From assembly GCA_963716175.1 (NCBI GenBank), contig OY970296.1, forward strand, positions 3,584,001 through 3,648,000: a DNA stretch of 64,000 nt. The letters are read 5' to 3'. Shown piece after piece: positions 1-64,000 of the stretch (positions are counted from its first letter, which is position 1; each line of letters starts with the position of its first letter). The position numbers were made by a program, and so were the translations under genes. This DNA is from an uncultured Armatimonadetes bacterium (lineage in GTDB: Bacteria > Armatimonadota > Hebobacteria > Hebobacterales > Hebobacteraceae). The notes beneath the pieces are model-generated. The model did no database searches, was not told the origin of the DNA, and was given only the letters and a program-made list of their open reading frames with translations.

Positions 1-2
1 GG

Positions 3-323
3 CTGAGGACCGAGAAGATCGAGGGGGGAGGCCTGCGCCTCCACGTGCCCCGGCGCAGCGAATGGTGGGCCCGGGTGCTGGCGGTGATCTTTCCGATTCC
101 GAAGGAGCGCAGGCTAGAGCTAGATGCGGCGGGGGAGGAGGTGTGGGAGATGTGCGACGGCGAGCACACCCTGCGCCAGATGATTGCGCTCTTTCAGGAG
201 CGACATAAGCTGACCCGGGCGGAAGCGGAATGGTCGCTGCGGACTTATCTCCGCGATCTGGGTAAGAGGAACTTGGTGGCCTTCGCCATCGAGAAGCAGC
301 CGGAGAAGAGGCAGCAGGGCTGA
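3..323 (+). CDS. PqqD-family / RRE-like winged-helix protein, 5' end outside window
   Basis: LELDAAGEEVWEMCDGEHTLRQM matches the PqqD L-D-x-x-G-x-x-[IV]-W-x-x-C-D-G pattern; frame is open back to the window edge. Confidence 0.75.
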   Translation: MRTEKIEGGGLRLHVPRRSEWWARVLAVIFPIPKERRLELDAAGEEVWEMCDGEHTLRQMIALFQERHKLTRAEAEWSLRTYLRDLGKRNLVAFAIEKQPEKRQQG

Positions 324-337
324 TCAGGAGAGACGGC

Positions 338-1036
338 ATGGCAAACGCAGGGCAAGTGGTTCCAGGGGGCCGCATTCAGATCGAGAGTCAGATCGTCCTT
401 CCCTGGTCGCGCACTCTCCAAATGACCAGGGAGAATATCTTCGTCCGGTTCGGCCGGTCTGTGATCACCGCCTCCGGCATCTTCCTCGGCATTGCCTTCA
501 TGAGCGCGGTGCTGTTCGGCGCCGCTGCCGGCCGGGTGCAGCAGCAGCTGGCCACCTCGCAGTTGGGCTTGCTGGGCACTGAGAGCACCAGCGGCGAGAC
601 GCAGGCCAGGACGATCTGGCTGGTGGGCATGTCCCTGCTGGTGGCCACCGTCGGGATCGTCAACTCCATGCTGATGTCGGTCACCGAGCGCTACAAGGAA
701 ATCGGCACCATGAAGTGCCTGGGGGCGCTGGACCGCTTCATCGTGCGCCTCTTCATCCTGGAGGCGGCGCTGCTGGGCGTCCTGGGATCTATCGTCGGGG
801 CGCTGGTGGGCACCGGCGCCATGACCTTGGTCTACACCTATCGCATGGGCTGGGGCCACGCCCTCTCGAGCTGGCACGAGACCGCGCTGCGGCTCGGTGG
901 TTGGTCCATACCGCTCTGGTTGGCGATTGTCCTCGGCATCGTCGTCGGTGGGCTGCTGTCCGTCTGCGCCGCTCTCTATCCCGCCTGGCGGGCCGCCAAG
1001 ATGCCCCCGGCCGCGGCGCTGCGCTCGGAGTTCTGA
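338..1036 (+). CDS. FtsX/MacB-type ABC permease (very short extracytoplasmic loop)
   Basis: GIVNSMLMSVTERYKEIGTMKCLGA and C-terminal YPAWRAAKMPPAAALRSE; about 4 TM segments. Confidence 0.88.
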   Translation: MANAGQVVPGGRIQIESQIVLPWSRTLQMTRENIFVRFGRSVITASGIFLGIAFMSAVLFGAAAGRVQQQLATSQLGLLGTESTSGETQARTIWLVGMSLLVATVGIVNSMLMSVTERYKEIGTMKCLGALDRFIVRLFILEAALLGVLGSIVGALVGTGAMTLVYTYRMGWGHALSSWHETALRLGGWSIPLWLAIVLGIVVGGLLSVCAALYPAWRAAKMPPAAALRSEF

Positions 1037-1183
1037 TGGGTCTCGCCAGACGAAGCAGTGGCGCAGACCATCGGGGCGCCTGCGAGGGCGCAGAGATGCT
1101 CGGCGTCCATTGCTGTGATGGGCGAGGGTGGTCAGTGCACGAGTCCATCTTGTGGTTAGCTTGAGAAGCCAGGGAGGCTGCGC

Positions 1184-1927
1184 ATGTCTGTCTACGAGTA
1201 TATTGTGCGTACCAAGGACCTGATGAAGGTCTACACGATGGGGGATACGGAGGTGCGCGCGGTGGATGGCGTTGCCCTCGACATCAGGCGGGGCGAGTAT
1301 ATCTCCATCATGGGGCCTTCGGGATCGGGGAAATCCACGCTCTTCAACATGATCGGAGGGCTGGACAAGCCCAGCGGCGGCACGGTCTTCATTGACGAGA
1401 CGGATATGGCGCAGCTCACCGCCTCCGAGCTCGCCTACCTGCGCTGCCGCAAGATCGGCTATATCTTCCAGACCTTCAACCTGATCCCGGTGATGACCGC
1501 GCTGGAGAACGTCACCCTGCCCATGATCTTCGCCGGCCTCTCCACCGACAATGCTCTGGACAAGGGAGTCGAGCTGCTCAAGACTGTGGGCCTGGGCGAT
1601 CGGCGAGATCATAAGCCCACGGAGCTTTCCGGCGGGCAGCAGCAGCGGGTGGCCATCGCCCGCGCCCTGGCCAACGACCCCGCCATCATCCTGGCGGACG
1701 AGCCCACGGGCAACCTCGACCTGCGCACCGGCAAAGAGATCATCGCCCTGCTCAAGCAGATGAACGAGGCGAAGAAGGTCACCGTCATCTCTGCGACCCA
1801 CGATCTGAAGATGATTGACGTCTCGGACCGGGTGGTGTGGATTCGGGACGGCAAGATCGAGCGCATTCAGGAGCGCGCCGACATTGACGTGAAGGTCGGC
1901 GTGATGGAAGGCGAAGAGGTAGGATAG
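1184..1927 (+). CDS. ABC ATP-binding protein, LolD/MacB family
   Basis: Walker [10 protein letters not shown], signature LSGGQQQRV, Walker [13 protein letters not shown]. Confidence 0.95.
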
Positions 1928-1965
1928 AGAGGGCGAACGGGATGGATACGGCGGGATTCTCCGTG

Positions 1966-2000
1966 CGGCTTCGCCTCCGCATCCCGCGGAGGCGAAGCCG
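1966..2000 (+). terminator. 15-bp perfect hairpin downstream of the ABC operon (terminator or palindromic element)
   Basis: cggcttcgcctccgc-atccc-gcggaggcgaagccg followed by ttccggttt. Confidence 0.5.
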
Positions 2001-2068
2001 TTCCGGTTTGCACGCGGACGCAGCGGCAGGCCACTGCGGCGCGGCGCACACCCTGGATGGCGCTTTCC

Positions 2069-2097
2069 TTGACACCGGAAAAGGAAACTCTTATGAT
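2069..2097 (+). promoter_or_regulatory. sigma70 promoter for SPOR-grpE(-ftsZ)
   Basis: TTGACA-17 nt-TATGAT. Confidence 0.8.
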
Positions 2098-2119
2098 CTC
2101 CTGGATGGGCATGAGAGGA

Positions 2120-2749
2120 ATGGATAGCCGCCGCGGTTACAGCAGCTTCCCCACCACCTTTCTCATCTTCTCCCTCCTCCTGCTGGTGCTGGCTGGCGGA
2201 TTCGCGGTGGGCCGGCTCGTGGTTGGGCGGGCCTACGTGAAGTCGGCCGGGCAGTTCGAGAAGTGGCCCGGGCCTAAGGCCGAGGAAGCGACCGCTGCTC
2301 CTGCGGAGGGAGAGCTCCCGTCAGGGCAGGGCTATGTCCCGGCACCGTCTCGGCAGGCCGCGGAGTCCCAGTCGCCGGGGAAACCGGAGGCGGCTCCGGG
2401 TGAGCAGACCGAGCAGGCCAAGCCGGAGGCGCCGGCGGCGGCCAGCGCACCCGCGCCCTCACCCGCGCCCCAGGCCTTGCCGGCGCCCGCGGAGAGCCCG
2501 CAGCCGGCGGAGGAGAAGGAGAGAAGGTACGCCATCCAGGTGGGAGTGTTCGAGGGGGAGGAGGGGGCGCAGAAGGTGGCGGATGATCTGGCGCGGGCCG
2601 GCTATCCTGCCCAAGTGGAGAGCACCCGAGGCGAGCAGGGCAATGTCTATCGGGTACTCACTGGGCGCTACCGCACGGAGTACGCCGCCCGCAAGGCTAT
2701 GGATCAGCTCAGGCAGGAGGGGTTCTCGGGGTTCCTGGTCGAGCGCTGA
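2120..2749 (+). CDS. SPOR-domain membrane-anchored protein
   Basis: N-terminal TM, Pro/Ala linker, C-terminal YAIQVGVF...YRVLTGRY...GFSGFLV; start chosen downstream of the promoter. Confidence 0.85.
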   Translation: MDSRRGYSSFPTTFLIFSLLLLVLAGGFAVGRLVVGRAYVKSAGQFEKWPGPKAEEATAAPAEGELPSGQGYVPAPSRQAAESQSPGKPEAAPGEQTEQAKPEAPAAASAPAPSPAPQALPAPAESPQPAEEKERRYAIQVGVFEGEEGAQKVADDLARAGYPAQVESTRGEQGNVYRVLTGRYRTEYAARKAMDQLRQEGFSGFLVER

Positions 2750-2778
2750 GGACGGACCTCGGTTCGGGAGAAGGTACG

Positions 2779-3393
2779 GTGAAGGAAGGCTCAGAGGATA
2801 ATCGGACTGAAGATCAGGAGGGGGAGGCGGAGGAACCGGAGTTGCTGCCGGCGGAGGAACTGGTCTCGACCGAAGAAGAGGAGAGCAGAGGATCCGAAGT
2901 CGAGGTGCTGCAGAAAGAGCTGGCGCTGCTGGAGGGCCAGCTTCAGGACCTGCGGGACCGATACTTGCGAGCGGTGGCCAATCTGGATAATTCGCGCAAG
3001 CGGGCCCGGCGGGAGATGAGAGAGGTGCAGCAGCGGGCCGCGGCCAGCGTGCTGCTGGATCTGCTCACGGTGGTGGACAGCTTCGAGCGCGCCTTGGGGA
3101 CGGCGAGAGACTTGGGGGCGGTCCCTGCCGAGACCAGGGCTGTGTACGATGGCCTCACCTTGATCTACCGGCAGTTAGTGGATCTGCTGGGCCGGCGAGG
3201 GGTCAGACCCATCTCCGCGGTGGGCGCGCGATTCGACCCCAGCTTTCACGAGGCGGTTGCCCAGGTCCCAGCAGGCCCCGAGCAGGAGGAGGGGCTGGTG
3301 GCGCTGGAGGTGCAAAAGGGCTACCTGTATGGCGATCAGGTGCTGCGGCCCAGCAAGGTCGGGGTGACGGTGCACACCGCGTCCAGGAGCTAG
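2779..3393 (+). CDS. grpE: nucleotide exchange factor GrpE
   Basis: [39 protein letters not shown]. Confidence 0.95.
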
Positions 3394-3602
3394 CATCGTG
3401 GTCGGTCTGGCAAGAGGGATGGGGTGAGGGATGTCGAAAGGACCGAGGCCGGGAGCGAGGTAAGGCCGTGCCAGGGCCGAGACGCAGACGAAGAGGCAGC
3501 GATATACCCGAAGCCGCGGCGCAGCCGCCCGGCGCGGAATCTACTCAGGCCGGGGAGCCCGAGGTGGCCGAGGCTCTGCCGGCGGGAGGGGAAGAGAATC
3601 CC

Positions 3603-4657
3603 ATGTCTAGCAGCCAGCGTCCAGGTGCTGCCGTTATCCGGGTGATAGGCGTAGGCGGGGCGGGGGCCAACGCGGTAGACCGGATGATCGCCGTGGGCCT
3701 CCAGGGCGTGGACTTCGTGGCCGCCAACACTGATCTCCAGGCGCTGTCACGATCTCAGGCCAAGTCCAAGCTTCAGCTCGGCGTCGCGGTCACCAATGGG
3801 CTGGGGGCCGGGGGCGATCCGGAGGTGGGGCGCGGGCGGCCGAGGAGAGCCGCGCTGAGATCAAAGGCCAGCTGGACGGGGCCGACATGGTGTTCATCAC
3901 CGCCGGCATGGGCGGGGGCACGGGCACCGGCGGGGCGCCGATCGTGGCCGAGATCAGCCGGGAGGTGGGAGCGCTCACCGTCGCCGTGGTGACCAAGCCC
4001 TTCGGCTTCGAGCGAGGCCGCCGCCAGAGCATCGCCGAGGAGGGACTGGATAACCTGCGAACCAAGGTGGACACCCTGATCACGGTCCCGAACGACCGCT
4101 TGCTCGGTGTGGTGCAGAAGAAGGTGACGCTGCTGGAGGCATTCCGCCTGGCCGATGAAGTGCTGCGGGAAGGCGTGCAGGGCATCTCCGACCTCATCAC
4201 CATCCCCGGGCTGATCAATCTCGATTTCGCCGACGTCAGAACCGTGATGGCTGATGCCGGGACCGCGCTGATGGGGATCGGCGTCGGGACCGGCGAGACC
4301 CGGGCCACCGATGCCGCCCAGGCCGCCATCTCCAGCCCCCTCCTGGAGACCTCCATTGACGGCGCCACCCGCATCCTCTTCAATGTCACCGGCGGCAGCG
4401 ATGTTTCGCTCTCCGAAGTGGAGGAGGCGGCCCAGGTCATCCGCTCGGCCTCGGAGTCTCCGGACACCAATGTGCTCTTCGGCGTAGTGGTAGGGGAGGA
4501 GCCCGAGGACGAGATTCGCATCACCGTTCTCGCCACCGGCTTCGATCGCAGCCGCCGCGCCAGCAGGCCGGCCGAGCACGCGCAGGCCAATCTGCCGGCC
4601 GTGGCGCCGGTTCCCGACGCCGACCTGGAGGTCCCCACCTTCCTACGGAATCGCTGA
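3603..4657 (+). CDS. ftsZ: cell division protein FtsZ (frameshift near 3833; possible alternative start 3468)
   Basis: [17 protein letters not shown]...ANTD in one frame; [17 protein letters not shown] and C-terminal DLEVPTFLR in the next; adding 1 nt near 3833 gives [14 protein letters not shown]. Confidence 0.92.
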
Positions 4658-4677
4658 GCGGCCGAGGACAAATGACA

Positions 4678-4708
4678 GCGAGGATTCGGCCACCGGCCGA
4701 ATCCTCGC
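4678..4708. terminator. 14-bp perfect hairpin between convergent genes
   Basis: gcgaggattcggcc-acc-ggccgaatcctcgc. Confidence 0.5.
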
Positions 4709-4714
4709 CGCATT

Positions 4715-4744
4715 GTGGGGCGGGCATGTCTCTGCATGCCCGCC
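4715..4744 (+). repeat. REP (GTGG variant)
   Basis: gtgg-ggcgggcatg-tctctg-catgcccgcc. Confidence 0.75.
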
Positions 4745-4753
4745 GCTGTTGTC

Positions 4754-5644
4754 TCAGTCGGGCCGCCGCAGCCGCGCCACGACCGCCCGGATATGCTCCG
4801 GCTTACTGCCGCAGCATCCGCCGATGATAGTCGCGCCCAGCTCGCGGAACTGCGGCGCAGCATCGGCGAACGTCTCGGGGGGCTCTGGAAACACCGTGCC
4901 GGTCTCGGTCCGCTGAGGCCGGCCGGCATTGGGCTGCGCGATCAGGGGCAGCGGCGTCGCCTCCCGGAACTGTCTGATGATGCCCACCATTTCGGCCGGC
5001 GAGATGGTACCGCAGTTCGCCCCGACCACCAGCGCGCCGGCGCTTGCCAGCTCTTCTGCCGCTCGCTGGGGCGAGACGCCGAAGATTGTGTGACCATTGG
5101 GGTCGAAGGCCATCGAGGCGGCCACCGGCCTCCGGGTGGCTACTACGGCGCGGATTGCCAGCGCGACCTCCTCTATCGCCGTGAACGTCTCGACGATGAA
5201 GAAGTCCACTCCCGCCTCCGCCAGCGCCTGGGCTTGCTCCTCGAAAGCGGCCGCCGCCGCGGCCTGCTCGAACTCGCCATAGGGTTCCAGGATCTTGCCG
5301 GTGGGCCCAATGCTCCCGGCCACGAAGGCCCGATCTCCCGTCACCTCCCGCGCCAGCGCCGCGGCCGCCGCGTTCAGCTCGACGGTCCGTTCGCCCAGCC
5401 CGTAGCGCTCCAAAGCAACGCGGCTGCCCTGGAAGGTGTTAGTCTCCAGCACCTCCGCGCCGGCCTCCAGGAAGGCGCGATGCACCGCTCGTACCAGCTC
5501 CGGCTGTTCGACATTGAGCAGCTCCAGAGACTGGCCCGAGGAGTGCCCGGCCGCGCTCAGGTTGGTGCCCATGGCCCCATCGCAGATCAGCAAGCCCTGG
5601 CGCAGCCTGGCTATCAGCTCCTGTGCTCGTTTCGCATCGCTCAT
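4754..5644 (-). CDS. homocysteine S-methyltransferase family protein (stand-alone Hcy-binding domain)
   Basis: DGAMGT, ETNTF, GSIGPTG, Zn ligands GANCG and IIGGCCG. Confidence 0.9.
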   Translation of the reverse strand: MSDAKRAQELIARLRQGLLICDGAMGTNLSAAGHSSGQSLELLNVEQPELVRAVHRAFLEAGAEVLETNTFQGSRVALERYGLGERTVELNAAAAALAREVTGDRAFVAGSIGPTGKILEPYGEFEQAAAAAAFEEQAQALAEAGVDFFIVETFTAIEEVALAIRAVVATRRPVAASMAFDPNGHTIFGVSPQRAAEELASAGALVVGANCGTISPAEMVGIIRQFREATPLPLIAQPNAGRPQRTETGTVFPEPPETFADAAPQFRELGATIIGGCCGSKPEHIRAVVARLRRPD

Positions 5645-5653
5645 GGCAGGGCG

Positions 5654-5682
5654 ATTCTAGCCCGCGGTCGGGGCGGTGTCAA
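5654..5682 (-). promoter_or_regulatory. sigma70 promoter, near-leaderless transcript
   Basis: minus strand TTGACA-17-TAGAAT, only 9 nt before the ATG at 5644. Confidence 0.8.
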
Positions 5683-5753
5683 CCACGGCGCAAGAGCAGG
5701 GGCCCTGCCTCAAGCGCTGAATCAGTCTGATGATCTGAATCCAGGAGCACAGC

Positions 5754-6512
5754 ATGGACTTCGGGATCATCGGCGGGACGGGCTTCTACAGCTTGGAGGG
5801 GCAGGGCGAGGCGGCGGTGGTGACGACGCCTTATGGACCGGTGGAAGTCAGCCGTACGCGCCTGGGGGGAACCGAGATCGCTTTCATCGCGCGCCACGGC
5901 GGGGAGCACAGTGTGCCTCCCCACCGCGTCAACTACCGCGCCAACATCAGTGCCCTGAAGCAGTTGGGGGTGACGAACATCCTCGCCTCGGCGAGTGTGG
6001 GCTCCATGTCCAGCACCATGCCTCCCGGCTCGCTGGTGATACTCACCCAGTTCCTGGATTTCACAAAGGCGCGGGCGAGCACTTTCTTCGACGGGGAGGG
6101 CGGCGAGGTCGTCCACACGGACATGACCGACCCCTACTGCCCGCACCTGCGCGAGGAGCTGCAGGCGGCGGCCGCCGCGCTCGGCGAGGGACTGCGCGCG
6201 ACTGGCACCTATGTCTGCGCCGAGGGTCCTCGCTTCGAGACCCGGGCGGAGATCGAGATGTTCCGCCGCCTCGGGGGCGAGCTGGTGGGCATGACCAATG
6301 TCCCGGAGGTGACGCTGGCGCGGGAGGCGGGAATCTGCTACGCCGCGGTCGCAGCCGTCACCAACTGGGCCGCGGGCATCGCGGCCGAGCCGCTGAAGCA
6401 CGAGGAAGTAAGTGACTTCATGTCAACTCAGACTCCCAGGCTGCGGGCGCTGTTCGCCCGCGTGGTACAGGACCATCGGGAGCTGGACTGCGCGTGCCGG
6501 GCGCGGGCGTGA
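5754..6512 (+). CDS. mtnP: S-methyl-5'-thioadenosine/thioinosine phosphorylase
   Basis: GIIGGTG, RHGGEHSVPPHRVNYRANI, EGPRFETRAE, GMTNVPE; VTN (rather than VTD) hints at 6-oxopurine/MTI specificity. Confidence 0.88.
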   Translation: MDFGIIGGTGFYSLEGQGEAAVVTTPYGPVEVSRTRLGGTEIAFIARHGGEHSVPPHRVNYRANISALKQLGVTNILASASVGSMSSTMPPGSLVILTQFLDFTKARASTFFDGEGGEVVHTDMTDPYCPHLREELQAAAAALGEGLRATGTYVCAEGPRFETRAEIEMFRRLGGELVGMTNVPEVTLAREAGICYAAVAAVTNWAAGIAAEPLKHEEVSDFMSTQTPRLRALFARVVQDHRELDCACRARA

Positions 6513-7444
6513 GCGGCGATCGGGGCAGGGGAGGAGACCGGCTCTGGTGGGCCGCGCTCAGCCAGGTGGAAGGGCTGGGCGCTGCCGGACTGCTGCGCCT
6601 GGCACGGGCCTTCGGATCGCCGGAGGCCGCGCTCCAGGCTTCGCCGCAGGAGCTGGTGACTCGCGGGCGTCTCACAGTCCAGCAGGCGCAGGAAGTGAAG
6701 CTCGCCGCCGCATCGCTGCCCGCGGTGGAGCAGCGCATCGCCGCCTGGGCGCGCGCGGGGATCGAGCTGATCGCGGCGGGCGAGCCGGGCTATCCACTGG
6801 GCCTGACGGATCTGAAGGCTCCGCCGCCCCTGTTATATCTGAGAGGTGAGCTCAGGCCGGAGGACCGCCGCGCAGTGGCGGTGGTGGGGACACGAGAGCC
6901 TACCCGCGAGGGCGAGCTGATCGCCGAGCGCCTGGCCCAGGGGCTGGCCGAGCGGGGCCTGACCATTGTCAGCGGACTGGCGCGAGGGATTGACACCGCT
7001 GGGCACCGGGGCGCGCTGGCGGCGCAGGCCGGGCGGACCATCGCCATCCTCGGATGCGGCCTCCTCCGCATCTACCCTCCGGAGAATACTTGGCTATCCG
7101 AGGAGATCGCGCACCGCGGCTGCCTGATGGCCGAGGTTCCCCCAGAGACCGAGGTCAACCGCCGCTTTCTGCTGGCCCGCGATCGCCTCCAGGCCGCATC
7201 GTCTCGCGCGGTGATCGTGGTGCAGGCTCACCGCGAGTGCGGCAGCATCGTCACCGCCAGCCACGCCCGCGCCTGCGGGCGGCTGCTCCTTGGGGTCCCG
7301 TGGCCGCGGCCGCCGTTCTCGGAGGGATGGGACAGGCTGCGCAAGCTGGGAGCGCAGCCAGTTGACCCTGAAGGGGACCTCGACGCGGTCGCGGAGCAGC
7401 TTGACTCCTGGACCGGCCCGCCTGCCCAGTCGCCCCTGCTCTAG
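6509..7444 (+). CDS. dprA: DNA-processing protein DprA
   Basis: VAVVGTR, IVSGLARGIDTAGH, IYPPEN, FLLARDRL; GTGA overlap with the mtnP stop. Confidence 0.92.
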   Translation: MSGDRGRGGDRLWWAALSQVEGLGAAGLLRLARAFGSPEAALQASPQELVTRGRLTVQQAQEVKLAAASLPAVEQRIAAWARAGIELIAAGEPGYPLGLTDLKAPPPLLYLRGELRPEDRRAVAVVGTREPTREGELIAERLAQGLAERGLTIVSGLARGIDTAGHRGALAAQAGRTIAILGCGLLRIYPPENTWLSEEIAHRGCLMAEVPPETEVNRRFLLARDRLQAASSRAVIVVQAHRECGSIVTASHARACGRLLLGVPWPRPPFSEGWDRLRKLGAQPVDPEGDLDAVAEQLDSWTGPPAQSPLL

Positions 7445-9616
7445 ACGGCCCGGCGCCGGAGCCGCGGCCCTAGCCAGAGCCCCGCGCACACCGCCAGCGC
7501 CAGGAAGCTGATGACGCGGCCGATAACCAGCCCGCGGGGGTGGTAGAGGAACTCCACAGTGTGCTTGCCCTTCGGCAGCGGGGTGCCCATCAGCACGCTG
7601 TCTACGGTCACAAGCGGCGCCGCCCGGCCGTCCAGGCGGACTCGCCATCCGCGATCCCAGCGGTCATTCAGCACCAGTAGACCATCGCGCTCGCACTCGG
7701 CCCGCACTATCACTCGTTCCGGCCGAGGCTCCTCGACGGTGAGCTTCGCGGGAGCAGACGCAGCCCCGCGCAAAGCCCCCATCTCGCCCTGCACCACTGC
7801 TGTCTGGCCCAACCTGCTGGCCCTGCTCAGCTCCACGGTGCGCCGGCGGGCCTCGTTCGCGTCTCGCGCCGGCAGTACCTCTGACAGCACGAAGGCTCGG
7901 GGGAACGCGCCCTGGTTCCGGGTAGATGACAAAGGGTCCGACCCTCGTTGCCGGCACCCCCGGCAGGTTGGCCTGGGGAGGGAGCGCGAGATAGCGGGTC
8001 CCCACTACGGACAGCAGCCGCAGGTCTCCGGTCTGTGCTGCGGCCAAGGCCGACCGGAAGAAGCGCTCGTGCTCGGGGTCGGTGAACGTCGCGTAACCAC
8101 CGATGATGCGAATCCCATAGGACTGAGGGACATCCGCGGGAAGCAGCACGCGCGCTTCCACCCAGCCGTCGGGGTTGCGCGCCCAGCCACCTGGCGGTAC
8201 CCACTTGGCGTCAATGGTCGAGGCCGGCACGATCCAGGCCCGCCACCAGGTGGTGTCACTCAGCAGGGCCTCGGCGGCGGGATTGGGTGCGGTGAGAACC
8301 ATCGGGTCGCTCATCGGCGCCAATGTGCGATCGAACCAGACCAGATCACCGGCCGCGAACGCTGCCGCCACCGCTCCCAGGACCAGCAGCCGGCGACCGC
8401 GGCCCATCGGGCGCCAGCTCGCGAGCACATCCCATCCCTGCCCAGCGAGCAACGCTGCCGCGAAGGTGAACAGGAAGATATAGCGGGCCGGCACTCGGAA
8501 CTCCGAGAAGCCTGGCACGAACCGGAGCAACTGGTAGAGCGGGTTGCCCCGGGCCAGAGCCAGCGCCAGCGCGACCACGCCCAGGCCGGCGAGGGGCCAG
8601 CCGCGTCGGCGAGTAGCGCCCACCAGGGCGAGGGCGAGAGGCACCAGGCCGATGTAGAGCACGTACTCCCAATAGTAGTTCTCTCCGGTATAGCTGTTGA
8701 AGGCCGGCGTACCCTGCCAGTTCGGCCGAATCAGTCCAAACAGGTGCTTGGGAAGCAGGGAGAATGAGGTGACATAACGCAAGCTGCCCCGTTCGCCGTG
8801 GGGCGCGGCCGCCGCCAGGTCATAGGTCATCAAGAGCTGGACCGCGGCCAGCCCCAACCCGAGAGCGAGAATCGCCACCAGCAATCCAGCCGCGCGCCGC
8901 AGCGGCCATCGCCGCTCGGCCCGGCGCGAGGCCGCCCACCGCCAGCCCACCCAGAAGAGCACGATCAGGGTGATCTGAAACAGAGTCTGTGGATGGCCGC
9001 ACAGGGCGCTGGCGGCCCAGGCCGTGCCCGCCAGCGCGGCATTGGGCAGCAGGGGTCCGCGCCAGGCGCGCTCGACGAACAGGATCACGACCGGCAGCCA
9101 GCTGGCCGCGCAGAGCAGGCTGACGTGCTGCAGATGCGCGAACAGGTAGCCACCGAAAGAGAAGGTGAGAGCGGCCAGCCAAGCCGAGAACGGCGAGAGT
9201 CCGAGCAGTCGGGCGAGCAGATACATGGAGACCGCGGCCAGCAGCAGATGCGAGATCACCAGCCAGTTGATGGCGCCGGAGGAGGGGAGGAGCCACGAGA
9301 GCAGGAGGGAAACCGGGTAGAAGACGGCGATCTGACCCTCAGCCGCGATCGGATAGCCGCAGAAGAGGTACGGCGACCACAGAGGAAGACGTCCGGCCCG
9401 CAAGCTCTCGTGCAGCAGCGACTTCGCCGGCTGGAAGAAGTAGCAGATGTCGCTCAGCAACACAAAGCCCCGCAGCACCGCCGCCCGCCACAACAGGACC
9501 ATTTGCAGCGCCACCAACGAGCCGATGGCGGCGCCGTCAGTGCGCCACCGCCAAGACCTCGAGGCTGGGGCGTTGCCGGTCTGACGAGGGCCGACTGCTC
9601 GTCTACGTCTGGGCAT
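7441..9616 (-). CDS. YfhO-family membrane glycosyltransferase-like protein (frameshift near 7921)
   Basis: GRLPLWSPYLFCGYP, FRVPARY, C-terminal LLVLND...GWRVRLDG...GKHTVEFLYHP; extra G in the GGG run at 7920-7922. Confidence 0.82.
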
Positions 9617-9677
9617 CGTAAGTCACTCTTCTGGTTGGGAAGAGGGCAAACCTACTGGAGCCGGCCTCTCAGGCTTT

Positions 9678-9705
9678 AGGTCCGATAATAGTTCTTATGT
9701 TACAT
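9678..9705. other. dif-like XerC/XerD recombination site
   Basis: AGGTCCGATAA-TAGTTC-TTATGTTACAT, 11-6-11 layout; right arm differs by 1 nt from the E. coli XerD arm TTATGTTAAAT; intergenic, AT-rich island. Confidence 0.75.
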
Positions 9706-9807
9706 TTCTACCCAGGACCCCGCTGGCTCTGAGGGGCGGCTTAGCTAGCCTGGAATGCCGCGAGGGGCGTTCGAGGGCAGTGCCCGCGGCCGGAGGTGGA
9801 CGCCTTG

Positions 9808-10588
9808 CTACCCCCGGGCGTTGGTGGCGTGGGCCACGTAGAAGACGCGGTCGCTCATTGCGGTTGGCGGAGTGACGCGGTAGGCGTCGTAGCTGCGGGT
9901 GTCGCTGAACGCGGCCTCGAACAGTAGAAGGCGCAGTTCGGCATCGGTGTACGCGCGCTGGCGGTGGGTCAGGCTAAACTGCTCCTTCGCGGGCAGGATC
10001 TCGAAGTGCATCCGGATGCTGCTGATCCGGCTCTTCGCATCATACTTGCTCAGCCAACGGTACTTCACGTCGGCCCCCTCCTGGCTGGCCTGCGTGAATA
10101 GCTCGGCCTCGAGTGCGCGCACAGTGTTGACATCGAAGATGAGCAGACCGCCGGGCTTCAGCGCGGCGTGGCAGTTAGCAAACGCGCGTTTGAGGTTATC
10201 CGGATCCAGAATGTAGTTGAGGCTGTCATAGAGGCAGACCGCGTGATCGAAGTTGGCTGGAAGCTGGAAGTCACAGAGATCGCGGCAGATGAACTCCACC
10301 TCCAGCCCGCGCGCGGCCGCCTTCCGCCTCGCCTCCACCAACATGGGCTGCGAGCGGTCCACCCCGGTGACCACGCAAGCGCGCGCCGCGAACTCCAGCG
10401 CCACCGATCCAGTCCCGGTGGCGAGGTCCAGCAGATGCGTCCCCGGCCGAATCAGCCGGCCCGAGAGGGCGGCCAGCTCGGAGACGTAATCCGCCCACCG
10501 GGGGTAGGGGACTGAGGACATCGAGCGCGTCGTAGTAGGGGGCAAGGCGGGCGAACGGATCTGGCTCCCGCCGGCCTTCCTGCTTCAT
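9808..10588 (-). CDS. class I SAM-dependent methyltransferase (frameshift near 10522)
   Basis: FARLAPYYDAL joins MSSVPYPRWADY; LLDLATGTG; CLYDSLNY; LKPGGLLIFDVNT. Confidence 0.85.
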
Positions 10589-10603
10589 CCCGCCGCCCCT
10601 CCC

Positions 10604-11638
10604 CTACTCCGGCAGTACCAGTTGCCGACCCACTGCTGCCGCCACTCGCGCCGCGGCCCGCATCAGCTCGGCGAATTTGTCCGGGCGCAGGGACTGGGGC
10701 CCATCTGACAGCGCGGCCGACGGATCTGGGTGAACCTCCACCATGATGCCGTCCGCGCCGGCGGCGATCGCGCCCAGGGCGATGGCGGTGACATAGCGCC
10801 AGTCTCCAGCGGCGTGGCTGGGGTCAGCGATCACTGGCAGGTGGGTGAACCGCTTGATCACGGGAACTGCGTTCACGTCCATGGTGTAGCGGGTGGCGTC
10901 CTCGAAAGTGGTGATCCCCCGCTCGCACAGCACCACATTCGGGTTGCCCTCCAGCATGATGTACTCGGAGGCCATCAGCAGGTCGCGGATGCGGCAGCCG
11001 GGGTTGCGCTTCAGCACCACCGGCTTGCCTGTCCTCCCGACCTCCTGCAGCAGTCGGAAGTTCTGCATGTTGCGCGCGCCCACCTGGATCGCGTCAGCAT
11101 ATTCCGCGATCATCGGCAGATCGCCGGGATGGAGCACCTCAGTCACGATCGGCAGCCCGGTGAGCCGGCGCACTTCAGCCAGAATCTCCAGCCCCTCCAC
11201 CCCCAGTCCCTGGAAGCTATAGGGCGAAGTGCGCGGTTTGAAGGCCCCGCCTCGCAGCAGGTTCGCCCCCGCCCCCTTGACGGCCCACGCCGTCTCCAGC
11301 ATCTGCTGCCGGGTCTCGACGCTGCAGGGCCCCGCGATCACGGCCAGCCGCGTCGCCCCGATGGTGACAGGCCCCACCTGCACCAGGGAAGGCTCGGGGT
11401 GAGTGCGGCGCGAGGCGAGCTTGTAAGGCTCGGAAATGAGGGTGACGCGCTCGACTCCGGGGAGGGCGGAGAAGTGATCCACCAGCTCGGCCTTCTCGGC
11501 ATCCATCGCCCCCAGCAAAGCGATCACCTTCCGCTCCACTCCGGGGTTGATGAATGGGCGGAAGCCGGCCTTCTCCACCGCCCGCAGGACGGCCTCGACC
11601 TCCGCCTCCGACGCCCCCGCCTGCATGATGATCACCAT
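10604..11638 (-). CDS. aroF: DAHP synthase type I-beta with N-terminal regulatory domain
   Basis: IAGPCSVE, LRGGAFKPRTSPYSFQG, GARNMQNF, CERGI, DPSH. Confidence 0.95.
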   Translation of the reverse strand: MVIIMQAGASEAEVEAVLRAVEKAGFRPFINPGVERKVIALLGAMDAEKAELVDHFSALPGVERVTLISEPYKLASRRTHPEPSLVQVGPVTIGATRLAVIAGPCSVETRQQMLETAWAVKGAGANLLRGGAFKPRTSPYSFQGLGVEGLEILAEVRRLTGLPIVTEVLHPGDLPMIAEYADAIQVGARNMQNFRLLQEVGRTGKPVVLKRNPGCRIRDLLMASEYIMLEGNPNVVLCERGITTFEDATRYTMDVNAVPVIKRFTHLPVIADPSHAAGDWRYVTAIALGAIAAGADGIMVEVHPDPSAALSDGPQSLRPDKFAELMRAAARVAAAVGRQLVLPE

Positions 11639-11653
11639 CGGTCAAGGCCTCGG

Positions 11654-12097
11654 CTAGAACGCGTCGCCACCGGCATGGCTGGCGCGGGCCAGCACTTCCT
11701 CGGTGGCATAGATAGGCGCTTCCGCGCGCAGAGCCAGGGCCACCGCATCCCCGGGACGCGCCGGGAGCGAAATCTCATCTCGCCCTGCCAGCAAGTGCAG
11801 GCTGGCGTAGAAGGTGTCCGCGCTGAGATCGTCAATCACCACTCGCTGGAGCGCGGTCGAGAGCCTCTCGATCAGACGCAGGGCGAGGTCGTGGGTGAGG
11901 GGCCGGGCCACGATATGCTGCTGGAGAGCCACGTGAATCGCTAGCCCTTCACAGGAGCCGACGGGAACCCGCAGCTCGCGGGCGTCCCCATCCCTCAGAA
12001 TGAGCAAGGGGACTCGTTCCTCACCCTCGGGAGGATCCGGCTCCTGCTCGAACACACCAACGACTTCGACCTTGACCTCATCCTCACGGGTGGCCAC
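11654..12097 (-). CDS. bifunctional nuclease family (DUF151)
   Basis: RPLTHDL, TFYASL, ARPGDAVALALR. Confidence 0.88.
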   Translation of the reverse strand: MATREDEVKVEVVGVFEQEPDPPEGEERVPLLILRDGDARELRVPVGSCEGLAIHVALQQHIVARPLTHDLALRLIERLSTALQRVVIDDLSADTFYASLHLLAGRDEISLPARPGDAVALALRAEAPIYATEEVLARASHAGGDAF

Positions 12098-12127
12098 ACC
12101 AGCCCTCCTGAGGCCTCCCCCGCGGCT

Positions 12128-13393
12128 TCACTTCGACTCCTTGTTCAGCTCCCGCTGCACCCACTTGAGGAACTCGGCATTAGATGAGGTCTTGCGCAGG
12201 CCGGTCAGCAGCAGCTCCGTCGCCTGGGTAGTGTCGAGCGCGTTCAGCACCCGGCGCAGTTGGTAGACCCGCTGCAGCTCTTCTTCCGAGAACAGCAGTT
12301 CCTGGTGGCGAGTGCCGGAGCGCTGAATGTCAATCGCGGGGAAGATGCCGCGGTCCGCCATGGAGCGATCGAGCACCACCTCCCAGTTGCCAGTGGCCTT
12401 GAACTCCTCGAAGATCATGTCGTCCATGCGGCTTCCGGTCTCGACCAGAGCAGTGGCGATCACCGTCAGGCTGCCGCCTTCCTCAATGTTGCGGGCGGAA
12501 GCGAAGAAGCGCTTGGGGCGATAGAGGGCACTGGGGTCTAGGCCGCCGGATAGGGTACGGCCGCTGGGCGCCACCGTGAGGTTGGAGGCGCGGGCGAGAC
12601 GGGTGAGGGAATCCAACAGCACCACCACATCCTTGCCTGCCTCTACCAGCCGCTTGGCGTGCTCCAGCACGATCTCCTGAAGCTTGAGGTGATTCTCGGG
12701 CACCTCGTCGAAAGTGGAGGCGGCCACTTCCCCATCCACCGAGCGTCGGATATCAGTCACCTCTTCCGGCCGCTCGTCAATCAGCAGCACCATCAGGTGG
12801 GCTTCGGGGTGGTTGGTGGTGATGCTGTTCGCAAGCTGCTTCAGCATCGTGGTCTTGCCGGCCTTGGGCGGGGAAACGATCATTCCTCGTTGGCCCTTGC
12901 CCACCGGCGCCACGATGTCTATGAAGCGGCCGGTGACGGCGGTGGGCGATGTCTCCATGCGCAGCCGCTCCGAGGGATAGACGGGGATCAGCTCGTCGAA
13001 GCTCTTGCGCTGGCGCGCTGCCTCCGGCGGCAAGCCGTTCACCGCCTCCACTTTGAGCAGGCTGTAGTAGCGCTCCCCGCTCTTGGGCAGTCGCACTGCC
13101 CCCACCACCGTGTCCCCGGTCTTGAGGCCCAGGCGCTTGATCTGGGATTGGGACACGTAGACGTCTTCCTGGCTGGGCAGGTAGTTGCGCACCCGGAGAA
13201 ACCCGTACCCCTCTGGCAAAATCTCCAGCACTCCCTGGGTCCAGATCAGGCCGTTCCGCTCTGCCTGGCGCCGCATGATCTCGACCATTAGCTCTCGCTT
13301 GCGCAGCTTCTCGTACTCAGAGACCGAGAGCTCCTTGGCGATCCCTTGCAGGTCGTCCAGGCTCTTCTCTTCCAGTTCCTGTAGTTCCAGCAC
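12128..13393 (-). CDS. rho: transcription termination factor Rho
   Basis: [40 protein letters not shown]. Confidence 0.98.
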
Positions 13394-13638
13394 CTCTCCC
13401 GCCCTCTCTACGCCGCGCTGGTAAGCAGTGTCAACGACGAAGGCCGCGCGGCCTGCTATGACGATGCCGGCAAGACTCCCCCGGCCGGTTCGAGCACATC
13501 AGTGGGGATTGTTGCTTGCTTCGGAAATGTCGGGATAAAGGACCCCGCGCGCACGACCAGGATTTCTGCTCCGGGCCTAAGTCCAGACCGAGCGACGCAC
13601 GCACATGCTAGGGAATTCAGTCCGGTTACACCACCGCA

Positions 13639-13647
13639 ATTATACCA
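13639..13647 (-). promoter_or_regulatory. extended -10 promoter of rho (about 240-nt leader)
   Basis: minus strand TGG-TATAAT; weak -35. Confidence 0.65.
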
Positions 13648-13743
13648 CAAACCTCCCGCTAGGTACACCGACACTGTCACAATTTCGCCATATCCGGGGC
13701 CTGGCGAAAAGGCTGTCCGCACCGGAAGGCGGAGGCCGTGCGG

Positions 13744-14334
13744 CTATTCTATCTCATCCGGCGGGGTGCCCCGGCCGGCGTAGATGTCGGCCTTGAGGAT
13801 GCCGATGAAGGGGAGATTGCGGTAGCGCTGGGCGAAATCCAGCCCATAGCCAACCACGAAGGCGTCCGGTATCTGGAAACCGAGATAGTCTGCCTTCGCC
13901 TCAATCTTGCGCCTGCTCGGCTTGTCCAGCAGCGCGGCCACTCGCACGCTGGCCGGCCTCCGGGCGCGAATGGTGTCGAGCAGGTAATGCAGAGTCAGCC
14001 CGGTGTCAATGATGTCCTCCACCACCAGCACGTGCTTGCTCTCGACATTGGTCTCCAGGTCCTTCATGATGCGGAAGATGCCACTGGAAGAGGTGTCTTT
14101 GCCATAGCTGGACCAGGAGACGAAATCCACGGTGCAGGGCAGGTCCAGGTGGCGCATCAGGTCGGCCAGGAAGACGAAGGCCCCGTTGAGCACGCCCACC
14201 AGCACCGGGTCCTTATCCCGGTAGTCGCGCCCAATCCTCTCGGCCAGCTCCTTCACCTTCGCCTGGATCTGCTCTCCGCGGATAAGGATTTCCTTGATGT
14301 CGGACATCATGCCGAGCACCTCATTCCCATTCAA
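13744..14334 (-). CDS. hpt: hypoxanthine phosphoribosyltransferase
   Basis: [22 protein letters not shown]...YRNLP. Confidence 0.96.
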
Positions 14335-15871
14335 TCGTTGCCGGTGGCTTGGAGCTGACGTCGTAGACCACCCGATTCACCCCAGGCACCTCGTTGCTGA
14401 TGCGAGTGCTGATGCGGGAGAGCACGTCGTACGGCAGGTCAGCGAAATCCGCGGTCATGGCGTCCTCGCTGACTACGGCTCGCAGAATCACGGTGCTGCC
14501 GTAAGTCCGCTGATCCCCCATGACCCCCACGCTCTTCAGCGGCGCTAGCACCCCGAAACACTGAAAGAGCCGCCGGTAGAGGCCTGCGGCCCTGATCTCC
14601 TCGATGATGATCGCGTCCGCCTCCCTCAGGGTATGGAGGCCCTCCGGCGTCACCTCGCCCAGAATGCGGATCGCCAGGCCCGGGCCGGGGAAGGGATGCC
14701 GCCACACGATCTCGCCTGGAAGCCCCAGCTCCTCCCCTACCGCGCGCACCTCGTCTTTGAACAGGTACCGCACTGGCTCCACCAAAAGCAGCTTGAGCGT
14801 CTCCGGCAGGCCCCCGACGTTGTGGTGGGTCTTGATCCGCGCCGCCTGCCGGGTGCCGCTCTCGATGACATCGGGGTAGAGCGTCCCTTGAGCCAGGAAC
14901 CGCACGTCGCCCAGGCTGCGCGCCCCCTCCTCCAGCACCGCGGCATACTCCTGGCCGATGATGCGCCGCTTGTGCTCGGGGTCAACTACGCCCTGGAGTC
15001 GCTTGAGGAAACGCTCCTGCACCTGGGCGTGAATCAAGTTGAGGCGGAAGTGCTCGCTGAAGGTCTGCACCACCTGCTCGCTCTCGCCCTTACGCAGGAA
15101 GCCGTGGTCCATGAAGATGCACGTCAACTGCTCGCCCACCGCCCGGTGAACCAGGGCCGCGGTGACCGCGGAATCCACCCCTCCGCTCAAGGCACACACC
15201 ACCTTGCCATCACTCACCTGCTCTCGCACCGCTCGCACGGACTCGGCCACCACCGAGGCCGTGGTCCACAGCTCGCGGCAGCCGCATTGCTGGTAGAGGA
15301 AGCTGCGGAAGACTTCGATGCCCCACGGAGTGTGCACCACCTCCGGGTGGAATTGCACTCCGAAGAGACGGCGGCGGCGATCGGACATGGCGGCGCACAC
15401 GCTGGCCGTCCGCGCGGTGGCCACGAAGCCGGCCGGCACTTTCTCCACCCGATCCCCGTGGCTCATCCAGGCGATCAAGCGGGGGTTGAGGCCCTGGAAG
15501 ATGTCACCGTCGTCCACTACCGCCAGCTCAGTCCGACCGTACTCCCGATGCTGGCCTCCTTTCACCTCTCCGCCCAGCACCTTGGCCATCAGCTGCATCC
15601 CGTAGCAGATACCGAGCACGGGGATGCCGGCCTCGAATAACGCCGGGTCGCACAGCGGCGCGCCCTCATCGTAGACGCTGCTGGGGCCGCCCGAGAACAC
15701 GAGGCCTTTGGGGTGCCGCGCCAGGATCTCCGACGTGGGCGTGTCGTGGGGCAGGATTTCGCAGTAGACGTGACACTCCCGGATGCGGCGCGCGATGAGC
15801 TGGTTGTACTGGGCACCGAAATCCAGTACGATCACCAGCTCTTCCGGTTTGCCCGCAGCCGATGCTGGCAT
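14321..15871 (-). CDS. guaA: GMP synthase (glutamine-hydrolysing)
   Basis: [44 protein letters not shown]. Confidence 0.98.
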
Positions 15872-17032
15872 CTACTTGGTTCCGCCCACTCCCTGCGCTC
15901 GCTGCTGCGCCTTGCCCTCGAACGGCAGTGCGGGCGCCACCACGATCTCCGTTTTCTGCATTTCCCTTAGCGTCCCCGCGCCGCAGGTCGCCATGGATAG
16001 GCGGAGCGCGCCGAACAGGTTCATGGTGCCGTCATCCCGCTTCGCCGGCCCGAGCAGAATCTGCTTCATGGGCCCGGCCACTCCCACGTGAATCCGCGTG
16101 CCGCGCGGCAGTCCGATGTCAGAGGTGGCCATCCCCCAATGGTAGCCCTTGCCCGGCGCCTCCTCGGCCGCCGCCAGCGGGGATCCGATCATGAGCGCGT
16201 CTGCTCCAGCAGCGACCGCCTTGGCGATGTCGCCGCCCACTCGCATCCCACCATCCAGGATAACGGGCACCCGCCGGCCGCTCTCTCGCTCGTAATCATC
16301 CCGGGCCGCGGCGCAGTCCACGGCCGCGGTGACCTGGGGCACGCCAATGCCCAGCACCCTGCGGGTGGTGCAGGCCGCGCCCGGCCCCACCCCCACCAAC
16401 ACCGCGTCGGCCCCCGCGCGCATCAGCTCCAGCGCGGCCTGATAGCTGACGCAGTTGCCAACAAACACAGGCGCCTCTACCAGATCGCGGAGGCGTTTGA
16501 AGTCCGGGTTCGCGTAGCGAGACGAGATAATCCGGGCGGTGGTGACAGTGGACTGGACTACCAGTACGTCAATCTTGCCGGGTCCGATGGTCTTGGCCGC
16601 GTGTTCGGCGAAAGCGGGGGTGGGCGACACCGCCACTTTGGCCCCCAGCTCGCGCATCTCGGCGACTCGCCGCCGCATCAGGTCGTCCTTCGTGGGCTCC
16701 TGGTAGGCCTCCTGGATCACCGCTACGGCTTCCTCCGGCTGGGCTGAGACGATGCGATCGTAGACCGGGCCGGGATCCCCGTACCGACATTGCAGGCCCT
16801 GCAAGTGGAGCACTGCGAGCCCGCCCAGAGTGCTGAGAGCCACGGCCGAGCGAGGGTCCACCACCGAGTCCATGCTCGAGGCCAGCACCGGCAGGCTCAG
16901 CCGGATGCCGGCCAGGTCACAGCTCAGGTCCACATCTTCGGGGTCTAGCGTCGTCGCACCGGGAACCAGCGCGACGTCATCGAACCCGTAGGTCTGCCGG
17001 CTCTTCCGTCCCCGACCGATCTCGATCTCCAC
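15872..17032 (-). CDS. guaB: IMP dehydrogenase, GuaB3 family (no CBS domains)
   Basis: [23 protein letters not shown] (catalytic Cys), HWGMAT. Confidence 0.88.
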
Positions 17033-17170
17033 GCGCTAGCATCCTCCATTTCCGCGCGGCCCGTCGCAGGCCGCCCAGATGAGCGCGCACCCCTTCAAGG
17101 CCTGGGGTAAGGGTCACGACTGCATCGGGCCTGCTCGCCGGCCCGCGCGTCTGCCGCTCTCTGGTAAGGA

Positions 17171-17192
17171 AAAACGGCCCTCCCCGGGCCGC
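17171..17192 (-). terminator. intrinsic terminator-like hairpin inside the guaB leader
   Basis: minus strand GCGGCCC-GGGGA-GGGCCGT then TTTT, about 35 nt after the predicted start site. Confidence 0.5.
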
Positions 17193-17214
17193 TGGGTCCA
17201 AGAGTGATGGCGGT

Positions 17215-17243
17215 ATTCTAGCAGTCTAGAGGGCCGTTGTCAA
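17215..17243 (-). promoter_or_regulatory. sigma70 promoter of guaB-guaA-hpt
   Basis: minus strand TTGACA-17-TAGAAT with TG extension. Confidence 0.82.
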
Positions 17244-17277
17244 ACCAGCCAGGCACGCGGACCGCGGAAGTCTGGCG

Positions 17278-19416
17278 TCAGCGCCGCGGCCGCAGAATCT
17301 GCCGGGCGCCGCGACGAAGCAGACCAGGACGCCTGGCTGGCGTCTCCGCCGGCACCTTCACCTGAGCAGACGACACTTCCGCGGCGGGAGGTGGCGCCTG
17401 CGCTTTCCCCACCGGCTCGGGCTCGCGCGCCGCTGCCTCACCGGCCGCCGGCGACTCGCCCGCTGGTTGCCGACGGGTGCGGCGACCCCCGCGACGGCGG
17501 CTACCAGGTTTCTTGCGGGTGGGCGCCGCTTCTGGTGCGCCCACCGCGGTTGCGACGCTCTCGCGCAGCGGAGGAGCGGCGGCCGCAGGCGCAGGCTCTC
17601 TTCCGGTTCGGCCCGCGCCGGTGTGAGGAGCAAGCTCCGCCGGGGCCGCTTGCTGAGCGGGCCGCTTTCCTCGCGAACGCCGGCGGGAGCTGCGGCGAGG
17701 AGGACCCTCCTTGGCCGGCGCTGCTGCTGCTTCCGTACCTTTCACCCGCCCGCGCCCGAAGGAGTGGCCGGCCTCGGCCAGCACCACAGTGGGGGCCTCG
17801 CCGGCCGCGACTGCGCCCTGCATCTCAACTCGATAGCCGTCACACCAGCCGTAGGCCTCTTCTCCGGCCGCCGGTTCCCGGGGATCCATACGATCCACCA
17901 CCACCTCGTCGCTCTTGTGATAGAGCTTCAGCTCGTGCGCGACGCGGGCCAGGGTAGTGGTCGTGATGTCATGCTCCTCGGCTGGCAGGCGCTCGTCAGC
18001 TCTGATGTAAACCGGCCTGGCGGTCATGTTCTCCAGGGCGTCGGCGCGCTCCCCGTTATCCCCGATCAGCAGGGCAGCCACCCGGGGCGACGCGCGCACG
18101 ATGATCGCCTGAGCTCTGTCCTCGGCCGCCAGACGGCGCACGTCGCGCTCGATCTTGAGCCCCACGGTGAGGCTGTCACGGACTCGCCCCAGCCCCCCGC
18201 ATTGGGGGCAGGTATCGGTGAGAATGCCCATCAGGCTTTCGCCTCGCCGCTTTCTGGTCATCTCCAGCAGCCCCAGCGGGCTGAGGTGGACGATCTTCGT
18301 CTTCTGGCGGTCCCGCCTCAGGGTCTCCTCAAACTCCTTCATCACCCGCTGGCGGTCGCGCTGCCGTTCCATGTCTATGAAGTCAATGACGATGATCCCG
18401 CCCAGATCCCGCAGCCTGAGCTGGCGGCCGATCTCCTCCGCGGCCTCCAGGTTCGTGCGCAAGATGGTATCAGCCAAGCCGCTGCCACCGGTGTAACGAC
18501 CGGTGTTGACATCAATGGCCGTGAAGGCCTCGGCCTGGTCAATGCTGATGTAGCCCCCGGCCTTGAGCCAGACCCGGCGGCGAAGCAGCCGGTCAATCTC
18601 GGCCTCGATGCCATACTTGTGGAAGAGGGGAAGTTTCCCCCGGTAGCGTTTGACCCGCCGGCGCAAGTGAGGGGCGATGGTCTGGACCAGTTCGACCGCG
18701 TTATCGTAGGCGCTCTTGGAGTCAATCACCAGGCTTTTCACGTCATCAGTGAAGACATCCCGGATCACCTGGTAGGTCAGGGTCAAGTCCTGGTGGAGCA
18801 GGGCGGGGGCCCTGGTCTGCTCCGCCTTGCTGGTGATTCGGCCCCGGAGATCCTGCAGCACTTCCAGATCGGCCTCCAGCTCGCGTCTGCCCCGGCCCTC
18901 GGCCTCGGTGCGGATGATCAGGCCCATGCCCTGGGGCCGGACCTTCTCCCCGATCTTGCGCAGCCGCTCTCTCTCCTTGCGCTCCTCGATCTTGCGCGAC
19001 ACCCCCACCTGGCGCCCGTTGGATAGCAGGAGCACGAGGTAGCGGCCCGGCAGGGCGAGACGCGTACTCGCCCGCGCTCCCTTGCCTCCGACCGGGGCGC
19101 GCACGATCTGCACCACCACCTCCTGGCTCTCCCTCACTCGCTCGGAGATGGAGAGGGAGCGAGGAGCGGCCTTGGCCGGAATGCCGTCGGCGCTGACGAA
19201 CCCCACATCATCGGCGGATAGGAATACGTTCTTCTCCAATCCGATGTCGGCAAAGGCCGCATCCATCCCTGGGAGCACGCTCACCACCCGGGCCTTGTAG
19301 ATGCTCCCCACCATCCGGAGCTCTCGCTCCACGTGCAGTTCGGCCAACTGGCCGTCTTCCAACACCGCTACTCGCGATTCCAGATCGTCTGCGTTGACGA
19401 TGATCTCTTTTCTCAT
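17278..19416 (-). CDS. Rne/Rng family ribonuclease with disordered Arg/Pro/Ala-rich tail
   Basis: GMDAAFADIG (S1), AIDVNTG, LRLRDLGGIIVIDFIDM, CPQCGG zinc link. Confidence 0.95.
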   Translation of the reverse strand: MRKEIIVNADDLESRVAVLEDGQLAELHVERELRMVGSIYKARVVSVLPGMDAAFADIGLEKNVFLSADDVGFVSADGIPAKAAPRSLSISERVRESQEVVVQIVRAPVGGKGARASTRLALPGRYLVLLLSNGRQVGVSRKIEERKERERLRKIGEKVRPQGMGLIIRTEAEGRGRRELEADLEVLQDLRGRITSKAEQTRAPALLHQDLTLTYQVIRDVFTDDVKSLVIDSKSAYDNAVELVQTIAPHLRRRVKRYRGKLPLFHKYGIEAEIDRLLRRRVWLKAGGYISIDQAEAFTAIDVNTGRYTGGSGLADTILRTNLEAAEEIGRQLRLRDLGGIIVIDFIDMERQRDRQRVMKEFEETLRRDRQKTKIVHLSPLGLLEMTRKRRGESLMGILTDTCPQCGGLGRVRDSLTVGLKIERDVRRLAAEDRAQAIIVRASPRVAALLIGDNGERADALENMTARPVYIRADERLPAEEHDITTTTLARVAHELKLYHKSDEVVVDRMDPREPAAGEEAYGWCDGYRVEMQGAVAAGEAPTVVLAEAGHSFGRGRVKGTEAAAAPAKEGPPRRSSRRRSRGKRPAQQAAPAELAPHTGAGRTGREPAPAAAAPPLRESVATAVGAPEAAPTRKKPGSRRRGGRRTRRQPAGESPAAGEAAAREPEPVGKAQAPPPAAEVSSAQVKVPAETPARRPGLLRRGARQILRPRR

Positions 19417-19546
19417 GCTGCGCCTCTCGCCGCACCCTTCGCGCGGGCTTCCTTGCAGTCCCCGCGGCAGCGGTGCAGAACGCCTATTCTGTGCTCCCCA
19501 CGGCCCGTGACTGGCATCTCTCGTGGTTCGTCACCATGCGTGCTCA

Positions 19547-20272
19547 TCACCTTCTTTGTCCCCTGCGCCCTGTCTGGCCCCACCGCGGCCTCGCCCTGGC
19601 GCGCGGCTGGTCAGCCGCTTGACCGCTCGCATAGAGGCCAACCCTATGATAGCTAGTCTGGATATCGCCCGACTCCAGACCGAGCAACTGCACTATCTCC
19701 TGAGGCCGCGCGCCTCCGTGGCTGCCCGTGCGCAGCCGCATCCGCAGCTCGATCTCGTCGCCATCGCCTGCGGCCACGTCCAGGCTGAGGGTCAAGGGCC
19801 GCAGGTCCACGGAGCGCTCTGGCCGATCCCCCCCGCGCTGCACCACCAGTTCCCGGCTGGCCAACAGCTCGGCGATCCGCGATCTGACCTGCTCCGGCCC
19901 GGAGCCGCCACGGACGGTGACCCGATACTCGGCCAGCTCGATGTCACCGAAGGTCTCCTTTTTCCTATACCCTGGCAGAAGCCAGGCTTCCATCACCTGC
20001 AGCCCGCGCGGGAGCTGGCTGTTCAAGCGTTCCTTGACCACATCCGGAGAGAGCGCGGTATCGAGGTGGACGGCCAGCAGCTCGGCCTCCCCCGTCACGC
20101 CCACCGGAAGCGGTGGACCCAGGCTGAGCTTGGGATGGGGGTTGTGTCCTTGCGTGAGGGCGAGCGGGAGCTGGGCGCGGCGCATCGCGCGCTCCAGGGT
20201 GCGCTTGACATCGAGGTGGGATATCCACCTCGCCTCCTCCCCTTTTCGGTAGCGGCAGATGAGCTGGGCCAC
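19547..20272 (-). CDS. radical SAM-associated protein (TIGR03936/DUF2344)
   Basis: WISHLD...RAMRRA..P...TQGHNPHPKLSLGPPLPVG. Confidence 0.9.
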   Translation of the reverse strand: MAQLICRYRKGEEARWISHLDVKRTLERAMRRAQLPLALTQGHNPHPKLSLGPPLPVGVTGEAELLAVHLDTALSPDVVKERLNSQLPRGLQVMEAWLLPGYRKKETFGDIELAEYRVTVRGGSGPEQVRSRIAELLASRELVVQRGGDRPERSVDLRPLTLSLDVAAGDGDEIELRMRLRTGSHGGARPQEIVQLLGLESGDIQTSYHRVGLYASGQAADQPRARARPRWGQTGRRGQRR

Positions 20273-20273
20273 G

Positions 20274-22019
20274 CTAGCTAGCTCCCAGGCCTAGCGCTGT
20301 CTCTGCTTCCTGCCGGAGGCGCTCTTTCTCCGACCCGCAGTCAATGTGATCCCAGGGCAAGGGGTCGTCGAAATCGAGCGCGTGGTTCGCGAAATCTCGT
20401 AGCTCGATTCCAGCCTGGCGGAATGCCTGCTGCCAGCGCCCGAAGTCGAAGTGCTCTCCCCAGGCGTCGAACCTTGCCCCCAGCCGCCAGGCGCCCTCGA
20501 TGGCCTGCCCCACGCGCCGATCCCCCCTGGAGACAGCCGCCTCCAGCGCGCTGACTGCGGGTTCAGTCCAGGAGAGCTTGACCGCGCGGTCACGCAAACC
20601 CTCTTGCAGGATCTTGTGCTTGCGCGCCAGCACTTCGATCTCGTCCTGGGCCATCCACTGAAAGGGGGTGTGCGGCTTGGGGACGAAGGCCGCGACACTC
20701 ACCCCGAGCTGGAGCCGGCCCCGCCGGCTGCCCAGCGCGCCCCGGCCAAAGGCCACCAGCCGATTCACGAGGTCGGCGATGGCGGCCACATCTTCGTCCC
20801 TCTCCGTTGGCAGGCCGATCATGAAGTAGAGCTTCAAGCGATGCCAGCCGGAAGAGAACGCGGCATCGGCGGCGGCGAAGAGATCGTCCTCGCTCAACCG
20901 CTTGCGGATCACTTCGCGCAGCCGCTGGGTTCCGGTCTCGGGGGCGAAAGTGAGCCCGCTCTTGCGCACCCGCTGGATCTGATTGGCGAGAGAGACTGAG
21001 AAGGCGTCCGCCCGCAGCGAAGGCAGGGCCACACCGACCCCCCGATCGCCGAAGCGCTCGACCAGCCGCTCCACCAGTTCCTCAATGCCGGCGTAGTCCA
21101 CACTGGTGAAGGCGAGCAAGGAGATCTCGTCATAGCCGGTGGCGGCCACCGCCTCCTCGGCCTGGCGGAGAAGGGTTTCCAGAGTGCGCTGCCGGCGCGG
21201 GCTGTAGGCGGCCTGGGCCTGACAGAACCGGCAGCCGCGGGCGCAGCCGCGCATGATCTCCAGGGTGACGCGGGAGTGAACGGTTTCGACGAAGGGAACG
21301 ATCTGTCCGACCGGAAACGGCGCCTGGTCCAGGTCGGCCACGAAGCGGCGAGGGATGTGTGCGGGCGCGCCGTCCTGAGGCGTCACCGTCCCACGCGGCC
21401 CCGGGCCGCCGGGCGTGTAGTCATACCGGGAGGGCAGGTAGAGGCCGGGAATCCCGGCGAGCTTGCCCAGCGCGGCCGCGCGGTCTCGGCCCGCGACCGC
21501 CTCCGCGATCTCGAGGATAGCGTCCTCACCTTCACCGATCAGGATGGCATCGAAGAAGTCGGCGACCGGCTCTGGGTTCACCGCGCCGGGGCCGCCTGCG
21601 ATCACCAGTGGATCGCCCTCGCCGCGCTGGTCGGCGCGCACCGGGATGCCGCCGAGATCGAGCATATTGAGGATGTTGGTATAGGTCAGCTCATAGGGCA
21701 GGGTGATGCCGACGACATCGAAGTCCCGCAGCGGAGTTCGGGATTCCAGGCTGAACAGTGGAAGGCGGTGAGACCGGAGCTGCTCCTCCATATCGGGCCA
21801 GGGGGCGAAGCAGCGTTCCGCGAGGTAGTCAGGATGAGCGTTGAGGATATGGTAGAGGATCTGGAGCCCGAGGTGCGACATCCCCACTTCATAGATATCG
21901 GGGTAAAGCAGTGCAACGCGCACACGAGCAGACGCGCGATCTTTGTGGATCGCGTTCCATTCCCCATCAGTGTAACGCGCGGGCTTGGTGACCCGCGGCA
22001 ACATCATCTCCAAATCCAA
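20274..22019 (-). CDS. B12-binding-type radical SAM protein (TIGR03960)
   Basis: KPARYTDGE, YPDIYEVGMSHLG, RGCARGCRFCQA, TFAPETGTQRLR; TTG start with GGAGG SD. Confidence 0.9.
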   Translation of the reverse strand: MDLEMMLPRVTKPARYTDGEWNAIHKDRASARVRVALLYPDIYEVGMSHLGLQILYHILNAHPDYLAERCFAPWPDMEEQLRSHRLPLFSLESRTPLRDFDVVGITLPYELTYTNILNMLDLGGIPVRADQRGEGDPLVIAGGPGAVNPEPVADFFDAILIGEGEDAILEIAEAVAGRDRAAALGKLAGIPGLYLPSRYDYTPGGPGPRGTVTPQDGAPAHIPRRFVADLDQAPFPVGQIVPFVETVHSRVTLEIMRGCARGCRFCQAQAAYSPRRQRTLETLLRQAEEAVAATGYDEISLLAFTSVDYAGIEELVERLVERFGDRGVGVALPSLRADAFSVSLANQIQRVRKSGLTFAPETGTQRLREVIRKRLSEDDLFAAADAAFSSGWHRLKLYFMIGLPTERDEDVAAIADLVNRLVAFGRGALGSRRGRLQLGVSVAAFVPKPHTPFQWMAQDEIEVLARKHKILQEGLRDRAVKLSWTEPAVSALEAAVSRGDRRVGQAIEGAWRLGARFDAWGEHFDFGRWQQAFRQAGIELRDFANHALDFDDPLPWDHIDCGSEKERLRQEAETALGLGAS

Positions 22020-22140
22020 ACCTTTGCCTCCACCCACATCCCCACGCGACGATACCCCTGGTGACACAGAAGCCCGGAGGGAGGCCCCTCCTGCTTCGGT
22101 CTTGCCCCTCGCCCCAACCTCGCCGCTGCCTTCCCCCGCG

Positions 22141-22890
22141 CTAGGCCGCGAGCGCCTCCATGATGCGATCCGGGATATCGAAGTTGGCGTAGACCTGCTG
22201 CACGTCCTCCAGGTCTTCCAGGGCGTCAATCAGGCGCAGCACCTGTTGGGCCTGCTTCTCCGCGAGGGTCACCCGGGTCTGTGGCACCATAGTCACTTCC
22301 GCGCTCTCGTAGGCGATCCCCTTCGCCTCCAGCACTTTCTTCACCGCCTCCAGCTCCCCCGGGGCGGTGCGAATCTCGTAGCAGGAGTCATCACTCTGCA
22401 TATCCTCGGCCCCGGCCTCCAGGGCCACCTCCAGCACCTGGTCCTCGGCCGCGCCCTCCCGGGGCACGATGATCACACCGTGCTGGTGGAAGAGCCAGGC
22501 CACCGCGTTCGACTCCGCCAGGTTGCCGCCGTTGCGCGCGAAGATGCTGCGCAGCTCCCCCACCGTCCGGTTGCGGTTGTCGGTGAGCACCTGGGCCATC
22601 ACCGCCACTCCGCCCGGCGCGTAGCCTTCATAGGTCATGGACTCGAACTGAACGCCCTCGATCTCACCGGTGCCGCGCTGGATGGCGCGCTTGACGTTGT
22701 CCTGGGGCATGCCGGCCGTGCGCGCCTTGTCCATTGCGATCCGCAACCGCACATTGGTCCCCGGGTCGCCCCCGGCTTCCCGCGCCGCGGCCATGATCTC
22801 ACGGGAGATCTTGGCGAAGACCTTGCTCTTCTTCTGATCCTGGGCCTGCTTGCGCAGCTTGATATTATGCCATTTGGAGTGTCCAGACAT
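22141..22890 (-). CDS. yebC: YebC/PmpR family protein
   Basis: MSGHSKWHNIK, TDNRNRT, DVQQVYANF. Confidence 0.97.
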   Translation of the reverse strand: MSGHSKWHNIKLRKQAQDQKKSKVFAKISREIMAAAREAGGDPGTNVRLRIAMDKARTAGMPQDNVKRAIQRGTGEIEGVQFESMTYEGYAPGGVAVMAQVLTDNRNRTVGELRSIFARNGGNLAESNAVAWLFHQHGVIIVPREGAAEDQVLEVALEAGAEDMQSDDSCYEIRTAPGELEAVKKVLEAKGIAYESAEVTMVPQTRVTLAEKQAQQVLRLIDALEDLEDVQQVYANFDIPDRIMEALAA

Positions 22891-22921
22891 GGGGTGCCGC
22901 CCTCCGGGCCCTGCCGAGAGG

Positions 22922-22950
22922 ATTCTACTCGATTACAGCACGCGTGACAA
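22922..22950 (-). promoter_or_regulatory. sigma70 promoter of the yebC operon
   Basis: minus strand TTGTCA-17-TAGAAT. Confidence 0.75.
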
Positions 22951-23061
22951 GGGCTACGCGGTTCCCGGGGTGCCCCCGGCTCTCTGACCTGCCTCCTCCT
23001 GTCATCCTGAGTCCGTCGCAGGCGGACTGTCCCATCCCCACCTGGCCTAGAGCCCGCGCCC

Positions 23062-23397
23062 TCACGCCCGTATCATCACCAGCAGCATCTTGAACCGGGT
23101 CACGGCCCGCAGGGCGTGGGGTTGGTTGGCGGGCATGATGATGAACTCGCCCTGGCGCACAGCCTGCGGCTGGCCGGAGATGGTGACTTCGGCCTCGCCC
23201 TCTGCCACCAGCACCAGCGCGTCATAGGGCGCGGTGTGCTCGCTCAGGCCCGAGCCCTGGTCGAAGGCGAACAGGGTCACGCTGCCAACCGGCTTGTCTA
23301 TGATCGTCCTGCTGACAACCGAGCCAGCTTGGTAAGCAACCAGGCCGGAGAGATCGAAGGGCTTCCCGATGAGGTCGTTCTCAACCATATCTGCCAC
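23062..23397 (-). CDS. cupin domain protein
   Basis: TLFAFDQGSGLSEHTAP, IIMPANQPHAL. Confidence 0.9.
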   Translation of the reverse strand: MADMVENDLIGKPFDLSGLVAYQAGSVVSRTIIDKPVGSVTLFAFDQGSGLSEHTAPYDALVLVAEGEAEVTISGQPQAVRQGEFIIMPANQPHALRAVTRFKMLLVMIRA

Positions 23398-23421
23398 GCA
23401 CCCTCCTCTCTTGGATCAGAC

Positions 23422-23447
23422 GGCGGGGTCGGGAGACCCCGCCCTAC
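23422..23447 (-). repeat. GTAG-REP overlapping the copA stop codon
   Basis: minus strand GTAG-GGCGGGGTC-TCCC-GACCCCGCC. Confidence 0.8.
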
Positions 23448-25657
23448 AGAGCCGCAGCGGGCCGGTAGCGCCGCAGCCGCAGCGCGTTCGTCACCACCGA
23501 TACTGACGAGAATGCCATGGCGGCGGCGGCGATGGCGGGATTGAGCAGCACGTGCAGGAAGGGATAGAGGACACCGGCCGCAATCGGGATGCCGATGAGG
23601 TTGTAGAAGAAGGCCCAGAACAGGTTCTGGCGGATGTTGTGGAGCACGGCGCGGCTCAGTTGGATGGTCTCGGGCACCAGGCGGAGGTCATCCCGGACCA
23701 GGGTGATTTGCGCCGCCTCCATGGCGACATCCGTTCCCCGCCCGATGGCGATTCCCAGGTCGGCCTGGGCCAGCGCGGGCGCATCGTTGATCCCGTCGCC
23801 CACCATCGCCACTCGCTTCCCCTCCGTTTGCAGGGCCTTGATCACTTCGGCCTTCTTGTCCGGGAGCACCTCGGCCCGCACGTCATCAATCCCCACCGCG
23901 CTCGCCACCGCCCGGCCGGTGCGCAAGTTATCGCCTGTGATCATGATCATATCCAGGCCCATCTGCCGCAGGCGCTTGACCGCATTAGCCGCCTCTGACT
24001 TCGCCAGATCGGCGAGCGCGATCACGCCGACCGCTTCGCCGTCGAAGCCGATGAGCAGCCCTGTTTTGCCCTGACTCTCGAGCTTGGCGGCGGCCTCCGC
24101 CACTGGCCCCATGCTGATAGAGGCGCCCTCCATCAGCCGGACCGTCCCCACGTAGGCCGGTTTCCCACCGAGGCGCCCGCGAACGCCCTGACCCGGGACC
24201 GCCTCGAAGTCCTCTGCGCTCTGTAGGTCCAGCCCACGCTCATGAGCGACGCGAACCACCGCCTGACCCAGGGGATGCTCCGAGTTCTGCTCGAGCGAGG
24301 CCGCCAGCCGCAGCACCCCCTCTTCCGTCCATCCCGAAGCGGCGACGATGTCGGTCACCTCCGGCTCGCCCTGGGTGAGAGTGCCGGTCTTGTCGAAGAC
24401 CAATGTGCGCACATTCCCGGCGGTCTCGAGCGCGGCCGCGGTGCGCACCAGAATGCCCAGCTCGGCCGCGCGACCCGTTCCGACCAGCAGCGAGGTCGGA
24501 GTGGCCAGGCCCATGGCGCAGGGACAGGCGATGATGAGCACCGCCACCGCGGCCGTGATCGCACTCGTCAGATTCGGGCCGAAGACAAGCCAGATGGCCA
24601 CCGTGATCGCAGCCAGGGCAATGACGATGGGGACGAACACCCCCGCCACCCGGTCGGCAAGGCGCTGGATAGGTGCCTTGGAGCCCTGCGCCTCCCGGAC
24701 CAGCCGGATGATGCGAGCCAGCACGGTGTCGCTGCCCACACCCGTGGCGCGAAAGCGGAAGCCGCCGGTCCGGTTCACCGTCCCGCCAATCACGAAATCA
24801 TCCGCCGCCTTCTCCACCGGCATGCTCTCGCCGGTGACCATGCTCTCGTCCACCGCGGAATGACCTTCCGCGATGACCCCGTCCACCGGGATGCGCTCGC
24901 CTGGCCGCACCAGCACCGCGTCGCCAATCACAACTTGCTCGATCGGGATCTCCGCTTCTTCGCCGTCGCGCATCACCCGCGCGGTTTTCGCGCGCAGGCC
25001 GGCGAGACGACGGATCGCCTCCGAGGCGCGCCCCTTGGCGGTCGCCTCCAGGGTGCGGCCCAGCAGGATGAGCGCGATGATCATGGTCGCGGTGTCGTAG
25101 TACAGCTCCGGCCTGGCGCCAGTGCCGGCGAACGGACCAGGCACCAGCGTAACTGCCAGGCTGTAGCCATAGGCTGCGGAGGTGCCCACGGCGATGAGAG
25201 TGTTCATGTCCGCAGAGCGATTCCGGAGCGCGGCCCAAGCCCCCTGGTAGAACTGCCACCCGGCCCAGAACTGGACCGGCGTGGCCAAGGCCAACAGCAC
25301 CCAGTCAGCGGCCCGCACGGGCAGCAGGCGGAAGCCGTGGATTACCAGGATCAGGATGGTGGCAATGACGGAGAAAACCAGTCGCCTGGTGAGGCTGCGC
25401 AGCTCGCGCGCATGGGCGGCCCGGTCAGCGTCTTCCCCCTCCTCCCTCATCGCCCGGTAGCCAGCGGATTCGACGCTGTGGATCAGGTCCTCGACGTTCA
25501 GGAGCCCATCGTCGAAGATGACGGTGGCCTCTTCTGTGGCCAGGTTAACCGCGGCCTGCCTGACCCCTTGCGTCCGGGTGAGGCTGCGCTCCACCGTGGA
25601 CACGCAAGCGGCGCAGTGCATGCCCATGATCTTCAGATCCACCCGCTTGGCTGCCAT
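23444..25657 (-). CDS. copA: Cu(I)-type P1B ATPase
   Basis: [37 protein letters not shown] and MAFSS motifs. Confidence 0.95.
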
Positions 25658-25786
25658 GGCACCTGGATTCTACCCGAAAGGCGTTTGTGTGTGTTCACCT
25701 CCATGAGTTTGTGGCGCACCAGCATGACAATAGGGCAGGAGGCAAGTCGCCAGAGGCGACTCAAGCTCCTGCCCAACTGAACGGCC

Positions 25787-25817
25787 GGCGGGGATGCCTT
25801 CGGCATGCCCGCCCTAC
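25787..25817 (-). repeat. GTAG-REP
   Basis: ggcggggatgcc-ttc-ggcatgccccgccctac. Confidence 0.75.
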
Positions 25818-25824
25818 AGACGGC

Positions 25825-27252
25825 CTACTCAGCGCAGCGGATGGGGAGGTCGTAGGGCCCGTCCTCCAAGGACTTGGCAGCGCGATCCCAGGGCTTCCCG
25901 CCATCGTCCTTCAGGTTCGGGCCTATGCTGTAGACGATGAAGCCTGCCCCTTCGCGGCGGTAGTGATAGGTCTTGCCGCCGAAGGGATCATTGGGGAGCC
26001 TGAAGCCGGCCTGTTCCAGTGCAGCGAGGGAATCGGGATAGCCGCCGCGGTCGGAACGGTGGGTCTTCAGAGCGAGAGCGATCTGGGCATCGCCGAGCGA
26101 GGCGGTCGCCCTGTCCCGGCTCAAGACGGCGCGGGAGAAGACGGGCGTGATCATCTTCGTCAGGATGCTGCCGTAGGTTGGAAGCCGTTTCATGCCGTTC
26201 TCCATGTCCTCAATCGCCCGCTTCGACTGTGGCCAGGGGAGGCCAAAGGCATCCAGGTTCTTCTTCATAGCCCGAAGATAGGCCAGCTCGTCCAGATAGG
26301 CGATGGGGCGTCCCACGCTCCCATAGCTGCGGAGGGCAAGTACCGGCCAGCGGCTCCCGCTCTGCCCGGCCGCCTCTGCCAAGTCCCTCATATCCCCGTC
26401 AGACCTACGCCGCAGCAAAGACTCGAAAGTGGCCAGGCCGCAGAGAGCGACCTCACCTTTCATCGCGCGGATTGACGGCGCTATCTGGTCAATGGCGGCG
26501 ATCTGGTCGAACAACCTCTGGCAAGCCTGAGGTGATGGTGTGCCGGCGGACAGGGCACGTTCTAGGGACTGGAGTGCGATACCCTGCAGCGCGTAGGCGA
26601 CGAGCTGGCTGATCAGGCTTGGCTCCATCTTGGCGTGCTGCGCCATCCCCAGCATCGCCCCACAATCGGCGAGGGCCTGGTCCGGGTGATCGTCGTGCAC
26701 CGCCAACCCGTTCCGCGCCTGCAGCATTCTAGCGGCCTGGCGCAGCTTCGCGAGATGAGCAAACGAGATCGCCCAGGGCCAGCCATGCCAGTTGACGGGA
26801 AAGGCGCAGTGCGGAGTGCGAGCCGCCCCCTCCAGCAGCCGGTAGTACTCAGCATTGGCGGCGATCACGCGCCGCGCCAGGGCCAAGCGCTTCGCGTCCC
26901 ACTGGTCGAACGGATTCTCGAATAGCTCATCCTCATCTTCCTTCGACAGCCGGAGGGCGTCGAAAGCCTTCTGATAGAGGTCGGCCGCGTTCTTCTCGCC
27001 GGCTGGCACGCGCGGGATGAGATCGTCAATAGGGACGATGTAGCCGGCGGCCTTCTGTCGCGCGATCTCCCTGGCCAGCATGCGGCCGGTGATGAGGGTA
27101 GCGGTGAGGTGCACTACCAGCAGCGCCAGCACGACGTAGGCTAAAGCCCGGGCCCGTCTTCTCACTCCGCGCCCGAACCATCTCGCTGCACGCCACAGCG
27201 CGCGCAGGACACTACGCGGCGCGAATCTCACCGTGGGAAAGAACTCGCTCAT
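25825..27252 (-). CDS. hypothetical membrane-anchored helical protein with GspG-like C-terminal motif
   Basis: N-terminal TM; GYPDSLAAL...LPNDPFGG...VYSIGPNLKDDGG. Confidence 0.7.
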   Translation of the reverse strand: MSEFFPTVRFAPRSVLRALWRAARWFGRGVRRRARALAYVVLALLVVHLTATLITGRMLAREIARQKAAGYIVPIDDLIPRVPAGEKNAADLYQKAFDALRLSKEDEDELFENPFDQWDAKRLALARRVIAANAEYYRLLEGAARTPHCAFPVNWHGWPWAISFAHLAKLRQAARMLQARNGLAVHDDHPDQALADCGAMLGMAQHAKMEPSLISQLVAYALQGIALQSLERALSAGTPSPQACQRLFDQIAAIDQIAPSIRAMKGEVALCGLATFESLLRRRSDGDMRDLAEAAGQSGSRWPVLALRSYGSVGRPIAYLDELAYLRAMKKNLDAFGLPWPQSKRAIEDMENGMKRLPTYGSILTKMITPVFSRAVLSRDRATASLGDAQIALALKTHRSDRGGYPDSLAALEQAGFRLPNDPFGGKTYHYRREGAGFIVYSIGPNLKDDGGKPWDRAAKSLEDGPYDLPIRCAE

Positions 27253-27255
27253 GGA

Positions 27256-27672
27256 TCAACCTCCGTCCGACTGTTCCAGCATCCGCTGCCGCAGCTCGAA
27301 GTATGTTTCTCTTTGAGTGCTGGGATGGCGCATGGCCAGTCGCAGGCGGTTCCGTAGGGCGGGCACGCCCATGTCCGCCAGCCACAGCTCGTCCTCCGAC
27401 TGCTCCTGGGCGATGGCGGCCGGTGGCGCGGTTCGCGGCAGGGTCAGACCGGCATCCTGGCAGCGCATAACGAGCGCATCCGCCACCAGCAGGAGCACGA
27501 CCGCGGCCAGCAGACAGGCAGGACGCAACGCCCACGCGCGGCGCGTTCGGGAAAGCGGCCGGTGCGACAGGATGCGCTCTCGCAGCCCCGGACCCGGCTC
27601 CCGCCGCGGCAACTGGCGGATCAGGGTCTCCAGTTGGTCGTCAGTCAGTCCCTGGTAAGCACGCCTGTTCAT
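27256..27672 (-). CDS. putative anti-sigma factor (single TM)
   Basis: overlaps the ECF sigma stop; PGPGLRERIL followed by a TM segment. Confidence 0.65.
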   Translation of the reverse strand: MNRRAYQGLTDDQLETLIRQLPRREPGPGLRERILSHRPLSRTRRAWALRPACLLAAVVLLLVADALVMRCQDAGLTLPRTAPPAAIAQEQSEDELWLADMGVPALRNRLRLAMRHPSTQRETYFELRQRMLEQSDGG

Positions 27673-28223
27673 CGTTGGACACCTTCCAGCAGTGCGCGCA
27701 GGCGACCCAGGGCGAGACGGTAGCGGCTGGCCGCGGTGTTCGCGGGAATTCGGAGCACCTCGCCGATCTCGCGGAAACTCAAGTCCTCGCTCAGCTTGAG
27801 CGCGATCACCTCGCGCTGCTCTAGGGGGAGCCGTCCCAATGCCCGCTGCACATCCAGCGCCAGCTCCCGGTCCCCGCCCCGGCAGGCCTCGGGGTCGATC
27901 CAGCAGACGGCGGCCGCGGCCGTCTCTCGCTCCCGCTTCCGCCGCTGGCGCAGGGCCTGCAGCGCCTGCCTGCGGGCGGCCTGGAAGAGATATGCCCGCT
28001 GGTTGCGGATCCCGCCGGCCCGGCGCCTCAGCAGCCCCAGCAGCACCTCCTGCAGCGCGTCCTCTGCTTCCGCGGGGGCGCCCAGGAGGGCAACCAGGTA
28101 GCGATAGAGAGAGCGCGCGTAGGCGTCGTAGAGGGCCGTCAAGTCCAGGGGGCTGGCACCCCGGCTCGCTTGCTCTTTCACTGCGGGTCGCGGCCTGCTC
28201 AGCACGCGGCTGATCTCCGTCAC
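27669..28223 (-). CDS. ECF RNA polymerase sigma factor
   Basis: AEDALQEV, LPLEQREVIALK, SFREIGEVL..PANTAASRYR. Confidence 0.9.
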   Translation of the reverse strand: MTEISRVLSRPRPAVKEQASRGASPLDLTALYDAYARSLYRYLVALLGAPAEAEDALQEVLLGLLRRRAGGIRNQRAYLFQAARRQALQALRQRRKRERETAAAAVCWIDPEACRGGDRELALDVQRALGRLPLEQREVIALKLSEDLSFREIGEVLRIPANTAASRYRLALGRLRALLEGVQR

Positions 28224-28375
28224 GGAAACGCGCTCCTATGCGGTTAGATGCAACTCAGGCCTCTTCTTGTCAGTCCCACCACACTATCTTTGAGTCTACC
28301 CAACTCGGATCCTCGGGCAGGAGACACTCTGTTGCCCTGCGAAGTCGTCCCTTGTGGGAGGCGCGGAGGCCGGGT

Positions 28376-29162
28376 ATGAGCCCTGAGAAGGCCGACTACT
28401 CCGAGATCGCCGAAGTCTACGACCGGGCGCGGACGGGCGACGCGCCTCACCTGGAATGGTGGTTCCAGAAGATCATCCGGGTCGGCGGCCTGCGGCCCGG
28501 CAGGCGGCTCATTGATCTCGGATGCGGCACCGGCCGGTGGGCCATTCCGCTGGCTGCGCGCACCGGCTGCGAGGTGGTCGGCTTAGACAGGTCGCCGGAG
28601 ATGCTGGAGAAGGCGCGGGCCAAGGACCGTGAGGGCCGCGTCACCTGGGTGGCCGGCGACGTGGAGCACCTGGAGCTGGAGCCGAGCAGCTTCGACTGCG
28701 CCTTTCTGTGCCTGATGATGCACCACATCGAGGATCACCTTGGGACGTTCAGAGGTGTGCTGCGGATACTGAAGCCCGGCGGTGTAATCCTGGTGCGACA
28801 GGGAACGCTGGAGCAGATCGTAGACGACCCCTGGCATCGCTTCTTCCCCGAGGCGGCGACCATAGACCGGCGGCGTACGCCATTCCGCGCCGAGATCGAG
28901 ACCTGGCTGCGGGAGGCTGGCTTCATGCAGATCGAGGCGGAGGAGGTAAGGCAGTTCACCTACCGCGACCTCGCCGACCTCAACGAGAGGATGCTGGGTG
29001 AGGTGCGGCTGCGAGTGGCATCGGTGCTCCGGCTGATCAGCGACGAAGCCTTCGCGCGGGCTGGCGCAACTCGAAGCCTATGTGCGTCAGCACCCAGATG
29101 ATCCCTGGCTCAAAGAGAGCCTGTTCACACTGTTCACGGCGAGGAAGCGGCATGAGCGCTGA
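28376..29162 (+). CDS. class I SAM-dependent methyltransferase (frameshift near 29058)
   Basis: IDLGCGTG, VGLDRSPEML, RILKPGG; an alternative frame continues LAQLEAYVRQHP...FTARKR to 29162. Confidence 0.82.
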
Positions 29163-29874
29163 GCATCTGGCCGAGCAGATGAAGGCATTGCCGGGCGCAA
29201 GCGCGGCAGACCTGATTGGCATCGCGGCTGGCGAGCAGTTCAGCTCGGAGGAGTTCGGTGAACTGGGCCGCAGCTTCGGCCCTGTGCGATCGGTCATCGT
29301 GCTCGCGCAGCGTATTGTTGACCCGGTGCAGACCGTTCGGTTCTGGTCTGCCAGGACCTACGCGGATTCGCTGACTGCCGCCTCCTTTGGTGATGCCATG
29401 CTTCGCCACGCCTGTTGGCAAGTGGTGCAGATTCTGTGGGAGGCGGGATATCGGGCCGTGATTCCCCGCAATCAGCGCTACGGCGACGACGGACCTCGCC
29501 ACAGCATCTCCTACAAGAAGGCGGGCGCGCTCGCGGGCTTGGGCTCGATCGGGAAGAGCCAACTCCTGATCCACCCCGATTGGGGCCCCTGGCTCCACCT
29601 GAGGACGGTGATCACCGACGCGGATCTCCCGGTGGACTCACCGATCACGTTTTCGCCTTGCGATGGCTGTGGGCGCTGCCTCGAAGCCTGTCCTTCGGGC
29701 GCGCTCTCAGCATCAGGTTTTGACCGGCCGCGATGCGAGCAGCCGATTGGCTACACCGGGCCGGGGAAGAACGTAGTGCGCCTGTCACCTCATGGGCGGA
29801 TCAACTGCGAGGAATGCATGCGGGCCTGCCCCGTGGGCGAGGCGCCGCCGCGGCTGACGCAGCACGCAGAATAG
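29152..29874 (+). CDS. QueG/reductive-dehalogenase-like 4Fe-4S protein
   Basis: SYKKAGALAGLGSIGKSQLLIHPDWGPW; CDGCGRCLEACP; CEECMRACP. Confidence 0.82.
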   Translation: MSAEHLAEQMKALPGASAADLIGIAAGEQFSSEEFGELGRSFGPVRSVIVLAQRIVDPVQTVRFWSARTYADSLTAASFGDAMLRHACWQVVQILWEAGYRAVIPRNQRYGDDGPRHSISYKKAGALAGLGSIGKSQLLIHPDWGPWLHLRTVITDADLPVDSPITFSPCDGCGRCLEACPSGALSASGFDRPRCEQPIGYTGPGKNVVRLSPHGRINCEECMRACPVGEAPPRLTQHAE

Positions 29875-29902
29875 GACGGGACCCGCCCAGACGGGTCCCG
29901 TC
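29875..29902. terminator. hairpin between convergent genes
   Basis: gacgggacccg-cccaga-cgggtcccgtc. Confidence 0.5.
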
Positions 29903-29930
29903 TTGCGCGCTCAGAACGTGCGACCAAAGG

Positions 29931-31301
29931 TCAGGCCGGCTCCGCGACCTGCGGCAGATCCTTCAGCGCCGCCTCGATCTTCTCCCGCGGGTACTCGTAG
30001 TCCTCAAGCTTCCCCGCGAAGTACCTCTCGTAGGCCCCAAGGTCGAAGAAGCCGTGCCCGCTATAGGCGATCAGGATACACTTCTCCTCACGGGTCTCCT
30101 TGCACTTCAGCGCCTCATCTATCGCGGCGCGGATGCAGTGCGCCGTCTCCGGCGCTGGCAGGAGGCCCTCGGTGCGAGCGAAGGTGACCGCGGCCTCGAA
30201 GGTGGGGAGCTGGTGATAGGCGCGGGCCTCGATCACGCCCTTGTTCACCAGCAGGCACAGCAGGGGCGCGTCGCCGTGGTAGCGCAACCCTCCCGCGTGA
30301 ATCGGCTCCGGCACGAAGGTGTGTCCCAGGGTGTACATCTTGAGCAGCGGGGTGAGCATTGCGGTGTCCCCGTAATCGTAGCGGTACAGACCCCGGGTGA
30401 GGGTCGGGCAGGCTTCCGGCTCGCACGCGATAATGTCAACCGCCTTGCCCTTCAGCTTATCCTTCACGAAGGGGAAGGCGAGTCCGGAGAAATTCGACCC
30501 GCCGCCCACGCAGCCCACGATCACATCCGGCTGCTCATCCACCAGCTTGAGCTGCGCCTTCGCCTCCTGCCCCACTATGGTCTGGTGCAGCAGCACGTGG
30601 TTCAACACGCTGCCAAGCGAGTACTTGGTATCATCGTGGGAGGCGGCGTCCTCCACCGCCTCCGAGATGGCGATGCCGAGGCTGCCCGGGGAATTCGGGT
30701 CCTTTCCCAGGATCATCTGTCCGGACTTAGTCAGGTTACTCGGAGAGGGGTGCACCGTGGCCCCCCAGGTTTCCATCAGCATGCGCCGGTAGGGCTTCTG
30801 CTCGTAGCTCACCTTCACCATGTAGACCGTGCACTCCAGTCCGAACAGGCAGCATCCGAAGGCGAGCGCGCTGCCCCATTGGCCGGCGCCGGTCTCGGTA
30901 GCGATGCGCTTCACGCCCTCCTGCTTGTTGTAGTAGGCCTGGGCCACCGCGGTGTTGGGCTTGTGGCTGCCCGGAGGACTAAAGCTCTCATTCTTGTAGT
31001 AGATGCGCGCGGGTGTGCCCAGGTGCTTCTCCAGCCGGTGCGCGCGGTAGAGAGGAGAGGGCCGCCAGAGCCGGTAGACGCGGCGCACCTCATCCGGAAT
31101 CTCGATCCACGGCTCCATGCTCACTTCCTGCTTGATCAGCTCCATGGGGAAGATCGGAGCCAGGTCCTGCGGGCCTATGGGCTTGCCGGTACCGGGGTGG
31201 ATGGGCGGTGCCAGCGGCGCAGGCAGGTCGGGGTTGATGTTATACCAGCGCTGCGGCAGCTCGCTCTCCCGGAGCGTGATCTTGGTCTCGTCCCTCGCCA
31301 T
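29931..31301 (-). CDS. trpB: TrpB2 (stand-alone tryptophan synthase beta-like PLP enzyme)
   Basis: [42 protein letters not shown]. Confidence 0.95.
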
Positions 31302-31479
31302 AGCCGGCCTCTCCTCTCGCGACGGCCCAGGGGGCCGTCAGGTTCTAGCCCTGTGGCCATGCCCAGGGCGACGGCAAGCCTCTTCACCGCCTGCCAGCCC
31401 TTTTCCTCTTTCCCGGGGCCAAGCAGGGCAGTCAATCACAGAGGCGCAGGGACACGGATCGGACCGCGGGTGTAACAGC

Positions 31480-31740
31480 TCAACCGGCTTCGCCCTGGTC
31501 AGCCTCCTTGGGGCCGGGATGGCCCATTCCCTTGGAGAGTTGATGTGTCTCCTGGAGACGGATTCCGCCCTCGAATTCGGGCTTGTGGCTCTGGTCCTGT
31601 GCGCAGCGCACTTTCTCACCGATCACTTCGCGCAGGAAAGCCAGTCCCGCCTCCTTATCCTCATCCATGAGCACTTGCTGGAGGCGCACCAGGTCCTCAG
31701 GGTCCAGCGAGACGACGGTGCGGGTGGCTTTGAACGCCAT
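31480..31740 (-). CDS. small hypothetical protein
   Basis: good SD (AAAGGGG) and coding-like composition. Confidence 0.55.
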   Translation of the reverse strand: MAFKATRTVVSLDPEDLVRLQQVLMDEDKEAGLAFLREVIGEKVRCAQDQSHKPEFEGGIRLQETHQLSKGMGHPGPKEADQGEAG

Positions 31741-31843
31741 GATGCTTACCCCTTTCCTTTTCCCTGGCCTCCGTCAGGGCAGGACTGTCACGATCGCCAA
31801 GCGAATCTCCCGCTCAATTCTGGTTCCAGCAGGAGGTATCCTC

Positions 31844-32230
31844 GTGATCAAAGGCATAGACCATGTAGCGCTGGTCACCACGGATGTGGAGCGCGCGGCC
31901 AAGTTCTACAAGGAGCTGTTGGGGTTCCATGAGACCGGCCGCCTGGAGACCACCCACAGTGGGACCATCATCTTCATCGCCCTCGACGGCACACAGATCG
32001 AGCTCTTCGGGGGCGGAAAGCCCAGGCCAGAGGGTGAGCAGGGCCGCGCAGTGGGCCTCGCTCATCTCGCCCTGCTGGTGGAGGACATTGACGCGGAGTG
32101 CGAGCGCATGAGCAAGCTGGGAGTCGCGTTCGACATGAAGCCGACCAGTGTCGAGTCCGGCCTGCGCATCGCCTTCTTCAAGGACCCGGATGGGAACGCC
32201 GTCGAGCTGATGCAGCGGCCCCAGGTCTGA
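31844..32230 (+). CDS. VOC/glyoxalase family protein
   Basis: IDHVAL, FYKELLG, HLAL, FFKDPDGNAVEL; AGGAGG SD. Confidence 0.92.
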   Translation: MIKGIDHVALVTTDVERAAKFYKELLGFHETGRLETTHSGTIIFIALDGTQIELFGGGKPRPEGEQGRAVGLAHLALLVEDIDAECERMSKLGVAFDMKPTSVESGLRIAFFKDPDGNAVELMQRPQV

Positions 32231-32242
32231 GGAGCGACCACC

Positions 32243-33169
32243 ATGAGAGTCGTTCGCTACCAGGATCAGGATGCACTTACGGGCGTGGGGATGCTGCGGG
32301 GAGAGCGGGTCGTTGATTTCACGCGGGCGCTCACCGTCTACTACTTCGCCCAGGGCTCCCTCCCCCACTTCCCCTATTCGTTGGAGCTGCTGCAGCCCGC
32401 CGATTTCTCGGTTCTCGACTTGATCGCCGGCGGCTACTTCCGTGCTGACCTGTTTGCGGAAGTGCTGCGCTTCGCAGAGGAGCACGAGCTGATCGAGGAG
32501 CTGGTGGTTGACGAGCCGCGTCTGCTCTCCCCTATCCCCCGGCCTCCGCGCATCATCGCGCTCGGCCTCAACTACGCCGCGCATGCCGCGGAAGGCGGCC
32601 GGAAGCCGACAAAGGAGCCGATCTTCTTCGTCAAGGCCTCCACCGCGGTGATCGGCCCGGATGACCCGGTGGAGTGCCCGCGCGGGGTGGGACGGGTTGA
32701 CCACGAGGTGGAGCTGGCGGTGATCATCGGCAAGCCCGGCCGCCGCATCCCTCGCGCCCAGGCCAAGCAGCACATCGCCGGCTACACCATCCTCAATGAT
32801 GTCACCGCCCGCGATATGCAGCGGCGCGACATGGCGGCCTCGAACCCCTGGTTCCTGAGCAAGAGCTTCGACACGTTCTGCCCGATGGGGCCCTGCATCA
32901 CCCTGCCCGACGAAATCCAGGAGCCGTGCGAGCTGGATCTGTCCCTGCGGGTGAATGGTCAGACCAGGCAGAGCAGCAATACCCGCGACCTCATCTTCAA
33001 GGTGCCCGAGCTGATTCACCGCCTTAGTCGACACCTGACTCTGGAACCGGGAGACATCATCTCTACCGGCACCCCGGCAGGCATTTCCGCGATCCAGCCC
33101 GGCGATGTAATGCAGGCCGAGGTCGAGCGCATCGGCGTGCTGCGCAATCCGGTCGTCGCGGGCAAGTGA
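32243..33169 (+). CDS. fumarylacetoacetate hydrolase family protein
   Basis: GLNYAAHA, DHEVEL, NDVTARD, KSFDTFCPMGP, TGTP. Confidence 0.93.
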   Translation: MRVVRYQDQDALTGVGMLRGERVVDFTRALTVYYFAQGSLPHFPYSLELLQPADFSVLDLIAGGYFRADLFAEVLRFAEEHELIEELVVDEPRLLSPIPRPPRIIALGLNYAAHAAEGGRKPTKEPIFFVKASTAVIGPDDPVECPRGVGRVDHEVELAVIIGKPGRRIPRAQAKQHIAGYTILNDVTARDMQRRDMAASNPWFLSKSFDTFCPMGPCITLPDEIQEPCELDLSLRVNGQTRQSSNTRDLIFKVPELIHRLSRHLTLEPGDIISTGTPAGISAIQPGDVMQAEVERIGVLRNPVVAGK

Positions 33170-34131
33170 GCAGCATGCCGGTGCTGGCGCTGGACATCGG
33201 CGGGACCAAGCTCGCGGCCGCGGTGGTCACGGCCGCGGGCGAAGTGCTGGCGGAGCAGATGGAGGCGACAAAGTCGTCTTCGTCTCCCGCCGAGATACTT
33301 GATACGCTATTCGCCATGGCCGGGGAGGTGAACCGCCGCGCCGCATTGGGCTGGCCTGAACTGGCCGGGGTTGGGGTGAGCTTCGGCGGGCCGATGGACT
33401 TCCCCAGCGGGCGCACCGTGACCTGTCATCACCTGGAGGGCTGGCAGGATTTCCCGTTGCGGCAGGCGGTCGGCGCGCGCGTGGGCCGGCCAGTGGTGGT
33501 GGACAATGACGCCAACGCGGCCGCGCTGGGGGAGGCGACCTTCGGCGCCGCGCGCAGCAAGCCCTATGTCCTCTATCTCACCGTGAGCACCGGGATCGGC
33601 GGCGGGATCGTGCTCGGGGGTCGGGTGCATCGAGGCGCGAACAGCCTGGCCGGCGAGATCGGGCACACGCTGGTAGCGCCGGAGGGACCGGTGTGCACGT
33701 GCAGTAGGAGAGGGTGCCTGGAGGCAGTGGCCTCCGGTCCGGCCATCGCCACCGCGGCCCGCCAGGCCCTGGAGGCGGGTGAGCCCTCTGCTTTGGCTTC
33801 CATCCCGCGCTCGCAGTTGACAGCCAGGGAGGTCGCGGCGGCTGCGGCGAGCGATGCGCTGGCGGCGCGCGTGATGAGCCGGGCCGGCGAATACCTCGGA
33901 CTCGCCATCGCCGGCGCGGTGAACCTGCTGAATCCCAGCATCGTGGTGATCGGGGGCGGCGTGTCCGGGGCGGGCGAAGCGCTCTTCCAGCCGCTGCGAG
34001 AGGCCGTCGCTCGCTATGCGGTGCCTGAAAGCGCGCGGGGCCTTGCTATCGCTGCAGGCGCGCTGGGGCAGCGTGGGGCGCTGCTGGGCGCGGCAGCGCT
34101 GGCGCTGACGGACCAATACCAGGCGTGGTGA
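33166..34131 (+). CDS. ROK family sugar kinase
   Basis: DIGGTK, DNDANAAALGE, GEIGH, CTCSRRGCLEAVASG. Confidence 0.93.
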   Translation: MSSMPVLALDIGGTKLAAAVVTAAGEVLAEQMEATKSSSSPAEILDTLFAMAGEVNRRAALGWPELAGVGVSFGGPMDFPSGRTVTCHHLEGWQDFPLRQAVGARVGRPVVVDNDANAAALGEATFGAARSKPYVLYLTVSTGIGGGIVLGGRVHRGANSLAGEIGHTLVAPEGPVCTCSRRGCLEAVASGPAIATAARQALEAGEPSALASIPRSQLTAREVAAAAASDALAARVMSRAGEYLGLAIAGAVNLLNPSIVVIGGGVSGAGEALFQPLREAVARYAVPESARGLAIAAGALGQRGALLGAAALALTDQYQAW

Positions 34132-34312
34132 GCCGCGCACTTACAAAGGCCGATCTGCGTTGGGAGGAGATGGCGGACCGCTAACGAAGCAAACTCGGTG
34201 GGCGAAGGATTCCCAGTGTGACCACCGCCAACAGGCCGCGCCCAGGCGTCGCGATTGGCCTGATGCGGCTTCGTGGCGGATTCCGTCAGTGATGCTAAGG
34301 AGGTGTTCCGAG

Positions 34313-34765
34313 ATGGCAAAGGTGCTGGTGGTCTATCACTCACTCGGCGGGCAGACCAAGAAGATGGCGGAGGCAGTGGCAGCCGGGGCCTCCAGTGTGA
34401 CTGGAACTCAGGTGACGGTCAAGACGGGCCTGGAGGCCATCATTGATGACCTGCTGTCCTGTGACGCCATCGCCCTGGGCTCGCCGGACTACTTCAGCTA
34501 CATGGCCGGAGGCCTCAAGGATTTCCTGGACCGGACCTATTACCCGAGCCAGGGGAAGGTGACGGGGAAGCCCGCGGCCACCTTCGGCAGCGCGGGCGGC
34601 CCGCCGGACAAGGTCCTGAAGCTGTTGGACCAGGCGCTCGGGTGGTTCAAGCTGAAGAAAGCCGTGGACTCGGTCGGGGCCTCTGGCGGCGTCGGGCCAG
34701 AGATTCTGGCCGACTGCAAGGAGCTGGGCCGCAAGCTGGCGGAGGCCGCGGGCAAAGGAAGTTGA
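34313..34765 (+). CDS. flavodoxin/WrbA-like protein
   Basis: VYHSLGGQTKKMAEAV, GSPDYFSYMAG. Confidence 0.88.
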   Translation: MAKVLVVYHSLGGQTKKMAEAVAAGASSVTGTQVTVKTGLEAIIDDLLSCDAIALGSPDYFSYMAGGLKDFLDRTYYPSQGKVTGKPAATFGSAGGPPDKVLKLLDQALGWFKLKKAVDSVGASGGVGPEILADCKELGRKLAEAAGKGS

Positions 34766-34850
34766 GCTGAGCCCTCACAGTGGTGGGGCGGCCCCCGCTC
34801 CTTCCCAGCGCCGTGCAGTCATGTGATGTTGACCGGAGAGAAGGCCTAGC

Positions 34851-35648
34851 ATGCGGTTCGGATGCTGCGTGAGCCCCGACAGCGTAGAGCTGGCGGCGGC
34901 CGCGGGCTGCGATTTCGTGGAGCTGCCGGTGGCTGCGGTGCTGCCGGAGAGACCGGAAGCGGAATTCGCTCCGGTGCGAGAGAGGTTGCTGGCCGCTCCC
35001 GTGAAGCCCGAAGCCTGGCAGTTGCAGTTGCCGGCCGACCTCAGGGCGACCGGGCCGGACGTGAGCTGGCCGCGGCTGGCCCGCTATCTCTACACCTCGC
35101 TGCGGCGGATCGCCGAGGTGGGTGGGGCCGTGGTGGCGTTCGGGAGCGGGAGGCAGAGAGAGGCGCCGGCAGGCTTCCCGGTGACGGACGCCATGGATCA
35201 GCTCACCGAGGTGCTTCGCATCTGCGGGGCGGTGGCGCACAGCCGCGGTTTGATGGTGGGGGTCGAGCCGCTCAGCTCCAGTCGCTGCAATCTGGTGAAC
35301 TCCCTGCCCGAAGCGGTCAGCCTGGCGCGGGTGGTGGACATGCCGGAGGTGGGAGTGGCGGTGCATGCGCAAGAGATGGCCCTGGAGGGTCATTCGGCCT
35401 TCGATATCGTGGACGCGGCGGAGTGGCTGACCCACGTGCGCGTCTCTGGGGCACAGGCGGTCGCCCAGAGCGGAGACGAGGTTTGGCAGCACGACTTCAT
35501 CCAGGCGCTGCGCATGGCTGACTATGATTGGAGGGTTTCGATCGAGGGGGAATGGAAGGACTCCCCGAACGAGATGAAGGCAGCGGTGGAGTCGCTGCGA
35601 CGATGCTTCGACGAAGCCGAGCACGAGGCCTATGCCGGGCGCTGGTGA
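34851..35648 (+). CDS. sugar phosphate isomerase/epimerase (AP endonuclease 2 TIM barrel)
   Basis: FGSG..R, VEPL...CNLVNS, HVRVS, VSIE; some metal ligands look substituted. Confidence 0.78.
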   Translation: MRFGCCVSPDSVELAAAAGCDFVELPVAAVLPERPEAEFAPVRERLLAAPVKPEAWQLQLPADLRATGPDVSWPRLARYLYTSLRRIAEVGGAVVAFGSGRQREAPAGFPVTDAMDQLTEVLRICGAVAHSRGLMVGVEPLSSSRCNLVNSLPEAVSLARVVDMPEVGVAVHAQEMALEGHSAFDIVDAAEWLTHVRVSGAQAVAQSGDEVWQHDFIQALRMADYDWRVSIEGEWKDSPNEMKAAVESLRRCFDEAEHEAYAGRW

Positions 35649-36939
35649 TATCATCGCACCCTTCCGGGGCATTCGCTATCACACCGCGGGCTCGCGCGAC
35701 CTTTCCTCTCGCATCGCCCCACCCTATGACATCATTGCGCCAGCGATGCAGGCTGACCTTTACGCGCGGGACCAGCACAACTTCGTGCGGTTGGAGCTGC
35801 CACAGCCGAGCGACCGCCATGGTGCGGAAGACGACCGCTACCAGCGGGCCGCGGCCACCCTGCGGGATTGGCTGGCCCAGCGCGTGCTCATCCGCGATGA
35901 GAGGCCGGCGCTGTACCTGGTGGAGCAGGAATTCCAGCTCCGGGGCCGTGCTTGGCGGCGGCGCGGCGTGTTCGCGCTGGTGCGGCTGCCGGAAGCGAAC
36001 GAGCGGTACGTCCTGTCACACGAGGGGACGCTGGCCGCGCCGAAGGCCGACCGCCTGCACTTGATGCGAGCCTGCCAGGCCATGACCAGTCCCATCTTGA
36101 TGATGAGCGAGGACGGCCGCGGGGAGCTGCTGAGCCTGCTGGAGCAGACCGCTGGCGAAGCGGAGGCCGTGGCCGCGAATGGAGATGGGGTCGCCCACCG
36201 GCTCTGGCCGCTGCACGATGCGGACCTGGTGGAGGCGATATGTGCCGCGGTGGGGGGCGGGCCACTCTTTATCGCCGACGGCCACCATCGCTTCGAGACT
36301 GCGGTCACCTGCCGCGATGAAATGCGCCAGCGTTTGCCCCAGGCCTCGGCCCAGGCCGGGTTCAACTACGCTCTCGCCCTGGTCACCAGCGCCCAGGACG
36401 AAGGGGTGAAGATTCTTCCGACGCACCGGGTGCTCTCAGGGCTGGGCGAGGCCGGCCTAGGCGAGATCAGGGCGCGAATCGCAGAGGGCTTCGACGTGCG
36501 GCAGGTGGCAGTGCCGAAGGGCGACGAATTGCCGGCCCTGACCTGGCCCGATGGCGGGGCGGCCCAGGGCCACGTGTACGGCGCGTATTGGGGAGATGGC
36601 CACTACTACGTGCTGACGGCGCGAGGCGAGACCGCGCCCGCCGGAACCTCGGCGGTCGCGTCCCTGGATGTGAGCGTGCTGCACCGCCTGCTCATAGACC
36701 CGGTGCTCTCGAAGCTGGGTAAGGCGGTCGGCCTCGCCTATGTCACCGATGAGCAGCAGGCGCTGGAGGCTGTGGCCCGGGGCGATTGCGACCTGGCGCT
36801 CTTTCTCCGATCCACCCGCGTTTCTGAAGTGCTGGCAGTGGCCCGCGCCGGGGAGCGCATGCCCGGGAAGTCCACCTATTTCTACCCCAAGGCCCCGGCC
36901 GGCCTGGTGTTGAGCGACGCCTCTGCAGAGCCGATCTAG
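35632..36939 (+). CDS. DUF1015 family protein
   Basis: PFRGIRY, APPYDII, IADGHHRFETA, MPGKSTYFYPK. Confidence 0.92.
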   Translation: MPGAGDIIAPFRGIRYHTAGSRDLSSRIAPPYDIIAPAMQADLYARDQHNFVRLELPQPSDRHGAEDDRYQRAAATLRDWLAQRVLIRDERPALYLVEQEFQLRGRAWRRRGVFALVRLPEANERYVLSHEGTLAAPKADRLHLMRACQAMTSPILMMSEDGRGELLSLLEQTAGEAEAVAANGDGVAHRLWPLHDADLVEAICAAVGGGPLFIADGHHRFETAVTCRDEMRQRLPQASAQAGFNYALALVTSAQDEGVKILPTHRVLSGLGEAGLGEIRARIAEGFDVRQVAVPKGDELPALTWPDGGAAQGHVYGAYWGDGHYYVLTARGETAPAGTSAVASLDVSVLHRLLIDPVLSKLGKAVGLAYVTDEQQALEAVARGDCDLALFLRSTRVSEVLAVARAGERMPGKSTYFYPKAPAGLVLSDASAEPI

Positions 36940-36950
36940 GCAGACCGACG

Positions 36951-39561
36951 ATGGACAAGCTCACCCCGATGCTGGCCCAATACCGGGCGATCAAGCGAGA
37001 GCACCAGGATGTCATTCTGCTCTTTCGCCTCGGGGATTTCTACGAGATGTTCGGCGAGGACGCCAAGATCGGGGCCCGCCTGCTGGAGCTGGTGCTCACC
37101 TCGCGGGAGATGGGCAAGGGGCGCCGCATGCCGATGTGTGGCATCCCGTACCATGCCGCCGACCGCTATGTCGCTCGGCTGCTGGCTGGCGGATACAAGG
37201 CTGCCATCTGCGAGCAAGTGGAAGATCCCAAGCAAACCAAACGACTAGTGAAGAGAGAGGTAATCCGGATTCTGACTCCAGGCACCGTGGTGGAGGATCA
37301 CCTGCTGGAGCCGCGCGCCAACAACTATCTGGTCGGCATCGCCAGCGCGGGTGACCGGTGGGGGCTGGCCGCCGCAGATAGCTCGACCGGGGAGTTCAAG
37401 GTCACCGAGTTCACGGGGGAGAACGCGTGGGATGAGCTGCGTGACGAGATCGCGCGGCTGCATCCAGCCGAAACGCTGATCCCGGAGGCCGAGGAGGGGC
37501 GCGGGCTGGCGGAGGTGGTGAAGGCCGACGGGGGCAGCCTCACCACCTGGAGCAGAGACGATTTCGTCGCCCGCAGCCCGGCCGAGTTCCTGCGGCATCA
37601 CTTCGGGGTCGGATCGCTGCGCGGCTTCGGGTGCGAAGAGATGCCGGCCGCCGTGGAGGCCGCGGCCGCAGTCATCGCTTACCTCAAGCGCACTCACAAA
37701 TCCGGGCTGGAGCAGCTCCGCGGTCTGCGCACCTACTCGCGCAGCCAGTTTATGGTGGTGGATGCCACCAGCCGGCGGAACCTCGAGCTGCTCGCCTCGC
37801 TGCGCGATGGGTCCTCTCGGAACACGCTGCTGTGGGTGCTGGACGATACCCTCACGCCTATGGGAGCCCGACTGCTGCGGCGCTGGATCACGGCGCCGTT
37901 GCTGGATCGCCTCGCGATCGAGCAGCGCCTGGATCTGGTTCAGGTGCTCCACGAGGAGGCGGCGCTGCGGGCCCGCCTGCGGGAGCAGCTCAAGCAAATC
38001 CGGGACCTGGAGCGACTGGTCAGCCGCGCCGCGGCCGCCACTGCCAGCGGCCGCGACCTGGCCGGGCTGAGGGATTCGCTGGCGGGGTTGCCGGGATTCG
38101 CGGATATTCTGCGCGGCGGCAGCAGAGAAGCTCCTGGCCAACTGGTCGCAGGCTTCGATCCGGTCGCGGATTTGTGTGAGCTGTTGACGCGGGCGCTGGC
38201 GGACTCGCCGCCGGCCAATGTCCGCGACGGAGGGAGCATTCGCGCCGGGTTCTGCGCGGAGCTCGATGAGCTGCGCGAGGCGCGCACGCATGGCAAGGAA
38301 TGGATTGCCGGCCTCCAGGAGCGAGAGCGACAGCGCACGGGCGCCAGGTCGCTAAAGGTCGGGTACAACCAGGTGTTTGGTTACTACATCGAGGTGACGC
38401 GGCCGAATCTGCACCTGGTGCCATCCGACTACCAGAGACGCCAGACCCTGGCGAACGCGGAGCGATTCGTCACCCCCGAACTGAAGGAGTACGAATCCAA
38501 GATCCTGGGGGCGGAGGAGCGAATCCTGGCGCTCGAGCAGGAACTGCTGGCCGACCTTCGGGCGAAGGCGGCAGCGGAGGCAGCACGGGTGCAGGCGGCC
38601 GCAGAGGTGGTCGCGCAGGCCGACGTGCTCGCCTGCTTCGCCGAGGTGGCGGCGCGGAACAGCTACCTCCGGCCCGGGATCACGGAGGACGACCGCATCG
38701 AGATTCGCGGCGGGCCGTCATCCCGTGGTGGAGCTGACGCTTGAGGACGAGCGGTTCGTGCCCAATGACAGCCATCTGGATTGTGCCGAAGACCAGGTGC
38801 TGATCATCACGGGGCCCAACATGGCGGGCAAGTCCACCTATCTGCGCCAGGTGGCGCTGATCGTGCTGATGGCCCAGATGGGCAGCTTCGTGCCGGCCCA
38901 GGCCGCCAGCATTGGGTTGGTGGACCGCATCTTCACCCGGGTGGGGGCCTCCGACGATCTTGCCACCGGCCAGAGCACTTTCATGGTGGAGATGACCGAG
39001 ACCGCGAACATCTTGCACCATGCCACTCGCCGCAGCCTGATCGTGCTGGACGAGATCGGCCGCGGCACCAGCACCTTCGACGGCCTGAGCATCGCCTGGT
39101 CGGTGGCGGAGTACCTCCATAGCGCTCCTCACCTCGGCGCCAAGACGCTGTTCGCCACCCACTATCACCACCTGAACGAGCTGGCCGAGACACTTCCCCG
39201 GGTGAAGAACTACCGCATCGCGGTCAAGGAGAAAGGCGACCAGGTGATCTTCCTGCGGCAGATCGTGCCCGGCGGCACCGACCGCAGCTATGGGATTCAG
39301 GTGGCTCGCCTAGCTGGCCTTCCGCCAGCGGTGTTGGAGCGAGCAAAGCAGATCCTGTGGTCGCTGGAGCAGCGCGAGCACGTCGGCGGCCAGCCCCCCG
39401 CTCCTCGCATCACAGCCCGCGCCGATCAGCTTCCGCTCTTCGAGGGCGAGCCCGATCCCATTCTCGAAGAGCTGCGCCGGATAGATGTAGATCATCTCAC
39501 CCCCGTCGAGGCCTTGAACAGGCTGGCCGACCTGAAGCGGCGAATTGAGGGAACGACATGA
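36951..39561 (+). CDS. mutS: DNA mismatch repair protein MutS (frameshift near 38712)
   Basis: TPMLAQY, GDFYEMF; after removing 1 G: [38 protein letters not shown]. Confidence 0.95.
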
Positions 39562-39727
39562 TCCGCAGATTGCGCAGATTACGCAGAACTTGCTATTTCG
39601 GAGTTTCAGATTCCGAAATAGCAGGAAGCCTCGGGTAGTTCCTAGCAGGACGACATTCGAATCGGTTTTCCGTTGTAGTTTCGTGCGAAGCACGACATAA
39701 TCTGTGTAATCCGCGTAATCTGCGGAT
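39560..39727. repeat. MITE-like element bounded by 27-bp inverted repeats built from 9-nt units
   Basis: atccgcagattgcgcagattacgcaga ... tctgtgtaatccgcgtaatctgcggat; internal hairpin gctatttcgga/tccgaaatagc. Confidence 0.7.
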
Positions 39728-39753
39728 CAAGTAGTTTCCAAGGAGGGATAACG

Positions 39754-40017
39754 GTGCCAGAAGATCGCAAGCTCGTGCATGCAGTAGAGAAGGCGCTTGC
39801 CGAGAACGAAGCAACCAAAGCGCTGGGGCATCTGCACATCAGCGCGGTGTCAGGCGTGGTTTTCCTCGACGGCGAGGTAGAGTCCGAGGAGCAGCGCGAC
39901 GCGGTCCTGGCAGCGGCGAAGGCGGTGGAGGGAGTGCGAATGGTCCGCAACCGCCTCCAGATCAACCCGGACGCGCGGGGCGGAGGGTGGCGGGAGCCGC
40001 ACCGGCACGAGGGCTGA
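39754..40017 (+). CDS. BON domain protein
   Basis: LHISAVSGVVFLDGEV...AKAVEGVRMVRNRL. Confidence 0.85.
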   Translation: MPEDRKLVHAVEKALAENEATKALGHLHISAVSGVVFLDGEVESEEQRDAVLAAAKAVEGVRMVRNRLQINPDARGGGWREPHRHEG

Positions 40018-40018
40018 T

Positions 40019-40126
40019 GTACGGCGGGCACTCCCATGCCCGCCGGTAGGCTGCCGGTTGTAGGGCGGGCACTCCTGTGCCCGCCTGGAGTTGGCGTTCC
40101 GTAGGAGAGCCCCTCTGCGGGCCCCC
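40019..40126 (+). repeat. REP cluster (3 units: 40019-40044, 40060-40085, degenerate 40101-40126)
   Basis: gtac/gtag-ggcgggca-N6-tgcccgcc. Confidence 0.8.
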
Positions 40127-40235
40127 ATCGTTGCATCTCTTATGTCTGGCAGGATGCAAGCCGCGGCCAGCAGAAGTAACGCCCACGATGCCAAAGGCGC
40201 TGCGGGGCCTGCACGCTCCTGTCGAGGGGGTTCCC

Positions 40236-41573
40236 ATGCTTGCTACGCGTCGAGCCGGGGTCTTGATTCTGCTCAGTGTCCTCTGCTCTCTTGCCACCTC
40301 TGCCTTCTGTGGCCAGCAACCGCCCGCAGGTTCGGCCGTGCCGCCATCAGATGCGGCGGAGGTGCGCCAGCGCGTCGCCGACCAACAAAGAGAGCTGGAT
40401 CGGCTCGCCGGCCGCTTTGAGGGCCTCGAGCAGACGACGAATGCCGCAGCCAAAGCCAGCGAGGCCGCCTGCCAGCACGCTGACTTGGTAATCAAGTCTG
40501 GGGGTGCCCTGGCCGGTATTGTCACCCTTGTGGTTCTCTTGCTCGGGTTCTTTGGGTACCGTCGCGTTCAAGATTTCGCAAGAGGTGAGATTGACAAGGC
40601 ACGACGGCACTTCGATGAACTCATAGCGCAAGTCGAGCAGCACGTGGGGCAGGCGAAGAAGTCCGCAGAGGAGCTAGCGGAAGACGCGAAGCTCGCCAAA
40701 GAGTACATCGCTCGGATTGACGCCTTTCGTCGCCAGGCCGAAGAGCAGGTTCGCGCCCTTGCCACGGTAGACCTGAGCAAGGACATGCCCCCCGAGCTGA
40801 AGCAGTCTCTGGAGGACATCCGCACCAAGCTCGATCTGGTCGAAGCTCTGGGGTTGCCTCTGGACGCGGAGGCCTACCTCGCGCGCGGCAATGCCTACTA
40901 CTCCCGCGGAGACCACCAGCGCTCCCTCCAGTGCTACGACCGGGCCCTCCAGATCAAGCCCGATTATGCCGAGGCGCACTGCAACCGCGGGGTAGCCCTG
41001 GGCAAGCTCCGGCGGCACGACGAGGCCCTCGCCGCCCACGACCGCGCCCTCCAGATCAAGCCCGATTATGCCGAGGCGCATGGCAACCGCGGAGCAGCGC
41101 TCGGCAGGCTCGGCCGCGACGAGGAGGCCCTCGCTGCCTCTGACCGCGCCCTCCAGATCAAGCCCGACCTTGCCGAGGCGCACTGCAACCGCGGGGTAGC
41201 GTTAAGCAAGCTTGGCCGCCACGAGGAGGCCCTCGCTGCCTCTGACCGCGCCCTCCAGATCAAGCCCGACTATGCTAATGCCCATGTGAATCGAGCGGTG
41301 GCGCTCATCAGTATTGGCCGCTACGAGGAGGCCTTCGCCGCGTGCAACCGCGCCCTCCAGATCAAACCGGATGAGGCGGTGGCCTACTTCAACCGCGCCT
41401 GCGCCCATTCGAGGCTCAACCGGAAAGCTGAGGCATTGGCCGATCTCAGAGAGGCCATCCGGCTTGACCCGGAGTGGAAGGAAAAAGCCAAGACCGACCC
41501 GGATTTCGAGGGCCTGCGTGCCGATCCGGAGTTCCGGCGTCTGGTTGGGCTCGATGACGAGCCGTCTGTGTAG
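40236..41573 (+). CDS. signal-peptide/TM, coiled-coil and tetratricopeptide repeat protein
   Basis: 34-aa repeats DRALQIKPDYAEAHCNRG; C-terminal AKTDPDFEGLRADPEF. Confidence 0.88.
   Translation: MLATRRAGVLILLSVLCSLATSAFCGQQPPAGSAVPPSDAAEVRQRVADQQRELDRLAGRFEGLEQTTNAAAKASEAACQHADLVIKSGGALAGIVTLVVLLLGFFGYRRVQDFARGEIDKARRHFDELIAQVEQHVGQAKKSAEELAEDAKLAKEYIARIDAFRRQAEEQVRALATVDLSKDMPPELKQSLEDIRTKLDLVEALGLPLDAEAYLARGNAYYSRGDHQRSLQCYDRALQIKPDYAEAHCNRGVALGKLRRHDEALAAHDRALQIKPDYAEAHGNRGAALGRLGRDEEALAASDRALQIKPDLAEAHCNRGVALSKLGRHEEALAASDRALQIKPDYANAHVNRAVALISIGRYEEAFAACNRALQIKPDEAVAYFNRACAHSRLNRKAEALADLREAIRLDPEWKEKAKTDPDFEGLRADPEFRRLVGLDDEPSV
40938..41372 (+). repeat. 102-bp tandem DNA repeats encoding TPRs
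   Basis: gaccgcgccctccagatcaagcccga (with minor variants) recurs at about 40938, 41040, 41142, 41244, 41346. Confidence 0.9.
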
Positions 41574-41707
41574 GGCGGGCACTCCCGTGCCCGCCTGCTG
41601 TTGCGTGCTGTAACTCCGATTGACCCGGCGGGCATAGGAATGCCCGCCCTACAGAAGGCCCCGGCGGGTATGGTCTTGTCCGCCTCCGGCGGGAATGCCC
41701 GCCCTAC
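41570..41707. repeat. REP cluster downstream of RAYT (41570-41595 +, 41627-41652 -, 41663-41707 - with nested insert)
   Basis: GTAGGGCGGGCA...TGCCCGCC and reverse complements; the first two form an inverted pair (REPIN-like). Confidence 0.88.
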
Positions 41708-41713
41708 ATGAGG

Positions 41714-42190
41714 CTACCACTCCAGGACCTCAATCTCGCCCTGGTACGGCCACTTATCGGCCGAGTCTACCAGTCTCGCCCGCTCTGGGTTGAGGCGGAC
41801 GTAGTCCCACTTTTCCGAGTATGATTCAGACTTCCGGAGAAGGTGGTCGAAGAACTCAAGCTGCCACGCGAATGTGGCGAGACAACTTTGGCGAATCCTC
41901 CGCTGCGCCCATCGTTTCCAACTTCCGATGAAGCGACTCAGCTCGCTCGCCTCGTCGTGTCGGGGTCCTGCAAAGAAGTGCACATGGTCCGGCATCACCA
42001 CATACCGACCCACACACCACTGATGTATGTCACCCGCGGCTTGCCAGGCATCCACCAGGAGCTTAGCTACCGGCTGGTCTGCAAGCACGGGCCTGCGATC
42101 TCGCACGCAGCAAGTGATCAAGTAGACCGGCTGCCGCCCGCGATGTCCATAGATACGGTCGAGTCGTGTGAGGTGCTTGCGTTCAGGCAC
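41714..42190 (-). mobile_element. rayT: REP-associated tyrosine transposase (RAYT/TnpA-REP, Y1 HUH family)
   Basis: YLITCC, YVVMPDHVHF (HUH), WQ..FFDHLLR, YVRLNP..ARLV...WPY; REPs on both sides. Confidence 0.92.
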
Positions 42191-42205
42191 GCGTTTTGAT
42201 CTTTC

Positions 42206-42231
42206 GGCGGGCACGCCAGTGTCCGCCCTAC
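42206..42231 (-). repeat. GTAG-REP upstream of RAYT, overlapping the mutS2 stop
   Basis: ggcgggcac-gcca-gtgtccgccctac. Confidence 0.85.
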
Positions 42232-44687
42232 AGGGGCTCCCCCAGCTCCACAATGGTCACGCCGGAGTCGCCCTGCCCGTGCTCGCCGAGGTGGAACGAC
42301 TTCACCAAAGGATGCTCCTTCAGCCGGGCGTGCACGGCCGCGCGAATGGCGCCGGTGCCCTTGCCGTGCACGATGCGAACGCGGTCGTGGTGGGCGAGGG
42401 CGGCGCGGTCGAGGTAGCGATCCAGCTCGTAGACGGCCGGCTCGGCGCGCAGGCCTCGCAGGTGCAGCTCTGGCGGCACCGGTCCCGGGTCGGCGCGCAG
42501 CTCCGGTGGCGTGCGGGTCACGGTCACCAGGGCCTCTGGCGCGCGCGCCAGATCGGAGACATCCACGGTCACGCGCAGAATGCCCACCTGCACCGCGACC
42601 TGCCCCTGCTCGTCAGGTGGAGACAGCACGCTCCCCCGCTGACCGATGCTCCGCACCGTCACCGCGTCGCCAGGCCTCAGGTCCCCCACCGGCTCCGGTT
42701 CCGGCTCCAGCTCGGCCGGCTTCTCCTCCTCCACCTCGGCAGTGGCCTCGGCCGCCTCCTCCGAGATTCCGGCCAGCTCCTGCCGCGCCACCTGGCTCAC
42801 CTCCGCGGGTTCCGCCACACGGAGGGCGGACGGATGCGGCAGCGCGTAGCGGGCGGCCTGCTCGGCCTCCCAAGCGATCGCCTCCTGGGCCGCCCTCGCC
42901 TCCTGCACGGACTGGCGCAGCAGGTTGAGTAAGTCCTCGGTGCGCTGCTTGGCGCGGGAGACAATGCGGCGGGCCTCGTCCCGCGCCTGGCGCAGAAGGT
43001 CCTTCCGCTCGTTTTTCAGCTCATCGAGCAAGCGCTGATACTCGCCGCGATTGCGCTCCAGGTCCATGCGCGCCTTCGCCGCCTCTCTCCGCTCCTCCGC
43101 GAGATCGCGCTGATCCCGTTCCGCCCGCTGGATCACCTCGTGCAGCGCCACCTGGGCCTCGCCCATGGTCGCCGCGGCCTCGCGCAGCACCGAGGCTGCT
43201 ATCCCCAGCCGGGAGGCGATGGCGAAAGCGTTGCTGCTGCCCGGCAGTCCGATGCGCACCTCGAAGGTTGGCTCCAGGGTCGCGGGGTCGAACTCCACGC
43301 TCGCGTTCTGGACACCGGGCTGAGTGTAGGCGAAGGACTTCAGCTCGCCGTAGTGGGTGGTGGCCATCACTCGCGAGCCTCGCCGCAGCAGCTCCAGGAT
43401 GATCGCCTTCGCCAGCGCCGACCCTTCCGCGGGGTCGGTGCCGGCGCCGATCTCGTCCAGCAGCACCAGGGAGTTGCCGCCGGCCTGATCGAGCACGTTC
43501 ACGATCTGCGTCACGTGGGAGGAGAAAGTGGAGAGGTTCTGCTGAATGCTCTGCTCATCGCCGATGTCGGCGAACACCTGGCTGTAGATCGCGATCCGGC
43601 TGCCAGACGCGGCCGGGATGTGCATCCCCGACTGCGCCATCAGAGTCAGCAACCCCACGGTCTTCAGAGTCACGGTCTTCCCACCGGTGTTGGGGCCGGT
43701 GAGGATGAGGGCGTTGAACTCATCCCCTAGCCGGATATCGATGGGCACCACGTTCCCGGCCAGCAGCGGGTGCCGGGCAGCGACCAGGTCCACCTTGCTC
43801 TGGGTGTTCAGCTCCGGCTCGGTCGCTCCCATCTGTTCCGCCAGGCCGGCGCGGGCGAAGATCAGGTCCAGCGCGGCCAGCGCGCGCATGGAGTCCAGGA
43901 TCTCATCGGCGCGCTCGCCCACCTGGAGGCTGAGCCTGGCGAGGATGCGGCGCACTTCGTGCTCCTCCGCCGCCTTCGCCTCCCGCAGCTCGTTGTTGGG
44001 ATCCACCACCAGGAAGGGCTCCATGAACACCGTGGCGCCGCTGGCCGAAGTGTCGTGCACGATGCCGCGGAACTCGCCCTTGAACTCGCTGCGCACCGGC
44101 ACGCAGTAGCGCCCGTTGCGCACCGTGACGATCGGCTCCTGGATGATGCGGGCATAGCGGGGGGAGTGGATGATCGCCTCCAGGCGCTTCTCCACCACGT
44201 CGTGCAGCCGGCGCAGGCGGGCGCGGATGGTCCTGAGTTGATCGCTGGCGCCGTCCACCACCTCACCGCGGTTATCTATGCTGCCTTCAATCGCCTGCTC
44301 GATCTCCTGGAATACGCCCAGCTCCTTTGCCTTCTCCACCACCAGGGGGGCGTCTACCTCTCCCCGCTGGAGGAAGGCACGCATGCGGCGAGAGGCATAG
44401 AGGGTGTCGGTCACCTCGAGTAAGTCCCGCGCCGCCAACACGCCGCCTCGGGCCGCGTTCAGCACTTGGGCGCGGACATCGTGAACCCCTCCCAGCGGCA
44501 CCCGGCCCGCGGCGGCGCGCAGCGCCCTCGCTTGCGTGGTCTCCGCCACCAGGCGGCGCACCACAGCGGGCTCCATCGCTGGCTCCAGCCGCGCGGCCAG
44601 CTCCTTGCCCAGCGCGCAGGAGGCCTGCTCGCCCAGGCGTTCGCGGATGGCGCCGTATTCCAGTACCCGGAGAGTGCGTGCGTCCAT
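42228..44687 (-). CDS. mutS2: endonuclease MutS2 (Smr domain)
   Basis: TGPNTGGKTV, DIGDEQSIQQNLSTFSSH, DEIGAGTDP, Smr LHLRG...IVHGKGTG. Confidence 0.96.
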   Translation of the reverse strand: MDARTLRVLEYGAIRERLGEQASCALGKELAARLEPAMEPAVVRRLVAETTQARALRAAAGRVPLGGVHDVRAQVLNAARGGVLAARDLLEVTDTLYASRRMRAFLQRGEVDAPLVVEKAKELGVFQEIEQAIEGSIDNRGEVVDGASDQLRTIRARLRRLHDVVEKRLEAIIHSPRYARIIQEPIVTVRNGRYCVPVRSEFKGEFRGIVHDTSASGATVFMEPFLVVDPNNELREAKAAEEHEVRRILARLSLQVGERADEILDSMRALAALDLIFARAGLAEQMGATEPELNTQSKVDLVAARHPLLAGNVVPIDIRLGDEFNALILTGPNTGGKTVTLKTVGLLTLMAQSGMHIPAASGSRIAIYSQVFADIGDEQSIQQNLSTFSSHVTQIVNVLDQAGGNSLVLLDEIGAGTDPAEGSALAKAIILELLRRGSRVMATTHYGELKSFAYTQPGVQNASVEFDPATLEPTFEVRIGLPGSSNAFAIASRLGIAASVLREAAATMGEAQVALHEVIQRAERDQRDLAEERREAAKARMDLERNRGEYQRLLDELKNERKDLLRQARDEARRIVSRAKQRTEDLLNLLRQSVQEARAAQEAIAWEAEQAARYALPHPSALRVAEPAEVSQVARQELAGISEEAAEATAEVEEEKPAELEPEPEPVGDLRPGDAVTVRSIGQRGSVLSPPDEQGQVAVQVGILRVTVDVSDLARAPEALVTVTRTPPELRADPGPVPPELHLRGLRAEPAVYELDRYLDRAALAHHDRVRIVHGKGTGAIRAAVHARLKEHPLVKSFHLGEHGQGDSGVTIVELGEPL

Positions 44688-44711
44688 GGAGAGTGATCGC
44701 CTTCAACTGTT

Positions 44712-44720
44712 AGTGTACCA
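44712..44720 (-). promoter_or_regulatory. extended -10 promoter of mutS2
   Basis: minus strand TGG-TACACT. Confidence 0.5.
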
Positions 44721-44799
44721 CACAGGCGCGAGGGCGGGGAAGAAGGGGCGGTCCGCCGCAGAGACGCAGCGGTCGCGGAGAGCGGATGGTATCGCGGCC

Positions 44800-44824
44800 G
44801 GCGGGCATAGCATGCCCGCCCTAC
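44800..44824 (-). repeat. GTAG-REP 3 nt after the SBP stop
   Basis: ggcgggcat-agc-atgcccgccctac. Confidence 0.85.
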
Positions 44825-44827
44825 AGG

Positions 44828-46120
44828 TTACTTGCTTGCCTCTAGGGCCTCCGTCACTTGCTCGGCCGCCTTCTTCGTTCCATCAGCAACCGAGACTTTG
44901 CCAATCCACATCATGTCGAGCTGCTCCTGGATGAAGTGGCTGATGCGATCCCAGTCGGGGATGTTGGGCGCGGCGTGAGCGTACTCCAGCGCCTCCACGA
45001 AAACGCGGCGGTTGTAGGCCACCTTCTGGCTCAGATAGGGCCCATTGGCCACCGACTGCCGGGAGGGCTGCTTCTCCAGCCCGGTCGCCATCACTGTCTG
45101 CGCCTGCGGCCCGAGTAGGAACTTAAACAGCTCCCAGGCCTCCTTGGGATACTTGGTCTTCGCGGCGATGGCGTAGTTCTCGGTGCCCAGCAGAGTGGCG
45201 TGCTGCTTCTTCTTGGGGAGGAGGGCGATGTCCCAGCGCAGAGTCTTCGCCTCCTGCATCGCCTGGATATCCCAGGCCCCCGTCTGGAACATGGCCACTT
45301 TCCCATTGGTGAACATGGCGATGTTCTGGCGCCTCTCGGCCATGGTGCTGGGAGGACAGACCCTGTACTTGTACCGGAGATTAACCAGGAACTGCAGCGC
45401 CTCTTGCGCCTCCGGCCTATCGAGCAGGCAGACCTTGCCACTGGGATCGAGAATCTCTCCCCCGTTCGCCCACACCCAGGGGTAGATGCGGGCGCCCCAG
45501 AAGTCTATCGTGCAGCCCATGCGCCTCCGCTCAGGGTCGGAGGTGTTCACCATGAGCTTCTGCGCGGCGGCCAGGTAATCGTTCCAGGTCCAGGAGTCAT
45601 CCGGATACTTGACCCCAGCGGCGTCGAAGAGGTCCTTGTTGTAGAACAGCACGTAGACAGAGGTGTAGCGCGGCAGGGAGTAGAGCTTGCCCTGCTTGCC
45701 CGCCGACCTTGTGGCGGGGTAGCGGCACGTCTCCACCAGCCTGGGGTAGAAGTCGCCCAGATCGAACTTCGGGTCATCCTTGATCAGCGGCTCCAGGTCC
45801 AGCAGCGATCCGTTCGCCGCCATGGGCATGAAGTAGGCGCCATGGATAGACATCACATCCGGCGGATTGCCGGCCGCCACCATCGCCTGGAGCTTGTCCA
45901 TGGCCCGGTCGCCGGGCTCATTGAGCACTTCGACACGCAGGCCAGGATGCTCGGCCTCGAACTCCTTGCAGAGCTTCTGGTTGGCCGCCAGCTCGGCCGG
46001 CCGGGTCCAGGTGAAGAGCGTGAGCTGGATAGGGCCGCGCTCCGCGACTGGCCGTTTCCCACCACAGCCGGCCAGCGCCACCAGCATAGAGCAGATAGCA
46101 AGCGCTCTCCATCTCATCAT
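44828..46120 (-). CDS. ABC transporter sugar-binding lipoprotein (orphan)
   Basis: lipobox LAGC; AGNPPDV, LFYNKDLFDAAG..YP...WTW, FTNGKVAM. Confidence 0.92.
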   Translation of the reverse strand: MMRWRALAICSMLVALAGCGGKRPVAERGPIQLTLFTWTRPAELAANQKLCKEFEAEHPGLRVEVLNEPGDRAMDKLQAMVAAGNPPDVMSIHGAYFMPMAANGSLLDLEPLIKDDPKFDLGDFYPRLVETCRYPATRSAGKQGKLYSLPRYTSVYVLFYNKDLFDAAGVKYPDDSWTWNDYLAAAQKLMVNTSDPERRRMGCTIDFWGARIYPWVWANGGEILDPSGKVCLLDRPEAQEALQFLVNLRYKYRVCPPSTMAERRQNIAMFTNGKVAMFQTGAWDIQAMQEAKTLRWDIALLPKKKQHATLLGTENYAIAAKTKYPKEAWELFKFLLGPQAQTVMATGLEKQPSRQSVANGPYLSQKVAYNRRVFVEALEYAHAAPNIPDWDRISHFIQEQLDMMWIGKVSVADGTKKAAEQVTEALEASK

Positions 46121-46121
46121 C

Positions 46122-46877
46122 CTATCCCTCTCTCTCCCACCCTGGGCCAGGCGGACAGTCCGCGTCGGCCGGGATCACCGCCTCCCGCCGGGGCCGAAAG
46201 CCGCAGCTCCGGGATTCTTCGTCACAGTATCCCATAGCATTAGGGTGGCACTTCACCACCATGTACTTCGCGATCAGAGGGAACTGGGGCTCCAGCGCGC
46301 GGCGGCACTGCCCCAGCAGCTCGCGGATCTCCCACTGGGCCCGGCTGCACATCCGCACCCGGCACACGTGCAGCAGGTTGCGCAGGTTCGTGGTCCAGAT
46401 TAGGTTGGTCTTGCCGGCATTGGGGATGATGTAGCGCGCATCTTCTTGCGCCTGCTCGCCCTTCTTGCCCTCGGCCTTGAACTGGTCCACCACCGACCGG
46501 TAGTAACTCACCGTCTGCGCCACGACTGCTTCGAACCGCCCGCCATCCCCAGCCAGCGAGGCGGGCTTTACGAAGTAGTCCGGATCGCCTACATCCACGT
46601 ACCGCTGCGACTGCTGGTTGTAGGAGCCCATGCGGTGGCGCACCAGCTGATGCGAGCAGGCGCGGCTGATGCCCTCGATGCCGAAGGTGAATGCCGGGTG
46701 CTCGAGGGTCGAGCCGTGCCCTTGCCGGATCAGCTCCTCGAACAGCCGGCTGCGCAGCTCCTCTCGCCCGGCCCGCCGGTAGGCCTCCTCCGGGCTTCCC
46801 TTCTGATAGCAGAGCAGCGCCGCCGCCACCACCAGCCGCTCCGGCTCCGGGGTATGAGCAAGGAGTGTCACCCTCAA
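46122..46877 (-). CDS. thyX: flavin-dependent thymidylate synthase
   Basis: GHGSTLEH, SRACSHQLVRHRMGSYNQQSQRYV, EDARY, AQWEIR; TTG start with GGAG SD. Confidence 0.95.
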   Translation of the reverse strand: MRVTLLAHTPEPERLVVAAALLCYQKGSPEEAYRRAGREELRSRLFEELIRQGHGSTLEHPAFTFGIEGISRACSHQLVRHRMGSYNQQSQRYVDVGDPDYFVKPASLAGDGGRFEAVVAQTVSYYRSVVDQFKAEGKKGEQAQEDARYIIPNAGKTNLIWTTNLRNLLHVCRVRMCSRAQWEIRELLGQCRRALEPQFPLIAKYMVVKCHPNAMGYCDEESRSCGFRPRREAVIPADADCPPGPGWEREG

Positions 46878-46898
46878 TGTTTGTCTCCGTGGGTGTGT

Positions 46899-47051
46899 GT
46901 AGGGCGGGCATTCCCATGCCCGCCAGTTTCTTCGCTGGGCAGGAGACACGCTCCTGCCCGACCGGAACGGCCGGCGGGCACGCCCATCGCCGCGCTCCGA
47001 GACATGCCCGCCCTACAGAGCTTCGCCGAATGAAGTAACACGGCGAAGCTC
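46899..47051. repeat. inverted REP pair (46899-46924 +, 46973-47016 -) plus 11-bp hairpin 47018-47051
   Basis: gtagggcgggcattcccatgcccgcc; ggcgggcacgc[insert]cgagacatgcccgccctac; gagcttcgccg/cggcgaagctc. Confidence 0.82.
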
Positions 47052-47112
47052 AAGAGGCGGCCCAGACGGGCACAGGGCGATGTCCGCACATTACTTCGTT
47101 GTGCGAACATCA

Positions 47113-48198
47113 TTAGAGGGGCTGGCAGCGGACGCGGGTAGGGGCGCCGTCTTCGATCTCGATATGCGTGCCCAGGATCGCCCGGGCGACCTGCGCGGCC
47201 GAGCGCAGGTGGTCTGTGGCCCGAGCCGTGGTGAACTCCGACCGGCCCTCGGCCAGGGCTAACCATACCAGCAACTGGTCGGCCAGGTGGCTGTCCACCG
47301 CGGCCTCACCTGCCAGCTCGGACAGCAGAGCCCGCGCGGCCTCCTCCCCTACTTGCTCGGCGCGCCGGCCCCGGCGGCCCAGGGCGCTGCCGCCGAGCCT
47401 ACTTCGCCGAAGCAGCCCAGGCTGTTCCGGCTGCGAAGGCTGAAAGCGTCGGCCCCCCTCGCACTCGGCCCAAAGCGTGATCGCGCAGCCCTCACTCCGG
47501 CCCGAGCTGCCGATCTCCAGCTCGATCTGCGCCTCCGCGTGACCCGCGGTTCGCAACACAGCGAGGGCCGCGTCTCTCATCCGCTGCGCGATATGCGCGG
47601 GCAGGCCCAGGCTGCACGCCCGGCCGCGAATGGACAACACCCTCCCCCTCTGCGTCCAGCCGATGGCGCGAAGAGTGGGTGAGGGAGAGATCCTCACCTC
47701 TATCTCGCCACCACCCCTGGGATAGAAGCCGCGCATCACCAGCCGGCTATCCACGGCGGGGCCAAGTTCGGCCAGCGCTGGGAGGAAGACCTGCGCGAAG
47801 TAATCGTAAGGAGGGGCGAAGGGAACATCGGTGCCGCCGACCAGGGTCAAGCTGGATTCGCTCGGCGCGTGCGAAAGCGCGGGCAAAAGGCATTGCAGCA
47901 CCAGGGTGAGGCTGCCCGCGGTGCCGACATCCAGCCGCCAGTCCGTCCGGCTCTCGATCTCACCCGGCCAGAACTCGATCTCGCGAGAGCCAATCTCTGC
48001 GCCCACCAGCTTCGCCCGGCAGGCCTGAGCCGCCGCCCTTACCGCCATCAGGTGCTGCGGCCGCAGGCCCGGCCGCGGTCTAGCGCCGCGGATGTTCGCC
48101 ACCCGAACGGGCCGGCCGCTCACCGCGGAGAGGGCCACCGCGTTGCGCAGGATCTGGCCGCCGCCCTCCGCGCCGTCAATGGTAACGGGATCGGGCAT
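47113..48198 (-). CDS. rtcA: RNA 3'-terminal phosphate cyclase
   Basis: EGGGQILR, PGLRPQHL, GGTDV..APP, GFYPRGGG, catalytic His in VDSHLADQL. Confidence 0.95.
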   Translation of the reverse strand: MPDPVTIDGAEGGGQILRNAVALSAVSGRPVRVANIRGARPRPGLRPQHLMAVRAAAQACRAKLVGAEIGSREIEFWPGEIESRTDWRLDVGTAGSLTLVLQCLLPALSHAPSESSLTLVGGTDVPFAPPYDYFAQVFLPALAELGPAVDSRLVMRGFYPRGGGEIEVRISPSPTLRAIGWTQRGRVLSIRGRACSLGLPAHIAQRMRDAALAVLRTAGHAEAQIELEIGSSGRSEGCAITLWAECEGGRRFQPSQPEQPGLLRRSRLGGSALGRRGRRAEQVGEEAARALLSELAGEAAVDSHLADQLLVWLALAEGRSEFTTARATDHLRSAAQVARAILGTHIEIEDGAPTRVRCQPL

Positions 48199-48216
48199 GC
48201 GGCAGTAGTTCACGAT

Positions 48217-48310
48217 GGCAGGGGCAAGCCCCTGCCCAACTGTGAGGTGGCCCTGTGCAGTAGGGCAGGTCCGCGACCTGCCCGGGCGGGCATGGGAATG
48301 CCCGCCCTAC
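48217..48310. repeat. REP cluster (48217-48240 variant, 48260-48283 +, 48285-48310 -)
   Basis: gtagggcaggtc-cgc-gacctgccc; ggcgggcat-ggga-atgcccgccctac. Confidence 0.82.
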
Positions 48311-49563
48311 AGGTCGGCGACCAACTCCTCGGCCTGCCCCACCGATTCCGCCAGCGCACCCAGCCCGCGGTCCAAGTCGTCCTCGGGGATGGTAAGGGCG
48401 GGTTCGATGCGGATCACCTCGGGATTGTTCAGGGTGTAGGCGGCGATCACCCGCCGCTGGAGCAGGCCCGCGATCACCAGCCCGGCGATGTCTGAATCGG
48501 TGAACTGGACCCCGATCAGCAGGCCCCGGCCTCGCACCTCGGCCACGATGCCGGGGTGCTCGGTCTTGATGGCGGCAAGGCGCGCCAGCGCATGCTCGCC
48601 CAGCCGCCGCGCCCGGGCCGGCAGATCTCTCTGCTGGATCTCGCGCAGCGCGGCCAGGCCCGCAGCACAGGCGAGAGGGTTGCCCCCCAGCGTGGAGGAA
48701 TGGAGATAGGGGTTGGTCTCCAGCGCGGCCCAGATCGGCGGGGTGCTGGCGAATGCGCCCAGGGGCATCACTCCCCCACCCAGCGCCTTCGCCAGACAGA
48801 TGATGTCCGGCGCCACCCCCGCTTGCTGGCAGGCGAACATGGCGCCGGTGCGCCCGAACCCGGTCTGGACTTCATCCAGGATGAGCAGCGCTCCAGTGCG
48901 ATCGCAGACCGCGCGCGCCGCTGCGAGATAATCGTCGGGGGGCACGATCACCCCGCCTTCGCCCTGGATCGGCTCCAGTATCACGGCTGCGGTCCGGCTG
49001 TCCACCTCCCTCTCCAGCGCGCCGGCATCGCCGAACGGCACTTGGGTCACGCCTGGCAAGAGCGGCTGAAAGGGCCTGCGGTATACCTCGCGCCCGGAGA
49101 CGCTGAGCGCGCCGAATGTCTTGCCGTGGAAGCCTCCCTCCGCGGCCACGATGCCAGGCCGGCCGCTGTGCAGCCGGGCCAGCTTGAGGGCCCCCTCCAC
49201 CGCCTCCGTCCCACTGTGACAGAAGAACGATTTCTCTATGGCGCCGGGCAGGAGATCGCCCAGCGCGGCCGCCAGGTCGGCGGCCGGTAGGCTGAAGAGC
49301 ACGCGGGAGGCCAGAGGCATACGGTCGAGCTGCTCCTTGACCGCTGCCACCACGGCCGGAGGCCGGTGGCCCAGGGCCATGGTCCCGAACCCGGAGAGCA
49401 GGTCCAGGTACTCCCGGCCCTCGCTGTCCCAGATGCTGGAGCCCTCGGCGCGCCACTCCACCGCTTCCGCGCCCATGAATTTGTGCAGGCTGGCGATGCC
49501 CGCGTTCAAGTAGCGCTGGTAGCGCGCCACCACCTGCCCGACATTGATGGTCTCGGCGCTCAC
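48307..49563 (-). CDS. class III aminotransferase (putrescine aminotransferase-like)
   Basis: SGTEAVEGALK, FHGKT, EPIQGEGG, DEVQTGFGRTG, AKALGGG, IRIEPAL. Confidence 0.9.
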   Translation of the reverse strand: MSAETINVGQVVARYQRYLNAGIASLHKFMGAEAVEWRAEGSSIWDSEGREYLDLLSGFGTMALGHRPPAVVAAVKEQLDRMPLASRVLFSLPAADLAAALGDLLPGAIEKSFFCHSGTEAVEGALKLARLHSGRPGIVAAEGGFHGKTFGALSVSGREVYRRPFQPLLPGVTQVPFGDAGALEREVDSRTAAVILEPIQGEGGVIVPPDDYLAAARAVCDRTGALLILDEVQTGFGRTGAMFACQQAGVAPDIICLAKALGGGVMPLGAFASTPPIWAALETNPYLHSSTLGGNPLACAAGLAALREIQQRDLPARARRLGEHALARLAAIKTEHPGIVAEVRGRGLLIGVQFTDSDIAGLVIAGLLQRRVIAAYTLNNPEVIRIEPALTIPEDDLDRGLGALAESVGQAEELVADL

Positions 49564-49568
49564 TGCTC

Positions 49569-50987
49569 CTATCCCCGTGCTGGCGCCGCGGAGGGAGCAG
49601 CGGACGTGGCGGGAGCAAACTGCCGTCCGAGGGCCAGGTCGAGCTGGGCCACCGCCAGGTTGAGGCCATAGATGGCCTGGTTCAACCGCGTCTTTGCCCC
49701 CTCCAGGTTGGCCTCGGCATCGAGGATCTCGACACTGGTGCCGACGCCCTCCTGGTAGCGAAGGGTGGCGATGCGGTGGGCCTCCTGGGCCTGCTCTGTT
49801 TCCTTGTGCGCGGCCAGCAGCGAAGCTTGCGTCGCCTCCAGCGCCAGGTAGGCCGTCTTCACATCCAGGCCTACCTGAAGCCTGACAACCTCCACGCCCT
49901 GCTCGGCCTGCCGCAGCCTGGCTTGAGCGGCGCGGATCTCGCCCGTCACCTGGCCGGCGTTGAAGAGACTCCAGTTGGCGGACACCGAGAGCGCTCCGCT
50001 GCTCTGCGATACCACCAGCTCCGTCCCCGGGGGCAGGCCCAACTGCTCGCCGGCTACCGTGGTCTTGGGCAACAGGCTGTAGTCAATGCTGGCGGAGACG
50101 GTTGGCTTCCGCGCTGCCCGCGCGATGGAGACCTGGGCCTTGGCGGTGGCCACCTCGGCGCGCGCCACCTTGATGTCGGGACGCTGAGCCAGCGCTTCCT
50201 GGGTAAGGTCGGCCAGACCGGCCTCGGTGACCGACATCCGTGGGGGCGTGCTGAGCTTAGTCCCCGCTGGCAGGGAGACGCCCAGCGCAGTGCTGAAGCT
50301 CGCCCAATTCGTGTCCCGGCTGGCCCGGGCCGAGATCAGCTCCTGTTGCACGCGCGCCACCCGGGCCTCGGCCGCCAGCACGTCGTACTGGGGGGCCACA
50401 CCCGCCTCGTAGCGGAGCCTGGCGACACGCAGGTGCTCCTCGGCCGAGCTCACCACCTCCTCCGCCACTTTGACCCCCTCTTCTGCAGTCAGCACGGCAT
50501 AGTAATTCCCGCGAACCAGGAAGGCGATCTGCTGCTTGGCGCGGTCATGAGTGGCCTGGGAGCCGTGCAGCACGTTCCGCGCCGCCTCCACTCCCTGTCG
50601 CAGGCTGCCGGCCGTGTACAGGGGCTGGCTCAGGCTGAAGGTGGTGTTGTAGGTGGTGGTTCGCGACTGAAAGGTGAACGGAGGCAGGTTGACGGGAGTG
50701 ACGCGCTGGGAGCTGACCTCCAGGCGGGGCCCGAGGTACGATAGCGCCTGGATCACTTGACCGCGGCTTACCCACACCCCCTCCTGTGCGATCGCCACCG
50801 TGGGGTTGTACTGAAGCGCGATTCCTATCGCCTGCTCGACAGAGAGTGTGCTTGGCACCAGGCCCGGCGGCGAAGGAGCGACCGCGCCGATGTCGGGCGG
50901 CGCCTCCTCGGCCAAAGCAAGACAGGAGACGCAGGCCAGTGCCACTGCAAGCAGCAAGACGACTTTACACCTGGGCGAAACTGTCAT
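49569..50987 (-). CDS. TolC family outer membrane protein
   Basis: signal peptide; LSVEQAIGIALQYNP, RYEAGVA, ALAQRPDI, RYQEGVGTSVEILDAE. Confidence 0.9.
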   Translation of the reverse strand: MTVSPRCKVVLLLAVALACVSCLALAEEAPPDIGAVAPSPPGLVPSTLSVEQAIGIALQYNPTVAIAQEGVWVSRGQVIQALSYLGPRLEVSSQRVTPVNLPPFTFQSRTTTYNTTFSLSQPLYTAGSLRQGVEAARNVLHGSQATHDRAKQQIAFLVRGNYYAVLTAEEGVKVAEEVVSSAEEHLRVARLRYEAGVAPQYDVLAAEARVARVQQELISARASRDTNWASFSTALGVSLPAGTKLSTPPRMSVTEAGLADLTQEALAQRPDIKVARAEVATAKAQVSIARAARKPTVSASIDYSLLPKTTVAGEQLGLPPGTELVVSQSSGALSVSANWSLFNAGQVTGEIRAAQARLRQAEQGVEVVRLQVGLDVKTAYLALEATQASLLAAHKETEQAQEAHRIATLRYQEGVGTSVEILDAEANLEGAKTRLNQAIYGLNLAVAQLDLALGRQFAPATSAAPSAAPARG

Positions 50988-51127
50988 GGGAACCCTCGGC
51001 CTCTCTGCGCGCATCCCGCGTCGGCCGCGGCCGCGCAGTGGAATCGCTAGGCTATTCTGCGGGCGCGCGACGCTTCCTGCCCGTAAGCGGGAGGCGGTAG
51101 GACGACTTCCCGGCGGCGCCGAAGCCA

Positions 51128-51340
51128 GTGACCGTGAACCAGCCGGCACCCATCCACCTGGGAGATGAGGTTCAGATGCGGAAGCCCCACGCCTGTGGGG
51201 CCAATCACTGGACCGTCATCCGCATCGGAGCGGATATTCGCATCCGCTGCCTGAACTGCGGCCGGGCGGTCCTCCTGCCCAGGACGCGGTTCCTGCGGGC
51301 GAGGAAGAAGGTGCTGAAAGCGGGGCCGGACACACTCTAG
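51128..51340 (+). CDS. DUF951 family protein
   Basis: [16 protein letters not shown]...[15 protein letters not shown]. Confidence 0.92.
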
Positions 51341-51388
51341 GGCGGCATCTCCCGATGCCGCCAGGCGGGGTCCAGAGCCCCGCCCTAC
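51337..51388. repeat. inverted REP pair spanning both stop codons of convergent DUF951 and leuD
   Basis: ctag-ggcggcatc-tccc-gatgccgcc and ggcggggt-ccaga-gccccgccctac. Confidence 0.78.
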
Positions 51389-51885
51389 ATGGCTCCCAGG
51401 CGCCGTTTCGTGTACTCGACCAATCCTCCCGCGGCGATGATCTGTTGCAGGAAGGCCGGAAAGGGCTCGGCGCGGTACTTGCGACCCTGGGTCACATTCT
51501 CGATCTCGCCGCGGGCCAGGTCAACAGTCAGCTCGTCGCCGGCCCTCGCCTGCGCGGCCGCCTCCCGGCAGGCCAGCACAGGCAGGCCAACATTGATGGC
51601 ATTGCGGAAGAAGATGCGGGCGAAGCTGGCAGCGATCACACAGCTCACACCCGCGCCCCGGATCGCCAGCGGCGCGTGCTCCCGGGAGCTGCCGCAGCCG
51701 AAATTCTCCCCGGCCACGATGATATCACCAGGGCGCACCTTGTGCCCGAAATCCGGGTCAATATCCTCCATGCAGTGGGAGGCCAGCTCGGACACGTCCG
51801 AGGTGTTGAGGTAGCGCGCGGGGATGATGACATCGGTGTTGACGTGGTCGCCATAGCGATGGACCTTCCCGCGCAGCACGCTCAT
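51385..51885 (-). CDS. leuD: 3-isopropylmalate dehydratase small subunit
   Basis: [32 protein letters not shown]. Confidence 0.95.
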
Positions 51886-53144
51886 GGCAGTTCCTCCGGC
51901 CCGGCGACTCGACCCAGCACGGCGGAGGCGGCGGCCACTGCCGGTCCGGCGAGATAGACCTCGCTCTCCGGATGCCCCATGCGGCCCACGAAGTTGCGGT
52001 TGGTGGTCGCTACCGCCCGCTCCCCCTTGGCCAGCACCCCCATGTGGCCACCCAGGCAGGGGCCGCAAGTGGGTGTGCTGAAGGCGCCGCCGGCATTCAA
52101 GAACACCTCTGCCAGGCCCTCCTGGATCGCCTGGAGTTGCACCCGCGGCGTCGCCGGGATCACGATCAGGCGCACCCGAGGATGCACCTGGCGGCCCTTC
52201 AGGATCTGCGCCGCCATCCTGAGATCTTCGATGCGGCCATTAGTGCAGGAGCCGATGACCACCTGGTCAATCGGGATCTCGCCGACCTGGCTCACCGGCC
52301 GCGCATTCTCCGGCAGGTGAGGAAGGGCAACCTGAAGCTCTAGCTGCGAGCAGTCTATCTCCAGGGTCCTGGCGTAGTGGGCGTCGGGCTCGCTCCCCAT
52401 AGGGCGGTAAGAACGCGTGGTCACCGACCTCATATAGGCCTCGGTCACTGCGTCCGGGGCGATGATCCCATTCTTGGCCCCGGCCTCGACCGCCATATTG
52501 CACATGGTGAGGCGGCCGGCCATCGGCAGGGCCTCGATGGTGTCGCCACAGAACTCCAGGGCCTGGTAGGTGGCTCCCGAGACCCCGATCAGGCCGATGG
52601 TGTGCAGGATCAGATCCTTCCCCCCGACCCAGGGCTTGAGCTGGCCCCGGTAGACCACCTTGATGGACTCCGGGACCCGCAGCCAGCAGTCGCCGGTGGC
52701 CATCGCCACCGCCAGGTCCGTGCTGCCCACACCGGTGGCAAAGGCGCCGAGCGCGCCATAGGTGCAGGTGTGGGAGTCGGCGCCGATGATGCACTCGCCG
52801 GGGGCGACCAGCCCCTCCTCCGGGAGCAGCGCGTGCTCGATCCCGCCTCGGCCCACGTCCCAGAAGTGCTCCACTCCCTGCTCGCGCGAGAACTCCCGCA
52901 TCAGCCGGCACTGCTCGGCCGCCTTGATGTCCTTGTTGGGAGTGGAGTGATCGGCCACCAGCACCACCCGCGCCGAATCCACGACTTTCGCGGCGCCGAT
53001 TCTGCGGAACTCCTCAATGGCGATGGGCGCGGTGATGTCGTTGCCCAGCATCAGGTCGAGCCGGGCCATCACGAACTGCCCGGGCCGCACCTGGGCCTGG
53101 CCGGAATGGGCGGCCAGAATCTTCGCGGTGAGGGTCATACCCAT
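51882..53144 (-). CDS. leuC: 3-isopropylmalate dehydratase large subunit
   Basis: [34 protein letters not shown]. Confidence 0.96.
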
Positions 53145-53145
53145 G

Positions 53146-54732
53146 CTAGTGCGGCTTCCTGCGAATGCGCCGCCGCGCCCCACCGCTGCGGAAGACCACC
53201 TTGTTGAGGGCCTGCAGATAGGCCTTGGCGGAGGCCTCGATGATATCCATGCTGGAGCCGCGGCCGGTGAAAATCTCGCCCCCGCGGTCGCTGATCCGCA
53301 CTGTCACCTCGCCCAGGGCGTCAGTGCCGCCGGTCACGGAACTGACGTTGTAGTCCACCAGGCGGTGCGGGACCTTGATCAGCCGGTCAATGGCGCTGTA
53401 CACCGCATCCACGCTTCCCACGCCATTGGCCACGCCCTGGAAGAGCTGCCCGTTCTGGCGCAGGCGCACGGTGGCGGTGGGAATGGTGGTGCCCCCGCTC
53501 ACCACGTGCAGGTAGTCGAGAGCGTAGATCTCCTGGGCTACCCGCAGCTCGTCGGCCACCAGGGACTCGAGCTCGTCGTCGGTCACCTCTTTGCGCTGGT
53601 CGGCCACCTCCAGGAAGCGCTGGTAGGTCTTCTCCAGCTCGCCCGGCGACAGGTCATAGCCGAGCTCGGCCAGCCGGTGCCTAACCGCCTTGCGGCCGGA
53701 GCGGCTGGTGAGCACGATCTCACTTTTCTCTCGACCGACTTTCTGGGGCCGCACGATCTCAAAGCTCGCCCGCCGCTCCAGCAGCTTGATCACCCCGTCC
53801 ACGTGGACACCAGAGGCGTGGGCGAAGGCATTCGCCCCTACGATCGCCTTGTTGGGCTGCACGGGGATCCCGGTCACTTCGCGCACCAGCCGGCTAGTCC
53901 GGTAAATCTCCTTCAGGTTGATCCCGGTTTCGAACTTGCGCTTCAGCTCCGGCCTGGTGTCGAGGATGACGGAGACTTCCTCCAGGGCAGCGTTCCCCGC
54001 GCGCTCCCCGAGGCCATTGATGGTGCACTCGACCTGGGTGGCCCCGTTCACAATCGCTGCCACCGAGTTGGCGGTGGCCAGGCCGAGATCATCGTGGCAG
54101 TGCACACTGATGGTCACTTTGCCGATGTTCGGCACCGCCTCCCGGAGTCTCCGGATCAGGTCGCCGAACCCCCAGGGAAGGGCGTAGCCGAGGGTGTCGG
54201 GGATATTGATGATGGATGCGCCTGCGTCAATCGTTGCTTCTACCACCTGGCAGAGATAGTCGAACTCCGTGCGCGTGGCGTCCATCGGCGAGAACTCCAC
54301 CTCCTCAATCAGGTCGCGGGCGCGAGCGACCGACGAGACCGCCATCTCCAGTACCTCCTCCTTGCTCTTGCGCAAGATTCCCGCGCGATGCTGGGGCGAG
54401 GTACTCAGGAAGACATGAAGGCGCACCCGCTTGCCGCCCCTAAGCGCCTCGGCGGTGCGGTCAATCGCCTCTGGGCGGCAGAGGCTGAGCCCGGCAATGA
54501 CCGGGCCCTTCACCTGCTTGACGATCTGCCGTACCGCGGCGAAGTCCCCCGGTGACGAGTAAGGGAATCCAGCCTCGATCACATCCACCCCAAGGCGGCC
54601 AAGCTGCTGGGCCACCTTCAGCTTCTCCTCGGCCGTCATGCTGGCGCCGGGGCACTGCTCGGCATCGCGCAGTGTGGTGTCGAAGATCGCGATCCGCGTT
54701 TTCCTATGTTTGGTCGTCCTCGGGGCAGCCAT
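53146..54732 (-). CDS. leuA: 2-isopropylmalate synthase
   Basis: DTTLRDAEQ, HCHDDLG, GERAGNA, C-terminal regulatory domain GTDALGEV. Confidence 0.93.
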   Translation of the reverse strand: MAAPRTTKHRKTRIAIFDTTLRDAEQCPGASMTAEEKLKVAQQLGRLGVDVIEAGFPYSSPGDFAAVRQIVKQVKGPVIAGLSLCRPEAIDRTAEALRGGKRVRLHVFLSTSPQHRAGILRKSKEEVLEMAVSSVARARDLIEEVEFSPMDATRTEFDYLCQVVEATIDAGASIINIPDTLGYALPWGFGDLIRRLREAVPNIGKVTISVHCHDDLGLATANSVAAIVNGATQVECTINGLGERAGNAALEEVSVILDTRPELKRKFETGINLKEIYRTSRLVREVTGIPVQPNKAIVGANAFAHASGVHVDGVIKLLERRASFEIVRPQKVGREKSEIVLTSRSGRKAVRHRLAELGYDLSPGELEKTYQRFLEVADQRKEVTDDELESLVADELRVAQEIYALDYLHVVSGGTTIPTATVRLRQNGQLFQGVANGVGSVDAVYSAIDRLIKVPHRLVDYNVSSVTGGTDALGEVTVRISDRGGEIFTGRGSSMDIIEASAKAYLQALNKVVFRSGGARRRIRRKPH

Positions 54733-54758
54733 GCTCTCACACCTCCAATCGCGGCTAG

Positions 54759-54801
54759 GGGCAGGTTGGAAACCTGCCCTACGACGGGCCGCAGGCCAGC
54801 C

Positions 54802-54805
<4 letters not shown>
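54759..54805 (-). repeat. two REPs (54759-54782; degenerate 54784-54805 overlapping the ilvC stop)
   Basis: gggcaggtt-gga-aacctgccctac; minus strand GTAGGGCTGGCC-TGC-GGCCCGTC. Confidence 0.7.
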
Positions 54806-55794
<989 letters not shown>

Positions 55795-55810
55795 GTTTCC
55801 TCTCCTCACG

Positions 55811-56176
55811 TTATCCACGTTTCCCAGGTTCTGCCGCGCCTCTCGTGCCCTCTTCGGCCCGCCGCCGCCAGATCACCCCCAGCGCCAGCCCGATCACCAG
55901 GCCGATCGCGAGGAAGAGGGCGAGGTTGATCAGCAGCCCTCGCACACTGTCCAGGCCATAGTGGCCGACGATGCTACTGTACATCCGCCACAGCAGCCAG
56001 ATGGCCGGACCCGCCAGCCCGCACAGCAGTCCCACGGCCAGATCGGCCGCCAGCCGGCGACGAATCGCGCCCGCCACCGCGCCCAGCAGCAGGCCAAGCG
56101 CCGGCAGCGCGACCGCGATCAGCGCCAGCGCCCGTTCCGCCTGCTCGACGGTGATCAGTTCCTTCATCTCGGACAT
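55811..56176 (-). CDS. hypothetical 3-TM membrane protein within the ilv operon
   Basis: three hydrophobic segments, coding-like composition. Confidence 0.7.
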
Positions 56177-56214
56177 CGCAGCATCCCAGCCGCCAGGTGG
56201 TCTGCCCAGCGCCC

Positions 56215-56291
56215 GGCGGGCATGCGGAGATGGCTAGGTTGCCGGAGGCAACCGCCATGGCGGCTCAGGCCTAGCCACATGCCCGCCCTAC
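56215..56291 (-). repeat. GTAG-REP carrying a nested 47-bp cloverleaf element (56231-56277)
   Basis: ggcgggcatgcggaga[tggctagg...cctagcca]catgcccgccctac. Confidence 0.85.
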
Positions 56292-56301
56292 AAGCGACAG
56301 C

Positions 56302-56788
56302 TTACGCAGTGCGAGGACCGCGGGAGAGCACGATGCGACCCGTGCGCATCACCTCTTTGATCCCGTAGTTGCGCAGCAGCCCGATCAGAGCGTCAATCTT
56401 GTCCGCCCCGCCCGTCACCTCGATGGTGAAGGTGCGATCCGAGACGTCCACGATGTTGGCGCGGAAGATGCTCACGGTCTGCATGATCTCGCCCCGGCTG
56501 GCCGGCTCTGCCTCCACCTTGATCAAGGCCAGCTCGCGCGACTATGATCGGCTCGTTCTGGTGGTCGAGCACCTTGATCACGTCCAGCAGCTTGTAGAGC
56601 TGCTTGCTGATCTGCTCCAGGATCGCGTCGGGCCCATCTACCACGATGGTCATGCGGGAGGTCTCCGGATCCTGGGTGGTGGCGACCGCCAGGCTGTCAA
56701 TGTTGAAGCCCCGCCGGGAGAACAGGCCGGCGGTGCGGGCCAGCACGCCGGGCCGGTTATTCACGAGCACCGAGATGGTGTGTTTCAT
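56302..56788 (-). CDS. ilvN: acetolactate synthase small subunit (frameshift near 56537)
   Basis: [29 protein letters not shown]; the next frame has ELALIKV...FRANIVDV...RTG. Confidence 0.93.
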
Positions 56789-56802
56789 GGCCGCCTCCCT
56801 GG

Positions 56803-58474
56803 TCAGTCCACCAGCATGTCTTCCACTGTGCCGCCGGCTGGCACCATGGGCATTACGTTCTCGTCACGCGCCACCTGGAAATCCACCAGGCAGGGCCGGT
56901 CGCTCACTGCCATCGCCTGCGCGACTACCTGCTCCACTTCCGAGTCCTTGGTCGCCCTCAGGCCGACCGCGCCATAGGCCTCGGCCAGCTTCACGAAGTC
57001 CGGGGAGCCGGTGGCGATGTCGGTGTGCGAGAGGCGCTCCCGGAAGAAGAGCGACTGCCACTGGCGCACCATACCGAGATAGCCGTTGTTCAGCACTGCG
57101 ATCTTCACTGGAATCCGGTTGGTCACCGCGGTCGCCATCTCCTGGATGTTCATCTGAATGCTGCCATCGCCGGCGATGTCCCAGACCACCTGCTCCGGGT
57201 GAGCGATCTGGGCGCCGATGGCCGCGGGCAGGCCGTAGCCCATGGTCCCCAGGCCCCCGGAGCTGATGAACTGCCGCGGCGCGCTTGCAGGGATACCACT
57301 GGGCCGCCCACATCTGGTTCTGGCCCACCTCGGTGACGATGATCGCCTCTCCCTTGGTGGCGCGATAGATCTCCTGGATCACATATTGGGGCTTCAGCCC
57401 ATCGCCCTTCCAGCGCAGGGGATATTGCTGCTTCCACTCCTCGATCTTCGCCCGCCACTCCGGGTGGCGGGCAGGCACCACCTTCTTTAGCAGCGCGTGC
57501 AGCACCAACTTGACGTCGCCCACGATAGGGAGAGCGGGGGCCACGTTCTTGCCGATCTCAGCCGGATCAATGTCCACATGGATGAACTTCGCGGCCCGCG
57601 CGAACATGTCCAGCTTGCCCGTCACCCGGTCGTCGAAGCGAGTCCCAGCCGCCAGGATCACGTCCGCCTCGTGCAGCGCGTAGTTGGCATAGGCGGTGCC
57701 ATGCATCCCAGGCATGCCCAGGGACAGATCATGGTCCTCCGGAAAGCCGCCCTTCCCCATCAGGGTCATGGTCACCGGCATGTCAGCTCGCTCGGCCAGC
57801 TCCACCAGCTCGGCCTGGGCGTCGGCGCTGTTGATCCCGCCCCCGCCGTAGATCAGGGGCCGCTGGGCCCCGTTGATCATCTCCGCCGCTCGCTCGATCA
57901 TCTTCACGTGCCCGCTCCGGGTGGGCCGATAGCCGCGCAGCTCCACCTTCTCCGGGTACTCGAAATCGAGTTCCGCTTGCTGCACATCCCGGGGGAAGTC
58001 CACCAGCACCGGGCCAGGCCGGCCGGTGCGGGCAACGTGAAATGCTTCTTTCAACACCCGCGGCACATCGGCGGCCTTGGTGAGCAGGTAGTTGTGCTTG
58101 GTGATGGGCATGGTGATGCCGGTGATGTCGGCCTCCTGGAAGGCGTCCTTGCCGATGGCGAAGGTTGGCACCTGCCCTGTGATCGCCACGATCGGCACCG
58201 AGTCCATGTACGCGGTGGCGATCCCGGTCACCAGATTCGTGGCGCCGGGGCCAGAGGTGGCCAGGCACACGCCCACCTTGCCACTGGCGCGGGCATAGCC
58301 ATCCGCGGCATGCGCGGCGCCCTGCTCGTGCCGCACCAGGATGTGGCGGATGTCCTTGACGTCGTACAGCACGTCGTAGATCGGCAGCAGGACACCGCCC
58401 GGGTAGCCGAAGATGACCTCGACTCCCTCGCGCCTCAGGCTCTCCATCAATGCTTGCGCGCCGGTCATCCTCAT
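56803..58474 (-). CDS. ilvB: acetolactate synthase large subunit (frameshift near 57280)
   Basis: [31 protein letters not shown]; the next frame has [23 protein letters not shown]. Confidence 0.95.
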
Positions 58475-60246
58475 GCTCTCACCTCTCTGCTCATCTCGCC
58501 ATTCACCATCATCACTGCGCCTCGCGCGGCCGAGGAAACTTGAGCCGCGTAGCGGGCCAGCCAACCGGTAGCAATCTTGGGCGGCAATGGCCTCCAACTA
58601 CGGCGCCGGTCTCTCAGCTCCCCCGCCTTGACCCGCAGCTCGATCTTCCGGCGGTTGATGTCAATCAGGATCTGATCTCCCTCTTGCACCAGGCCGATCG
58701 CGCCGCCAGCGGCGGCCTCTGGCGAGATATGACCCACGGAGAGGCCAATGGTCGCGCCGGAGAAGCGCCCGTCAGTGATCAGAGCAACCGATTCGTTGAG
58801 GCCCGCGGCGTAGATCTGCGAGGTGGGGTAGAGCATCTCCCTCATCCCCGGGCCTCCCCGGGGTCCTTCGTACTGTATTACCACCACGTCGCCCGGCTGT
58901 ATCTTGCCCTCCACGATCGCCTGGGTGGCATCTTCCTCCCGCGTGAAGACCCGCGCCCGGCCCACAAAGCGGCGCATCTTGCGCGCCACCGCCGACTGCT
59001 TCACCACCGCGCCATCGGGCGCCAGATTGCCGGTCAGGATGGCGATCCCGCCCTCCTTGTGGTAGGGCCGATCGAGGGGCCGGATCACCTCGGCATCGAG
59101 CACTCGCGCCACGGCGGCGATCTGCTGGGTAGGCAGGCCGCTCACTGTATTCGCGGCCTCGAGCTGGCCGGCGATCACATGCATCACCGCCGGTACGCCC
59201 CCCGCCCGGTCCAGGTCCTGCATCGCGTGCACCGCGGTGGGGCCGGGCAGGATATCCGTGATGTGGGGAGTGGTCCGCGAGATATCATCAAACCAACCGA
59301 TCGGCAGCTCGATTCCGGCCTCGTATGCGATCGCCGGCAGATGCAGCACCGTATTGCTGGAACCGCCCAGCGCGTTATCCACGCGGATGGCATTACGGAA
59401 GGCGGCTGTGGTGAGAATCGCGCGCGGCCGAACCTCTTCCCGCACCAGCTCCACGATGCGCTCGCCGCTGGCGTAGGCGATGCGCTTCCGCTCGGCCGAC
59501 ACCGCCAGGGCGGTGCCCGAACCGGGCAGAGAAAGGCCCAGCGCCTCCGTGAGGCAGGCCATGGTATTGGCCGTATACAGCCCCTGGCAGGAACCGATCC
59601 CCGGGCAGGCCGCCATCTCCAGCGCGGTGAGCTGCTGGTCGTTGAGGAGCCCAGCCTTGTGCCAGCCGGCCCCGTAATAGCCGTCGCCGTAGACGACATG
59701 GCCTGCGGCCAGGCGCTCGGCCGTTTTCGCGGTTTCGGGCTTACCCGCGGTGCGGAATTGCTCTGCGGCCGCCATCATATCATCGGCAAGGCGCGCGCAC
59801 TCGCCGGCCATCATTGGGCCCCCGGTCACCACAATCGCGGGGATATTGACCCGGACCGCCGCCATCAGCATGCCGGGCGTGATCTTGTCGCAGTTGGTGA
59901 GCAGCACTACGCCGTCAAACTGGTGGGCCTCTAGCATGGATTCCACCGAGTCCGCGATCAGCTCCCGGGATGGGAGGGAATAGTGCATTCCCGCATGCCC
60001 CATGGCGAGGCCATCGCAGATGCCGGGCAGGCCGAAGAAGAAGGCCGTGCCGCCAGCGGCGAAGATACCGCGCTCGATGTGGCGCTCCAGGTCACGCAGA
60101 CCGACATGACCGGGGATGATGTCGTTCCAGCTGGTGGCGACGGCGATGAAAGGCCGGTCAATGGCGCTTCGGCCCAGGCCCGACCCATAGAGCAGAGCGC
60201 GGTGCGGCGCCCGCTCCGGCCCCGTCTTGATCACATCGCTGCGCAT
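58471..60246 (-). CDS. ilvD: dihydroxy-acid dehydratase
   Basis: [60 protein letters not shown]. Confidence 0.97.
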
Positions 60247-60399
60247 AATGTCTCCTCGTCCAACCTGCCTAGAGCGCGTTTCATAACCTACCTGCTGGCT
60301 GGCCGCACCACGCCCTCGCATCAAATGCGCCTGCCAGGGCCTGACGTTGTGCAGTGCTGTCTCATAACCTCCCCTGGGAAGGTTATGAAACAGCTTCTA

Positions 60400-60775
60400 T
60401 GCAAAAACCTCTCGTCCCAGTTTGGGACGAGAGGCGCAGGTCTCTCGCGGTACCACCCAAATTGAACGACGGCCGTCGCCGACGTGATGGCCGCGTCCCA
60501 CTCTCTGCGCGCTAACGGGCGGCTCCCGGCACCGGCCTATGCTACTCTGCGAAGTAGCGAAGTAACATCACTACTTCGCTACGAAGCACGAGCTGGATGC
60601 GTTCGGCCGGGCAGCTCTGGGGCGAGATTCGGTGGCTAAGCCTGCCTCTAGCAGGCCGCCATGGCGGCCCTTTCGGGCCTAGCCACAGGTTCCCGGCGCC
60701 GGCTCCCAGCCCAGACCGGCTCTCTGGAGCCTGAGTCCCTGCCTACTGCTCCCCTTCGTCGCTTTTGCGGACTCG
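60400..60775 (-). promoter_or_regulatory. T-box riboswitch leader of the ilv-leu operon (probable Leu CUC specifier)
   Basis: minus strand: AGTA/GAA loop-E, CAGAGAGCC AG box, GCTGGGAGCC distal loop, GAAT-CTC-G specifier (60624-60626; AUC/Ile reading not excluded), CCGTTA, AATTTGGGTGGTACCGCG T-box. Confidence 0.95.
60403..60434 (-). terminator. T-box intrinsic terminator
   Basis: CCTCTCGTCCCA-AAC-TGGGACGAGAGG-TTTTT. Confidence 0.92.
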
Positions 60776-60784
60776 ACTGGAAGG

Positions 60785-60814
60785 ATTATAGCAGAGGCGG
60801 AAAGGCAGCGTCAA
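60785..60814 (-). promoter_or_regulatory. sigma70 promoter of the T-box/ilv-leu operon
   Basis: minus strand TTGACG-18-TATAAT with TG extension. Confidence 0.85.
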
Positions 60815-61031
60815 GCCCCAGCAGCTATGTGCGATCTTCGGCACCATCCTCCGCTTGCGCAGCCCATTTTCACCATCGCACCGGTCCGAAGTGGGTACCA
60901 AGAAATCAGTGGTGGTTCCGCCCCGAGCGGGGATTGCGCCGAGTGTCTTGCTGGGAACCGCCCGGGGCGGACCACCGGCATTCCGGCAGAGAGCGCCTGG
61001 TATAGCCGGCACTCTCCACGAGGCAAGCGAA

Positions 61032-61406
61032 ATGGCGAGGATCACGATCAATGCAGAGAAGAAGAGCTTGAACCACCCTGACGAAGTCCGCTCCTTCCCC
61101 AAGGGGAGAGTGGAGGTAGTGAGGGTGGGAGAGCATACCCTGATGCGGGCGACCTTCGAGCCAGGCTGGCGGTGGTCGCAGCACGTGAAGCCGCAGGTCG
61201 GCACTGAGAGCTGCGAAGTGCCGCACGTGGGCTACGTGATTTCAGGCCAACTGGCGACTCGCATGCACGACGGCACAGAGATCGAGGCCGGACCCGGCGA
61301 CTTCGTGGCTATTCCGCCAGGCCACGACGGCTGGGTGGTAGGAGATGAGCCGGTCGTGTTCCTGGACTTCGTGGGAGGCGAGGTCTACGGCAGACGGCAT
61401 GAGTGA
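61032..61406 (+). CDS. cupin domain protein
   Basis: FEPGWRWS..VKP..GT.SC...HVGY..SG; IPPGHDGWVVG. Confidence 0.9.
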   Translation: MARITINAEKKSLNHPDEVRSFPKGRVEVVRVGEHTLMRATFEPGWRWSQHVKPQVGTESCEVPHVGYVISGQLATRMHDGTEIEAGPGDFVAIPPGHDGWVVGDEPVVFLDFVGGEVYGRRHE

Positions 61407-61442
61407 CAACTGTCGGCGCCAGAAGGCGCCGAAGGCGTCGCT

Positions 61443-61475
61443 GAATCGCCATGGCGCAGCAGGCCGTGGCGATTC
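61443..61475. terminator. hairpin between convergent genes
   Basis: gaatcgccatggc-gcagcag-gccgtggcgattc. Confidence 0.45.
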
Positions 61476-61502
61476 GCTTTCAGGGGGTCGGTCACAAGCG
61501 CG

Positions 61503-62177
61503 TCATTCCCTGAACCGATACTTGATCAGCGTCCACAGCGCCACCACCCCGTCCCACCACCGAATCTTCTTGCCCGCCCCCACGCTGCGGGCGTGGTAGC
61601 TCACCGGCACCTCCCGGATGCGCAGGCCGCGCTTGCGCACCTTGGCGGTGACCTCGGGGCAGAACTCGAACCGCTGGCATTGCAGCGGAATCTCCCGCAG
61701 CACCTCGGTGCGGAAGACCTTATAGCAGGTCGCCTCATCCGTGATGCCGGCCCGGTAGAGCAGATTGGCGAGCAGGGCGGCGAGCCAGTTGAAGACGCGG
61801 TGGGGCCAGCGCATTCCCTCGAAGCGCGGCGCGCGGCTGCCGTAGACCACGCTCGCTTCTCCCGCCAGAATGGGGGCGATCAGGGCCGGGTAATCGGCTG
61901 GATCATATTCCAGGTCGGCATCCTGGATGATCACGATGTCTCCCGTCACGTCGGCGAGCGCGCGTCGGATGGCCGCGCCTTTTCCTTGGTTGCGCGGCTG
62001 GCGAATCAGCTTGAGATCGTCGCCCGCGAGTCCGGCCACCACCTCCGGAGTGCCGTCCGAGCTGGCGTCATCTACGACGAGAATCTCCTTCTGCACCGGG
62101 GAGGCGCGCACGCGGGCGATGGTCTCGGCCACCGTCTCGCGCTCATTGTAGACCGGAATGATGACGGAGACTCTCAC
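61503..62177 (-). CDS. glycosyltransferase family 2 (polyprenol-phosphate glycosyltransferase-like)
   Basis: IIPVYNE, VDDASSDGT, GKGAA, QDADLEYDP, TDEATCYK. Confidence 0.93.
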   Translation of the reverse strand: MRVSVIIPVYNERETVAETIARVRASPVQKEILVVDDASSDGTPEVVAGLAGDDLKLIRQPRNQGKGAAIRRALADVTGDIVIIQDADLEYDPADYPALIAPILAGEASVVYGSRAPRFEGMRWPHRVFNWLAALLANLLYRAGITDEATCYKVFRTEVLREIPLQCQRFEFCPEVTAKVRKRGLRIREVPVSYHARSVGAGKKIRWWDGVVALWTLIKYRFRE

Positions 62178-62262
62178 CAGTCTGCCCCTGGATTGCTGAT
62201 ACCCTGAACTACTTCGGCAGGAACGGCCGTCCGCCTACCGAAGTGGATGTCAGGGCCGGACC

Positions 62263-62910
62263 ATGCTCGAAAGAACTTCTCGGCCGCCTTCGGCGTCTAA
62301 GCTGTCGGAGGATGCGGTGGAAGAGGCGATCGGACCGCAGGGCGCGACGCAGCCCGGGCGCCTGCGGGGAGCCGATGAGGCCGAGCTGGTGGCGGCCTGC
62401 GCTGATGGTAGGCCGGAGGCATTTCGCGAGCTGCTGGCGCGCCATCGGCGGTCCGTGCTCACGCTCGCCTACCACATGCTCGGCAATGCCGAAGATGCCG
62501 AGGACGTGGCCCAGGAAGCGTTCGTGCGGGTGTTCCAGGCGATCCCGCGCTTCCGCCAGCAGGCGGCCTTCACTACCTGGCTCTACCGCATCGTCACCAA
62601 CCTGTGCCTGGGCCGGCAGCGGAGGCGACGGCCGGTGGTGGAGCTGGAGACGCTGGCAGAGCCCAGCGCCCCGGACAGCCCCTCCGAGCAGGTGACCGAA
62701 GGCCTGGCGGCGAGACAGGTGCTGGCCCAGATGCCGGCCCAACTGCGAGCCATTTTGGTGCTGAGAGAGCAGGAGGAGCTGAGCTACGAGGAGATCGCCA
62801 AGGCGCTGGCCCTGCCGGTGGGAACGGTCCGGTCGCGCCTGAGCAAAGCCCGGGCCTGCTTCCGCCGCCTGTGGAGTGAGCTGTTGCAGAGCGCGGAAGG
62901 AAATGCTTGA
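62263..62910 (+). CDS. ECF sigma factor (SigW/RpoE-like)
   Basis: DAEDVAQEAF, FTTWLYRIVTNLC, LSYEEIA..L..PVGTVRSRLSKAR. Confidence 0.93.
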   Translation: MLERTSRPPSASKLSEDAVEEAIGPQGATQPGRLRGADEAELVAACADGRPEAFRELLARHRRSVLTLAYHMLGNAEDAEDVAQEAFVRVFQAIPRFRQQAAFTTWLYRIVTNLCLGRQRRRRPVVELETLAEPSAPDSPSEQVTEGLAARQVLAQMPAQLRAILVLREQEELSYEEIAKALALPVGTVRSRLSKARACFRRLWSELLQSAEGNA

Positions 62911-62966
62911 TCGCCCAGGGGTAATGACACGAGACGCGACCCAAGGGCTAACGAAAAGGGTGCACA

Positions 62967-63401
62967 TTGTTCTGCCGACTATATGAAAGACAACTGTCCT
63001 CATACGTAGATGGTGAGCTGCCGGCGGCGCGAGCGGCGCGGGTGGAGGCTCATCTCAGGGTCTGCCCGCACTGCCGCGGCGAGCTGAACGCCATGATCGG
63101 GATCGCCGGGCACATCCGGGCCGCCTCCAAGCAGTTCCAGGTGAGCCAGGATTTCGACCAGCGGGTGCTGCGCGCGGTGGGATACATCCAGATCACCGGC
63201 CGGCAGGTCGCGCACCGCTCCTACCTGCGGCCCCTGGTGATGCTGATGCTGGCCTTGCTGGCCTTGCTGGGGCTGATCTGGCACTACCTCTCACCCCCGC
63301 CTGTCGCGCAGCCGCAGGCCGCCGCAGCCGAAATCGCCCCCGCGCCGGCCAGCTCCCCAATCCCCGTCGCGCCACCCCAGCAGGAGCGCAGCGGCCGGTA
63401 G
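62967..63401 (+). CDS. zf-HC2 anti-sigma factor
   Basis: LSSYVDGEL...HLRVCPHC, single TM. Confidence 0.9.
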   Translation: MFCRLYERQLSSYVDGELPAARAARVEAHLRVCPHCRGELNAMIGIAGHIRAASKQFQVSQDFDQRVLRAVGYIQITGRQVAHRSYLRPLVMLMLALLALLGLIWHYLSPPPVAQPQAAAAEIAPAPASSPIPVAPPQQERSGR

Positions 63402-63458
63402 CAGCAGCAGCGGCGCAGCCCTGCTCGTAGGGCTGCGGCTCACTGAGGTTGCTCTCGC

Positions 63459-63487
63459 TGTCATGCTGAGCGCAGCGAAGCACCTCG
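63459..63487 (+). repeat. TGTCATGCTGAG-type repeat (second REP-like family; related copy near 23000)
   Basis: tgtcatgctgagcgcagcgaagcacctc; tgtcatcctgag at 23000-23011. Confidence 0.55.
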
Positions 63488-63600
63488 TCGTTGACCTACG
63501 ACGCAGACCTGGACCTTCCGCCTACACCGGGGAGACGTCAATCGCTTGCGCGGCCGCTCCGGCAGGTGTACAATCCGGCTCGACGGGCCGAGCGAAGCGA

Positions 63601-63870
63601 ATGGAGGGGGACCTGGCGCCGCACGACGCCGCTTTCCACACCGGAGTTCACCCCGAGTGGAGCCAGGCCGTGTTTGTCCCACCCGCGGGGTGGAACGTGA
63701 ACGACTGGGCGCGTATAGCGTGCAACAGTGCGTATCCCTGGGCGTATGGCGGCACCTTCGGCAGTCCGCTGCAGAAGATACTCGAGTGGCTCCGCGGGGT
63801 GTTGGGCAAGCCCGCGACCCCGCCCGCCACTCCCTGGTGGCCCCCCGGCTGGGGGAAAGTCGAGGAGTGA
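63601..63870 (+). CDS. hypothetical protein or orphan gene fragment
   Basis: GC3-rich codons from 63601 to the stop; the MLSAAKHL start at 63463 is only the translated repeat. Confidence 0.35.
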   Translation: MEGDLAPHDAAFHTGVHPEWSQAVFVPPAGWNVNDWARIACNSAYPWAYGGTFGSPLQKILEWLRGVLGKPATPPATPWWPPGWGKVEE

Positions 63871-64000
63871 AGTTGCATCTCGCTAAAGCGCTCCTAGCGG
63901 CTGCGCGTCGGCCAAGACATACGCGGCATCTGGCGCGTTTCTGTCGGCCTCTGCGGCTCTGGCCGCTGGCGCGGGAACCTGGCAGCTCTGGGTTTCGCCG

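Follow-up and report, generated by a model that had tools for sequence, protein, structure and literature searches.

The 47-bp insert described here belongs to a family of tiny DNA elements, about 100 in number, each of which is a pair of hairpins; they have a common fold, insert exactly and without target duplication, nest inside one another and are narrowly distributed, among Armatimonadota of a little-studied group. It lies in a stretch of 64,000 nucleotides (the window) that corresponds to positions 3,584,001-3,648,000 of a genome assembled as a single 4,560,930-bp contig with 66% G+C (G000). Copy 1 occupies positions 56231-56277 of the window and consists of TGGCTAGG TTGCCGGAGGCAA CCGCCATGGCGG CTCAGG CCTAGCCA, flanked by ggcgggcatgcggaga on the left and by catgcccgccctac on the right, with CA directly after the insert. 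Because no base is repeated at the junctions, the ends are unambiguous and a target duplication is absent. The joined flanks differ at two positions from the reverse complement of an uninterrupted repetitive extragenic palindromic sequence (REP) at 4715-4744, so that removal of the 47 bp restores a REP. A second copy at 60633-60685 has the same central 12-mer and different arms, and its left end, TGGCTAAG, departs from that of copy 1 by a single A/G difference. These observations had been made in an initial annotation of the window, and they read as described there. The parts of the two copies, and of the REP (here REP1) that hosts copy 1, are as follows.

56215..56230, minus strand: distal half (3' arm and loop) of the host REP1; the minus strand reads TCTCCGCATGCCCGCC.
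56231..56257, plus strand: unit U of copy 1, TGGC-TA-GG-(TTGCC GGA GGCAA)-CC-GCCA, a bulged hairpin in the DNA minimum-energy fold.
56258..56277, plus strand: unit u of copy 1, TGGC-GG-(CTCAGG)-CC-TA-GCCA, a reverse-oriented hairpin with a short arm, by folding.
56278..56291, minus strand: GTAG half of the host REP1; the minus strand reads GTAGGGCGGGCATG.
4715..4744, plus strand: empty REP1, a GTGG-headed variant recognised by sequence, the unoccupied site of the initial annotation.
60633..60661, plus strand: unit U of copy 2, TGGC-TA-AG-(CCTGC CTCTA GCAGG)-CC-GCCA, from sequence and folding.
60662..60685, plus strand: unit u of copy 2, TGGC-GG-(CCC TTTC GGG)-CC-TA-GCCA, from sequence and folding.

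Each unit starts with one half of a 4-bp foot, a TA bulge and (G/A)G, continues with a hairpin arm of variable sequence and ends with C(C/T) and the other, complementary half of the foot, and the complete element is a zero-spacer inverted (head-to-head) doublet of such bulged hairpins, 42-60 bp in length and with GC-rich arms. The invariant motif of the unit is C-T-A-(G/A)-G, in which the C is paired within the foot and the TA is bulged, and a CTAG motif adjoins the arm on its 5' side, in the manner of the GTAG before a REP hairpin. Four types of foot were distinguished, TGGC/GCCA (U), TCCC/GGGA (V), CCCC/GGGG (W) and CGGC/GCCG (Y). Unit lengths range from 19 to 35 nt, and about 158-196 units are found by regular expression. 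A covariance model of the unit gives 100 matches at E<=0.01 in the genome, among 150 candidates scored, and unit U of copy 1 (G000 3640231-3640257) matches it with 38.2 bits; unit u of the same copy folds as a U-form hairpin when read on the minus strand. Whichever strand is folded, the DNA minimum-energy structure of each window copy is two bulged hairpins (z about -3.0 to -3.4), and in an 86-nt fold of copy 1 in its REP context the REP stem closes a three-way junction.

The initial annotation had instead drawn the insert as a cloverleaf, that is, a four-way junction at which an 8-bp closing stem, two arms of variable sequence and an invariant central palindrome meet. The homodimer form can be drawn in this way, switching between two structures has been proposed for REPINs (PMC3116915), and the site of nested insertion described below, CCGC^CATG, is the 5' loop edge of the central palindrome, as in REP loops. 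The covariation of the feet, however, points to two hairpins. When head and tail combinations are counted without requiring complementarity, the halves of the feet associate as 118 U-U and 40 V-V, with none mixed, and a looser scan recovers variants that replace both the palindrome and the closing stem, namely TGGCTAGG..CCGCCATCCCGG..CCTAGGGA and its mirror form. The centres CCGCCATCCCGG, CCGCCACCCCGG and CCGCCACGGCGG are as common as CCGCCATGGCGG, which had been taken for a fixed sequence. Pairs of units with unlike feet break both the closing stem and the supposedly fixed 12-mer, and what is conserved is not the cloverleaf. Of 55 pairs with hairpin arms, 53 have all eight foot positions paired under the two-hairpin model, as compared to 13 under the cloverleaf, and those 13 are exactly the U+u homodimers; a reversed-genome control produced five pattern matches. 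Heterodimers are commoner than homodimers, the A/G variant at stem position 7 is never compensated, the minimum-energy folds are those of two hairpins, and nesting at CCGC^CA is seen also in CCGCCATCCCGG-centred hosts, which are unable to form the palindrome. On the strength of covariation a functional cloverleaf already appears disfavoured, and it is very improbable.

Compensatory change extends into the arms. An alignment of 51 units of 27 nt (49 of them distinct) was drawn from G000 and the genomes of five relatives; in the 49 distinct units 96.1% of 539 cells pair, versus 76.4% in shuffles, none of 500 of which reaches the observed value. Eight of the 11 pairs have changed on both sides, and slid controls pair at 21-56%. 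Since the rows were chosen for complementary feet, pairs 1-4 are circular, and it is the count of head and tail feet that provides the unbiased test, but the five arm pairs were unselected for pairing, and at column 12/18, for example, there are 23 CG, 23 GC and three other combinations.

Units occur in the genome as 117 clusters, 72 of which have two or more units, nearly all at spacing 0, with the 45 single units mostly found beside a degenerate partner. Cluster architectures comprise U+u (19), U+v or V+u (21), U+w or W+u (17) and a few nested forms, with heterodimers outnumbering homodimers and no V+v or W+w pair among the 117 clusters. By crude gene calls, 83 of the 117 are intergenic, as compared to about 25% of the genome. 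The spreading unit is the doublet and not the single hairpin: filled and empty sites always differ by a whole doublet, and nested inserts are whole doublets.

A strict pattern of the element has 20 loci in G000 and is present in 8 of 41 genomes in a set of relatives, whereas the same pattern read backwards has no match in any of the 41; the family is thus not a product of chance, and with the covarying feet these counts bear out the structure-defined repeat family that had been postulated from the two window copies. When the genomes of 185,579 species were scanned with the exact pattern, 35 loci were found, nearly all in metagenome-assembled genomes titled Armatimonadota, Armatimonadetes or 'Candidatus Hebobacteria', with one titled Bacillota and one 'uncultured bacterium'. 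Scans of the class and phylum used a pattern that also admits heterodimers and whose controls were 0 everywhere. It occurs in 13 of 31 genomes of the class, and by family (f1 to f5) in 10 of 14 genomes of f1, both genomes of f5, none of the 12 of f3 and neither of the single genomes of f2 and f4. Across the phylum, 11 of 401 genomes of at least 70% completeness carry it, all in f1 or f5, and the family is accordingly found, among the 401 genomes scanned, only in two families of one Armatimonadota class. Pairs number about 50 in G000 and in G018, about 20 in G008 and 10 in G009.

Evidence for exact insertion comes from filled and empty versions of the same site. REP1 has the structure GTAGGGCGGGCATG-loop-CATGCCCGCCCTAC, with about 536 heads within one mismatch in the genome, and 27 of the 72 multi-unit clusters are located between REP1 arms. 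Empty REP1 loops that match filled ones were found with ATGCAGAGACAT (7), ATGCGGAGACAT (5) and ATGGGCAT (13), of which ATGCGGAGACAT is the exact loop variant that hosts copy 1, carried by five further REPs that are empty. A relative, G011, has a 48-bp U+u inside another repeat, for which one filled and two empty paralogues exist in that genome; the empty paralogues are contiguous across GAGCGCAG^CGAAGC, the alignment gap is exactly 48 bp, and the junction is AG^CG. Two tRNA genes provide further cases. An intact tRNA-Arg(CCG) at 3,485,360 has a filled duplicate about 350 bp upstream (G000:C1:3484893-3485434), in which 62 nt are identical up to T-stem position 53, a 53-bp U+u follows, and the tRNA resumes at T54. 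After an intact tRNA-His come five tandem repeats of 162 bp (G000:C1:1774620-1775520), each with a copy of the 3' part of the gene and a 54-bp U+u between T-arm positions 53 and 54. The T-arm junctions are GG^TT. At all sites with an empty counterpart insertion is exact and a target duplication is absent, so that the precise, duplication-free insertion noticed at copy 1 holds in REP loops, the G011 repeat and tRNA T-arms alike.

A decayed IS has also served as a landing site. In the IS3-like transposase gene at G000:C1:1960500-1962400, orfA contains a U+v of 45 bp and orfB a U+u of 48 bp; the two inserts break otherwise continuous reading frames and add in-frame TAG stops. A search for empty paralogues spanning both insertion points found none, and the evidence at this gene is thus the interrupted reading frame only.

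The order of insertion events can be read from nested copies. One nested U+v subfamily has seven copies with 0-1 mismatch in 51 nt, and a second nested subfamily has 11 copies with 0-3 mismatches in 51 nt. All 18 inserts lie directly after CCGC inside a resident doublet, two nucleotides before the 3' end of the resident unit, and in 17 of the 18 CA comes next. No two of the 18 hosts have the same arms, and the inserts are near-identical within each subfamily; young, uniform inserts in old, diverse hosts speak for recurrent and independent insertion at a single site within the resident unit. The same nested architecture, U+u within V..u within REP1, is present in G008 and G012.

Doublets are thus hosted by GTAG REPs, tRNA T-arms, Stem I of a T-box leader (see below) and resident doublets at CCGC^CA, and many of these sites lie next to a hairpin. 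When at least five consecutive Watson-Crick pairs are required, with one arm abutting the insert, 22 of the 72 clusters are at the edge of a host stem-loop, versus 162 of 5000 random positions; T-arms, with stems of 4-5 bp, and nested sites add hairpin-edge cases beyond this strict test. In the GGGCGGGGTCTCC REP subfamily the insert lies against the 3' arm and not the 5' arm, and a rule by which the 5' arm abuts the insert was rejected for this reason. A purine^pyrimidine junction fits most non-nested sites but not the nested ones at CCGC^CA. The left flanks are varied (GAGA, GG, CCGC, GCAG, GGGGG and others), and a conserved target tetranucleotide was not seen. CA or CT follows many inserts, not all, and no single rule was found to cover the sites; the initial annotation's insertion 5' of CA describes the REP-hosted copies and 17 of the 18 nested ones, but not the GG^TT junctions of the T-arms or the AG^CG junction in G011.

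REP1 loops accommodate other families of inserts as well (for example G000:C1:917845, 1179376, 1465569 and 3046705). One of these has a 36-nt inner sequence, ATGCCCTTCGACTCCGCTCAGGGTAAACTCCGACAT, with at least 10 copies and about five longer parses, and further types of 28 nt and 42 nt occur. The bases of REP1 are conserved, and its apices are very diverse.

Both window copies are associated with ilv genes. The REP1 that holds copy 1 is part of an ilvD-ilvB-ilvN-ilvC operon; an ilvN-like gene with an ACT domain (56393-56788, minus strand) is its neighbour on one side, and on the other is an open reading frame of 121 codons, itself followed by ilvC (54802-55818). The GTAG half of the REP1 lies about 10 nt beyond the apparent stop of the ilvN-like gene. 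Copy 2 is within the leader of the same operon.

60420..60768, minus strand: T-box leader upstream of ilvD, matching RF00230 with 49.8 bits (E 4.8e-9).

This match is below the gathering score of 93 and spreads the full model, positions 1-219, over 349 nt. The T-box motif GGGUGGUACCGCG is intact, and three regions are oversized: 71 nt in place of the model's 17, 63 in place of 9 and 25 in place of 9. Copy 2 occupies the first of these, the 71-nt region, which is an enlarged distal part of Stem I. Adjoining copy 2 at 60541-60592 is a hairpin repeat, gctactctgcgaagtagcgaag...ctacttcgctacgaagc; GCTACTTCGC motifs, which are similar to this repeat, occur in some REP1 loops elsewhere. Beyond the window, on the minus strand at G000:C1:3075671-3079628, lies a dnaE gene with a PHP N-terminus and a DNA_pol3_alpha domain, which stays open through at least two doublets (3078095-3078151 and 3076171-3076227) with flanking GGCAGGAG-type REP arms, and through other repeat-derived stretches; one frame change near 3077670-3077899 could be a frameshift or an assembly error.

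The initial annotation had proposed HUH/Y1 chemistry such as that of a RAYT. G000 has five PF01797 (Y1, RAYT-like) genes, one of which is in the window.

41861..42124 (Pfam-matched part), minus strand: RAYT-like Y1 transposase gene, PF01797 at 28.4 bits, in an open frame of 180 aa; its product is a candidate for an enzyme acting in trans.

Heads of GTAGGGCGGGC are located 291, 219 and 164 nt below the start of this match (G000 3625861) and 360 nt above it, and four of the five genes, the window one included, are flanked by such heads. The fifth gene (L060, G000:C1:1199810-1200300) is flanked by GGCAGGAG-type REPs. The hairpins beside L060 have the form GGCAGGAGC..GCTCCTGCC and are not GTAGGGCGGGC REPs; one has the apex GTCGCCAGAGGCGAC, and the same hairpin is the arm of many U units, which suggests a shared pool of GC-rich hairpin modules. 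Among 15 Y1 loci in six genomes (G000, G008, G010, G011, G012 and G018), not one has U, V, W or Y units at its flanks: no locus has a unit within about 150 bp, and two have one 170-400 bp away. A GTAGGGC head lies within about 1.5 kb of 10 of the 15, and in about seven the heads clearly form a pair around the gene (four in G000 and one each in G008, G011 and G010). The best-scoring Y1 gene of G018 (L061, G018:C61:19846-21940), the one whose flanks were read among three Y1 loci in that genome, lies within arrays of a different repeat, GGGCGCGGGGTTCTCCTAACCCCGCGGGGCCCGC.

The distribution of Y1 genes is broader than that of the doublets. PF01797 is present in 27 of the 31 class genomes, and its presence or absence was rejected as a tracker of the doublets because all 12 genomes of f3 have PF01797 and lack pairs. 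G009, an assembly that is only 74% complete, has 10 pairs and no Y1 match. GTAG REPs were found in 14 of 14 genomes of f1, 1 of 1 of f2 and 2 of 2 of f5, with only control-level single matches in f3, a distribution that is compatible with a RAYT link and confounded by phylogeny.

The best explanation of these data is a REPIN-like non-autonomous element that is moved as folded single-stranded DNA by a trans-acting HUH/Y1 enzyme, a reading that we judge to have an even chance of being correct. The doublet would fold as single-stranded DNA and be mobilised in trans, by way of a presumed single-strand intermediate, by an enzyme of HUH/Y1 type, for which a RAYT-like protein encoded in these genomes is the simplest candidate. 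The same enzyme would already have bound and nicked the hairpin that serves as target, which would explain both the hairpin-edge sites and the frequent ^CA and ^CT junctions. The doublet would then enter without target duplication, preferentially at the loop edge of an existing DNA hairpin, and successive insertions into hairpins would give rise to nested multi-hairpin structures. In the experiments reported in PMC8266576, RAYT cleaves at CT/CA adjoining the REP hairpin, group-2 REPs require a bulge, and one RAYT tolerates CTAG better than other GTAG mutants, cleaving it at a reduced rate; these results make a RAYT a reasonable but unproven agent. Nicking next to hairpins further suggests that the resident hairpins serve as targets because they are the enzyme's own nicking sites. 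A RAYT is thus a plausible mover of the doublets, as had been supposed, although none of the 15 Y1 genes is flanked by doublet hairpins. With a doublet in place of the cloverleaf and the RAYT link unproven, the observation behind the initial annotation is confirmed and its interpretation proves partly right.

A bolder interpretation, which we consider doubtful but worth entertaining, is that of an ultra-small mobile DNA (42-60 bp) recognised purely as a pair of bulged hairpins, with targets chosen by shape and an enzyme other than the RAYT of the co-resident GTAG REPs. Targeting by shape would mean integration at stem-loop edges in REPs, tRNA T-arms, riboswitch stems and the element's own copies, and would give rise to fractal-like trees of nested hairpins and to inserts that keep the frame of essential genes, dnaE among them. 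Somewhat less probable, and on balance unlikely, is that RAYTs are uninvolved and that a structure-specific recombinase of the tyrosine or serine type acts on the folded DNA, as integron integrases do on attC sites or as in IS607-type elements. That no RAYT is flanked by doublet hairpins, that G009 combines 10 pairs with no Y1 match, and that G018 has about 50 pairs yet L061 sits among a different type of REP would all agree with such an enzyme, and the conserved foot, extrahelical bases and freely varying apex resemble the logic of attC. Against it, no candidate gene was found, a GTTRRRY-type core is absent from the element sequences, and serine or tyrosine site-specific recombination needs a core shared by donor and target, of which the varied flanks show no sign.

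Two further explanations dispense with single-strand transposition. Selection as RNA, in which the doublets would be terminators, regulatory elements or stabilisers of mRNA and would have spread secondarily, accords with the position of both window copies in the transcribed ilv operon or its leader, with the mostly intergenic location of the family, and with roles credited to REPs in general (PMC3733652). The element is two-fold symmetric, however, so that both strands fold alike, and copies are found in both orientations relative to neighbouring genes, as well as inside an IS3 gene with stops, pseudo-tRNAs and dnaE. No Rfam family is matched: there are no matches at gathering score in the window, and at E<=1 the interval 56150-60800 gives only the host T-box and a chance-level match to raiA-hairpin. 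Since selection as RNA also leaves the exact insertion and nesting unexplained, it is improbable. The least probable account, which we give scarcely any credence, makes the element a MITE derived from a classical insertion sequence of DDE type, with terminal inverted repeats of 8 bp (TG...CA) as in the IS3 family. The homodimer does begin with TG and end with CA and has 8-bp inverted ends, and some IS3-family members target REP loops. The terminal inverted repeats with target-site duplication that mark a DDE MITE are not seen, however: duplication is absent at every site with an empty counterpart, the termini of heterodimers are unmatched (TGGC... with ...GGGA or ...GGGG), and no long element with these ends exists in G000.

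Insertion is not confined to intergenic DNA, as doublets enter functional structured genes, including tRNA copies, a T-box leader and dnaE. The movement and site choice of REPs and REPINs are still poorly known, and the family offers unusually clean natural experiments in the form of exact filled and empty pairs, an insertion order in which young uniform copies lie in old diverse ones, and a preference for loop edges. If the enzyme were found, the system would provide a compact model for structure-directed integration of single-stranded DNA.

A literature search revealed no prior description of the doublet family, consistent with the initial annotation's view of it as apparently undescribed, although supplements of the papers cited here may list related repeats. 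Among the matches listed, the motif words of the family appear only in unrelated primers or constructs, and the search returned nothing linking Armatimonadetes with repetitive extragenic palindromic sequences and no description of a repeat element for the phylum. Integron attC sites are recognised as folded single strands, as the doublets would be, with a conserved base, extrahelical bases and a variable apex; the doublets differ in that no R/L boxes, GTTRRRY core, cassette arrays or integrase context are seen. In IS200/IS605-type elements a bias of orientation relative to the direction of replication is expected. No such bias is apparent in the small numbers available (Uv 5/3 and Vu 6/7 per replichore), no fixed tetra- or pentanucleotide target is evident, and no autonomous relative was found in G000, where no gene is enclosed by a U...u pair 0.3-5 kb apart. 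The two hairpins of the doublet are mutually inverted, whereas those of IS200/IS605 elements have the same orientation, and at 42-60 bp the doublet is far smaller. What it shares with IS200/IS605 elements and their non-autonomous derivatives (PMC6006769) are the end hairpins, the lack of target duplication, a presumed single-stranded intermediate and the candidate Y1 HUH chemistry.

Closer parallels exist among REPs. The survey of Di Nocera et al. 2013, which covers GTAG/CGTC-tagged REP families and their HH and TT dimers, describes head-to-head dimers, some of them 1-2 bp apart (O. terrae), heterodimers between subtypes, REP dimers inside other palindromes (A. variabilis, T. roseum and H. neapolitanus) and in-frame REP inserts in genes including dnaE/dnaE2 (PMC3733652). 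The nesting reported there is of tagged REPs in untagged palindromes, whereas here an untagged doublet is inserted in GTAG REPs; the term Armatimonadota is absent from the text of that paper (PMC3733652). REPINs, REP doublets that form hairpins and are mobilised by RAYTs (Bertels & Rainey 2011, PMC3116915), resemble the present family in several respects: inverted doublets of short palindromic units are the replicative entity, singlets resemble decayed remnants, copies are extragenic, numerous and without coding capacity, tandem clusters include the flanks, stem changes are compensatory, and two alternative folds can be drawn (PMC3116915). They differ in that the spacer is zero here and tens of bp in REPINs (PMC3116915), and in that the doublet arms are not mutually complementary, so that no single long hairpin forms. 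There is no terminal GTAG, the CTAG tag instead being placed inside the 4-bp foot where it leaves a TA bulge, and no RAYT gene is flanked by doublets, which nest in GTAG REPs and in each other. Tolerance of CTAG by one RAYT (PMC8266576) means that the tag could function, yet the defining GTAG/CGTC tag is absent. The family thus has the short palindrome, the high copy number, the mostly extragenic location and the inverted doublet as replicative unit, and lacks a GTAG/CGTC tag at its terminus, a RAYT gene with the repeat on either side and the one long hairpin; because these last three are defining features of REPs and REPINs, it is classed as REPIN-like and not as a member.

What the first reader, a model, noticed from the sequence alone, without database searches (positions are those of the whole stretch)
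60633..60685. The same cloverleaf element sits inside T-box stem I, next to the specifier loop
Seen: TGGCTAAG-[cctgc ctcta gcagg]-CCGCCATGGCGG-[ccc tttc ggg]-CCTAGCCA, again followed by CA. Removing the 53 bp restores minus-strand CCTGCC-GAA, the perfect partner of AGTA-GGCAGG (60738-60747), i.e. the canonical helix above the specifier loop. All other T-box motifs are intact. Known: stem I length acts as a ruler for tRNA. Inference: the self-folding insert bulges out as a side domain and leaves the riboswitch functional or retuned; a mobile element remodelling a riboswitch.
Basis: partly seen in the sequence, partly recalled or inferred. Interest (0 to 1): 0.82.

Follow-up and report, generated by a model that had tools for sequence, protein, structure and literature searches.

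The report
Mobile hairpin pair inside a T-box
A 53-base repeat element made of two small hairpins has landed inside the tRNA-reading arm of a leucine-sensing T-box riboswitch and has been kept there, which gives a natural example of how extra domains in riboswitches can arise from mobile DNA.

Summary
The 53 bp at 60633-60685 are exactly as described. They lie in the 3' strand of stem I of a minus-strand Leu(CUC) T-box leader upstream of ilvD, two base pairs above the specifier loop. Removing them restores a 6/6 helix, GGCAGG/CCUGCC.

Twelve of 14 aligned orthologous leaders lack the insert. The sister genome G005 has it at the same site. Empty orthologs score 92-130 bits with the Rfam T-box model, G005 scores 74.5 and this leader 49.8.

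The fold is probably not a cloverleaf. The element is a head-to-head pair of TA-bulged hairpin units (N4-TA-RG-hairpin-CC-N4'). These belong to a modular, REP-like family with about 115-118 units in this Armatimonadota genome. Family covariation supports tandem hairpins in 25 of 33 informative pairs and the cloverleaf outer stem in 0 of 33. The energies agree: -34.0 against -30.9 kcal/mol.

Between G000 and G005 the T-box is 81% identical and the insert 82%, against 51% at ilvD four-fold sites. Both are therefore constrained. Function with the insert is inferred, not shown, and the mobilising enzyme is unknown: RAYT genes are present but not linked to these units.

Related copies sit in frame in ProRS and in tRNA-His fragments. 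This is a new variant of known kinds and moderately interesting.

The parts
60633..60685 (-). 53-bp inserted element: a head-to-head pair of TA-bulged hairpin units (homodimer 'AA' form; the conserved parts read the same on both strands)
   Evidence: Exact match. Absent in 12 of 14 orthologous leaders. Folds as two hairpins, -34.0 kcal/mol as RNA and -16.6 as DNA.
60662..60685 (-). Unit 1 in RNA sense: UGGC-UA-GG-CCC GAAA GGG-CC-GCCA
   Evidence: Listed as a unit-A match (G000 3644662-3644685). Unit stem pair probabilities are 0.62-0.87.
60633..60661 (-). Unit 2 in RNA sense: UGGC-GG-CCUGC UAGAG GCAGG-CU-UA-GCCA
   Evidence: Unit-A match (G000 3644633-3644661). Strain variants at 60646, 60648 and 60650 all fall in its loop. 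It shows two compensatory pair changes against G005.
60420..60768 (-). T-box leader (transcription attenuation type), Leu specifier
   Evidence: RF00230 at 49.8 bits, E 1.3e-9. Orthologs without inserts score 92-130 bits.
60738..60743 (-). 5' strand (GGCAGG) of the stem I helix above the specifier loop; AGUA lies at 60744-60747
   Evidence: Pairing counted.
60686..60689 (-). CCUG, the upper part of the helix's 3' strand, directly 5' of the insert in the RNA
60631..60632 (-). CC, the lower two nucleotides of the helix's 3' strand, directly 3' of the insert in the RNA
60623..60630 (-). 3' side of the specifier loop: GAA (60630-60628), U, specifier CUC (60626-60624), purine G (60623)
   Evidence: CM alignment. 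CTC in 13 of 14 orthologous leaders. tRNA-Leu(GAG) gene present.
60540..60592 (-). Second, unrelated 53-bp insertion in the stem II loop region. It belongs to another REP-like family (CTCGTGCTTCGTAGCGAAG-loop-CTTCGCTACTTCGCAGAGTAGCA)
   Evidence: Absent in all 13 other leaders. At least 15 further places in G000. Contigs skip 60540-60592.
60785..60814 (-). Sigma-70-type promoter: TTGACG, 18-nt spacer, TG-TATAAT
   Evidence: 11 of 12 positions; shuffles average 0.0. The TATAAT is conserved in the ortholog alignment.
60407..60435 (-). Intrinsic terminator of the T-box expression platform
   Evidence: 13-pair stem plus T run. T-box sequence and antiterminator aligned.
58471..60324 (-). Regulated gene ilvD (dihydroxy-acid dehydratase), followed by a TPP enzyme ORF (acetolactate-synthase-like) at 56864-58597
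   Evidence: Pfam ILVD_EDD_N 1.2e-115 and ILV_EDD_C 8e-78.
56231..56277 (.). Second window copy of the AA doublet (47 bp). It sits in the loop of a GTAG-type REP hairpin: GGCGGGCATG at 56215-56224, CATGCCCGCC at 56278-56287, CTAC at 56288-56291
41714..42253 (-). REP-associated tyrosine transposase (RAYT) gene. Simple GTAGGGCGGGC-type REPs lie just downstream at about 41570-41710
   Evidence: NF047646 at 92 bits (cut-off 80). PDB 4ER8 TnpA-REP at 1e-6. Sequence.

Best explanation
The 53 bp are a solo copy of a small, non-coding, REP/BIME-like repeat: two adjacent, oppositely oriented hairpin units. Each unit has the form N4-TA-RG-[variable stem-loop]-CC-N4', where N4 pairs with N4' and TA is bulged.

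The copy was inserted without a target duplication into the DNA encoding the 3' strand of the stem I helix of the ilvD Leu T-box. The site lies between CCUG and CC, two base pairs above the specifier loop. The insertion most likely happened once, in the common ancestor of G000 and G005.

In the transcript the two units fold locally and very stably as hairpins. The interrupted helix can therefore still close around them as a junction, and the distance between specifier and distal platform, together with all tRNA-contacting motifs, is kept. On this reading the riboswitch still works: uncharged tRNA-Leu(GAG) binding stabilises the antiterminator and gives read-through into ilvD. The insert is a tolerated passenger whose self-pairing is kept by selection.

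Shown:
- it is an insertion;
- it belongs to the repeat family;
- the hairpin fold is supported by covariation;
- the T-box and the insert are both under constraint.

Inferred:
- the riboswitch still functions;
- the junction geometry;
- the mobilising enzyme. A Y1/RAYT-type single-strand mechanism is the leading guess only.
For: Insertion.
- Among 14 aligned orthologous ilvD leaders, only G000 and G005 carry the insert, at the identical point and in the same orientation. The other 12 are empty.
- In G003 the BLAST pieces abut exactly at query positions 115 and 169, the insert being 116-168.
- Metagenome contigs join 60632 to 60695 with 9 other letters between, and 60632 to 60715 with 29. Both are a net 53 bp shorter.
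- Rfam T-box scores are 92.1-129.6 bits in 8 leaders without inserts, 74.5 in G005 and 49.8 in G000.
- The helix pairs 6/6 once the insert is removed in G000 and G005, and it covaries across orthologs (A-U in some, G-C in others).

Family.
- 115 strict units in G000 against 2 in the reversed control.
- 118 unit-A pattern matches against 6 in the control.
- The central palindrome occurs 34 times where 2.0 are expected.
- The strict doublet pattern is found in 8 of 61 related genomes, with 0 control hits. In the species collection it gives 35 stretches. By their record titles, 32 are labelled Armatimonadota, Armatimonadetes or Candidatus Hebobacteria; one record is labelled Bacillota and one an uncultured bacterium, which holds two places. 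That Hebobacteria is an Armatimonadota lineage is my recollection, not a tool result.
- Near-identical copies in G008 and G012 point to recent bursts.
- Nested insertions occur.
- A 48-bp copy sits in frame in ProRS and is absent in 12 of 12 relatives.

Fold.
- In 33 informative doublets the within-unit N4 pairs are complete in 25. The cloverleaf outer stem is complete in 0.
- There are 55 distinct hairpin sequences among 66. Of the 55, 38 have at least 3 closing pairs, against a mean of 2.9 in shuffles.
- Energies: tandem -34.0 against -30.9 kcal/mol with the outer stem enforced in G000, and -28.9 against -21.3 in G005.

Retention and constraint.
- The ilvD tree puts G000 and G005 together with 98/97 support, with G011 outside that pair.
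- Identity between G000 and G005 is 121/237 at four-fold sites, 209/259 in the T-box outside the insert, and 41/50 in the insert. The insert also shows two compensatory stem changes.
- G005 has almost no other units: 1 match against 11 in the control. Ongoing conversion from other copies is therefore unlikely.
- Strain variants at 60646, 60648 and 60650 lie in the loop only.

Regulatory parts.
- Promoter, terminator and T-box sequence are intact.
- A tRNA-Leu(GAG) gene is present.
- A 245-nt contig from an RNA library spans 60497-60739 and includes both inserts. This is a weak hint of transcription.
Against: - No functional data exist. The leader falls below the Rfam gathering score (49.8 against 93).
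- In the thermodynamic ensemble the interrupted helix has pair probabilities of only 0.49-0.58, and the minimum-energy fold of the whole stem I is not the canonical one.
- The arm CCUGC/GCAGG of unit 2 repeats the sequence of the interrupted helix, so it could compete with it.
- A junction two base pairs from the specifier could clash with the tRNA. This cannot be tested here.
- Single origin is inferred from one gene tree. The genome taxonomy places G005 with G011, which is empty, in one genus. Independent insertion or precise loss therefore remains possible.
- The link to a transposase is missing. None of the 5 Y1 genes has these units within 1.5 kb. RAYT homologs occur in 21 of 23 genomes, with no relation to doublet counts.
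- The RNA-library contig may derive from DNA and carries no strand information.
Confidence: 0.78

Rival explanations
1. Exaptation. The inserted hairpin pair has become a working part of the riboswitch. It might make an extra contact with the long variable arm or another surface of class II tRNA-Leu, slow or guide co-transcriptional folding, or provide a double-strand RNase site that sets leader and mRNA stability. Either way it would retune the leucine response.
For: - The insert is as conserved as the T-box itself between G000 and G005: 41/50 against 209/259, with 121/237 at four-fold sites. It has two compensatory changes.
- It persists in G005 although the family is nearly gone there.
- The T-box review states that lineage-specific insertions occur in every domain and may contact tRNA (passages read in PMC7583486).
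- Stem Sa of staphylococcal glyS is a functional insertion (abstract and passages of PMC9177973).
- RNase III cleavage of a T-box leader is on record (search listing and abstract only for PMC7913692).
Against: - Constraint on self-pairing is equally expected for a passenger that merely must not misfold.
- Twelve of 14 orthologous leaders do without the insert.
- The same element type sits in unrelated places such as ProRS, tRNA fragments and REP loops. That argues for opportunistic insertion.
- There is no functional assay.
Confidence: 0.12
2. Inactivation. The insertion, together with the second one in stem II, has broken tRNA sensing. The leader would now act as a constitutive terminator or read-through element, and ilvD would be controlled otherwise.
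For: - The lowest CM score of all the orthologs, 49.8 bits.
- Two insertions in one leader.
- The predicted helix is only about half populated.
Against: - The T-box outside the insert is 81% identical between G000 and G005, while four-fold sites are at 51%. A dead leader should have decayed.
- Specifier, T-box sequence, terminator and promoter are intact.
- ilvD is intact.
Confidence: 0.06
3. Two independent, site-specific insertions. G000 and G005 each acquired a doublet at the same position because the element targets this structure or sequence. Alternatively, G011 lost it by precise excision.
For: - The genome taxonomy groups G005 with the empty G011 in one genus.
- The flanks of homodimer copies are biased: purine at -1 in 32 of 33 and pyrimidine at +1 in 33 of 33.
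- Copies recur at stem/loop borders of hairpins: REP loops, the tRNA T-arm, and the centre of other doublets.
- The short hairpin shared by the two copies (GCCC GAAA/GAAGA GGGC) is the commonest hairpin type in the family, so it does not prove orthology.
Against: - The ilvD tree joins G000 and G005 with 98/97 support.
- Both copies have the same orientation and the same breakpoint.
- G005 has next to no other units that could serve as donors.
- The two copies differ at 9 aligned positions plus 4 gap columns, which fits old shared ancestry.
Confidence: 0.1
4. The arm is an ancient, native part of this T-box that most relatives lost.
For: It is present in two genera.
Against: - It would need many independent precise losses: 12 empty leaders across at least 8 genera.
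- The arm is a member of a dispersed family with about 118 units.
- The helix it interrupts is continuous and covaries in the others.
Confidence: 0.01

Closest known systems
REP / BIME / REPIN elements (repetitive extragenic palindromes, mobilised by RAYT Y1 transposases)
   Same: - Short GC-rich hairpin units in high copy, often as inverted dimers with 0-2 bp between the partners.
- Units with different stems can form heterodimers.
- Some copies lie inside ORFs, including tRNA synthetase genes.
- Some are nested in other palindromes.
These features are described in PMC3733652 (abstract and passages read). RAYT genes are present in this genome, 6 of them above the NCBIfam cut-off. Classical GTAGGGCGGGC REPs also occur (172 motif hits), and the doublets often sit in their loops (19 of 46 have an outer stem of at least 6 bp).
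   Different: - The unit carries CTAG with a bulged TA between two paired segments, not an unpaired terminal GTAG or CGTC tag.
- The conserved part is the scaffold (N4, TA, RG/CC), while the stem-loops are almost all different: 55 distinct among 66.
- No RAYT gene is flanked by these units: 0 of 5.
[quoted passage not shown]
   Same: An extra helical domain is added to an otherwise canonical T-box and is retained in a lineage (PMC9177973 abstract and passages; PMC7583486 passages).
   Different: - Here the insert lies in stem I next to the specifier loop, not in the antiterminator.
- Its origin is visible: it is a copy of a dispersed repeat, and empty orthologs exist.
- The words 'mobile' and 'transpos' do not occur in PMC9177973.
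BOX element between the two T-box motifs of the pneumococcal trp leader
   Same: A small structured repeat is co-transcribed within a T-box-controlled leader that still appears to regulate (PMC3049150 passages).
   Different: The BOX element lies between two complete T-boxes. Here the repeat interrupts a helix inside the tRNA-binding stem I.
Rickettsia palindromic elements and intragenic REPs
   Same: Palindromic repeats are tolerated in frame inside essential genes (PMC3733652 passages). This genome has a 16-aa insert in ProRS.
   Different: A different sequence family and a different phylum. The case in hand is in a regulatory RNA, not a protein.
MITEs
   Same: Small, non-autonomous, with terminal inverted repeats in the homodimer form (TGGCTAGG / CCTAGCCA). 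Presence/absence polymorphism is seen.
   Different: - No target-site duplication at the T-box site or at the ProRS site.
- Heterodimer forms lack terminal inverted repeats.
- No parent IS was found.

Membership tests
T-box leader (RF00230) | Covariance-model score at or above the Rfam gathering threshold (93 bits) | tested here: not met
   49.8 bits, E 1.3e-9. The shortfall is explained by the insertions: orthologs without them score 92.1-129.6.
T-box leader (RF00230) | Stem I with K-turn, a specifier loop (AGUA...GAA, codon, purine), AG bulge and distal loop | tested here: met
   Aligned with high posterior probability. The specifier is CUC followed by G. The motifs are conserved in 14 leaders.
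T-box leader (RF00230) | The T-box sequence (UGGU pairing with the tRNA NCCA end) in an antiterminator that competes with an intrinsic terminator | tested here: met
   AAUUUGGGUGGUACCGCGAGAG is aligned. The terminator lies at 60435..60407.
T-box leader (RF00230) | A downstream amino-acid gene and a cognate tRNA | tested here: met
   ilvD. tRNA-Leu(GAG) gene.
T-box leader (RF00230) | tRNA-dependent antitermination | not testable with these tools
   Needs in vitro transcription or a reporter.
REP / REPIN | A short imperfect palindrome forming a hairpin, in many copies per genome | tested here: met
   115 strict units against 2 in the control. Hairpin pairing is far above the shuffles.
REP / REPIN | A conserved unpaired GTAG (or CGTC) tag at one end | tested here: not met
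   The units carry N4-TA-RG, i.e. CTAG with a bulged TA. GTAG belongs to a separate REP family in the genome, GTAGGGCGGGC.
REP / REPIN | Inverted dimers | tested here: met
   46 strict head-to-head doublets with 0-2 nt between the units.
REP / REPIN | A cognate RAYT gene flanked by the same repeats (REPtron) | tested here: not met
   None of the 5 Y1 genes has TGGCTAGG, CCTAGCCA or the core within 1.5 kb. Four of 5 have GTAGGGC or GCCCTAC within 900 bp.
REP / REPIN | Cleavage or mobilisation by RAYT | not testable with these tools
   A biochemical test is needed.
MITE | Terminal inverted repeats | tested here: inconclusive
   Present in the homodimer form only. Absent in the 33 other doublets.
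MITE | Target-site duplication | tested here: not met
   The empty and filled T-box sites differ by exactly the 53 bp. The ProRS insert is exactly 16 codons.
   The outer stem is complete in 0 of 33 informative doublets, while the within-unit stems are complete in 25 of 33. The cloverleaf is 3.1 kcal/mol less stable in G000 and 7.6 in G005.

The most novel reading that the evidence does not exclude
The hairpin pair is no longer a passenger. It has been exapted as an extra domain of the Leu T-box and is under purifying selection for its fold. It would then change tRNA-Leu binding, folding kinetics or leader decay. More broadly, REP-like mobile palindromes would be a general source of the unexplained lineage-specific insertions seen in riboswitch domains, and of peptide inserts in enzymes such as ProRS.
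Probability: 0.15. Interest if true: 0.8.

Novelty: new variant of a known kind. Interest (0 to 1): 0.6.

Why it matters
T-box reviews list unexplained insertions in every domain (PMC7583486, passages read). This case gives a documented origin for one of them:
- a dispersed palindromic repeat dropped into the tRNA-measuring arm;
- empty alleles in relatives;
- a sister lineage that kept the insert through deep divergence, with compensatory changes.

It is a ready-made natural experiment on two questions. How much can stem I tolerate next to the specifier? Does an autonomously folding insert leave the 'ruler' intact?

The element family is also of interest to people who work on mobile DNA. It has a modular, bulged-hairpin architecture with a conserved scaffold and free stems. 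It occurs in a little-studied phylum, and it is able to sit in a riboswitch, in tRNA fragments and in frame in ProRS.

Tried and rejected
- Rfam at gathering thresholds over the whole window found nothing. At E-value thresholds, no family other than T-box gave a credible match around the element. A known ribozyme or sRNA family is therefore not supported.
- 'Followed by CA' as a target signature is rejected: 8 of 33 copies.
- A target-site duplication was looked for at the T-box and ProRS sites. None was found.
- A RAYT link by neighbourhood gave 0 of 5. A link by phyletic pattern also failed: RAYT homologs occur in 21 of 23 genomes, unrelated to doublet counts. RAYT remains a guess.
- The family-level search added no further genomes: only 15 are held in the family.
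- The minimum-energy fold of the whole stem I with the insert did not give the canonical T-box fold. I do not use it for or against, because K-turn and S-turn motifs are not modelled.
- Read laying. All four runs are contigs, so they give no starts, strand or expression level. Parts without cover are not interpreted. The RNA-library contig is only a hint.
- Literature. None of the papers listed by the searches (up to 15 per search), nor the passages I read, reports a REP, REPIN or MITE inside a riboswitch helix, or REPs in Armatimonadota. The closest is the BOX element between two T-boxes. Subscription journals are outside the searched library and supplements were closed, so such a report may still exist.
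- The insertion in the PFL-like gene was not compared with relatives.
Full report
**What is there**

No shuffle matches it (sequence read). A second, 47-bp copy with the same ends and centre lies at 56231-56277.

On the minus strand the Rfam T-box model matches 60768..60420 at 49.8 bits, E 1.3e-9. This is below the gathering score of 93, which is why the default scan of the window reports nothing. In the model alignment the K-turn, AGUA...GAA specifier loop, AGAGA bulge, CGUUA box and the T-box sequence AAUUUGGGUGGUACCGCG are all in place. Three stretches are oversized: 71 nt for 17 in distal stem I, 63 for 9 after stem I, and 25 for 9.

- A sigma-70-type promoter lies at 60814..60785, matching 11 of 12 positions with TG before the -10.
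- An intrinsic terminator lies at 60435..60407.
- The regulated gene is ilvD (58471-60324, minus), followed by a TPP enzyme ORF.
- The specifier reads GAA-U-CUC-G, i.e. Leu. A tRNA-Leu(GAG) gene is present in the genome.

**It is an insertion**

I searched 40 related genomes with the leader and aligned 14 orthologous ilvD leaders.

- Only G000 (the window's genome) and G005 carry the element, at the identical point and in the same orientation. Twelve are empty.
- In G003 the matches abut exactly at the element's borders.
- With the insert removed, CCUG and CC join into CCUGCC, which pairs 6/6 with GGCAGG in both G000 and G005.
- The same helix is continuous in the other leaders and covaries, with A-U in some and G-C in others.
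- T-box model scores follow the inserts. Eight leaders without extra pieces score 92.1-129.6 bits. G005 scores 74.5. G008 and G012, which carry other extra hairpins, score 70.6 and 76.7. G000 scores 49.8.
- Metagenome contigs from other studies include one that covers 60366-60726 with both inserts. Others join 60632 to 60695 or to 60715 with 9 or 29 other letters between, a net 53 bp shorter. Those were laid at 85% likeness, so they probably come from related organisms.

A second, unrelated 53-bp insertion at 60540-60592 sits in the stem II loop region.

- It is absent in all 13 other leaders.
- Some contigs skip it.
- It belongs to another REP-like family, with at least 15 further places in the genome.

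**What the element is**

The genome is 4.56 Mb with 66% G+C. By the record titles, 32 of the 35 stretches that hold the strict pattern are labelled Armatimonadota, Armatimonadetes or Candidatus Hebobacteria. One record is labelled Bacillota and one an uncultured bacterium, which holds two places.

The genome holds many copies of TGGCTARG-[hairpin]-CCGCCATGGCGG-[hairpin]-CYTAGCCA:

- 20 strict copies;
- 33 with one mismatch allowed per block, 30 of them distinct;
- the 12-nt centre occurs 34 times where 2.0 are expected.

Reading all contexts of the terminal motif showed that the family is modular. The unit is N4-TA-RG-[variable stem-loop]-CC-N4', with N4' complementary to N4.

- N4 is TGGC in 66 units, CCCC in 23, TCCC in 16 and CGGC in 6. 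The strict total is 115, against 2 in the reversed-genome control.
- The unit-A pattern alone matches 118 times, against 6 in the control.

Units pair head to head with 0-2 nt between them.

Of 46 strict doublets, 13 are canonical homodimers and 33 are informative.

- The within-unit N4 pairs are complete in 25 of the 33.
- A cloverleaf outer stem is complete in 0 of the 33.

The energies agree.

| Fold of the insert | G000 (kcal/mol) | G005 (kcal/mol) |
|---|---|---|
| Two tandem bulged hairpins (RNA) | -34.0 | -28.9 |
| Outer stem enforced (RNA) | -30.9 | -21.3 |
| Minimum-energy DNA fold (also tandem) | -16.6 | not run |

The stem-loops themselves are almost all different, 55 distinct among 66. 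Yet 38 of the 55 close with at least 3 pairs, against a mean of 2.9 in shuffles. So the scaffold is conserved and the stems are free but paired.

**Signs of mobility**

- Presence/absence at orthologous sites, as above.
- Near-identical copies in G008 (19 strict) and G012 (12 strict).
- Heterodimers nested in the centre of homodimers.
- A 48-bp copy in frame in the editing domain of ProRS. It adds 16 residues that 12 of 12 relatives lack.
- Another copy lies inside a PFL-like ORF (relatives not checked).
- Five tandem 162-bp repeats lie next to tRNA-His. In each, a 54-bp doublet sits between the T-stem and T-loop of a tRNA-His 3' fragment.

Nineteen of 46 doublets lie within an outer stem of at least 6 bp. 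This is typically the loop of a GTAGGGCGGGC-type REP, as at 56231-56277. The T-box copy is solo.

There is no target duplication. The base before homodimer copies is a purine in 32 of 33 and the base after is a pyrimidine in 33 of 33. These copies are not independent of each other.

The strict pattern occurs in 8 of 61 related genomes: 6 of 14 in the family, 1 of 2 in a second family of the class, and the window's own genome. It was not found in the rest of the phylum sample, and the controls gave 0.

**Who moves it**

The genome has RAYT-type Y1 transposase genes.

- Five match Pfam Y1_Tnp, and 6 match NCBIfam NF047646 above its cut-off.
- One lies in the window at 41714-42253, at 92 bits, and also matches PDB 4ER8 at 1e-6.
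- They are flanked by GTAGGGC-type REPs, 4 of 5 within 900 bp. They are not flanked by the bulged units, 0 of 5.
- RAYT homologs occur in 21 of 23 genomes searched, regardless of doublet number.

A single-strand, hairpin-recognising Y1 mechanism would fit the absence of a duplication and the preference for hairpin borders. That is inference only.

**History and constraint at the T-box**

An ilvD nucleotide tree joins G000 and G005 with 98/97 support. G011 is labelled the same genus as G005 but has an empty site, and it falls outside that pair. The simplest reading is one insertion in their common ancestor. Independent site-specific insertion, or precise loss in G011, cannot be excluded.

| G000 against G005 | Identical / compared | Identity |
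|---|---|---|
| ilvD four-fold degenerate sites | 121 / 237 | 51% |
| T-box outside the insert | 209 / 259 | 81% |
| Insert (plus four gap columns) | 41 / 50 | 82% |

- In the longer hairpin two base pairs changed on both sides, C-G to U-A and U-A to C-G.
- In G005 both TA bulges read GA, and the first N4 reads UGGU. That still pairs with GCCA through a G-U wobble in the RNA sense.
- G005 has almost no other units: 1 match against 11 in the control. Copy correction from other family members is therefore unlikely.
- Strain variants at 60646, 60648 and 60650 lie in the hairpin loop.

Both the riboswitch and the insert have thus been under purifying selection since the insertion.

**How it most likely works**

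During transcription the distal stem I forms first and CCUG closes on it. The two units then fold locally and fast, and CC completes the helix just before the GAA-U-CUC-G side of the specifier loop is made. The insert then projects from the helix as a junction and need not lengthen the axis between specifier and platform. That stem I acts as a molecular ruler I know only from the search listing and abstract of PMC4919913.

Against this, the model ensemble gives the interrupted helix only about 0.5-0.6 pair probability. One arm of unit 2 also copies the helix sequence and could compete with it.

A 245-nt contig in an RNA library spans 60497-60739 and contains both inserts. This is only a hint of transcription.

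Function with the insert is therefore inferred from conservation, not shown.

**Comparison with what is known**

- REPs as inverted dimers with 1-2 bp spacing, heterodimers, REPs inside palindromes and REPs inside ORFs, including tRNA synthetase genes, are described in PMC3733652 (abstract and passages).
- A BOX element lies between two T-boxes of the pneumococcal trp leader, which still seems to regulate (PMC3049150, passages).
- Lineage-specific T-box insertions are known, such as stem Sa (PMC9177973). They are said to occur in every domain with unknown origin and function (PMC7583486, passages).
- None of the papers listed by four searches, nor the passages I read, reports a REP-like element inside a riboswitch helix, or such repeats in Armatimonadota. 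The searched library leaves out most subscription journals, and supplements were closed.

**Verdict**

The cloverleaf fold is replaced by a pair of bulged hairpins, and 'functional or retuned' remains untested. This is a new variant of known kinds: a REP-like repeat and a T-box with a lineage-specific insertion. Interest is 0.6.

Noticed in passing
window 60540-60592: A second 53-bp insertion in the same T-box leader, in the stem II loop region. It belongs to a different REP-like family with two GTAG motifs (CTCGTGCTTCGTAGCGAAG-loop-CTTCGCTACTTCGCAGAGTAGCA). It is absent in all 13 other orthologous leaders, has at least 15 further places in the genome, and is skipped by some metagenome contigs.
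   Followed up: partly
L085 (G000:C1:3386552-3388339), element at G000 3387426-3387473: A 48-bp doublet lies in frame in the editing domain of prolyl-tRNA synthetase. It adds 16 residues that 12 of 12 relatives lack, including G005.
   Followed up: yes
L084 (G000:C1:643723-646107), element at G000 644373-644420: A 48-bp doublet lies inside a 795-aa ORF for a PFL-like glycyl-radical enzyme, within the PFL-like domain. The frame stays open. Relatives were not compared.
   Followed up: partly
L086 (G000:C1:1774400-1775700): tRNA-His(GTG) is followed by five tandem 162-bp repeats. Each repeat is a 3' fragment of tRNA-His with a 54-bp doublet between the T-stem GGGGG and the T-loop TTCAAAT. The origin of the array is unexplained.
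   Followed up: partly
window 41570-42253: A RAYT gene (NF047646 at 92 bits; PDB 4ER8 at 1e-6) at 41714-42253 on the minus strand. Three simple GTAGGGCGGGC-type REP hairpins lie just downstream. The motif occurs 172 times in the genome.
   Followed up: partly
window 56215-56291: The other window copy of the doublet (56231-56277) sits in the loop of a GTAG-type REP hairpin, GGCGGGCATG ... CATGCCCGCC-CTAC. A subfamily of such composite REPs shares the same flanks at several genome sites.
   Followed up: partly
L027 (G008) and L030 (G012), orthologous ilvD leaders: These two leaders carry their own extra pieces. One is a small hairpin (GGTCCC...GGGACC) between the AG bulge and the distal loop of stem I. 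The other is about 45 extra nt after stem I. Their T-box scores drop to 70.6 and 76.7 bits.
   Followed up: no
L036 (G020), orthologous leader: The specifier position reads GTC (Val) instead of CTC in this more distant relative's ilvD leader.
   Followed up: no
L022 (G011:C1:1201835-1204963): In this single-contig assembly ilvD matches only in several shifted pieces. That fits frameshift errors in the assembly, whose completeness is 65%, and limits its use for trees.
   Followed up: no
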